DNA from: Acidobacteriota bacterium
GTDB lineage: Bacteria; Acidobacteriota; Blastocatellia; Pyrinomonadales; Pyrinomonadaceae
Length of the DNA stretch: 37,731 nucleotides
Assembly: GCA_029862725.1 (NCBI GenBank)
Contig: JAOTWT010000001.1
Location: 1-37,731 of the forward strand
Direction of reading: 5' to 3'
Shown: positions 1 through 37,731 of the stretch, in pieces
How positions within the stretch are numbered: position 1 is the first letter of the stretch
Layout: every line of letters begins with the position of its first letter
Translations under genes and position numbers: made by a program
The notes under the pieces: model-generated
Seen by the model: only the letters and a program-made list of their open reading frames with translations
The model's database searches: none
What the model was told of the DNA's origin: nothing

Positions 1-1286
1 ATCACCTTTGCATTGCCGATTACAAAACGGCCTCCGATATCGGTGTCTGTGGTCGTGCGAAGCTTCGACGCGAGAATCAGGGTCGAGGTCATCAACTTGT
101 CGCTGTTGTAGTCCGGCACCGTAAAACCAAGACTTCGAATTCCCTTGTTGCCCGTTACGACATCTCGAACCACCACCTGCACTTTGTAATGGCCCGGCGC
201 CAACGCCTGCTGGGTTTGATAAACCGATGCCCGCTGCCTTGTTACAGAGAGATCCTCGGCAGTCGCACTGGCAATCACCGAATCTTCAAAGATCCCGGCA
301 CGTCTGTCGGTCACAGCTGTGATCCGTCCAAAAATATTCATCCTAGCAGTCGGTACCCCGCCGCGGTCTTCAAACGCCAATTCTTCATTCGGCGTCTGAA
401 GCGTGATTGTCGTGATCACGCTGTTTTCTGATTGCCGGAAAAAATCTACCCGAAGATCAAACTCAAGCGGGTTGTTGTCGATAACCGGTGAATCTTCCAG
501 CGTCGCCTGCAAATCAGCATACTTTACTTGCGGCGGCCGCGAAAGCTGGTTGCGAATCTCGAGCCTTCTGAAAGGCGAATCCTGTTCGCGGTAATAGTTT
601 CTCTGATTTATGCCGGAGATACGGTCGCCCTTGTTTGCGAGTCCGAGCGACTCAGCAGTCGTCAGACCGGCATTAGGGACAAACAGAAGCGCGTCCTTCT
701 CGTTCGCATTTGTGGCGATACGATATTCGCCCGTCCCGGTGGGATCGACGAACTCGATCTCGATTCCGCTTCCGATCCCTTCCAGGTGGCGGTAAAACCA
801 TATCTCAAACGGATACGTTGTGGTCGTTCCGCCGCCTTCCCATGCCGGGCGGTCATATGCGCCGCCCATCGGCCTTGATTCGACACTATCGGGTTTTCCC
901 CAGGTAATGTAGATCTTGCCGCGGTCTGTCATCCAGCCGGGTTTACCAGAAGAAAACATCTCGTTCGCGTACGCGATACGCTCGTAATACTCTTCCCGGT
1001 ATTCGTTTTCCTCCGTATCCGGATTGGGATCACGGCGACGCCAGAAATTCTCGATAAAATTCTCGCGCTCTTCGTTGGTCGTGAGTTGATCGAAAGCGTC
1101 TTTTTCTTCCGGAGTAATGATGTATTTGACGTCCTTACTCTTCCAATCCTTGTAGATCCTGTTGACCTCTATATCGGTCTTTCGAATCTTAGAATCGACA
1201 TCGACCTGGGCAAAGCCCGCAGACGCGCCCAAAGATATGACGAAACCCGTCAACAACAATTTACCCAACAGATTATTACTGCTCAT
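1..1286 (-). CDS. GWxTD domain-containing protein (start in window, 3' end runs off the left edge)
   Basis: Absent from the ORF track because no stop lies inside the window. Hand translation of the minus strand from ATG 1286..1284 gives MSSNNLLGKLLLTGFVISLGASAGFAQ (signal peptide) ..ENFWRRRDPNPDT..EYYERIAYANEMF..GKPGWMTDRGKIYITWGKPD..YPFEIWFY. The frame stays open to position 3. The motifs WRRRDP, GWMTD and FEIW are typical of the GWxTD family. Confidence 0.8.
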   Translation of the reverse strand, partial: MSSNNLLGKLLLTGFVISLGASAGFAQVDVDSKIRKTDIEVNRIYKDWKSKDVKYIITPEEKDAFDQLTTNEERENFIENFWRRRDPNPDTEENEYREEYYERIAYANEMFSSGKPGWMTDRGKIYITWGKPDSVESRPMGGAYDRPAWEGGGTTTTYPFEIWFYRHLEGIGSGIEIEFVDPTGTGEYRIATNANEKDALLFVPNAGLTTAESLGLANKGDRISGINQRNYYREQDSPFRRLEIRNQLSRPPQVKYADLQATLEDSPVIDNNPLEFDLRVDFFRQSENSVITTITLQTPNEELAFEDRGGVPTARMNIFGRITAVTDRRAGIFEDSVIASATAEDLSVTRQRASVYQTQQALAPGHYKVQVVVRDVVTGNKGIRSLGFTVPDYNSDKLMTSTLILASKLRTTTDTDIGGRFVIGNAKV

Positions 1287-1427
1287 TAAAAAACTCCTCG
1301 ATACAAACAAAAACCTCACGAAATATAATGCCGGAACCCCTAGATTTTAGACGGAAACTGTTAAATGTTCAAGATGTTTGACACTAGCGGTAAGTTGCCC
1401 AGCCGCATTGTGTGGTGAATTGCAAAA

Positions 1428-2477
1428 TCAGTCTGTTTCCCTTTTCTTGCCGAAGAACCATGCTATTCCTATTGAGACCAGATATAAAACAGCCATCGGA
1501 GTCGCAAACAGCATCATGTTCGGGATGTCACCGGTCGGAGAAATAAAGGCCGCAATGATTAGGATCAGGACCAGGGCAACCTTCCAACTCTTTACCAGAA
1601 AACCGGCTGAGATAACACCGATCCTCGATAAGACGTAGCTCACAGCCGGCATCTGAAAAATGATCCCCATAGCAAGCATGATCAGCGTTATGAATTCAAA
1701 ATAATCCGTAGCACGCAAAAGAAGCTGAAAATCCGAACCGAGCCCGAGGAGATAAGCGACCGCTGGCGGAAATAGTATGTAGTAGGCAAAAGCGGCGCCG
1801 ACTACAAAAGAAATCGTCGATAGGAAGATAAACGGCGTCACATACTTCCTTTCATGCTTGTAAAGTGCCGGCGAGATGAATCCCCAAATTTCAAACAGCA
1901 GGAACGGGATCGATAATGCAATTGCGGCGTAGAGCGAAACTGTTACGTAAAGCGTGAATGGTTCAACCGCAGTGGTTATGACCATTCTTTCGTTCGCTTC
2001 TTTGGTCGGATCTTTTTCGACCCTGAAATCAACCGGCAACTTGACGCCCTTTGGGAGCACGGTGTCGGATGTGTAGATTATCTGCTCGGTAAACAACCCA
2101 GGGTTGCCCGTCGAATCCCTGGAGACAATGGCCATCACCGAGGTGCCCGCGGCGACCGGTATGTTCCCGATATTGGTTGGGCGATCGAAAACGTAAAGTC
2201 CTGTATCTCCTTCCTTTACGCCTTTTAGTGGAAGCAGTTTTTCGTCTCCCTTTCTGCCTGAAAGAGGCACTTCCCGTCTTTCCGCCCTGGTCAGCGCCTC
2301 CTGAACCGGAATCGCGAGAAAGTTGTAGATCTGATCGGAGAAGAACCAACAAATGCAAAAGGCAACACCGATTATAAGGGCAGAACGAACGAGCCGTTTC
2401 CGGAACTCGTCGAGATGTTCGAGGAAGGACATGTGTCCCGATAGTCTTTCCTCGATTGTGCCTTCATCGATCGCCAT
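1428..2477 (-). CDS. tatC: Twin-arginine translocase subunit TatC, with a ~100-aa insertion in the first periplasmic loop
   Basis: 349-aa ORF. MSFLEHLDEFRKRLV..., EIWGFISPALYKHERKY and ISPTGDIPNMM align to E. coli TatC as recalled from memory. It is about 100 aa longer than typical TatC proteins. Confidence 0.9.
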   Translation of the reverse strand: MAIDEGTIEERLSGHMSFLEHLDEFRKRLVRSALIIGVAFCICWFFSDQIYNFLAIPVQEALTRAERREVPLSGRKGDEKLLPLKGVKEGDTGLYVFDRPTNIGNIPVAAGTSVMAIVSRDSTGNPGLFTEQIIYTSDTVLPKGVKLPVDFRVEKDPTKEANERMVITTAVEPFTLYVTVSLYAAIALSIPFLLFEIWGFISPALYKHERKYVTPFIFLSTISFVVGAAFAYYILFPPAVAYLLGLGSDFQLLLRATDYFEFITLIMLAMGIIFQMPAVSYVLSRIGVISAGFLVKSWKVALVLILIIAAFISPTGDIPNMMLFATPMAVLYLVSIGIAWFFGKKRETD

Positions 2478-2506
2478 AACGTAGTAACGTATTCAAAATC
2501 AGATAC

Positions 2507-2962
2507 TTAGAACCAATCTTCCTTGTCGTTCGGCTCCTCAGCGGGAGAAGATGCGGTTGTTTTGAGCTTTTCGATCTGTGCTTCGTCGGTTATTTCTCTA
2601 ATCTCGGGCATGGACGGCGCAGACGCAGCGCCCTTCGAATCAACATCAGCGGCCGGTTCTTCCGGCGAATCTCCACCGATATTCGCTTCCTTTAACGACG
2701 GATGCTCTTCTTCCGGCATTCCCGAAGGGCCTGCCAGCGCTTCGTCGCTAAAGTTAAAGGCATTCTTTTCATCCTCGCCGAGGGCGGCCTCACGTTCCCA
2801 CGTGGAACGGAAATCATTCGAGACTTTTCTGAATTCGGCCATCATCTTTCCCGCCTTACGGGCCAGTTCTGGAATCCTGCGCGGCCCAAAAACGACAAGC
2901 GCGACCATCCCGACAAGCAGGAGCTCCCATGTTCCCAATGATTCCAAGATAAATAAAAACAC
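2507..2962 (-). CDS. tatA: Sec-independent translocase protein, TatA/TatB family
   Basis: The N-terminus GTWELLLVGMVALVVFGPRRIPELARKAGKMMAEF is the TatA/B TM-hinge-amphipathic helix signature, followed by an acidic tail. At 151 aa the length is more TatB-like. An alternative TTG start at 2938 would give the canonical MGTWELL N-terminus. Confidence 0.85.
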   Translation of the reverse strand: MFLFILESLGTWELLLVGMVALVVFGPRRIPELARKAGKMMAEFRKVSNDFRSTWEREAALGEDEKNAFNFSDEALAGPSGMPEEEHPSLKEANIGGDSPEEPAADVDSKGAASAPSMPEIREITDEAQIEKLKTTASSPAEEPNDKEDWF

Positions 2963-3000
2963 GATTTTCGTTGGCCAGTCTTACAAATGGTCAGCCAGCC

Positions 3001-4020
3001 TCAGGAAACCTCCAAAAGATGTTCTGATCTTCTCTTTACTTGACCGATAACTACTCCGTTATCAATAATTTGCAGAAACTCCTGCACATTCTCCGGCGGC
3101 AGGCTGATCAACAGCCCACCCGCAGTTTGCGGATCAAACAGTGCGCTTTGCATAAACGGCGTAACCGCGTCACTGAATACGATCTCACTCCCGACATAGT
3201 TGCGGTTATTGCGGTCTCCGCGTGTCAGCATTTTTGCTTCGATCAGTTCCAGGACATCGGGAAGCAATGGCACCGATGTTGAATCAATCTCAAGAGTAAC
3301 ATCTCCTGCGCCGGCCAGCTCGAATGCATGTCCTAACAATCCAAAACCCGTGATGTCCGTGCAGCTGTTCGCCCCGACCCCGATCATTGCCTTAGATGCT
3401 TCGCGCGCCGATTTGGTCATCGCCTCGATTGCCGCCTGTTCCGCTTCAGCCGAGGCTTTTCCAAACTTGACGGCCGTGTTAATGACACCTGTTCCGATCG
3501 GCTTGGTAAGAACAAGCCGGTCACCCGGCCGCGCCCCAGCATTCGTGATAAGTTTACTAGATTCAACAATTCCGGTTATAGAGTAGCCTATTTTGATTTC
3601 CTTATCATCGACGGAATGTCCCCCAATGACGGCAACGTTTTCTTCCATCAAGGCCCTATGACCGCCGCTCAGAATGTCACCGAGTAGTTCAAAATCGCCG
3701 CTTTGCGGAAAACAAACGATCGACAGGGCCGTAATCGGAACTCCGCCCATCGCGTAGACATCATTGATCGAGTTCAGGGCGGCAATCCTTCCGTAGGTTT
3801 CGGGGTCATCGGCGACCGGTGTAAAGAAATCGAGGGTCTGGACGAGGTATCGATCGTCATCAAGGCGGTAAACTCCCGCGTCGTCGGCATGATCGAAGCC
3901 GACAACGATGTTTTTATCGTCTTGTTTCGGAAGTTTGCTCAGTACCTGAGCAAGGTCGCCTGGTGCGAGTTTCGCCACTCAACCAGCACAGTCAACCATT
4001 TCCGTCAGTCTCTTAGTCAT
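3001..4020 (-). CDS. selD: Selenide, water dikinase SelD, selenocysteine-containing (in-frame TGA at 3979..3981)
   Basis: The track ORF 3001..3978 starts at a GTG immediately after a TGA. Reading through gives MTKRLTEMVDCAG-U-VAKLAPGDLAQVL. This aligns to E. coli SelD RLTQYSHGAG-C17-GCK20-ISPKVLETIL, with U at the Cys17 position and Lys20 conserved. The rest of the protein is clearly SelD (DDAGVY, DFFTP, GRIAALNSINDVYAMGG, TDITGFGLLGH). Confidence 0.85.
3935..3953 (-). promoter_or_regulatory. Putative bacterial SECIS hairpin for the selD UGA
   Basis: On the mRNA, 25 nt after the UGA, lies UUGCUCAG-GUA-CUGAGCAA. This is a perfect 8-bp stem whose apical region contains G-G-U. Confidence 0.5.
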
Positions 4021-4026
4021 AGCTAT

Positions 4027-4875
4027 CTATTTACCCAACAACAAGTTATACAGTCTATCCAAGTCTTCAGTCCCATAGTATTCGATCTCTATCTTACCGC
4101 TTTGCCCCTGCCTGGCCGGTATTATTTTTACCTGTGTTCCCAGTTTTCTTCTGAGTCTTGTTTCGGCCTTTTTAAGATTCGGATCCGCCGGCGCCGGTTT
4201 CGGACTGGCCTTCCGCGGCTTTCTCTTTGCGGCCTTTTCTGCGTCCCGCACCGAAAGACCGTGCAAAAGGATTGCGTTTGCGAGTTCCTTTTGACGAGTC
4301 GTACTCTCTATCGAAAGCAGGGCTTTGGCATGCCCAACCGAGATTCTTCCTTCACCAAGATGGACGAGTACTGGTTCCGGTAAGTTCAATAACCGCAAAT
4401 AGTTAGCAATAAACGTCCGCGTTTTCCCGACCCTTTCCGCAACTGCCTGCTGTGTCAACCCGAGATCATCGATCAGTTTCTGATAGGCCTTGGCTTCTTC
4501 CACCGGATTCAGTTGCTGGCGTTGAATATTCTCGATCAATGCGATCTCGAGCATTTTGTCGTCGTCAATTTCCCTGACAACGGCAGGTATGTGTTTCAAA
4601 CCCGCTTTCTGCGCAGCGCGCCAACGTCGTTCTCCGGCGACGATTTGATACTTGGTTCCTCTCGCGCGCACGAGTATCGGTTGGACCACCCCGTTTACCT
4701 GAATCGATTGCGTCAACTCATCTAATTCGGTTTCCGGAAAACTGTCTCGCGGCTGTTCCGAATTTGGTTCGACCATTTCGATTCCAATTTCGAGAAAGTC
4801 CTTTTCCTTATTTGCCCCGGCTGTATCCTCTCCTAAAAGAGCACTCAAGCCGCGTCCCAACGCTTGTCTAGCCAT
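4027..4875 (-). CDS. parB: Chromosome partitioning protein ParB/Spo0J
   Basis: 282 aa with LGRGLSALL, the ParB box IVAGERRWRAAQKAG, and an HTH region (LTQQAVAERVGKTRTFIANYLRL). It overlaps the parA stop by 8 nt. Confidence 0.93.
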   Translation of the reverse strand: MARQALGRGLSALLGEDTAGANKEKDFLEIGIEMVEPNSEQPRDSFPETELDELTQSIQVNGVVQPILVRARGTKYQIVAGERRWRAAQKAGLKHIPAVVREIDDDKMLEIALIENIQRQQLNPVEEAKAYQKLIDDLGLTQQAVAERVGKTRTFIANYLRLLNLPEPVLVHLGEGRISVGHAKALLSIESTTRQKELANAILLHGLSVRDAEKAAKRKPRKASPKPAPADPNLKKAETRLRRKLGTQVKIIPARQGQSGKIEIEYYGTEDLDRLYNLLLGK

Positions 4876-5629
4876 GGTTTAGAATCTCCTTTGCAAGCTG
4901 CATGTAGCTTTCGGATCCGCGTGACCGTATATCATAGAGAATAATAGGTTTACCAAAGCTCGGAGCCTCGGCGAGCCGAACATTCCGGGGAATAACCGTG
5001 TCGAGCACCTGGCTCCCGTAGAAGTCTCTCAAATCACGCGCGACAGCCGCAGAAAGGTTTGTGCGTTCATCATACATTGTCAGAAGAAGGCCCTCGATTG
5101 TGAGTTCCGGGTTGAGTGATCTTCGCAACCGAGCGAGTGTATCAAAGAGTTCTGTGACACCTTCCAATGCAAAATACTCGCACTGTATGGGTACCAGCAA
5201 CGAATCCGCTGCGGTCAATCCATTGACGGTCAAAAGGCCAAGTGAAGGCGGACAATCGATGATTATGTAATCAAATTCTGATTTCGCAACATCGAGTAAT
5301 TCTTTGAGCTTATATTCTCTCCGGTCTTGGTCTACAAGTTCGATTTCCGCCCCCGCGAGGTTCTTGTCGGCTGGGATTACCCACAACAGGGGAAACTCAG
5401 TCGGGAATATTATATTTTCAAGCGGTACCTGATTTGAGATCGCATCATAAAGCGTTTTTCGCGATTTTTCCCTAATGACTCCGGAACCGGATGTTGCATT
5501 TCCCTGTGGATCCGCATCCACCAAAAGAACCGTTTTTTCCTCCACGGCGAGGCCGGCGGCAAGATTAACGGCGGTCGTTGTCTTACCCACACCCCCTTTT
5601 TGATTTGCGATGGCGATGGTTTTTCCCAT
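4868..5629 (-). CDS. parA: Chromosome partitioning ATPase ParA/Soj
   Basis: 253 aa with the deviant Walker A NQKGGVGKTTTAVNLAAGLA, plus DADPQGNAT and IIIDCPPSLG. Confidence 0.95.
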   Translation of the reverse strand: MGKTIAIANQKGGVGKTTTAVNLAAGLAVEEKTVLLVDADPQGNATSGSGVIREKSRKTLYDAISNQVPLENIIFPTEFPLLWVIPADKNLAGAEIELVDQDRREYKLKELLDVAKSEFDYIIIDCPPSLGLLTVNGLTAADSLLVPIQCEYFALEGVTELFDTLARLRRSLNPELTIEGLLLTMYDERTNLSAAVARDLRDFYGSQVLDTVIPRNVRLAEAPSFGKPIILYDIRSRGSESYMQLAKEILNHG

Positions 5630-5732
5630 TTGTAACAGGTATTAATGCGGTATTCGGAAGAGACAAATCTAGCACAATTCACCATTCCTAGCTAGGCGAA
5701 TCGCTCAGTTCCCGGCACTCAGCACTCAGTGG

Positions 5733-5748
5733 TGTTCCACGTGGAACA
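5733..5748. promoter_or_regulatory. parS centromere-like site (perfect 16-bp palindrome TGTTCCACGTGGAACA)
   Basis: Matches the Firmicutes-type parS consensus TGTTNCACGTGAAACA at 15/16 positions. It lies about 100 bp upstream of parA. The dyad extends to 34 bp with one mismatch (5724..5757: ACTCAGT-G-GTGTTCCACGTGGAACAC-A-ACTGAGT). Confidence 0.75.
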
Positions 5749-5755
5749 CAACTGA

Positions 5756-5783
5756 GTTTCAAGTTTCAGGTTCCAGGTTTCAA
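5756..5783. repeat. Heptamer tandem array GTTTCAA/GTTTCAG/GTTCCAG/GTTTCAA (x4)
   Basis: Read directly from the sequence. The units are the reverse complement of the TTGGAAC-type heptamers at 5920..5968. Confidence 0.85.
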
Positions 5784-5880
5784 GTCTGCCGGGCAACGGC
5801 TTCGAGCTCCAGAAAATCCTTTTCTTCATAAAAATGAGAAGTTATTTAGCAGACGTTGAAATTCGAGCCATGGACTTGGG

Positions 5881-5901
5881 GTCCGAAGTCCGAAGTCCGA
5901 A
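5881..5901. repeat. Perfect tandem heptamer GTCCGAA x3
   Basis: Read directly: gtccgaa gtccgaa gtccgaa. Confidence 0.9.
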
Positions 5902-5919
5902 GCTTCAAACCTTGAATTC

Positions 5920-5968
5920 TTGGAACTTGAAACTTGAAACTTGGAGCTTGGAACTTGGAATCTGGAAC
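5920..5968. repeat. Heptamer tandem array TTGGAAC-like x7
   Basis: The units are ttggaac ttgaaac ttgaaac ttggagc ttggaac ttggaat ctggaac. Positions 5919..5941 are the inverted complement of 5755..5777 with 2 mismatches. The array abuts the mnmG stop codon. Confidence 0.85.
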
Positions 5969-5974
5969 CCTTCT

Positions 5975-7867
5975 CTAGGCTTTGGCTTTCTCGGCGGTGA
6001 GGTGTACAAGGACGGTGGACAGGGCGACCGGCGTCAGCCCGCTGATCTTCCGAACCTGGCCAAAAGTACTCGGCTGCGCGCGTTCGATTCGTTCGACCAT
6101 CTCATTCGATAAACCGCTAATTGCGTTGAACTTAAAGGTTTTCGGCACTCGCAGATTGTCGTGTTTGTTAACACGCGCAGTTGCCTTGTCATGTTTCTTG
6201 ATGTAGCCGGAGTAGAGAGAATCCGCGAGCGCGGTTTGAAGGTCGCGTTCGTTCGTCTCCGCTTGAGCTTCGGGAGGAAGAAGTTTAAGAATCAATTCGG
6301 TATTTACTCCGCGACGCTGCGCAAGCTGCGAAAGCGTCACCGAATCCCCGAGATCGCATCCGAGCAATTGCGAGGCGGCAGCATATTCCGAATCGGAACG
6401 CTTGAACCGAACGTTGTCCAGTGTGTTCCTCAGCCGCGCAATCCGGTCACGGCGAAGATTGAACCGTTCCCAATCTGTTTCGTCAACAAGCCCGGCTTCC
6501 CTGCCTTTCGGCGAAAGCCTCAGATCCGCATTGTCATGCCGCAGCGTCAGCCGTGCTTCGGCACGTGATGTAAATATCCGGTACGGTTCATCAACCCCGT
6601 GACGGATCAAATCATCGACCAAAACCCCGATATATCCCTCTTCACGGCCTAAAACCAAAGGTTCCCGTTGTTCCACGTGGAACACGGAGTTTAGTCCAGC
6701 CATCAGGCCCTGGCAGGCCGCTTCTTCATAACCCGTGGTACCGTTGATCTGACCTGCAAAAAACAGCCCCTTGATTCTGCTTGTTTCCATCGACGGCCTG
6801 AGTTCACGCGGGTCGACAAAGTCGTACTCGATGGCATAGCCGGGGCGTATTATACGAACCTCCTCAAATCCCTCGATTCTTCTCAATAGGTCCTGCTGAA
6901 GATCCGCGGGCAATGAAGTAGAAAACCCATTCAGATACACCTCGTTGGTGTCATGCCCTTCTGGCTCGAGGAACAACTGGTGACGATCTTTCTCACCGAA
7001 CTTTACGACCTTGTCTTCAATAGAAGGACAATATCGCGGCCCGATCCCCTTTATGGCACCCGAGTAAAGCGGCGATTTTGAAATGTTTGCACGGATATCG
7101 TCATGCAACGCCTGATTCGTATAACCAATGTGGCAGTTTATCTGTTTTTGGCTGATCGACTCGGTTGCAAACGAAAATGCCACCGGTTTTTCGTCAGGTC
7201 TCTGTTCTTCAAAGGCATCCCAGTCAATCGTCCGTCCATCCAGCCTCGGAGGGGTTCCCGTCTTGAGACGACCGACGGGGAAACCCAATTCCTTCAGATT
7301 CTGCGCTAATTCGATCGAGGCCGGTTCGCCGGCGCGGCCCGCCGAGTAATTGCGATTGCCTGTGTGGATCTTGCCGTTCAGAAATGTGCCGGTCGCAACC
7401 ACAACCGCCTTCGCACCGAAACGCCGGGTATCCTGCATTTCCACACCAATAACTTGTTTATTATCAACAATTAGCCGAACCACAAATCCCTGTCGAAAAT
7501 GCAGATTCGGAGTCGCTTCAAGGACGCGGCGCATCTCGGTCCTGTACAGCGCGCGGTCCGCCTGGGCCCTCGGCGACTGCACCGCCGGTCCCCGCGACCG
7601 ATTCAAAAGTCGAAACTGAATTCCCGTGCGGTCGGCCACCCGACCCATTATCCCGCCCAGAGCATCGATCTCGCGGACGATGTGTCCCTTTGCGATACCG
7701 CCGATCGCGGGATTGCACGACATCTGCCCGATCAGATCGAGATTTATCGTGACCAGTGCAGTTTCCGATCCGAGACGTGCAGCGGCCGAGGCCGCCTCGC
7801 AACCCGCATGACCTGCGCCGATCACAATTACATCAAATGTTTCGTCAAAGTACATAAAAAATGGCAC
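5975..7867 (-). CDS. mnmG: tRNA uridine 5-carboxymethylaminomethyl modification enzyme MnmG (GidA)
   Basis: 630 aa with the FAD-binding N-terminus FDVIVIGAGHAGCEAA, plus NPAIGGIAKGH, GPRYCPSIEDK and FFAGQINGTTGYEEAA. The start could instead be the ATG at 7852 (MYFDETFDV...). Confidence 0.95.
   Translation of the reverse strand: MPFFMYFDETFDVIVIGAGHAGCEAASAAARLGSETALVTINLDLIGQMSCNPAIGGIAKGHIVREIDALGGIMGRVADRTGIQFRLLNRSRGPAVQSPRAQADRALYRTEMRRVLEATPNLHFRQGFVVRLIVDNKQVIGVEMQDTRRFGAKAVVVATGTFLNGKIHTGNRNYSAGRAGEPASIELAQNLKELGFPVGRLKTGTPPRLDGRTIDWDAFEEQRPDEKPVAFSFATESISQKQINCHIGYTNQALHDDIRANISKSPLYSGAIKGIGPRYCPSIEDKVVKFGEKDRHQLFLEPEGHDTNEVYLNGFSTSLPADLQQDLLRRIEGFEEVRIIRPGYAIEYDFVDPRELRPSMETSRIKGLFFAGQINGTTGYEEAACQGLMAGLNSVFHVEQREPLVLGREEGYIGVLVDDLIRHGVDEPYRIFTSRAEARLTLRHDNADLRLSPKGREAGLVDETDWERFNLRRDRIARLRNTLDNVRFKRSDSEYAAASQLLGCDLGDSVTLSQLAQRRGVNTELILKLLPPEAQAETNERDLQTALADSLYSGYIKKHDKATARVNKHDNLRVPKTFKFNAISGLSNEMVERIERAQPSTFGQVRKISGLTPVALSTVLVHLTAEKAKA
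6669..6684. promoter_or_regulatory. Second parS site, identical 16-mer TGTTCCACGTGGAACA, inside the mnmG coding sequence
   Basis: Exact copy of the 5733..5748 palindrome. It encodes ..VFHVEQ.. of MnmG. Confidence 0.7.
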
Positions 7868-7943
7868 CGCAAACCTTCGATTTTACTTCATCCAAGGATT
7901 CGATGCCAACAAAAAACGTATTTGCCTACGGGCGTTCAGGCCT

Positions 7944-9437
7944 TCACTGCCAGCGCCCCTTCAGGGCCTTTGCCGGAAACTTGACCGACTGGATACCACC
8001 GAGCCTCACGCGATCAGAGTTCTTGAACGACGCGAAGGGCATAAGACCTTCGTCCAGCAACACGTTCATTCCCACATCGGTCATCTCGATCTCGGCACAA
8101 GGTTTTGATTGAGTTCCTTCGGCGGTTTTATAGACATGGACCGGAAGACCGTCGAGATCGAGTTCGTACCGGCCGCCAATTTCCCAGCCATACCTGCTGA
8201 AGCTCGCTCCGATTACCGCGGCAAACCCGAAAACCGGGTTCATCCAAAGATAGTCGTCGTGTTCAGGGCGTCCGTCACACTCCTCAAAAGAAAAGACTTC
8301 CGTCGGGTCCGTTTCCTCTCCGTAAGGCAGACGCGCGAGCAGACGAGGTGCGACCATACCGATCGATGTCGCATGTTCCGATGCCCGCAACGCGGTCCAA
8401 AGCTTGCCCTCCGCAGTGTCGGATTTCGTATCCCACGACTTATGGTCCGAATGATCGGCAAAAGAACGGATCCCGAGCATCCCGGGCCGTACGTGCGAAA
8501 CAAACGGCGAACCCGTTACTCCCGATATCGCACCGACTCGCATCAACGCGGCAACGTCCTCGACCGTGAGATCAAAATCGTATGCTCCGGCTATGACGGC
8601 CCAGGGTTCGTTCTCGTTTTCGGATGAGCCTCCCAGGAGTAGATCGGAAAGCGTGCTCGTTTCTTTTTTGATCTCCTCAATAAATCGCTCTTTTCCGATG
8701 TCGAGGACAAAGATCTTGAGTTTCGTAGAGGTTTCGATCTTGCGGCAAATCATATAAAGCCCGCGCCAAGCCGCCTCCAAAGCCCTAAAAGCCTTATCCC
8801 GCAGTATCTTGCGCATAATCCCGCCGGTCACGTCGTCAACCGCGGATATCAACTTCGCCTGCTCCTCCTCGTCGACCTTTACCAAAAAAGGATCGACGAC
8901 TTCTTTGACGAAATCTTTCAGAGGCGTTGATTTCTGCCGTTTGTAGGCGGCCGCCTCCCGTGTCCTCGAGCCCAGGATATCTTCGAGGAGCCCTTCGCCC
9001 CCCTCCACTTCTACCGGAGTTTCGATCTCTTCGGCGGGTGCCGGCTCTTCGCCCTCGTCGGAGAACCATTCTCTGACTTCCGTGGCGGCAGACTTAAAAG
9101 TGCTTTCGTTTTTAAGGCGCCCTCGAATGCTGCGAAGTTCGTCAAAAATCGCGACCGACTTAAATAAGCTGTCCGGATGAAAGTCGTCGAGCTCTCGAAA
9201 ACCGATTCCGATACCGGACGTATCCCCGGTTGAAATACTCACTTTGGGTGCAATACGGGCCATCACCTCGGTGACGTCATCGCGATCTATCTGTCTTATT
9301 CTAAATGGTTTAACGGACTCACTATGGCCCGAGAAGTCTCCCAAAACCAGGATATGGAATGGCGGATCTTCGGGTATCTCGACACCTGCCCTTTCCATCG
9401 AAACTTCCGCCTCTAAATTTGTTCTTTCAGGATTCAT
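7944..9437 (-). CDS. Solitary T6SS sheath-like protein: TssB(VipA)-like N-terminus fused to a C-terminally truncated TssC(VipB)-like body
   Basis: 497 aa. The N-terminus PPFHILVLGDFSGHSE..IDRDDVTEVM..FRELDDFHPDSL..ELRSIRGRL resembles VipA. An acidic linker follows (DEGEEPAPAEEIETPVEVEGGEG). The VipB-like part carries LLEDILG, FRALEAAWRGLYMI, WAVIAGAYDF, VAPRLLARLPYG, YLWMNPVFGFA and LDGLPVHVY. The protein ends about 115 aa before the VipB C-terminus. The comparison is to V. cholerae VipA/VipB recalled from memory. Confidence 0.7.
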   Translation of the reverse strand: MNPERTNLEAEVSMERAGVEIPEDPPFHILVLGDFSGHSESVKPFRIRQIDRDDVTEVMARIAPKVSISTGDTSGIGIGFRELDDFHPDSLFKSVAIFDELRSIRGRLKNESTFKSAATEVREWFSDEGEEPAPAEEIETPVEVEGGEGLLEDILGSRTREAAAYKRQKSTPLKDFVKEVVDPFLVKVDEEEQAKLISAVDDVTGGIMRKILRDKAFRALEAAWRGLYMICRKIETSTKLKIFVLDIGKERFIEEIKKETSTLSDLLLGGSSENENEPWAVIAGAYDFDLTVEDVAALMRVGAISGVTGSPFVSHVRPGMLGIRSFADHSDHKSWDTKSDTAEGKLWTALRASEHATSIGMVAPRLLARLPYGEETDPTEVFSFEECDGRPEHDDYLWMNPVFGFAAVIGASFSRYGWEIGGRYELDLDGLPVHVYKTAEGTQSKPCAEIEMTDVGMNVLLDEGLMPFASFKNSDRVRLGGIQSVKFPAKALKGRWQ

Positions 9438-9512
9438 ATTGTTTTCCCTTTTGATTTTTTCTCAACTATATCCTCGGGCACGACAAAATCAAGTTTTTTC
9501 TTCGGGAACACG

Positions 9513-9543
9513 AAAAAAGCGCCCGAACTCGATATTCAGGCGC
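9513..9543 (-). terminator. Rho-independent terminator (minus strand)
   Basis: The minus-strand RNA reads GCGCCUGAA-UAUCGAG-UUCGGGCGC, a 9-bp stem with one G-U pair, followed by UUUUUU. It lies about 100 nt downstream of ORF 9648..9881 and upstream of the sheath-like gene. Confidence 0.55.
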
Positions 9544-9647
9544 GAAATGAAGACCAGTCGGTCATTTGAGGGGTGATCACTAAGAACGGGCTGTTTCTCT
9601 CGGTATTGTGGTCATCTGTGGAAATTGCAATGGCAGCCAACGCCGCA

Positions 9648-9881
9648 CTAGATTTTCAATTTGTCCGTTTCGGCTAGACGAATAATCAACTGAAACGGCG
9701 GCGTCGATGGATTTGGAGGGCGACCGCTGGTCTCTTCGAAAATGATCGAAAGCTCCTCGTATTTTGTAAAAAAGCTCTCGCGGCTCACCCGCCCGATTCG
9801 AGTGCAGATTCGAAAGGCGCGCTCACCCGCCGCGTTGATCTTAAACTGGAACGCTAATTTGCTTCCCCGGTTCCCTGACAA
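9648..9881 (-). CDS. Hypothetical small protein (TTG start; the frame is open for a further 40 codons upstream)
   Basis: 77-aa ORF with non-repetitive, beta-rich-looking sequence, followed by a good terminator. No recognisable family and no clear RBS. Confidence 0.3.
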   Translation of the reverse strand: MSGNRGSKLAFQFKINAAGERAFRICTRIGRVSRESFFTKYEELSIIFEETSGRPPNPSTPPFQLIIRLAETDKLKI

Positions 9882-10325
9882 GAGTTCGTATGAACCAATA
9901 TCGATTTTCGGTATCGCACATTCGACATTGGTCCAAAGGAACTCTGCAGTATCCTGGGCAGCGCAAACTACATAAAGCCTGAGTGTTTCGGATTCCTCAC
10001 TTCAAGATTCTCTATGCTAGAGCTGCAACGCCCGACATATATTGTCCTCCAGAAAGGGTTAGATTTGGCCCGCAGGAAGACCCGCGGGTCCTAGTATTTG
10101 TAAGAAATCTGGAAGACACGTGCTGGAACGATGTAAAAGTAACACTGAACCCCGCGAGAGTCAACGATGTTAATCAATTTTAATACAATATGTGGGGTGT
10201 AAATAACGCTTGATATCTATATAGAGGGGTATGCGACGGCATTGGAACTAATCAAACCACACCCCGGCCGAACTCAAGAATTCGCTCGGAATCGATCCGC
10301 GACAGACTCCTCTCGGTAAAAGACA

Positions 10326-10601
10326 CTAGTCTTCGTTCCTGCTTCGGAAACGTTTTCTCGTCCGGTGCCCGCCACCGAAATAAGTCAGGATCAAAACCAG
10401 CAGATGCGCGGCAAACCACAGGTTTTCATAGCCCATATTCTGATAAATATAAATCAGGATCAGAATTCGGGGCACGAAAATGCCCAGCACTACATCGAGG
10501 ATATCGGGAACCGTGTTTGCCGGAAACCATCCCTGGATCAGATATACGACCAGCGTAATCCGCGGAAAAAACAGCGAAAACAGTAAAAAATAGAAATCCA
10601 T
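10326..10601 (-). CDS. Hypothetical small integral membrane protein (about 3 TM segments)
   Basis: 91 aa. The segments FYFLLFSLFFPRITLVVYLI, ILDVVLGIFVPRILILIYIY and LWFAAHLLVLILTYF are hydrophobic helices, followed by a basic C-tail. Confidence 0.5.
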   Translation of the reverse strand: MDFYFLLFSLFFPRITLVVYLIQGWFPANTVPDILDVVLGIFVPRILILIYIYQNMGYENLWFAAHLLVLILTYFGGGHRTRKRFRSRNED

Positions 10602-10604
10602 AAT

Positions 10605-10808
10605 TCAATCGTGCCTCGGATTTGTTTTGCTATAAATGATACGCGCTACAGGCTGCCGATGTTCAAAACCGTCGCGCGTTTCGATTCTCCAGCGAGTCAC
10701 TGTCACCGCGAAATAAATCCCGAAAACCCGAGTCACTTGCGCGTAGAACCGGCCGCGATCAATGAGCTGAAAAAGCGAGTTGACGCGGTTGTATTTACTT
10801 TCTATCAA
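10605..10808 (-). CDS. Hypothetical protein (weak call)
   Basis: 67-aa ORF ending 3 nt before the start of the 91-aa membrane protein, so possibly co-transcribed. No family recognised, and a competing plus-strand ORF overlaps it. Confidence 0.25.
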   Translation of the reverse strand: MIESKYNRVNSLFQLIDRGRFYAQVTRVFGIYFAVTVTRWRIETRDGFEHRQPVARIIYSKTNPRHD

Positions 10809-10966
10809 CTGGTACCCGCTATTTTCCGTGCTTATTCTCTGGATTCGGTCGTTTCAATACCGCCCGCTAAAAGGCCGCGTGGAAATTAGGGCGGACAAGA
10901 TTCTCGCGTAGGATCCCGTTCTGTAAATGTATGATAATCTTGCGTTTTCAAAAGGAGACGCACGAT

Positions 10967-11731
10967 ATGATTATAAAAGTTGCAATCATAGCTCTTTCGT
11001 TGGCACTGACAGCCGGTTGCCTGGACGCGGGGAACGAGAATTCAACCGGCGAAACCGCTAATCCCGAGTCCGGTTCATCAGACTCGAAACCTACAGTTGC
11101 GGATAATAAAGAAACAAGCGAAGCTGGTCTTTGCGCCAATGAATACTACCCGATCAATTCAGAAACCAAGCGAAAATACTTGGTCACAGGTGAAATTCCC
11201 GGTAATTACATTCTCTCCCAAAAAGATGTAAAACCGGATTCGTTTTCCGAGCTGCGTGATTTCGGTTCCGGTTTGAAGGTCGATGTTAACTGGATTTGCA
11301 CAGAGGACGGTCTACGGACCGCCGAATTTACCAACACTGCAAGTTTTATGAAAGGAAACTTCAAAATGGAAACTTTGGAGAGTTCGGGTATAACGTTGCC
11401 AAAAGTTTGGGAAAACGGAAAAGAATGGGAGTCCACATACAAAATCAAAGCAAATCTTTCTGCCGGTCCCGCGTCCGGGGCAGCGACAGGCACGGTTACC
11501 ATTACAAGCAAGATCGCATCGATGAACGACCGCGTAAAGGTCGGCGGTAAAGAATACGAGGCGGCAAAGGTCGATAACGTAATGAGAATGGACCTGAGTA
11601 TGAATGGAAGAAAGATACCTTCAAGGGACGTAAAAATGACGAACTGGATGTCGAAGGAAATTGGACTTGTGAAACAGTCCGCCAACACCCAGTTCGGAAA
11701 ATCGGGGATTGAATATATCGGCAAAGAATAA
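10967..11731 (+). CDS. Hypothetical exported protein or lipoprotein
   Basis: The start was moved to the ATG at 10967, 9 nt after AAGGAG. MIIKVAIIALSLALTAGC is a signal peptide with a lipobox-like TAGC. The mature part is beta-rich and matches no family I recognise. Confidence 0.7.
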   Translation: MIIKVAIIALSLALTAGCLDAGNENSTGETANPESGSSDSKPTVADNKETSEAGLCANEYYPINSETKRKYLVTGEIPGNYILSQKDVKPDSFSELRDFGSGLKVDVNWICTEDGLRTAEFTNTASFMKGNFKMETLESSGITLPKVWENGKEWESTYKIKANLSAGPASGAATGTVTITSKIASMNDRVKVGGKEYEAAKVDNVMRMDLSMNGRKIPSRDVKMTNWMSKEIGLVKQSANTQFGKSGIEYIGKE

Positions 11732-11895
11732 AAACCTCATGTACGCGATAATGAGTATCAATTATCCCGGCACTATTCAGCGTTCGCGCGGTCCTTGTGT
11801 CCCGGTTTCAAAATGGGATCTACTGCCGCGATGATCTTAAGATGAGGATTTCAAAATTTATCTGAGATGCAAATGAATTAATACTGGACAGCGGG

Positions 11896-12513
11896 ATGTC
11901 TGATTGCGCAAACCATATAGCTAACCTGAGAGCGACCATCCACTCAGAATCGTTTCAGCCCGGACAGGCTTTGACCGCGGCCCGGGAACTCGACTTTACC
12001 CTGCAGGCCGCGGCTCAGGCCATCGAAACGCTGAACAACGAGGAAAAGGAGTCCAACCCATCGATTGACGGGATCGCAACGATTGTAGGTTTGTCCGTTG
12101 CAAGTGCGTCGGCGGTGATCGTCGCGTATTTTCTAAATGGCTACAGCTCTGCCGCTCAACAGCAGATGTTATCGATGGTCTACAAAATGAATCTCGATTT
12201 GGCCGAGATTGTCGAACGTATTCGCGGGGACGAAAAACTTTACCGGAAGCTGGGAAACGAATTCGAACTGTTTGCAGAGGCGATAGCGTTGCTGATTCAG
12301 CGTCTTCAAGGCCAGTCAGGGATGTTTCCTCCGACCGGACCTTATGTAAAAGGGCTGATAGACGTCATTGAATCTATCAAATCGAGTCTTACCTATTACT
12401 TGCTCGTCGCAGACCCCGAAGATCCCGAAGGTCAGGGGCCTATGTTTGAAGCGCTAGTGGGACAAAACGGCATGCTGCCGAACATTCTTCGAACGCTCAG
12501 GACCCGATGCTGA
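11896..12513 (+). CDS. Hypothetical protein with one central hydrophobic segment
   Basis: 205-aa ORF with helical, non-repetitive sequence and the hydrophobic stretch IATIVGLSVASASAVIVAYFL. No family recognised. Confidence 0.5.
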   Translation: MSDCANHIANLRATIHSESFQPGQALTAARELDFTLQAAAQAIETLNNEEKESNPSIDGIATIVGLSVASASAVIVAYFLNGYSSAAQQQMLSMVYKMNLDLAEIVERIRGDEKLYRKLGNEFELFAEAIALLIQRLQGQSGMFPPTGPYVKGLIDVIESIKSSLTYYLLVADPEDPEGQGPMFEALVGQNGMLPNILRTLRTRC

Positions 12514-12647
12514 TGTCTCCCAGTTCGACGCCGGGGTTTTTCATTCCACCGGCACATTTTTTGAACGGCGAGCCAGTGAAATAACGCTTTTCGGGATGAC
12601 ATCACGGAGTTATAATAGAGATGTCTAGGAGCTCAAGGAGTATTAAT

Positions 12648-13028
12648 ATGCTTGAACCGGTCGAACCAGTCGCTACAATCGAGCCCATGAATTGGGGCGA
12701 ATTTCTAAACGAGTTTGCGATGCGCAATTATAACCGCCGAGCCCGTTTTGATGTCTATCGGGTAAACGGGGACGTGGAAGAAGAAGAAAAAGAAGCGCGT
12801 CTCGAAGGCCTCGCCTTGAGAGATGGCGGCAAAAGAAAGAACATCGAAGTGATAAGAATCGATCGCTCTGAAAAGCACGCCGACAAGATCAAGGATATTA
12901 TTCCAAACGTGATCGGAGTTGCCGTTCAGTACGATACCGACGGCAGCGAGGGCGCTCTGGAAATCACCGACAGCGAAAATACATTGATCAGCCTCCGGCT
13001 CGAATCAAGGGTCGACGGGGTTTCGTAA
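12648..13028 (+). CDS. Hypothetical protein, possibly DUF5335-like
   Basis: The start was moved to the ATG at 12648, 7 nt after AAGGAG. The pattern W..F...F...N..R at the N-terminus, then L.GL, then IEVI, then ALEI.D....I.L.L resembles DUF5335 as I recall it. This assignment is tentative. Confidence 0.55.
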   Translation: MLEPVEPVATIEPMNWGEFLNEFAMRNYNRRARFDVYRVNGDVEEEEKEARLEGLALRDGGKRKNIEVIRIDRSEKHADKIKDIIPNVIGVAVQYDTDGSEGALEITDSENTLISLRLESRVDGVS

Positions 13029-13085
13029 TCGAGATACCCTGCCTCCCTTGGACGATCCCGTTGCGCATATTCTGATCATAACAAA

Positions 13086-13649
13086 CTAACTTTCAATCTT
13101 CGTCTTTGTGTGCCGGAGGAGTTGTTCCTCATATTGGACAACTCGTTCTTCACCCAGAAGATCTCCGAGTCGATAAATCCACGCGTCGACCCCAAATGGT
13201 TTCTTCATCACAAGCTGCAAATTTTGGCCCTGATTTCTGTTCTGAAGAAGAAGGGTCTTCAGGCCGGTAACTATGTCTTCGGGCATTCCGATGGCGCTCA
13301 TCGTGGATATTCTCCATTTGTTGACCACGTAGGCTGCCTCGGTTTCCTCACGCCGCTGCTGTTGATCGGCCTGATCTACAAAATAAATCAACACGAAAAA
13401 GGAGGCAGCGGCGGCGACAATTAATCCCGCAATCAAGAATGCCGGAAAATAGGGCAAAAACCCGAAAACAAAACTTATGAGCAGCAGAAACAGAAAGGCG
13501 ATCGCTATAACCGTAATGCCTGCAAACAAATTGGCGAGTTCATCTGCGTACAATGTCAATGCGCGCGGCGAGGCTTTTTCGACCTTTACTGAAGCCACAT
13601 CGGGAGTCACGACAGATTCTTGTGTCTTTGTTTGACCAACTTCCTTCAT
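13086..13649 (-). CDS. Hypothetical membrane protein (2 TM), co-transcribed with the 666-aa gene
   Basis: 187 aa with GGAG 7 nt upstream of the ATG and only 36 nt after the upstream stop. The TM hairpin is LFAGITVIAIAFLFLLLISFVF / FLIAGLIVAAAASFFVLIYF, followed by a soluble C-terminal domain. Confidence 0.65.
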   Translation of the reverse strand: MKEVGQTKTQESVVTPDVASVKVEKASPRALTLYADELANLFAGITVIAIAFLFLLLISFVFGFLPYFPAFLIAGLIVAAAASFFVLIYFVDQADQQQRREETEAAYVVNKWRISTMSAIGMPEDIVTGLKTLLLQNRNQGQNLQLVMKKPFGVDAWIYRLGDLLGEERVVQYEEQLLRHTKTKIES

Positions 13650-13685
13650 ATTTAATCTCCACGGGTCTGACTCAGATACTGGCTA

Positions 13686-15686
13686 TTATTTGCGCGAAAC
13701 ACGCGTGTACCTAAGAATCAAGGGCCTCCACTTCTTCCACGTTTTTTCACCGGCTACTCCGCTCAACTCTCCGGCGAGCTGTTTGCGATCCATGGCCGTT
13801 CCGCGTACTACCATGTTACCGAGCCGGTCGAGCATCCGCCTTTCGAACGGGTCCGGCCCGTTTTTCCCTCTCCTGGAAATCTCGCGCTCTATCTGCCTCA
13901 ATGCGACCACACTGATCGCGTATCGTTCGGGCGAAAATAGTACACGCGCCTGCGTAACAAGATTCTTCCCGTTACGGCCTGCCTGATTTCTCCAGTTCTC
14001 GACCGATATTTCTTTTGTTTCCTCCGCAACCTCGCTCGTAAGTTTTGCGATCCCGTAGGTATTTTCCGCGACCCTGTATGTATCCTCGGCAACCTTTTTT
14101 GTGGCATTCGTTTTACCAAAGACCGTTCTCGCCGCAACAGAATCATCGGGTCTGCCAACTCTCCCGTCAATATCGCCAACCTGTCTCGAAACGGCGCCGA
14201 TGTTCTCGTTCAAAGCCGATACCTGACTATCAAAACTACTGCCCACCCGCGAGATTTCCCCAAAAAGATTACCGTTTGGGTTGACTTGCGGCGGATTTCC
14301 AATTCTCTGCATGACGTCCTTAAACTCGCCGCTGTAATCATTCGGGGCTTCGAGCTTTTTGTAGATACTGTCAAGTGCACGAACCACCGGGTCCAATTCG
14401 ACAACCGTAGTTCCGCCCGGTGCGATCTCGAGGTTGCTCACGCTCCGGTTCAGTTTCTCGACGCTGTCAGCGACTCTCTCGAAGGCCTTTGCGCTCGCAC
14501 CGTTTCGAGCGAATTCATTCGAAACGGCGGGTGCGGGCTCTGCCTGAGCCTGGTTTGGACTTTTCTGGTGATCGAATTGGTTTCCGGCTAAGGCCACGGA
14601 TCCGATGCCAACCGCCGAAACCGCCGCCACCAGGGTCGGTACTGCAATCGATGGTCCTGCAAGCGTTTGACCGGATGCAAATAAATCCTGGATACGCTGA
14701 CCCAGACTTTCCGTATATCCGGAAAGAAAGAAGATGCCTGTCAGAGGCTGAACGATTACGTACAAAAGCGACGAGAGCACTATAAAGCCGAGGATAATGT
14801 TGACCAAGGTGTAAATGATATTCAGCGGGCCGTCTTCATCTAAAATATAAACTGCCAGCGCGTTCCAACCCTGTGGCTTTATCCTTGAACCCAAACGCTC
14901 ATCAGAATCCGATATTTGTTTGAATACTGCGCCAAATTTATTCGAAAGCTCACCGATCTCTTTCTTATACCCGGTGATCGAATCTTCGATTTCGGGGTTC
15001 CTGAAATTCGCGCTTAATGCCTGAAATAAAGTGTCCTTGTCGACGGGTTCCTTGTACTTGCTCTTTAGTCCCTCAAGACTATTGATCAGGCTGGCGCGGG
15101 CATTGAAACTCTGGGGAACATTAATGCTGATGCGGGAGTTTCGCACGGAGGCGTCTTTGGCACTTTGCTTCGCCTGCAGATCCGAGATTAGGGATTCAAT
15201 ATCGACGCTTGTCGTCGAATCAGTGGTATCGGTCCGATACTGGTTAAGCATCTCAAACTTGTTTCTGAGTCTTTCGAGCTCCAGCCCATCGATTCTCGTC
15301 CGAAGAAAATTCTGTTTGTTATCGCGCTGTGCAATTAGTCTTTCCGTAAGTCGGTTTTTCAAATCGCCGACATCATTCAATTTAAGCTGGTTCAGGTCGA
15401 GCAGCCCCAATTCCAGAATGTTCATTTGATCCGGCGCTAACGATTGTTCGGGAGCAATAAGGTTTTGGATTTCCGATACTGAAAAGCGCCCGGTATCAGC
15501 CTCTTTGGAATCCTCAGGACCTTTTTCGCCTACGATAATGATCGGCATTGGTTTGTCGTTGTGAAATTCCCGATCCTGTTGCCATACCCAGAGAAGCGCC
15601 GTCAATGAGATCAGGAAAACCAATACGAATTGGAGATTCCTCGAAAGCAAGCCGATCGCTTTTTTAGTCGTTTCTTTATTCCACAT
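13686..15686 (-). CDS. Hypothetical large membrane protein with coiled-coil-like regions
   Basis: 666 aa. There is an N-terminal TM (aa 18-35), a helical heptad-like region of about 250 aa, and two central hydrophobic segments (aa ~288-320 and ~344-367). A C-terminal region of about 300 aa carries reiterated short motifs (SQVSALNENIGAVSRQVGDIDGRVG; AEDTYRVAENTYGIAKLTSEVAEETKEI) and a basic tail. No family recognised. Confidence 0.75.
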   Translation of the reverse strand: MWNKETTKKAIGLLSRNLQFVLVFLISLTALLWVWQQDREFHNDKPMPIIIVGEKGPEDSKEADTGRFSVSEIQNLIAPEQSLAPDQMNILELGLLDLNQLKLNDVGDLKNRLTERLIAQRDNKQNFLRTRIDGLELERLRNKFEMLNQYRTDTTDSTTSVDIESLISDLQAKQSAKDASVRNSRISINVPQSFNARASLINSLEGLKSKYKEPVDKDTLFQALSANFRNPEIEDSITGYKKEIGELSNKFGAVFKQISDSDERLGSRIKPQGWNALAVYILDEDGPLNIIYTLVNIILGFIVLSSLLYVIVQPLTGIFFLSGYTESLGQRIQDLFASGQTLAGPSIAVPTLVAAVSAVGIGSVALAGNQFDHQKSPNQAQAEPAPAVSNEFARNGASAKAFERVADSVEKLNRSVSNLEIAPGGTTVVELDPVVRALDSIYKKLEAPNDYSGEFKDVMQRIGNPPQVNPNGNLFGEISRVGSSFDSQVSALNENIGAVSRQVGDIDGRVGRPDDSVAARTVFGKTNATKKVAEDTYRVAENTYGIAKLTSEVAEETKEISVENWRNQAGRNGKNLVTQARVLFSPERYAISVVALRQIEREISRRGKNGPDPFERRMLDRLGNMVVRGTAMDRKQLAGELSGVAGEKTWKKWRPLILRYTRVSRK

Positions 15687-15764
15687 ACCAAGCCCCTTTC
15701 ACACGCGATTAACAAATGTCTACGATTAGTTGCGAAAAAGCAAGAATATTCACAAACCCCTTCG

Positions 15765-15778
15765 GCGCCCGCGGGCGC
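15765..15778. promoter_or_regulatory. Perfect 14-bp GC palindrome GCGCCCGCGGGCGC upstream of the 666-aa gene
   Basis: Read directly. It lies about 80 bp upstream of the start at 15686, in a 317-bp divergent intergenic region. Function is unknown; it could be an operator or a hairpin. Confidence 0.25.
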
Positions 15779-16003
15779 AAAGCCCGGACGAATCGGAACA
15801 TGATCTCCTAAAAATCAGTTTTTTTTTGTGATCTTACTCTAAAAGTGTGAAAATGTATTGGTTTTTTTGTCGTAGGAGCCTTTTACCTCTGTCGTCGTGT
15901 ATCTAAACTATCGCTCCCGGCAGAGGCTTTTCGGTGCACAAATCGAAAAAACGGGCGGAAGATTGAGGAAACCCGGATGCGCATAGAAGCGTTAATTGGA
16001 TAA

Positions 16004-16441
16004 ATGACCAAATTCAGGAAAAAACTCCTCGGAATTCTCACCGCATGGCCCTTCGCCTATATGTTCTTGTTCTTTCTTTTTGTCCTGGCGGCAATTGTTC
16101 TTGCGCCCGGGGGCGACGGATTTGCGGTACTGTTCGCGCTTGTATTGCCCATACACTTCCTGACGATTTTATTGATCATCGGACTGCAGATCTTTTATCT
16201 GATCGATGTTTTTAAAAACGATCGCGTTAAAAAAGATCACAAGGTAGTCTGGGTCATCGCCTTGTTCCTCGGTGGTCTTTTCGCGATGCCCGTTTACTGG
16301 TACATGAACATTTGGAAGGAGAGTAAGGGTCCCGATCCTCCCGGCCTCGCGCCGGGAGACAGCTTTGATCCCGCACGTGAGACCGCGTGGGAGACAAGTA
16401 CAGGCGAACCCGTCCCGCCGGAGCCGCACAGTTGGCGGTAG
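16004..16441 (+). CDS. PLDc_N-type small membrane protein
   Basis: 145 aa with 3-4 TM segments. KDHKVVWVIALFLGGLFAMPVYWYM matches the PLD nuclease N-terminal (PLDc_N) motif style. Confidence 0.65.
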   Translation: MTKFRKKLLGILTAWPFAYMFLFFLFVLAAIVLAPGGDGFAVLFALVLPIHFLTILLIIGLQIFYLIDVFKNDRVKKDHKVVWVIALFLGGLFAMPVYWYMNIWKESKGPDPPGLAPGDSFDPARETAWETSTGEPVPPEPHSWR

Positions 16442-16559
16442 AACGATCGGTTCCCGTCGTCCCGGACGGCCAGGCCTGAGATATTTCTGAAAAATTAAAG
16501 GGACAACAGTCTGCAGATATTCCGGCATCAGAAAAGCCATCATATAGATTTGAGATTTT

Positions 16560-17366
16560 ATGAAATTGAAAGCCGGAAAATTTTACGGAAAAACGTCCCG
16601 TACCTTTACCGGAGGGGGGCTTCGATTTACCGAAAAATCCTATAATACCTACGCGAAACTTCCCGTTCATGCTCATGAACTTCCGCATTTTTGTCTCGTG
16701 CTTGCAGGTAATTACAACGAAACGATTGGCAGCCAGAATTTCGAGAGACAACCGATGGCGCTCGTGTATTACCCGCCTGATGTAAGCCATTCCGAAGAAC
16801 ATTTCAAAAACGGCAGGCATTTCCTCGTCGAATTCGATTTCGAATGCCTGGATCGGGTCAGAAATTATGGTGCCACGCTGGACAGGCCGCTTTTCCTAAA
16901 CGCAAGGCCGTCGCTTGAGATCGCGCTTCGCATGTATAAAGAATTCAGCAACCGTGACGATTTGTCGGCGCTGGCGCTCGAGAGTATTGCAATGGAACTT
17001 CTTATCGCGACTTCAAGGCAAAAACCCGGCAAGAGCGATCAAGAACCGCCAAAGTGGCTGAAGAGGGCCAAGGAATATCTTGACGAGTATTACCGGGAGG
17101 CCCCGGGGCTGACCGAATTGGCGGCAGCCGTCGAAGTCCACCCGACCCACCTCGCGAGAGTATTCCGAAAGTTTGAGGACTGTACTGCGGGCGATTATTT
17201 GCGAAATGTGCGCATAAGGAAAGCACGCCACGAACTGCTTTCGACAAAAACACCTCTGGTCGATATTGCCCTCGATACGGGTTTCTCCGATCAGGCGCAT
17301 TTCAGCCGGTCATTCAAAAAAGCTACCGGGATGACCCCCTCGAAATTTCGCTCGACCTTTGCCTGA
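16560..17366 (+). CDS. AraC family transcriptional regulator
   Basis: 268 aa. The C-terminus has the dual HTH (LTELAAAVEVHPTHLARVFRKF...; IALDTGFSDQAHFSRSFKKATGMTPSKFR). The N-terminal part looks cupin-like. Confidence 0.9.
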   Translation: MKLKAGKFYGKTSRTFTGGGLRFTEKSYNTYAKLPVHAHELPHFCLVLAGNYNETIGSQNFERQPMALVYYPPDVSHSEEHFKNGRHFLVEFDFECLDRVRNYGATLDRPLFLNARPSLEIALRMYKEFSNRDDLSALALESIAMELLIATSRQKPGKSDQEPPKWLKRAKEYLDEYYREAPGLTELAAAVEVHPTHLARVFRKFEDCTAGDYLRNVRIRKARHELLSTKTPLVDIALDTGFSDQAHFSRSFKKATGMTPSKFRSTFA

Positions 17367-17490
17367 CGCTAGTCCCATTCAAACCTACTATCCTGATACA
17401 AGAAGCTTGGACCAGGAATAACTAATATCGAATATCATTGGGACCGATTCGGTCCAACCGGCGATTTCGTTTTAATTAAAAGATTAGATT

Positions 17491-18882
17491 ATGAAGTTGA
17501 TATCCGCGACCGTGTTTGTTTCGCTGTTCTTGTACTCGTTTTGTTTCGGACAAGCCCAAAAAACAATAGACACCTCACGAGAAGAATTGAGTCGCAAGAT
17601 ACAGGACGTCATCGACCCGCTGGCTAAATCCAACAATTACGGCGGAACCGTGATTGTTCAAAAGGGCGGGAATTACATCTTCAAGCGTTCGTATGGTTTT
17701 GCCGACCGCGAATCCAAAATCGAACATTCAGCCCAAAGCAAATTCTTTCTCGCGTCAGTTTCGGCGATGTTTACTGCGGCAGCGGTAATGAAGCTCATCG
17801 ATCAGGGAAAATTGTCTCTTGACGATAAACTCTCGAAGTTTGTTCCCGGGATAAAGAATGGAAACAGAATGACGATCCACATTCTGCTCACCGAAAGATC
17901 CGGGATCCCGAGAATCGGTTCGCAAGGAAACGTGAATTACACAACCTTAACTGAGTCTCCACAATCGATCGACGATTTGATCGGACATATCAAGGCTCTG
18001 AATCCGGTTTCCGAACCCGGAGCGAAATATGAACATTCGCGGTCGTCTTACATTTTGTTGGCGAGGGTCATCGAGAAGGTGTCAGGAAAACGGTTTGGAC
18101 AATTTCTCAAAGACGAGGTTTTTATCCCACTTGGTATGAAAAACTCAGGGCATTTTTCAGAGCGGGATGCGCTCGACAAGATACCGAATCTCGCAAAAGG
18201 GTATGTTCAGAAAGGCGTCACGGATCTTTCCCCGGCGCCTGTGCTTCACTGGTCATCAAAGACGGGGCACGCGTCGATCTATTCGACCGCAGAAGATCTT
18301 GAAAAATTCGCAAACGCAGCACTGAACAAAGAATTCTTGAGTGCGGAGTCCTGGAAGAAACTGCAGTCTCCACACGATGGCGACAATGTCGGCTACGGGG
18401 TCTTTACTTCGCCGCAAGGGACCCACAAACGATTCTATATGAGCGGTGGATCGCCCGGGTTCTCGACCTTTTTTGCGGTTTATCCGGATGAAAAACTGGT
18501 CGTGATAATGCTTTCGAATATTCAGATCTTTGTCCCTTATTTTACGGTGCCGACGCTCGCCTCGATCGTCTTCGGCGAACCATACGAAAGACTTAACCTC
18601 GTCACACCGCCGGATGTTGATGAAAAACTCGCAGGCAGGCTTCGCGGCAGTTTCAAATTTGGCGAAGATTTTTACCGCCCGAACGGGACCGTTAGTATTA
18701 CCGCCGAAGGGAACAGGCTTTTCGCCGATGGCGGACCGCTGATACCGATAGACGATGGCAAAGGCGAATTCACAAGATTTATTCACCGCCGGTACTGGTC
18801 CACGCTCGAGTTCAAGAAGAACAGCACGGGCAAGATCGTCGGTCTAAAATTCGATAGTTTTTCGGGCACCCGGATTGAATAA
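17491..18882 (+). CDS. Beta-lactamase-fold serine hydrolase family protein, exported; SxxK lysine replaced (S-V-S-A)
   Basis: 463 aa with signal peptide MKLISATVFVSLFLYSFCFGQA. Family hallmarks are FFLASVSAMFTAAAVMKLIDQGKLSLDDKLSKFVPG and YILLARVIEKVSG. The position of the catalytic Lys is Ala (codons 17755..17766). Confidence 0.85.
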   Translation: MKLISATVFVSLFLYSFCFGQAQKTIDTSREELSRKIQDVIDPLAKSNNYGGTVIVQKGGNYIFKRSYGFADRESKIEHSAQSKFFLASVSAMFTAAAVMKLIDQGKLSLDDKLSKFVPGIKNGNRMTIHILLTERSGIPRIGSQGNVNYTTLTESPQSIDDLIGHIKALNPVSEPGAKYEHSRSSYILLARVIEKVSGKRFGQFLKDEVFIPLGMKNSGHFSERDALDKIPNLAKGYVQKGVTDLSPAPVLHWSSKTGHASIYSTAEDLEKFANAALNKEFLSAESWKKLQSPHDGDNVGYGVFTSPQGTHKRFYMSGGSPGFSTFFAVYPDEKLVVIMLSNIQIFVPYFTVPTLASIVFGEPYERLNLVTPPDVDEKLAGRLRGSFKFGEDFYRPNGTVSITAEGNRLFADGGPLIPIDDGKGEFTRFIHRRYWSTLEFKKNSTGKIVGLKFDSFSGTRIE

Positions 18883-18932
18883 GCCGGGTCCGGCGAACCG
18901 ATCGCGTAAGTTTTCAGTAATGAAGTAAAACA

Positions 18933-20210
18933 ATGAAGAGAATAAACAAACGATCGCTGCTGAATTGGATAACGGTTCTAGGCATACTATCCACGACCTT
19001 ATACGCACAATCTCCAGACGCAAAGGCGATCGATTCCTTCGTCGCGCCCTTTTCCGATGCGAATCATTTCTCCGGTGTAGTACTCGCGGCAAAAGACGGC
19101 AAAGTCTTCTATGAAAAGGCATTCGGTCTGGCCAGTGTCGAGCACGACGTCCCGAATAAGACAACCACGAAATTCGGTATTGCCTCGATAAACAAACCGA
19201 TGACATCGGTTGTTTTGCTCCGCCTTATCGAAGCCGGAAAGATCGGATTCGGAGACAAACTCAGCAAATTTATTCCGGACTTCCCAAAAGGCGACAAGAT
19301 AACGATCGAGATGATCGCACAGCACCGATCCGGGATACCGCATCGGGTGATTCCTGCGGAGGAGCAGGCGAAACGATATACGCCGGCTGAGTTTATCGAG
19401 ATCGTCAAAAAGGCGGAACTCGAGTTTGAACCCGGAACCAAAGACTTGTACAGCTCAGCCGGTTATGCGGTGCTTGCTAGAGTCCTCGAGATCGTTTCGG
19501 GCAGGCCGTTTGATTCGCTGCTTGAGGAATACGTTTTCACCCCGGCCGGAATGAACGATTCGCTCGATTTTGACAGCAGGACGATCATGAAGAACAAGGC
19601 CGAGTGCTATTTTCTAGGGATCGATGGTTATACGGCAGCTCAAAACATGGATTATTCGTTCCTCGTCGGTGCCGGCTCGGTCTTTAGCACCGCCAGAGAT
19701 ATTTACAGGTACGGGATGGCGAACATCGACGGGAAATTCGGGAAGACAGTGCAGCAGTATTATGTCAGGGACGGCGTGTTCCGCAGTAACGGCAGCACAA
19801 ACGGGTACCGCTCAAACATAAGGATCGACAGCAACAAGAAATACGGATACGTGCTTGTCTCAAACCTCGGGTCGGGCGCCAACGACCTGATCCTAAACAA
19901 CCTTCGAAACCTGCTCGAAGGAAAAGAAGTGGTCAAACCCGAGATCCCGAACCCGAAGATCGACAATAAGATCAAAAATACCCTGAACGATTATCCGGGC
20001 CTCTACAAACTGGGCGGAAGCGGTTTCGAAATCCTGACCGAAGACGAACGTCTCTTCGCGGGGCCTTTCAGGCTCTACCCGATCGGCAAAGACAGGTTTT
20101 ACAATTTCTGGAGCTATGCAGAGGTGACTTTTGTAAGGGACTCAACCGGCAGGGTAACCGGACTCCAATGGGTCGGTTCCGGCGGCAAGAGCGACTGGAC
20201 CAGGCAGTAA
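18933..20210 (+). CDS. Beta-lactamase-fold serine hydrolase family protein, exported (intact S-I-N-K)
   Basis: 425 aa with a signal peptide ending in LYAQS. It carries FGIASINKPMTSVVLLRLIEAGKIGFGDKLSKFIPDF and LYSSAGYAVLARVLEIVSG. Confidence 0.88.
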   Translation: MKRINKRSLLNWITVLGILSTTLYAQSPDAKAIDSFVAPFSDANHFSGVVLAAKDGKVFYEKAFGLASVEHDVPNKTTTKFGIASINKPMTSVVLLRLIEAGKIGFGDKLSKFIPDFPKGDKITIEMIAQHRSGIPHRVIPAEEQAKRYTPAEFIEIVKKAELEFEPGTKDLYSSAGYAVLARVLEIVSGRPFDSLLEEYVFTPAGMNDSLDFDSRTIMKNKAECYFLGIDGYTAAQNMDYSFLVGAGSVFSTARDIYRYGMANIDGKFGKTVQQYYVRDGVFRSNGSTNGYRSNIRIDSNKKYGYVLVSNLGSGANDLILNNLRNLLEGKEVVKPEIPNPKIDNKIKNTLNDYPGLYKLGGSGFEILTEDERLFAGPFRLYPIGKDRFYNFWSYAEVTFVRDSTGRVTGLQWVGSGGKSDWTRQ

Positions 20211-20324
20211 GAATGATTGCGACTGATTAAATCGAAAATACGACTAGATGGAGAGCAAAATCCCCCTTGGGTGAAATAACAAGAACCACACAGGCCCGGA
20301 CGAATCTTCGCCGCGCCGATCCGT

Positions 20325-21932
20325 TCAGCCAACTTTTCCCGGTCCGTAGAGTGCCTGGCCGGGCATCCTTCCTGTCATTTCGCTTCCGTCAAAAACCAAC
20401 ACTCCGTTTACTATTACCGCGCTAAAGCCTGCCGCATACTGGTGCGGATTTTCAAACGTCGCCCTGTCCGCAACGGTATTTTCGTCAAAGATCACGATAT
20501 CAGCGGCAAATCCCTGTTTGAGTAAACCGCGGCCATGCAGGCTAAAGGTCTGAGCAGGCAGCGACGTCATTTTTCGAATTGCATCTTCCAGAGAAAGCGT
20601 GCCCAACTCACGCACATATCGTCCCAGAACCCTGGCGTTATTTCCGTAACCGCGCGGATGAGGCACTCCGCGGCCAAACGTCCGTACACCCGAATCTGCC
20701 GCGATCATCGTAAACGGCTGGCGCATAATATTCTGGACGTCCTCTTCAATCATCATGCGGTAGACCATTTGAACGCGGCCGGTCTTGTACATTTCAAATA
20801 TCTGTTCGATCTGGGCATCCAGCTTTTTTGTACCCCGGATTATTTTTGTGATCTCCGCAATATTCTTGCCGTTGAAGGTCGGGTCAGGTTCATAATTGGA
20901 AACATAAGCAAAGCTAAAGTCCTTGAATTTTCTTAATTTCAGGTATTTCTTAATGTCTTGAACGATTCTTTTCCTAATCTCCGGATCTTCGATTCTCTTT
21001 ATACCTTCTTCGCGCCCACCGGCAATCGCCCACTTGGGCAGACGTGCATCAAGCGATGTTGATGATGCGGTGTAAGCATACTGGTCGACAGTTACCTGAA
21101 TGCCGCGCCGCCTGGCATCCTTTACGAGGCCGATCGTCGTTTCACTTTTGCCCCACATTCCCTTGCTGGCGATCTTAAAATGAGAGATCTCTACGGGAAG
21201 CCTCGCGTCTTTGCCGATATTGATCGCTTCTTCAACGGCCTCGACAACGTTCACGCCCTCATCCCGGATGTGACTTGCATAGATACCTTTGTATTTGGCG
21301 GCAATCTTTGCCAATTCGACCACCTCTTCGGTCTTTGCAAATGTTCCCGGAACATAGATCAGCCCGGTTGAGAGGCCAACCGCGCCATCTTTCATCGCGT
21401 TCTCGACGAGCCGGTTCATTTGCTCCTGCTCCTCACTTGTCGGCGGCCGATCGTCGAGACCGACCACTTCTTCGCGCACCGCACCGTGAGCAATCAGTGT
21501 CGCCAGGTTCACCGCCAGCGGCTCTTCTTTCACACGTCCGAGAAACTTGCCGGAGTAAACAACAGAATTTCCGCAGTTTCCGGTAACGAGGGACGTTATT
21601 CCCATTCTGATAAAGTTCTCTGCTTTTGGGTTTTTGTAAATTGCCTCGGTATGAGCGTGGACGTCGATAAAACCCGGTGAGACTATTCGATTTCCGGCGT
21701 CAATTGTCTGCTTCGCAGAAACGGACGCAAAATCGCCAATGCCCGCTATTCTGCCGTCCTTTACCGCTATCGAACCGCGGTACCAGGGATTGCCGGTCCC
21801 ATCGACTATCCGCGCGTTAATGATCAGGAGATCGTATTCTTCCCGTCCGCGGGAATCGACGGGCAGCACCTCGATGAAAACAATGCAGCATAAGAATACA
21901 AATAAGATCAATCGTTTCATCGTCATTCCCAA
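20325..21932 (-). CDS. N-acyl-D-amino-acid deacylase (D-aminoacylase) family amidohydrolase, exported
   Basis: 535 aa with a signal peptide. DLLIINARIVDGTGNPWYRGSIAVKDGRIAGIGD, SPGFIDVHAHTE and ADIVIFD are typical of the D-aminoacylase family. Confidence 0.85.
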   Translation of the reverse strand: MGMTMKRLILFVFLCCIVFIEVLPVDSRGREEYDLLIINARIVDGTGNPWYRGSIAVKDGRIAGIGDFASVSAKQTIDAGNRIVSPGFIDVHAHTEAIYKNPKAENFIRMGITSLVTGNCGNSVVYSGKFLGRVKEEPLAVNLATLIAHGAVREEVVGLDDRPPTSEEQEQMNRLVENAMKDGAVGLSTGLIYVPGTFAKTEEVVELAKIAAKYKGIYASHIRDEGVNVVEAVEEAINIGKDARLPVEISHFKIASKGMWGKSETTIGLVKDARRRGIQVTVDQYAYTASSTSLDARLPKWAIAGGREEGIKRIEDPEIRKRIVQDIKKYLKLRKFKDFSFAYVSNYEPDPTFNGKNIAEITKIIRGTKKLDAQIEQIFEMYKTGRVQMVYRMMIEEDVQNIMRQPFTMIAADSGVRTFGRGVPHPRGYGNNARVLGRYVRELGTLSLEDAIRKMTSLPAQTFSLHGRGLLKQGFAADIVIFDENTVADRATFENPHQYAAGFSAVIVNGVLVFDGSEMTGRMPGQALYGPGKVG

Positions 21933-21935
21933 TCC

Positions 21936-23069
21936 TTAGTTACGGTCTGAATTGATAAGATCCAGCGCATTTTGTGCTGCGATCGCCATTAGCTCCTGCT
22001 CGTGGCCCACTCCTGGAACGTCAATCATTCGCCAGTTTGTGTCAGGGTTTATCGATCTCATTCTCTCAATCATGAATCCGGCCCGCTCGTATCTTGTCTT
22101 GCCCTGAACATCCGCCTCGGGGGTTTGCCGTAAGTTTGGGGTTCGCTCCGTATCTTCGGTCCCACGCAGAAGTAACACATTTCGTCTTGACCACGCTATC
22201 AGGTCATTTTGAGTAAAGGCCAGTTTCGGGTGTTTAAACCCATACGGGAATTCGGCGTTCAGATCCGGCAGAGTATACCAACCGGCGTTTGCCGCAATTG
22301 CGATCCTGAATTTCGAATTTGGCATAAAAATCGCAAATCGGTGAACAAACTGGGCTCCGGCGGAATGTCCGAAAATATCGAAATCGTCTCCTCGGAGATC
22401 CAGTTCATTCTTGACCGTCATATAAATGTCTTCGACGATTTGGTAAGACCACTTCGATCGTGCATTTACCTTTTTCCAACCCGAGTTTCCCGCAAAAACG
22501 TTGCCAAGATTATACGATCCCGATCCCTTCCAGTTCTCATTATCGAATTCCGGGCACACGATGACATGTTGGTTTTCACGACCCCATTTTTCCCATGAGG
22601 CTATGTATTCATCAGCGTTACGGCCAAGGCCGTGCATTACAAACAAGATCCTCGAATCCCGATGCAAAGAAGCCGGAACGAGAATATACGTGCGGACGGC
22701 CGGATTACCTTCACTCTGATAGAAAAATGTTGAAACCCTGTCTGCTTCGAGTACCGTAACTCTAAATGTGCGTGAAAAGGATTTCCCCCTGGCGACGAGG
22801 CGGTAGATCGTGGTCTTGTTTTTTGATTTAGTAAGCTGAAACTCGGATTTCTCACCGCTAGCGAAAGCAACATTCTTGACTACGTTCGATTTTCCGCTCT
22901 TTTCATCGATTTCCTCGCGGTCGACGGTCCAGGACGTCGCATCCTTGACCTCAAATGAATGAGTGCCCGCGAGCCTGAATTGGGCCGGCTCCGGGGACTG
23001 TGCGAATATCCGCGTGCAGCATAAAACAAGCGTGGCTATGACAACAAATCTTACCGGTCTGGTTCGCAT
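21936..23069 (-). CDS. Alpha/beta hydrolase (esterase/depolymerase-like), exported
   Basis: 377 aa with signal peptide ...CCTRIFAQS. It has FVMHGLGRNADEY and the nucleophile elbow IFGHSAGAQF. The stop lies 3 nt before the D-aminoacylase start. Confidence 0.7.
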   Translation of the reverse strand: MRTRPVRFVVIATLVLCCTRIFAQSPEPAQFRLAGTHSFEVKDATSWTVDREEIDEKSGKSNVVKNVAFASGEKSEFQLTKSKNKTTIYRLVARGKSFSRTFRVTVLEADRVSTFFYQSEGNPAVRTYILVPASLHRDSRILFVMHGLGRNADEYIASWEKWGRENQHVIVCPEFDNENWKGSGSYNLGNVFAGNSGWKKVNARSKWSYQIVEDIYMTVKNELDLRGDDFDIFGHSAGAQFVHRFAIFMPNSKFRIAIAANAGWYTLPDLNAEFPYGFKHPKLAFTQNDLIAWSRRNVLLLRGTEDTERTPNLRQTPEADVQGKTRYERAGFMIERMRSINPDTNWRMIDVPGVGHEQELMAIAAQNALDLINSDRN

Positions 23070-23074
23070 CTTTA

Positions 23075-24550
23075 TTACTTGATCAACGCCTTAAACGGTT
23101 CCGGATACGGGGTAACATCAAAACCCCAGATCACGGGTAACAAAAAGTAAACAATTGCCGAGAGAAGCAAAATTGAAAGCGTGTTCATCCAGATTCCGGT
23201 CTTAACCATATCCGGTATCTTCAGATAACCTGATCCGAAGACAACCGCATTCGGAGGTGTCGCAACCGGAAGCATAAACGCGCAGGATGCCGCAACAGTC
23301 GCCGCGACCATAAGCAAAAGAGGATGCACGTCGATAGAAAGTGCCATCGGCGCCAGAATCGGCAATAACATTGCCGTTGTTGCGAGGTTGCTCGTTATTT
23401 CCGTCAGAAGATTTACCGCGGTAATCAGTGCCAGCACGACAAGTATGATCGAAACGCCCTGCAGCAAAGTTATCTGTCCGCCCAGCCATTTCGCCAGGCC
23501 GCTGTTCTGAAATCCTGAGGCCAATGCCATGCCGCCCCCAAACAGCAAAAGAATTCCCCAAGGTAACCTGACCGCCTCCTCCCAATTAATTATTCTTTTT
23601 CCCTTTTTGCTTGCGGGCAGTATGAAGAGCAAGATTGCGGCGAATACTGCGATGATCGTATCGTCAATTGCAGGAATAAATTGCTTTAGCAGGAATGAAC
23701 GGGTTATCCAGGCGAAGGCGGTTAGCATAAATACCCCAAGCACGACTTTTTCTTCAAATGACATTTTTCCCAATTCATCCAGCTGTCTCTTGATCTCCGC
23801 TTCGCCGCCTGGGAACTCCCGTTGCTTAAAACTGAAAGCGAAGCGCGTCAGATAAGTCCAGCAAATTATCAATAGGAGAATTGAAATCGGAAGGCCAAAT
23901 ATAATCCACCTGGAAAAAGTGATTTCAATACCGTATGTTTCCTGCAAAACACCGGCTAAGACCAGATTCGGCGGGGTTCCGATAAGCGTGGAGATCCCTC
24001 CGATCGTCGCGCTGTAAGCGATCGCCAGCATCAGTGCTTTTCCAAAAATCAAATTCTCATTTTCAACCGTTTCCGGGTTGTCTCGCAGTTGAGTAACGAT
24101 CGCCATCCCGATCGGCAGCATCATCACTGTTGTGGCGGTATTTGAGATCCACATCGACATAAACGCCGTGGCTATCATAAAACCAAGGATAATTCTGACA
24201 ACATCCGTGCCAACGAGCTTGATAATCGAAAGTGAGATTCGCCTGTGCAAATTCCATTTCTCGATTGCGATCGCAAGGATAAATCCCCCGATATAAAGAA
24301 AAATATATCGATGACCGAAGGAGGCAGTCGTGTCATTTAACGAAAGTCCGCCCGTAATCGGGAAAAGAATGATCGGCAGTAACGCCGTGACGGCGATCGG
24401 CATTGCTTCGGAAATCCACCAGACAGCCACCCACGCTGTTGAAGCCAGGATTGCGTTGGCTTCAGATGAAAGCCCTTCCGGCCGGAAAAACAACAGGATC
24501 GCGAAAAACACTATTGGCCCGGCTATTAACCCGATCTTTTTTGTATCCAT
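23075..24550 (-). CDS. DASS/SLC13 family anion (di-/tricarboxylate or sulfate) : sodium symporter
   Basis: 491 aa and polytopic. It has the duplicated SNTA motifs (WISNTATTVMMLPI and EITSNLATTAMLLPI) and PPNAVVFGSG. Confidence 0.88.
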   Translation of the reverse strand: MDTKKIGLIAGPIVFFAILLFFRPEGLSSEANAILASTAWVAVWWISEAMPIAVTALLPIILFPITGGLSLNDTTASFGHRYIFLYIGGFILAIAIEKWNLHRRISLSIIKLVGTDVVRIILGFMIATAFMSMWISNTATTVMMLPIGMAIVTQLRDNPETVENENLIFGKALMLAIAYSATIGGISTLIGTPPNLVLAGVLQETYGIEITFSRWIIFGLPISILLLIICWTYLTRFAFSFKQREFPGGEAEIKRQLDELGKMSFEEKVVLGVFMLTAFAWITRSFLLKQFIPAIDDTIIAVFAAILLFILPASKKGKRIINWEEAVRLPWGILLLFGGGMALASGFQNSGLAKWLGGQITLLQGVSIILVVLALITAVNLLTEITSNLATTAMLLPILAPMALSIDVHPLLLMVAATVAASCAFMLPVATPPNAVVFGSGYLKIPDMVKTGIWMNTLSILLLSAIVYFLLPVIWGFDVTPYPEPFKALIK

Positions 24551-24618
24551 AATTGTTTAAAACCGCGGCTCCAGCTATTTGGGTCACCACGCTGCTCAAC
24601 AGCATCCATAAGGTCTTT

Positions 24619-26475
24619 TCACCGGATCCCGGTTTCTTCGCTTTCTGCCCGTTCTATTTGCAGGGTCTTGATGTAACTCTGGTAGTAGAACTCAATTCTC
24701 TCTTTATAGCCGGCACGGTCAACAAACCGTTTCGGATCATAGGGGTCGCCCGGTTTATGCTTCTTGTGCAAATCGAAATGGCTTGCGTGGGAAGACACCC
24801 AAATATCGAAATTCATCTTCCTTTGGGCCGCGAACGTTTTAGCGTAGCTTTTGGCAATATTTGGAAACAGCGGCATGCCGAGCAATCTTACTCCGCGGCT
24901 GGTATTGACGCTTCCCATGTTTACGATCAAGACCCTGTACTTTTTGTTTTGATCTTTTGTCGTAAATGAAAAACTGCTGGCACCCTTTGTATGGCCCGGA
25001 TGGTGGTGCAGTTTGAGTTTGGTTCCGCCGAGACGGATCTTATCGCCCTGCCTGAGCACGCGGTCCACTTTGACGGGTTCAAACACGGCGCCCCCAAACT
25101 CGGCGGAGAATTCCAAAGGGTTTGAATTGAAGAATTGATGAACTCCGCCCGATTCAAGCACGGGGGCGTCGTCCTTGTGCACCATCAAGCGGGCGCCCGT
25201 GCGCCTTTTTATTTCGGAGAACGCGGCGACGTGGTCCCAATGGGCCTGGGTGGTGAGGAGAATTTTTATATCGGAGAATCTAAATCCAAGAGATTCAACG
25301 CTTGATTGGATATCCGAAGCGGAATCATAAACCCCTGTATTTACGAGAATGTGTCCATTAGGCGTCGTAATTAGATACGACGCCAGTTCGTATCCGCCCA
25401 CATAGTACAGATTTCCTACGATCCGAAAAGGCGGGTACATTCTGGTCCAGCTTTCATTTGTTATCGGGAGGCGGGAGAATTTTTCCGTTGGAAACGCACA
25501 CTTTAGCGCGTCGATAACAGGGCGCCACGATTTACTATCCTGCCGAATCCCCGGTTCCTGCTCGATATGTATAAACCGTCCCGGTTCGGGTGAGGTTTCG
25601 GCATACTCATTACAGGCTGCAGGTCCTTTCCCATTTGAGTAGCGTCCCTGAACATTCGTTCTGGCAATCAACGGACAGGCAGATGTTTTTCCGTCGTAGA
25701 TAGCAGCATCGACCTCGTTTCGGATCAGGCACTCCAGGAGTTTTCGTGAATTAGTGGTGACAGCTTTAGAACCCGAGCTCATAAACACGTTTGGGCAAAC
25801 CTCACGGCTTTTCATGCCATGAATCTGGACCGTCACCGTTTCCGGATATTTATCAGACAATACCTCGTGAGTTTTGTGAAACATGGTTTGGGTATTGTGA
25901 GCGACATCCGATTCCGCATACCTGCTATTTTCGGTTGCCTGCGTGCAACCGCTCAGAGTTTCGTTTGCGCGCCGGTGGGTTCCGGCCAATAAAAAGGCCT
26001 TTGCTCCGGTTTGAAGAAATGCTTCGATGCCTTCGTTTTCCGTGTTTTCGTCCGAGATCGCATGCGGTACCTCTATAATCAAACGGCTTTTCGAGTCCGG
26101 GTCAAAAACAAAAAACCCCCATCCGTTTTTGAAAGGGCTTTCTTCCAGCAATAGAAACTCCCTCTCGGTCGAATCGTCGGTAAACCTCGTGATCTTGTAT
26201 GGAAATGACTGGCTCTTGATAATTTCGAAGGCTTTGCCGGGCTGTTTGTCGAGAATGTTATTGAGCATCTCTTCCCATGCGGTTTTTTGACCATCCGTCG
26301 GGACTTTGAACTGGTTTGATCCCTCGCCAGGTTGGCTCTTCGCTATGTCGCTTACCTTTTTTGTCAGACTGCCCCTTTGCGTTTCGATCCCGGCACCATC
26401 GTCGATTCCCTCAACAACGGGTGCGTGCGCAAGACTCACAAAGAGTAATGAAATTGAAATAAAGAGCTGATACAT
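24619..26475 (-). CDS. Exported two-domain protein: unknown ~330-aa N-terminal domain fused to a subclass B3-like metallo-beta-lactamase domain (Q-x-H-x-D-H variant)
   Basis: The start was moved to the ATG at 26475 (MYQLFISISLLFVSLAHA signal peptide). The longer track ORF would run through the terminator hairpins. The C-terminal half has FRIVGNLYYVGGYELASYLITTPNGHILVNTG, TTQAHWDH, HHHPGHTKGASSF and VSSHASHFD. The N-terminal half has LIIEVPHAISDENT..LLAGTHR..SDVAH..VQIHGM. Confidence 0.8.
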   Translation of the reverse strand: MYQLFISISLLFVSLAHAPVVEGIDDGAGIETQRGSLTKKVSDIAKSQPGEGSNQFKVPTDGQKTAWEEMLNNILDKQPGKAFEIIKSQSFPYKITRFTDDSTEREFLLLEESPFKNGWGFFVFDPDSKSRLIIEVPHAISDENTENEGIEAFLQTGAKAFLLAGTHRRANETLSGCTQATENSRYAESDVAHNTQTMFHKTHEVLSDKYPETVTVQIHGMKSREVCPNVFMSSGSKAVTTNSRKLLECLIRNEVDAAIYDGKTSACPLIARTNVQGRYSNGKGPAACNEYAETSPEPGRFIHIEQEPGIRQDSKSWRPVIDALKCAFPTEKFSRLPITNESWTRMYPPFRIVGNLYYVGGYELASYLITTPNGHILVNTGVYDSASDIQSSVESLGFRFSDIKILLTTQAHWDHVAAFSEIKRRTGARLMVHKDDAPVLESGGVHQFFNSNPLEFSAEFGGAVFEPVKVDRVLRQGDKIRLGGTKLKLHHHPGHTKGASSFSFTTKDQNKKYRVLIVNMGSVNTSRGVRLLGMPLFPNIAKSYAKTFAAQRKMNFDIWVSSHASHFDLHKKHKPGDPYDPKRFVDRAGYKERIEFYYQSYIKTLQIERAESEETGIR

Positions 26476-26490
26476 CCTGTGCTTAGATTT

Positions 26491-26537
26491 AAAAGAAAGG
26501 GGGAAGGAAAGCCACCGGCATGACTTCAGCTTCCCCC
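26491..26537 (-). terminator. Putative intrinsic terminator between the TonB receptor gene and the MBL-fusion gene
   Basis: The minus-strand RNA reads GGGGGAAG...(23 nt, partly paired)...CUUCCCCC followed by UUUUCUUUU. Confidence 0.45.
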
Positions 26538-26590
26538 TTGATTTGATTTGATCCGGCACTCCGGCGTTACGCGCGGGCCGCCAGGTTAGC

Positions 26591-26617
26591 GGGAGTGAGG
26601 ACCGGGCCCTCACCCCC
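26591..26617 (-). other. Stable hairpin immediately 3' of the TonB receptor stop codon
   Basis: The minus-strand RNA reads GGGGGUGAGG-GCCCGGU-CCUCACUCCC, a 10-bp stem with one G-U pair. No U-tract follows. Confidence 0.4.
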
Positions 26618-26624
26618 TGCCAGA

Positions 26625-29600
26625 CTAGAAGTTAAACTTCAACGCAAACTGCATCAGCCGCGGATTCGTGATGGTACAGGTGGTCTGTCCAAAGCTGATA
26701 CTGAAGATATCCAGGTTCGGCGTACAGAAGTTGACGTGGTTAAAAGCGTTGAACACCTCCCAACGAAATTCCATATTTGATGATTCGGTGACCTTAAATC
26801 GCTTCGACAGATTAAAATCAAACGTGAAGCGCCGTGGACCGAAGATCGGTGTCTGCTCCAATTCACCCAACTCGCCCGGGTTCGGCAGGATAAACAACCC
26901 CTGGATCGAATTCGAATCTGCGCATGCCGCACCGGTCCTGCTCGACAGGCAGGGATCAAGCCAGAATGTCCCGCCCCCGATGTTTCTCCGGCCAACGAGA
27001 CGGCGAAGTTCACTGGCACTCATCTGCTGGGAAAGATTGACAGTGTTGTCGCCCGAAATAGCGGAGCGATGGAACGTGCCGATCCCGGATGTGATGGACA
27101 ACGGCCGGCCGCTTCGCCAGTTTACGATACCGCCAAATTGCCAACCTCCGATCACTTCATTCAAGAGACCGTTGGCTCCTGCGCCAAACCACTTACCCTT
27201 CCCAAATGGCAGTTCATAAACCCAGTTGGCTTTAAACAAGTGGCGTGGCATGAATTCGCCGGTCGTATAAAGAGGGTTCTGGACCGAACTGGGACGTGAA
27301 TCGTTCAGCAGTGCGTTATCATCCCCGTCGTAGTCCGAACGCGCCCGGCCGTAGGTGTAATTCGCCTGCATCGTGAAACCCTCTGAGAAACGCCGCCGAA
27401 GTTCGATCTCAAGCCCATGATAAGTGGATGAACCGTCGTTTGTGAGCCTGCGGGAGCTGGCCACAAATGGATTTGCAGAGAAGAAATTCAGAGGAAGCCG
27501 GCCTGCAAGCACCGCGCCCCAAAAACTACCCCCGTTAATACGGCTTTGACCGCTGGAAGGCCTGGATGTTCGGTCGATGAGCAGCTCGTCGAGGAATTCA
27601 CCAGGGGCGTTAAAATCAAGGGCATCAAGCAGACCCGAGGTAGTCGCCAAACGAGTTATATCTCCCGCAATAAGCACATCCATCAACGGGTTGGCGACGC
27701 TGCAACCGAAGGTTCTTTCGTCGAATCGATTGGAAACGCCATTAGCCCGGTTACAGGCGAGGTTCTGTTGCGCGAGGATAAACGACTGAAGGAACGTCAT
27801 TCCCGAGACAGAATCAAGCGCGTTTATGTTGTATTCGTTATAATCCGCAACCCTTCTGAGCTGGCGGCCGCGATTGCCCACATAACGAACTTCCACAGCC
27901 AGGTCTTTCATCACCTCGCGCTGAAAGCCCACAGTCCACTCTTGGTAATAAGGTGTTTGGAGGTCTCGGTCATAAGTACGAAAATCCTGCACAGTACTGT
28001 CGAGCAATGAACGCCTTACGGGGAGTTGGAAGGGCGGCGGGGCCGCGACCGGCGGATTCGCAGTGTTCAGGTTACGGAGGTAAAGCGTGTTGTTGATACA
28101 TGTACCGTCAGCCGGAATACAATCCTGATCCACCGTCAAACCTTCATTATCATCCACATTGCTGTCGATGATGGCGAAGTGGTCCTGCATATAGCTGATA
28201 CGAAATCCAGCTCGAACGGAAGTCTTTCCATTCTTAAATGGATCCCACGCAACGCCGATAACTGGCCCGAAGTTGTTAAAGTCGTTGTCCCAGAGCGGTA
28301 GACCGTTGTTCGCACCGCCAAGCACGTTCGGAACAGCGCATGTGTTGATCAGATTTCGCACATTGGAAGTGGTTGGATTCATTGGGAGTGTTCCCAGTAC
28401 AGGACACGCAGTTCCATCGAAAACACCCGGATTAAAGAAGCCGCCGGGTCCCGAAACACCAAAGACCGCACTTTCACCACCTTCGGGTATTAAGAGCAGG
28501 CCGCCGGTTTCGATCGGCACGGTGGCAAATTCCCATCTCAATCCAAGGTTTAACGATAGATTTGACCGGAGATTCCAGTTATCCTGGACAAAGGCGTCAA
28601 ACTCACGAACCCTGTATTTCCTACGTTCAGGAGCACCCGGCACAAACCCGGAATTGAGGTCTGTGATGTTGTAACGAATCTCCACTTCACTGATCGCTCC
28701 GACCAGGTTGTTCATCAAATCACGTACCGTTTCATAATCGGCTGATTCGATATCGGTTACCGCGCCGCCGGTCGAGAATGCCCGGAGGTCCCCCTCGCTC
28801 CAATCCGCGGGAAAATCGTTGTCGTCGAAATCAATATCGGGAAGTTGCTCAAAATAGGTATAGTTGTCGAGCCATCTGTGCCGAAACTCTCCGCCAAACT
28901 TGATCTGATGATTCCCGCGCACCCAACTAAAAGTGTCGCGCAGGTGCATGGTTACATTGTCGCGAACCGAGTCACCACCGCCCGGCTCGTAGGGGTCTGA
29001 GACCGTGTTGAGATCAAGCGTATAAGGAGTCCCAAATGGCTGTTTGCGCTGGAAGGCATTCTCTCCTCCAAGAAATCCAAAGCGAAACTCGTTGACGCTC
29101 GTCGCCGTGAAACTCGAAGTCAATCCCGCGCTGAAACCTTTTGAATAAGTAAGGCGCGCGCCTAATGGCCCCGTGTCCGGGAACTGCGGTTCGCGGTTAT
29201 TGATAAAATCCCCGTCGATCACTCGCTGGACATAGTTGATCGTACCGTAAAACGAGTGTTTATCGTTTATACGGTGGTCGATCCGGAACGAGGGCAGGTG
29301 CTGATTTGTCAGCGAAGAAGCGTTAAATCGAAAACCCCCTGTATTCAAACCGTCCCCAAGATCGAAATTGTTCGGAAGCGGGGTTGCTGCCAGCACGGTT
29401 CCCGAAATAAACGGATCCAGGGTAGCGGGGTTTGCCATGTTGAAGCGATTGTCAACACAGAATCTCCCGAGCGTTGCCTGGACGTTTGCGCTGCATTCGA
29501 GAATATTAACAGAGCGGATAAGGCCGGGGTTCGCCGCGACGTTCTCCGGTGTCGTCAAGAGGTTGTTCAAATACCGGAAGACCCCCTGCCTCGCTTGTGC

Positions 29601-30614
29601 GGTATACACAACGCGATTCACCGCGATTCCCCTGGACTCTCGCAGTTGCTCGTACCCAAAAAAGAAAAACGTCTTGTCCTTCCAAATCGGACCGCCGATC
29701 CGTCCGCCGAACTGGTTTCGGATGAGCTTTGGTCGTTCGACGCCGGCCGCGTTGTTGAAGAAATCATTGGCGTTAAAAACCGTGTTTCGATGGAACCAAA
29801 ATACTGAGCCGTGAAATTCGTTCGTGCCCGCGCGTGTAACCGCTGAGATCTGGGCCCCGCCGCGGCTGTACTCTGCAGACGAGATGCCGGTGATCACTTT
29901 GAACTCCTGAACATTTTCTGCAGAAAGTGCCAAAAGGGGCTGGTCGAGCATTATCGAGGAAGCGCGGTTCAGGTTGTCCTGGGTATCAATGCCATCCAAA
30001 CTGATATTGATCGAGCGGTGCCGTTGACCGTGAACAAAAAGTTTGTTGCCTTGGCCGTCGGGGCTTCGTTCGAAGTAAACCCCCGCCTGCAGGAATGCGA
30101 GATGCGAAGCGTTCCTGCCGTTGAGCGGAAGCTCCTGCACGCGTCTCTCATCAACAACCGTACTCAATTCTGCATCCGTGGTATTTACCAGCTCTTGTGC
30201 TTCCGAGGCATTAACCAGGACTTCCTCCTGGACACTACCGACCCGCATCGTGATCTTCAGGGTAGCGCTTTTGCCGACTTCCACAATGACGTCCTGCACG
30301 AGTGTCCTGCGAAAGTTTGTTGCTTCGGCCGCAACGGAATAACGGCCCAGGCGAACGTTCGGGATTACAAATGTGCCATTGCCTGTTGTCGTTGTGGTGT
30401 AGACGGTATTTGTTGCGAGATGTGTCGCTTTGACGGTTACGCCGGGAATCAACGCCTTTGATTCATCCATAACGCTCCCATCGATTCGTCCGGAAAGATC
30501 CTGAGCCACAAGTGATCCTGCTGTCAGGAGCAGAATCGCCACAAAACCGATCACGATCCCACTAATAGCTCGTTTGTGTGCTGAGTGATTATGTCGAAAT
30601 GCAATTAATTTCAT
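26625..30614 (-). CDS. TonB-dependent outer-membrane receptor with an N-terminal carboxypeptidase-regulatory-like domain
   Basis: 1329 aa with a signal/anchor. GRIDGSVMDESKALIPGVTVKATHLATNTVYTTTTTGNGTFVIPNVRLGRYSV is CarboxypepD_reg-like. The plug region reads RVQELPLNGRN, and a long beta-barrel ends in a C-terminal F (LKFNF). GGAGGAG lies upstream of the ATG. Confidence 0.9.
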   Translation of the reverse strand: MKLIAFRHNHSAHKRAISGIVIGFVAILLLTAGSLVAQDLSGRIDGSVMDESKALIPGVTVKATHLATNTVYTTTTTGNGTFVIPNVRLGRYSVAAEATNFRRTLVQDVIVEVGKSATLKITMRVGSVQEEVLVNASEAQELVNTTDAELSTVVDERRVQELPLNGRNASHLAFLQAGVYFERSPDGQGNKLFVHGQRHRSINISLDGIDTQDNLNRASSIMLDQPLLALSAENVQEFKVITGISSAEYSRGGAQISAVTRAGTNEFHGSVFWFHRNTVFNANDFFNNAAGVERPKLIRNQFGGRIGGPIWKDKTFFFFGYEQLRESRGIAVNRVVYTAQARQGVFRYLNNLLTTPENVAANPGLIRSVNILECSANVQATLGRFCVDNRFNMANPATLDPFISGTVLAATPLPNNFDLGDGLNTGGFRFNASSLTNQHLPSFRIDHRINDKHSFYGTINYVQRVIDGDFINNREPQFPDTGPLGARLTYSKGFSAGLTSSFTATSVNEFRFGFLGGENAFQRKQPFGTPYTLDLNTVSDPYEPGGGDSVRDNVTMHLRDTFSWVRGNHQIKFGGEFRHRWLDNYTYFEQLPDIDFDDNDFPADWSEGDLRAFSTGGAVTDIESADYETVRDLMNNLVGAISEVEIRYNITDLNSGFVPGAPERRKYRVREFDAFVQDNWNLRSNLSLNLGLRWEFATVPIETGGLLLIPEGGESAVFGVSGPGGFFNPGVFDGTACPVLGTLPMNPTTSNVRNLINTCAVPNVLGGANNGLPLWDNDFNNFGPVIGVAWDPFKNGKTSVRAGFRISYMQDHFAIIDSNVDDNEGLTVDQDCIPADGTCINNTLYLRNLNTANPPVAAPPPFQLPVRRSLLDSTVQDFRTYDRDLQTPYYQEWTVGFQREVMKDLAVEVRYVGNRGRQLRRVADYNEYNINALDSVSGMTFLQSFILAQQNLACNRANGVSNRFDERTFGCSVANPLMDVLIAGDITRLATTSGLLDALDFNAPGEFLDELLIDRTSRPSSGQSRINGGSFWGAVLAGRLPLNFFSANPFVASSRRLTNDGSSTYHGLEIELRRRFSEGFTMQANYTYGRARSDYDGDDNALLNDSRPSSVQNPLYTTGEFMPRHLFKANWVYELPFGKGKWFGAGANGLLNEVIGGWQFGGIVNWRSGRPLSITSGIGTFHRSAISGDNTVNLSQQMSASELRRLVGRRNIGGGTFWLDPCLSSRTGAACADSNSIQGLFILPNPGELGELEQTPIFGPRRFTFDFNLSKRFKVTESSNMEFRWEVFNAFNHVNFCTPNLDIFSISFGQTTCTITNPRLMQFALKFNF

Positions 30615-30884
30615 TGTTGATCTCCTCCTGAAACAGGCTAAAACATTCGTCGAATTCGTTACCGTCGAACCAAAGAATGTGTAGCAAAATTAGCGAACTC
30701 AGTCTCGCATTTATGAAGCACACCCATTGCTGGCGTTCTAAATCGAGAGAGTCTTGCTCGTTTTTTTCGAAGTTGAGCGAAGTATACAACGAAAAGAGCT
30801 CTTTTGAGAAGGTTTTGGTTGACGAAATGGGATCAACTTCTGAGTCGTTTTATTTTCGGGACTGCGCGGCGCATTTCAACATAT

Positions 30885-31068
30885 TGACCGAAGACAAACG
30901 ACGCTTTGCGTGCCCCCTCAGCCCCTCAAGCTCAACCCGATCGGCAAAGACAGGTTTTATAATTTCTGGAGCTATGCCGAGGTGACCTTTGCAAGGGACT
31001 CAACCGGCAGGGTAACCGGACTCCAATGGGTCGGTCCGGGAGGCAAGAGTGATTAGACCAGGCACTAA
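30885..31068 (+). pseudogene. Decayed 3' fragment of a serine-hydrolase paralog (copy of the 3' end of gene 18933..20210)
   Basis: By hand alignment, 30931..31068 matches 20073..20210 at 126 of 138 positions. Weaker similarity continues back to ~30885 (ILTEDKRRFA vs ILTEDERLFA), with a frameshift. The W codon is replaced by TAG at 31054..31056. No 5' part of the gene is present. Confidence 0.8.
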
Positions 31069-31547
31069 TTCGTGTATTACGGAGTGCATTTTTACCCTTC
31101 CCCTCGGCAGGCAGTTACAATTCGAAAGCCAATTCATCCGGACACACGCGTCTCCAACTTGGCTTCAGTCTAATCCTTGAACAAGTCCAATACCTGACAT
31201 AAGATGAAGTCAATATTGAAGACCGAGCTAACTCCTTCGCGAACGCGGTATACCGGCCGCGGCCCAAATATTGGCCGGGATCGGGGCCATTACGCGACGG
31301 CAGTTGTTTGACGACCCAGAGAAAAGGGCCGGGATTGGCCTCATCCGGCGCAATCCAACACCCTGGGTTAACGGCGTTCAAATAGGAACTGATTGGTAGA
31401 GGCCACCATCACTTGTTCCGCAGCGCCCGTTCTATCGCCGTTGATTTCGATTGCGCCCTGGGGATTACGAGTTGATTGATCGGAGGTGGCTTACTGTGGC
31501 GCATTTCCCGATTGTCTGGAGGGACATCGGGTCAGTTCGGCGACTAA

Positions 31548-33980
<2,433 letters not shown>

Positions 33981-34001
33981 ATCGAACATCGATATCGCAA
34001 T

Positions 34002-34040
34002 GGACCTGCTCAGGCGCATCTCCGAGCAGGTCCTTTACCT
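34002..34040 (+). terminator. Putative katG terminator
   Basis: There is a perfect 10-bp stem GGACCTGCTC / GAGCAGGTCC with a 12-nt loop, followed by TTTACCTT (a weak T-tract). It lies 21 nt after the katG stop. Confidence 0.5.
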
Positions 34041-34201
34041 TCACAGGCAGAAATTTGCGCCTACGGGTCCGGTCGGGTTAACGATTTGCTTACTGAAACA
34101 GAAAGCGTGGAACTTTTCTAACTTACTGATATATATAGTTTTATATTTTAATCTCGACAAGATTCAAATTATGAGATTGGCGAAAAATTAAAGAGCATTA
34201 T

Positions 34202-34269
34202 TGATGAAAAGGTCAACTCAATAAACCCGCAATCACTCAGAAACAGGCACATAAAGAATTGCCGTCCGG
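34202..34269 (+). repeat. 68-bp direct repeat, copy 1
   Basis: The sequence is TGATGAAAAGGTCAACTCAATAAACCCGCAATCACTCAGAAACAGGCACATAAAGAATTGCCGTCCGG. It matches 34379..34446 with 3 mismatches. Confidence 0.9.
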
Positions 34270-34270
34270 G

Positions 34271-34378
34271 CAAAGCAACGGATTTACGGCCGTCCAGACA
34301 TATACGGATGACGAGCTGAACCGTCTGAAGTCGGCGACGGAGACCGGCACAAGCGGCTGGACGCAGACCTTCCTCTAC
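34271..34378 (+). pseudogene. Isolated Rhs/YD-repeat coding fragment (36 codons)
   Basis: It translates to QSNGFTAVQTYTDDELNRLKSATETGTSGWTQTFLY. This has the YD-repeat pattern (xYxYDxxNRLxS ... W.Q.F.Y), lacks a start codon, and ends in TGATGA. Confidence 0.55.
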
Positions 34379-34446
34379 TGATGAAAAGGTCAACTCAATA
34401 AACCCGTAATCACTCAGAAACAGGCACAGAAAGAATGGCCGTCCGG
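34379..34446 (+). repeat. 68-bp direct repeat, copy 2
   Basis: See copy 1. The offset between copies is exactly 177 bp. Confidence 0.9.
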
Positions 34447-34843
34447 AGATCGGGCGGTTTTTGGTCTGAAGGGGATGTCAACGAAACTCAGGCCTTTGGG
34501 ACCTTCGGCTTTTCGATCAGCTGTTCGGCAACAGAAGAAAGCACCTTCTCCCAGTCAGCGTGGCGCGGCCGCGTCGGATCAAAGATCAGGTCCTCGCTTC
34601 GGAAGCCGGTTTCGGATTCCCGCCTCTGTTTGACGATCGCCTCGTAGATCCTTTCGGCCCTGAGAGCGGCTTCGCGGACGATCCTGCGTTTGACCTTTGT
34701 TCCCTCGAGGCCTGTTTCGTAGAGGACCGGTCGGCCTTCGGATCTTCGTGCGGCGCTTTTGATCCGGACGCCGACCTTCCGCCTTGCCAGCGTGGCTGTC
34801 GTCGCCGTTGCCCGAAAGCTCTCCGAGCTTGTCTTTCACCTTC

Positions 34844-35191
34844 TCACGAAAGAGGAGGAGTTCCTTTACACGATCCCGAAGAGGACGATCGACAAACGGT
34901 CAACCTGGGGTTGATCGGGTTCGACATGATCAGCCTCGCCTCGGAGTTGTCCCTCAGGATCCTCGCGATCGATGTGGAGTTCGTCGTTACCTCCAGCGCC
35001 AGCGTGTCGCCCTCCCTCAGCTCAGAAGCAAGCGCGAGGATGTTCTCCCTCGTCGTCTTGAATCTCTTCTGCGCTTTCTGCTCTCCCTTCGCGTCCAGGA
35101 CGGCCAGCTGAGACTCTCGTTTTGCCAGGTCGAGCCCGAACCATCTCCTGCCTTCGATCCCGGCGGCATCCTTCGGCAGAAATCTCTTCAT
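34844..35191 (-). pseudogene. IS110-family (DEDD) transposase/recombinase, N-terminal ~105 aa only; the remainder is frameshifted or deleted
   Basis: The ATG at 35191 follows AAGGAGG. RRWFGLDLAKRESQLAVLDAKGEQKAQKRFKTTRENILALASELREGDTLALEVTTNSTSIARILRDNSEARLIMSNP matches the IS110 N-terminal domain pattern (GiDlaK ... lE.T ... v.NP). After NPINPR the frame degenerates and stops. No Transposase_20-like C-terminal domain was found in any frame. Confidence 0.65.
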
Positions 35192-35344
35192 TTTCCACCT
35201 CCTTTTTAGGTGTAGAATCTTCTCGGGCGAATCCGGTCTTTGACAACCGAACCCTTTCCTTTCGGGGCTGACTTCGCCGGGCGGCGAGCGACAAATACTG
35301 ATTCGAGTTCCGGCTATCAACACAGCCTGACTCATAGGGGCGCG

Positions 35345-35517
35345 TGCGGCACAGGACTTTCACTTACGACGGCAGGCTCGTGGCCTATAGGTGTAGTCGA
35401 ACTGACCCGCAGCGACTCGCTGCCCGACAGTAGGGGCAAACGAGTTCGAGTCGCTGGCGCATCCCGGAGCCCCGGTAGCGGGAAGCGTAATCCTTTCCCG
35501 CGGGTCGGGCAAGCTCC
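35345..35517 (+). pseudogene. Rhs repeat region interrupted by stops and a frameshift, 5' of the orphan Rhs C-terminal ORF
   Basis: Frame 1 reads HRTFTYDGRLVAY and is then broken by three stops. Frame 2 reads ...GKLLGVKLEPRPTFSY and joins the downstream ORF (..TYDGENKQIKV) only through a frameshift near 35545. Confidence 0.6.
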
Positions 35518-36789
35518 TTGGCGTCAAACTCGAACCGCGCCCGACCTTTTCATACCACCTATGACGGCGAGAACAAACAAATCAAGGTCGAGGACTCGGG
35601 CGACAACATCATTGGCGAATACTTCTTCGACGGTCACGGAAAACGGGTAAAGAAGGTCGTTCCTTTGACCGGCGAAGCGACGATCTTTCACTATGACGCG
35701 GCCGGCAAGCTGATAGCCGAGTATTCGACAATCGTTGAGCCAATATCGACAGCGCAGGTTAGTTACCTTACAAACGATTATCTCGGCAGCCCTAGAATCA
35801 CGACCAACAAGGACGGAGATGTTTATTCAAAGCGTGACCTTCTGCCGTTTGGCGAGGAGTTGACTGCCGTGAGCACAACTCAAAGAGCCGGCTATGGAAC
35901 TGACACGGTCAGGCAAAAGTTTACCGGGTATGAAAGAGATAGTGAGACAGAACTCGATTTTGCTGTAGCAAGGATTCATAACTACAATCATGGCAGATTC
36001 AGCTCACCAGATGATTGGCTGAATGATACTGCCCCCGAAAGCCCAAAGTCATGGAATCTTTATACATATGTTCGAAACAATCCCCTGCGCTATATTGATC
36101 CCGTGGGCGAAAAGATTTACGTGTACACCACACGAGAAGTAGAATCTAAAGATGATGAAGGAAATATCGTAAAGAAAACGGAAACTGTCGTCCTTCGTTA
36201 TGCTGAAGGAAAATTGTGGAACGTGTATACAGATAATGCAAAAGTGGAATATGCGGGAGATGACAAGTACGCAAGGGCAGTTCAAAAAGACTTGAATGAA
36301 TTGAAAGAGAAGGGCAACGATGTAGTAAAAGATGTCATTTCAACACTTGAATCAAGTGATAACAGCCATAGAATTTCGATGCCGGGCGGGGGAGGTTCGG
36401 CAGATTCAGAGAGTAAGGAGCGCCGGGCCAAAGGCAAGCCAACCGGCAGCTACATTGGGTATAATCCTTGGGATACCGACATCGGTGAGTCTGATCGCCT
36501 GGAAACGGGACCTGCTGCGATTACCCTATTTCACGAATTGGGGCACGCTTGGATATTTGATCAAGGAGCTTACAGCGATGTTTCTGACGTTTTTTCACAG
36601 TTCAATGGGAGTAAGCTCATTGAGGGCACCGAAGTCCAAGCTGTTTGGTTTGAAAACCAGGCTTGGTCAATTTACGACGGAATAAAGCCGAGAAAAACTT
36701 ACGCTTTTGAGATCCCGGAAGCGAATTTTGCTGAAGCTCGTAAGGCTTACGAAAGGAGACGCAATGCAGCGAAGAATAAGTTACCTTAA
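35518..36789 (+). CDS. Orphan Rhs C-terminal module: YD repeats, Rhs core end, then a polymorphic toxin domain with a HExxH zinc-metallopeptidase motif
   Basis: 423 aa with a TTG start. YD repeats include TTYDGENK, YFFDGHGKRV and FHYDAAGKLIAEY. The core end reads GYERDSETELDFAVARIHNYNHGRFSSPD...NLYTYVRNNPLRYIDPVGE. A 225-aa C-terminal domain follows, with LFHELGHAW (36532..36546) and EGTEVQAVWFENQ, reminiscent of NleD/M91-type Tox-MPTase domains (tentative). Confidence 0.8.
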   Translation: MASNSNRARPFHTTYDGENKQIKVEDSGDNIIGEYFFDGHGKRVKKVVPLTGEATIFHYDAAGKLIAEYSTIVEPISTAQVSYLTNDYLGSPRITTNKDGDVYSKRDLLPFGEELTAVSTTQRAGYGTDTVRQKFTGYERDSETELDFAVARIHNYNHGRFSSPDDWLNDTAPESPKSWNLYTYVRNNPLRYIDPVGEKIYVYTTREVESKDDEGNIVKKTETVVLRYAEGKLWNVYTDNAKVEYAGDDKYARAVQKDLNELKEKGNDVVKDVISTLESSDNSHRISMPGGGGSADSESKERRAKGKPTGSYIGYNPWDTDIGESDRLETGPAAITLFHELGHAWIFDQGAYSDVSDVFSQFNGSKLIEGTEVQAVWFENQAWSIYDGIKPRKTYAFEIPEANFAEARKAYERRRNAAKNKLP

Positions 36790-37390
36790 TAGTACTGCGG
36801 CGATTTTGACGGTTATTTTTGCCATCGTGTCTTTGACAATGAATGTGGCTGCACAGGCGACTGTCAACGATGATTTGGACACCAACCAGGAAGGTTTTTT
36901 TGATCTGATTCTTCAAGACACGTTTGACGACGTTGTGTTGATTCCATTGGAAATTCGAATGCGGGATTCAAATATCAAATCTTTCGTAATCGCTAAAAGA
37001 GATCTTTTTCGATACCTAGAGAAATGCTTTGACGTACAGAATAATGACGAAAAGAAGTCATTTGTAAAGAAGGTCTTGAAGGGCAAGAAAGAATTTGTCC
37101 TTTGCGAAAAGGAGCACCTAAGCATTTACGATTTTAAAGAGGTAACCGAATCGGAAACTATAACATCCTTCGCAACGCCTGGTGTAGATAATTTGATTAC
37201 TGAATATTTTCACCCAAAGTCAGAGGCTCCCTATCGTTCCGTGCGAGTGAAAAAAATGGGTGGGCTAGATGACTTTTATTATCTTTCCAAATTGCTTTTT
37301 GCCCACAGGTATCCTACCGCAATTAGGCATAAGTCAGGTTTGCTCGTGTTGCTGTGCGTACCAAAAGAATTGAAGCCTGGTATCCCGTGA
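36764..37390 (+). CDS. Putative cognate immunity protein (exported)
   Basis: The start was moved to the ATG at 36764, 5 nt after AAAGGAG, and overlaps the toxin 3' end by 26 nt. The signal peptide is MQRRISYLNSTAAILTVIFAIVSLTMNVAAQA. No family is recognised. The region is A+T-rich like the toxin C-terminal domain. Confidence 0.55.
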   Translation: MQRRISYLNSTAAILTVIFAIVSLTMNVAAQATVNDDLDTNQEGFFDLILQDTFDDVVLIPLEIRMRDSNIKSFVIAKRDLFRYLEKCFDVQNNDEKKSFVKKVLKGKKEFVLCEKEHLSIYDFKEVTESETITSFATPGVDNLITEYFHPKSEAPYRSVRVKKMGGLDDFYYLSKLLFAHRYPTAIRHKSGLLVLLCVPKELKPGIP

Positions 37391-37436
37391 TCAGGTGATA
37401 CCCGATACTTTTTCGAATAGCACAAAGGGCAACGTT

Positions 37437-37731: not shown

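Follow-up and report, generated by a model that had tools for sequence, protein, structure and literature searches.

What is a protein with the make-up of a type VI secretion system (T6SS) sheath doing in front of mnmG and the chromosome-partition genes parA and parB? The question is raised by the minus-strand gene at positions 7944–9437 of the window, the window being the whole 37.7-kb stretch of acidobacterial DNA that was analysed. The gene encodes a protein of 497 aa, which we call FUS. In the usual view, a single TssB/TssC pair makes up the T6SS sheath. The most likely answer, as argued below, is that FUS is an accessory sheath relative stranded beside chromosome-partition genes rather than a new minimal machine.

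FUS is a single chain in which an acidic disordered linker joins a TssB module to the first two thirds of TssC. In the Pfam search, PF05591 (T6SS_VipA) matches residues 4–110 (E = 7.8e-12; 45.7 bits against a cut-off of 24), covering only profile positions 7–122 of 155, and PF05943 (the VipB N-terminal domain) matches residues 195–485 (E = 1.4e-55; 188.9 bits against a cut-off of 27), covering profile positions 2–300 of 301. PF18945, the VipB C-terminal domain and gp18-like polymerisation/interlocking region, is present in the canonical TssC proteins of related loci but was not found in FUS by Pfam, even at E values up to 10. The NCBIfam models behave accordingly: TIGR03355 (TssC) scores 191.4 bits, under its equivalog cut-off of 271.5, over profile positions 16–355 of 473, and TIGR03358 (TssB) scores 39 bits, under its cut-off of 97.25. 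In direct alignments, residues 17–152 of 172 of the canonical TssB of locus L093 (phmmer) match FUS residues 8–133, and residues 21–371 of 495 of canonical TssC match FUS residues 149–488. What is absent amounts to ~124 C-terminal residues of TssC and ~20 of TssB, whose residues 153–172 have no counterpart. An earlier note, made from the sequence alone, had described a single-chain fusion lacking the TssC C-terminal domain; that description holds, as does its early stop point, while its figure of ~115 missing TssC residues has to be raised.

The short C-terminus is not a truncation artefact, since 39 homologs stop at the same point with a conserved ...GRW and mnmG begins only 76 bp past the stop codon. 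W496 is invariant, G494 is also invariant in a broad FUS alignment, and the tail is conserved in all FUS classes. The AF2 model of FUS has a compact fold (pTM 0.77), with pLDDT of 81–93 across residues 21–120 and <50 across residues 128–170; confidence is low for the N-terminal strand and the ClpV-type helix described below. The best Foldseek matches of the model are TssC chains (E = 3e-22), and the PDB sequence matches are TssC/VipB/EvpB, so that both the profile and the monomer-model checks proposed in the earlier note bear out the TssB/TssC homology. The amphipathic N-terminal strand (residues 8–15), which matches that of TssB, appears to be kept, and the TssB–TssC pairing module is probably retained within the single chain.

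FUS also carries a short conserved helix, GLLEDILGSRT, ahead of its TssC-like module. Among class A FUS homologs, L150 and L151 never vary and I154 and L155 hardly do; the helix lines up with S[IL]LDQIVE in the canonical TssC encoded alongside. It resembles the ClpV-binding peptide of EAEC TssC2, ATDDCLEEIINNTRA (PMC5048182). By this likeness, a ClpV-recruiting helix would be kept in FUS, the clade of the window included. The motifs common to the FUS family (PF..LGD.SG, DDFHPD, the LLD.IL helix, RLPYG, and the C-terminal GRW) are all found in the window protein, and many core residues, such as W224-R225 and R369-L-P-Y-G373, are identical in FUS and canonical TssC. The features of the gene and its surroundings are collected in Table 1.

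Table 1. Features of the FUS gene, its protein, and the adjoining DNA (window positions).
Feature	Position	Strand	Basis
FUS gene, fused TssB-like/TssC-N-terminal-like, 497 aa	7944..9437	-	ATG start; stop codon 7944-7946; only PF05591 and PF05943; end-to-end homologs of ~500 aa
TssB/VipA-like module, aa 8-133	9039..9416	-	phmmer alignment to canonical TssB of L093; PF05591; AF2 pLDDT
Acidic, variable, predicted-disordered linker, aa 134-148	8994..9038	-	pLDDT <50; homologs differ here in length and sequence
Conserved short helix GLLEDILGSRT, aa 149-159	8961..8993	-	counterpart, by position and sequence, of canonical TssC N-terminal ClpV-recruitment helix
TssC/VipB N-terminal-domain-like module, aa 172-488	7974..8924	-	PF05943; PDB sequence matches; Foldseek; equals TssC residues ~45-371 of ~495
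Family-specific C-terminal tail, ending ...KGRWQ	7947..7973	-	W496 and G494 invariant; canonical TssC runs on from here into its C-terminal domain
mnmG (gidA), adjoining FUS downstream, 76-bp gap	5975..7867	-	Pfam; conserved order in 32 loci
parA, after mnmG	4868-5629		Pfam
parB, after parA	4027-4875		Pfam
Two overlapping sigma-70-like promoter matches just 5' of FUS start codon	9438..9492	-	consensus match only
Terminator-like hairpin and T-run 5' of FUS gene	9519..9543	-	10-bp stem, 6 GC pairs
Promoter-like match (10/12) in FUS-mnmG spacer	7880..7909	-	consensus match

FUS is solitary in the window, as first noted: a Pfam scan of all ORFs of ≥100 aa found no other T6SS domain there, and tblastn with ten T6SS core proteins found no T6SS core gene. 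A protein search of the genome contigs with FUS alone led to one locus. The terminator-like hairpin and T-run upstream suggest that FUS may begin its own transcript; no terminator-like site was found between FUS and mnmG. Several other identities were tried for the locus and set aside. PADLOC defence models match neither FUS nor seven upstream ORFs, and Rfam yields no RNA element in the window at gathering thresholds. The unknown small genes upstream, which the earlier note had described as flanking FUS, have weak Pfam matches or none, and they are not conserved beside FUS elsewhere save for one 91-aa membrane ORF common to the window and a single relative (L001); they were dropped as partners. 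The GC content of the FUS gene (0.56, against ~0.50 in its surroundings and 0.53 in mnmG) is not a striking difference, and synteny favours vertical descent over horizontal transfer into the window.

FUS belongs to a large family. The best 120 homologs listed all carry PF05591 and PF05943 at ~500 aa, more than 150 clusters at 50% identity, likewise of ~500 aa, align end to end, and 529 metagenomic loci hold relatives. PGAP names the family "contractile sheath domain-containing protein". Outside the lineage of the window, FUS is found inside canonical T6SS loci, as in Pseudoduganella, on a Phaeobacter plasmid, and in Sedimenticola and Bryobacterales; in all, ~25 loci of other family members have FUS within or beside a T6SS cluster. 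The Pseudoduganella locus encodes TssM, L, K, FHA, VgrG, PAAR, ClpV, TssG, F, and E. The Phaeobacter plasmid is annotated with tssA, B, C, hcp, E, F, G, H, vgrG, PAAR, tagH, K, L, and M, to which FUS is an extra. Sedimenticola and one other genome have FUS loci with TssB and a PF18945-bearing TssC, and 13 metagenomic FUS loci have a separate TssC of 494–503 aa. Hcp, ImpE, and TssA are conserved neighbours of T6SS-embedded FUS. Since 16 T6SS loci carry a normal TssB and a full-length TssC as well, FUS has to be seen as an additional sheath paralog rather than as what sheathes a minimal system.

A neighbour-joining tree of 93 FUS and 14 canonical TssC sequences (296 columns, without support values) gives the same picture. 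The 14 canonical TssCs are monophyletic and stand apart from all 93 FUS sequences, FUS is monophyletic with respect to them, its deepest branches are T6SS-embedded, and the mnmG-adjacent clade is nested as one branch within FUS. The FUS family arose beside canonical tssB/tssC in T6SS loci and is still there in several phyla. In the lineage of the window, Pyrinomonadaceae/Blastocatellia, one relocation put FUS between mnmE and mnmG, and the gene has been vertically inherited at that site since. Complete or near-complete genomes in which FUS adjoins mnmG include CP065003.1 (GCA_016700175.1), ERZ25072999 ctg322002 (3.84 Mb), ERZ25070591 ctg148511 (4.53 Mb), JGI Ga0604654_0000001, and MAG JABDKD01. 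Our literature search found no published description of the family or of any fused or truncated TssBC paralog, and a 2026 review of T6SS accessory genes includes no FUS-type protein.

How might such a protein act? The interlocking inner domain of a normal sheath protomer comes from the C-terminal regions of TssB and TssC, and polymerisation depends on them. It has been shown that the TssC C-terminus is essential for tubule formation and that its N-terminal 212 residues are enough for TssB binding (PMC3597794). Since the essential C-terminus is absent from it, FUS is predicted not to polymerise with TssB into contractile tubules around Hcp. Without the interlocking parts, FUS would not accept neighbouring subunits and would build no sheath alone. 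We propose that it is a non-propagating sheath-like subunit that could dock on the end of a sheath, or on a partner of the sheath such as ClpV, thereby adjusting how sheaths assemble, how long they grow, or how they are recycled. End-capping and ClpV binding are activities that FUS could have, judging from its homology and its missing parts. In the organism of the window, FUS would work for a T6SS whose genes lie at another place in the genome; from the comparative data, such a T6SS is predicted to have its own tssB/tssC, with FUS as an additional component. We put the chances of this reading, a non-polymerising accessory working for a distant T6SS, at about even.

The main competitor, which we regard as possible but on the unlikely side, is that FUS has been exapted: it would be a T6SS-independent housekeeping protein of Blastocatellia/Pyrinomonadaceae genomes that have no T6SS, vertically inherited, with expression from the mnmE-mnmG-parAB cluster near the origin, and could for instance be a scaffold or an adaptor of a Clp-type unfoldase. 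The place of the gene supports it. In 32 loci the next gene downstream of FUS, on the same strand, is mnmG, after a median gap of ~94 bp, and the order FUS-mnmG-parA-parB is fixed across relatives with only 37–59% identity; the adjacency pointed out in the earlier note is both real and conserved. No T6SS gene was found within 10 kb of FUS in these 32 loci. Variable islands insert 5' of FUS and rarely between FUS and mnmG, and sister lineages, too, carry FUS in unrelated housekeeping contexts outside any T6SS. In one subclade, the gene immediately before FUS encodes a PilZ-domain protein, which also fits a housekeeping role; being absent from the window, PilZ was rejected as the partner of FUS there. 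The interpretation given in the earlier note is only partly supported, as other lineages place FUS in complete T6SS loci; mnmG adjacency is a property of the window's clade.

Against exaptation, origin-proximal synteny is very stable in general, so that FUS may lie beside parAB with no functional tie between them. The clade has also kept both the ClpV-type helix and the C-terminal GRW. Moreover, a new function would usually leave a shift in conserved residues, and none is detectable from the alignments: at 76 positions the window's clade and the T6SS-embedded members conserve an identical residue, at none do they conserve different ones, and only 5 conserved positions are lost in the clade. 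Diversity is equal as well, with a mean identity of 0.48 in the clade (36 members) against 0.49 in T6SS-embedded members. The occurrence of T6SS in these bacteria is itself a matter of conflicting preprints and weak evidence. One, an AnnoTree search, reports T6SS genes in only 14 acidobacterial genomes, all of them Holophagae, which favours a T6SS-free setting; another counts Blastocatellia among MAGs with matches to T6SS tube, sheath, and spike, which does not.

A different job within a T6SS is improbable in our estimation. FUS might travel with VgrG as a spike or effector factor, or might be a brake on the cell's own T6SS that titrates ClpV or sheath subunits. Such a job is supported by the retained ClpV-type helix and by at least nine loci in which FUS is beside vgrG: it lies directly 5' of vgrG on the same strand in L050, L054, L060, and L093, with one small ORF between them in L047 and L069, and is divergent from vgrG in L009, L010, and L095. 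Some of these loci are small vgrG islands with DUF4123-type adaptor genes. In other T6SS loci, however, FUS sits directly 5' of tssB-tssC, and the mnmG-adjacent clade has no vgrG nearby.

Far less probable still is an option that the earlier note had raised, in which FUS itself would polymerise within a minimal contractile or filament system not described before. In its favour, the protein is solitary and conserved, and its fold is sheath-like. Yet the TssC C-terminal region, experimentally essential for tubules (PMC3597794), is absent from FUS; tube, baseplate, and spike partners are wanting; the upstream unknown genes are not conserved with it; and the family coexists with canonical TssB/TssC in 16 T6SS loci. 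That FUS is a functionless, decaying leftover of a lost T6SS sheath gene, as its missing C-terminal domain and absent T6SS neighbours might suggest, is scarcely credible and is refuted by the conservation pattern: intact ORFs of the same length occur in hundreds of loci, the 36 clade members average 48% identity yet keep the 76 family-wide positions and the C-terminal Trp, and the truncation point is common to the entire family, T6SS-embedded members included.

FUS is of interest as a widespread and conserved third sheath-related protein that appears to have kept the pairing module and the ClpV-type helix and has lost exactly the interlocking module. Should it cap, seed, or brake sheath polymerisation, or titrate ClpV, it would be a new control point in T6SS firing. 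For the window's clade, this leaves either the rare case in which one structural paralog of a T6SS stays, far from its machine, at a fixed site near the origin, or a phage-tail-derived fold domesticated for another purpose; exaptation, if true, would mean a sheath-fold protein with a new cellular job. Cultured hosts of FUS exist in Pseudoduganella, Massilia, Duganella, and Phaeobacter sp. G2; in Pseudoduganella aquatica, Massilia sp. Root418, and Phaeobacter sp. G2, the gene sits within the T6SS locus. Naming is a practical concern, in that annotation pipelines label FUS proteins "contractile sheath large subunit" or "ImpC", and T6SS-free genomes can thereby seem to encode a sheath.

Among known systems, the canonical TssB/TssC pair (VipA/VipB, HsiB/HsiC; PDB 3J9G, 5N8N, 5URW) is the closest, being homologous to FUS over the aligned spans given above and supplying, with its TssC chains, the best PDB sequence and fold matches. 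The pair is made of two polypeptides and FUS of one; the pair has the TssB C-terminus and the PF18945 domain of TssC, and FUS has neither. Canonical TssC forms a separate clade, and FUS is encoded in addition to the canonical pair, not instead of it.

Agrobacterium tumefaciens offers a parallel in TssC40 (Atu4340, ImpD), a second TssC-like gene in a T6SS locus, next to the sheath gene TssC41; TssC40 is required for Hcp secretion (PMC3702570). It sets a precedent for an additional TssC-related protein that does not merely duplicate the true sheath protein whose gene lies next to its own. In contrast to FUS, no fusion of TssC40 to a TssB-like module is reported. In tblastn, FUS picked up only a single site in each rhizobial plasmid record, that of canonical tssC, so TssC40-type genes are probably not close relatives of FUS. 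One rhizobial plasmid locus that we examined has no second TssC-like gene. The engineered fragments HsiC1 1–212 and BcsKC 1–212 bound TssB and formed no tubules (PMC3597794), which is the behaviour predicted for FUS, with the pairing region kept and the polymerisation region gone. These fragments are laboratory constructs, whereas FUS is natural and conserved, retains much more of TssC, up to residue ~371, and has its TssB-like partner in the same covalent chain.

Contractile systems place specialised sheath-related proteins at particular positions, and extracellular contractile injection systems (eCIS) have multiple sheath paralogs, such as Afp2/3/4 and Pvc2/3/4. The similarity of eCIS sheath proteins to the FUS model is weak in Foldseek (E = 1e-4 to 1e-1; TM ~0.3). 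The sheath initiator TssE/gp25 consists of the interlocking domain only and primes the first sheath ring. FUS is its converse, having everything but the interlocking domain.

The FUS open reading frame joins two sheath domains in one chain. Pfam places T6SS_VipA (PF05591) at aa 4–110 (E 7.8e-12, profile positions 7–122 of 155) and the VipB N-terminal domain (PF05943) at aa 195–485 (E 1.4e-55, positions 2–300 of 301). The VipB C-terminal domain, PF18945, has no match in FUS with the E cut-off relaxed to 10, and the NCBIfam TssC model is covered at positions 16–355 of 473 only. Alignment to canonical proteins from related loci equates FUS aa 8–133 with TssB 17–152 of 172 and aa 149–488 with TssC 21–371 of 495; therefore, about 124 TssC and about 20 TssB residues have no counterpart. 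By sequence, the nearest solved structures are TssC/VipB/EvpB chains, aa 195–490 matching residues 32–338 of the 461 in chain 5N8N_B, and TssB chains match the N-terminus. The AF2 model (pLDDT 79.6, pTM 0.77) is compact, with aa 1–21 and 128–170 disordered, and its top Foldseek matches are TssC chains (E 3e-22 to 1e-13). The short C-terminus is genuine, since 39 homologs share the end point ...GRW, with an invariant Trp, and mnmG lies just 76 bp beyond the FUS stop codon. Thus, the fusion-like TssB/TssC protein described in the earlier note is borne out by domains, alignment and fold, as is its missing TssC C-terminal domain by the absent PF18945 and the alignment end.

The FUS family is real, widespread and uncharacterised, and is clearly derived from the T6SS sheath. 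The 120 closest homologs listed are all about 500 aa and contain PF05591 and PF05943 only; the hosts named among them are Pyrinomonadaceae, Aridibacter, Blastocatellia and Acidobacteriota. When 1.84 billion representatives were searched exhaustively, over 150 clusters (50% identity) were listed, all of them about 500 aa long and alignable over their full length, at identities as low as 31%. Queries with distant members extend the family to Bryobacterales, Rokubacteria, gammaproteobacterial MAGs, Candidatus Sedimenticola and cultured Oxalobacteraceae (Pseudoduganella, Massilia, Duganella, Rugamonas), and 529 relatives came from JGI metagenomes scanned with a single pattern. Database names are generic: "ImpC", "contractile sheath large subunit", "contractile sheath domain-containing protein" and "TssC1 N-terminal domain-containing protein".

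Gene context was analysed in 96 loci (L001–L096) by tblastn, ORF clustering and Pfam. In the window, FUS is flanked on one side by tatC, tatA, an AIR-synthase-like gene, parB, parA and mnmG, and on the other by unrelated or unknown genes. Pfam detects no other T6SS domain in any window ORF of at least 100 aa, and ten T6SS core proteins used as tblastn queries have no match there, so the earlier claim that FUS lacks T6SS neighbours stands. The window's clade (class A), the Pyrinomonadaceae/Blastocatellia copies adjoining mnmG-parA-parB, has 37–59% identity to the window protein. In 32 loci of this clade, FUS immediately precedes mnmG on the same strand (median gap about 94 bp; at most 168 bp in 26), and the mnmG adjacency noted earlier is thereby conserved. 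Then follow parA, parB, the AIRS-like gene, tatA, tatC and a GWxTD protein; where the contig extends, the upstream order is rnpA-yidD-yidC-jag-mnmE. All 32 loci are free of T6SS genes up to 10 kb from FUS. The mnmE–FUS interval is variable, with an integrase and MmeI island, M78/DUF4411, PilZ and cNMP-binding genes as examples, and is an integration hotspot, as marked by the L005 island.

Several features accompany these loci (Table). In bacteria, rsmG (gidB) usually lies between mnmG and parA-parB. The PilZ ORF of one mnmG-adjacent subclade is absent from the window. Peptidase_M91 domains are known from effectors that bacteria secrete.

Outside the window's clade, many FUS copies lie within T6SS loci; the Table gives examples labelled by source annotation or Pfam. 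Two arrangements recur, as follows. The first is (901-aa unknown)< (455-aa membrane/TPR-like unknown)> FUS> TssB> TssC> Hcp> ImpE> TssA> TssE> TssF> TssG> ClpV, with a TssC of 494–503 aa; the second is ...ClpV> FUS> VgrG. FUS and canonical full-length TssC occur together in 16 loci, and no T6SS-embedded locus with sufficient coverage is missing canonical TssC. The two conserved proteins preceding FUS, both without Pfam matches, may represent additional T6SS accessory genes, likewise uncharacterised. The methyltransferases that recur directly beside FUS might modify FUS or the sheath. For the 656-aa ORF of L096 there are two readings: a full-length TssB-TssC fusion that occurs naturally, or an artefact of long-read assembly through frameshift or merging. 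Other solitary copies follow a Bat/VWA operon, or come after tldD/pmbA and are followed by a DinB-family gene; in two of these latter loci, mnmE is found a few kb upstream.

Table. Features of the window and of compared FUS loci.
Feature	Location	Detail
FUS ORF	window 7944-9437 (-)	ATG start, intact, 497 aa
parA-parB directly after mnmG	window 4868-7867; class-A loci L001-L007	no rsmG; 345-bp spacer in its place in the window
Stretch upstream of FUS	window 9438-10326	~900 bp, no convincing gene
Sole ORF in this stretch	window 9648-9881	77 aa; no homologs in related loci
Strong terminator-like hairpin	window 9519-9543 (-)	ends this stretch
AraC-type regulator gene	window 16560-17366	upstream of PF00144 pair
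Tandem paralogous beta-lactamase-family genes (PF00144)	window 17491-20210 (+)	463 and 425 aa
Peptidase_M91 "Effector protein" ORF	window 35518-36789 (+)	423 aa, E 3e-9; 26 kb from FUS
PilZ ORF directly upstream of FUS, same strand	L004 9551-9931; L020 2100-2393; also L017, L018, L021, L023, L025, L031, L032, L036	~100 aa, PF07238, E 4e-14
Island between mnmE and FUS	L005 746-9826	9 kb; tyrosine integrase, HTH_17, AAA_25, zinc-ribbon/DUF6371 protein, MmeI-type restriction-modification enzyme
FUS in ABC transporter	L042 2776-6675	odd solitary context, between ATPase (ABC_tran) and permease (ABC2_membrane) genes
Pair preceding FUS	L075 5589-9836; also L051, L052, L083, L084, L090	900 aa, opposite strand; ~455 aa, membrane segment and TPR-like C-terminus
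FUS-adjacent methyltransferases	L096 11518-13056; L086 11742-14883 (also L066, L067, L081, L082, L092); L009 11495-12847; L095 12259-13344; L012 7450-8322	MTS/DUF7059-type, PKMT-like protein-lysine-methyltransferase-type, TPR-methyltransferase; start overlaps FUS stop in L096
656-aa ORF	L096 13373-15343	PF05591, PF05943, PF18945; TssF of L096 in three ORFs
Pseudoduganella aquatica	CP086370	TssM, TssL, TssK, FHA, VgrG, PAAR divergent from FUS; other side ClpV, TssG, TssF, TssE, ImpE
Phaeobacter sp. G2 plasmid	CP104105	complete locus tssA-B-C-hcp-sciE-tssE-F-G-H ... FUS-vgrG-PAAR-tagH-tssK-L-M-tagF
Candidatus Sedimenticola		TssA, TssB, TssC (PF18945 present), Hcp, ImpE, TssE, TssF, VgrG
954-kb contig		FUS flanked by TssM, L, K; other side TssB/TssC gene with PF18945, ImpE, TssA, TssE, F, G

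A neighbour-joining tree of the TssC-like part (296 columns, 107 sequences) was rooted on canonical TssC, which is monophyletic there. FUS forms a single clade, in which the deepest branches belong to T6SS-embedded members (Phaeobacter, Bryobacterales, Pseudoduganella, a gammaproteobacterial MAG). Nested within it, the mnmG-adjacent sequences make up one clade, with other solitary copies closest to them. The simplest history would be a tssB-tssC duplication within a T6SS locus, accompanied by fusion and by loss of the C-terminal modules; spread of the fused gene along with T6SS loci; and one relocation into the mnmE/mnmG spacer in an ancestor of the window's lineage. This history is provisional because the tree carries no support values.

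The evidence linking the window's FUS to a T6SS is indirect and points both ways. We give about an even chance to an accessory function for a T6SS encoded elsewhere. Counted for a retained T6SS-type function are the equal internal diversity of the mnmG-adjacent clade and all other FUS (mean identity 0.48 vs 0.49), the 76 positions conserved as the same residue in both, and the retention of the ClpV-type helix and C-terminal GRW. No position is conserved yet different between the two groups, and only five are conserved outside the clade but variable inside. One preprint, also counted here, places Blastocatellia among MAGs with matches to T6SS tube, sheath and spike. A T6SS-independent housekeeping role in the window's lineage seems to us rather unlikely, though it would suit the fixed housekeeping position, the 32 loci devoid of nearby T6SS genes, the solitary FUS of sister lineages and a preprint report that T6SS genes are rare in Acidobacteria. 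We assign the rest of the probability to minor alternatives or to T6SS-linked roles of another kind. The interpretation in the earlier note is supported in part; the minimal contractile system that it suggested is rejected.

In the VipA/VipB cryo-EM structures, the inner interlocking domain is built from the TssB C-terminus and the TssC C-terminal domain, and it takes strands from adjacent protomers. For P. aeruginosa HsiB1/HsiC1, the N-terminal 212 TssC residues are enough for TssB binding, the TssC C-terminus is required for tubule formation, and phage-sheath homology spans HsiC1 aa 332–489 (PMC3597794). Compared with HsiC1, FUS has the TssB-binding region but is without most of the C-terminal tubule region. 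Two short elements are kept inside its otherwise disordered segments. The amphipathic N-terminal strand LEAEVSME aligns with VQIEYDVE of TssB. The GLLEDILG helix follows the acidic linker, and its L150 and L151 do not vary within the window's clade. It aligns with S(I/L)LDQIVE, the N-terminal helix of co-encoded canonical TssC, and is similar to ATDDCLEEIINNTRA, the peptide of EAEC TssC2 that binds the ClpV N-domain (PMC5048182). We suggest that FUS would be a one-chain, non-propagating sheath-like subunit that ClpV could still recognise. It could perhaps dock on the sheath end and block further growth, and its role might be that of a cap, terminator, brake or ClpV-titrating factor.

The FUS family adds to T6SS biology in a worthwhile and testable way, and its orphan clade near the origin raises a clear yes/no question. 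Targeted full-text literature searches yielded no account of a TssBC paralog that is fused or truncated, and a 2026 review of T6SS accessory genes includes no sheath-like accessory protein. Agrobacterium has a second TssC-like gene, TssC40, alongside TssC41, and TssC40 is non-redundant and needed for Hcp secretion (PMC3702570); FUS searches of rhizobial plasmids did not detect TssC40-type genes. FUS is homologous to TssB/TssC, yet it is fused, contains no PF18945, forms a separate clade and scores below both NCBIfam equivalog cut-offs (TssC, 191 vs 271.5 bits; TssB, 39 vs 97 bits). By membership tests, it is neither a TssB nor a TssC.
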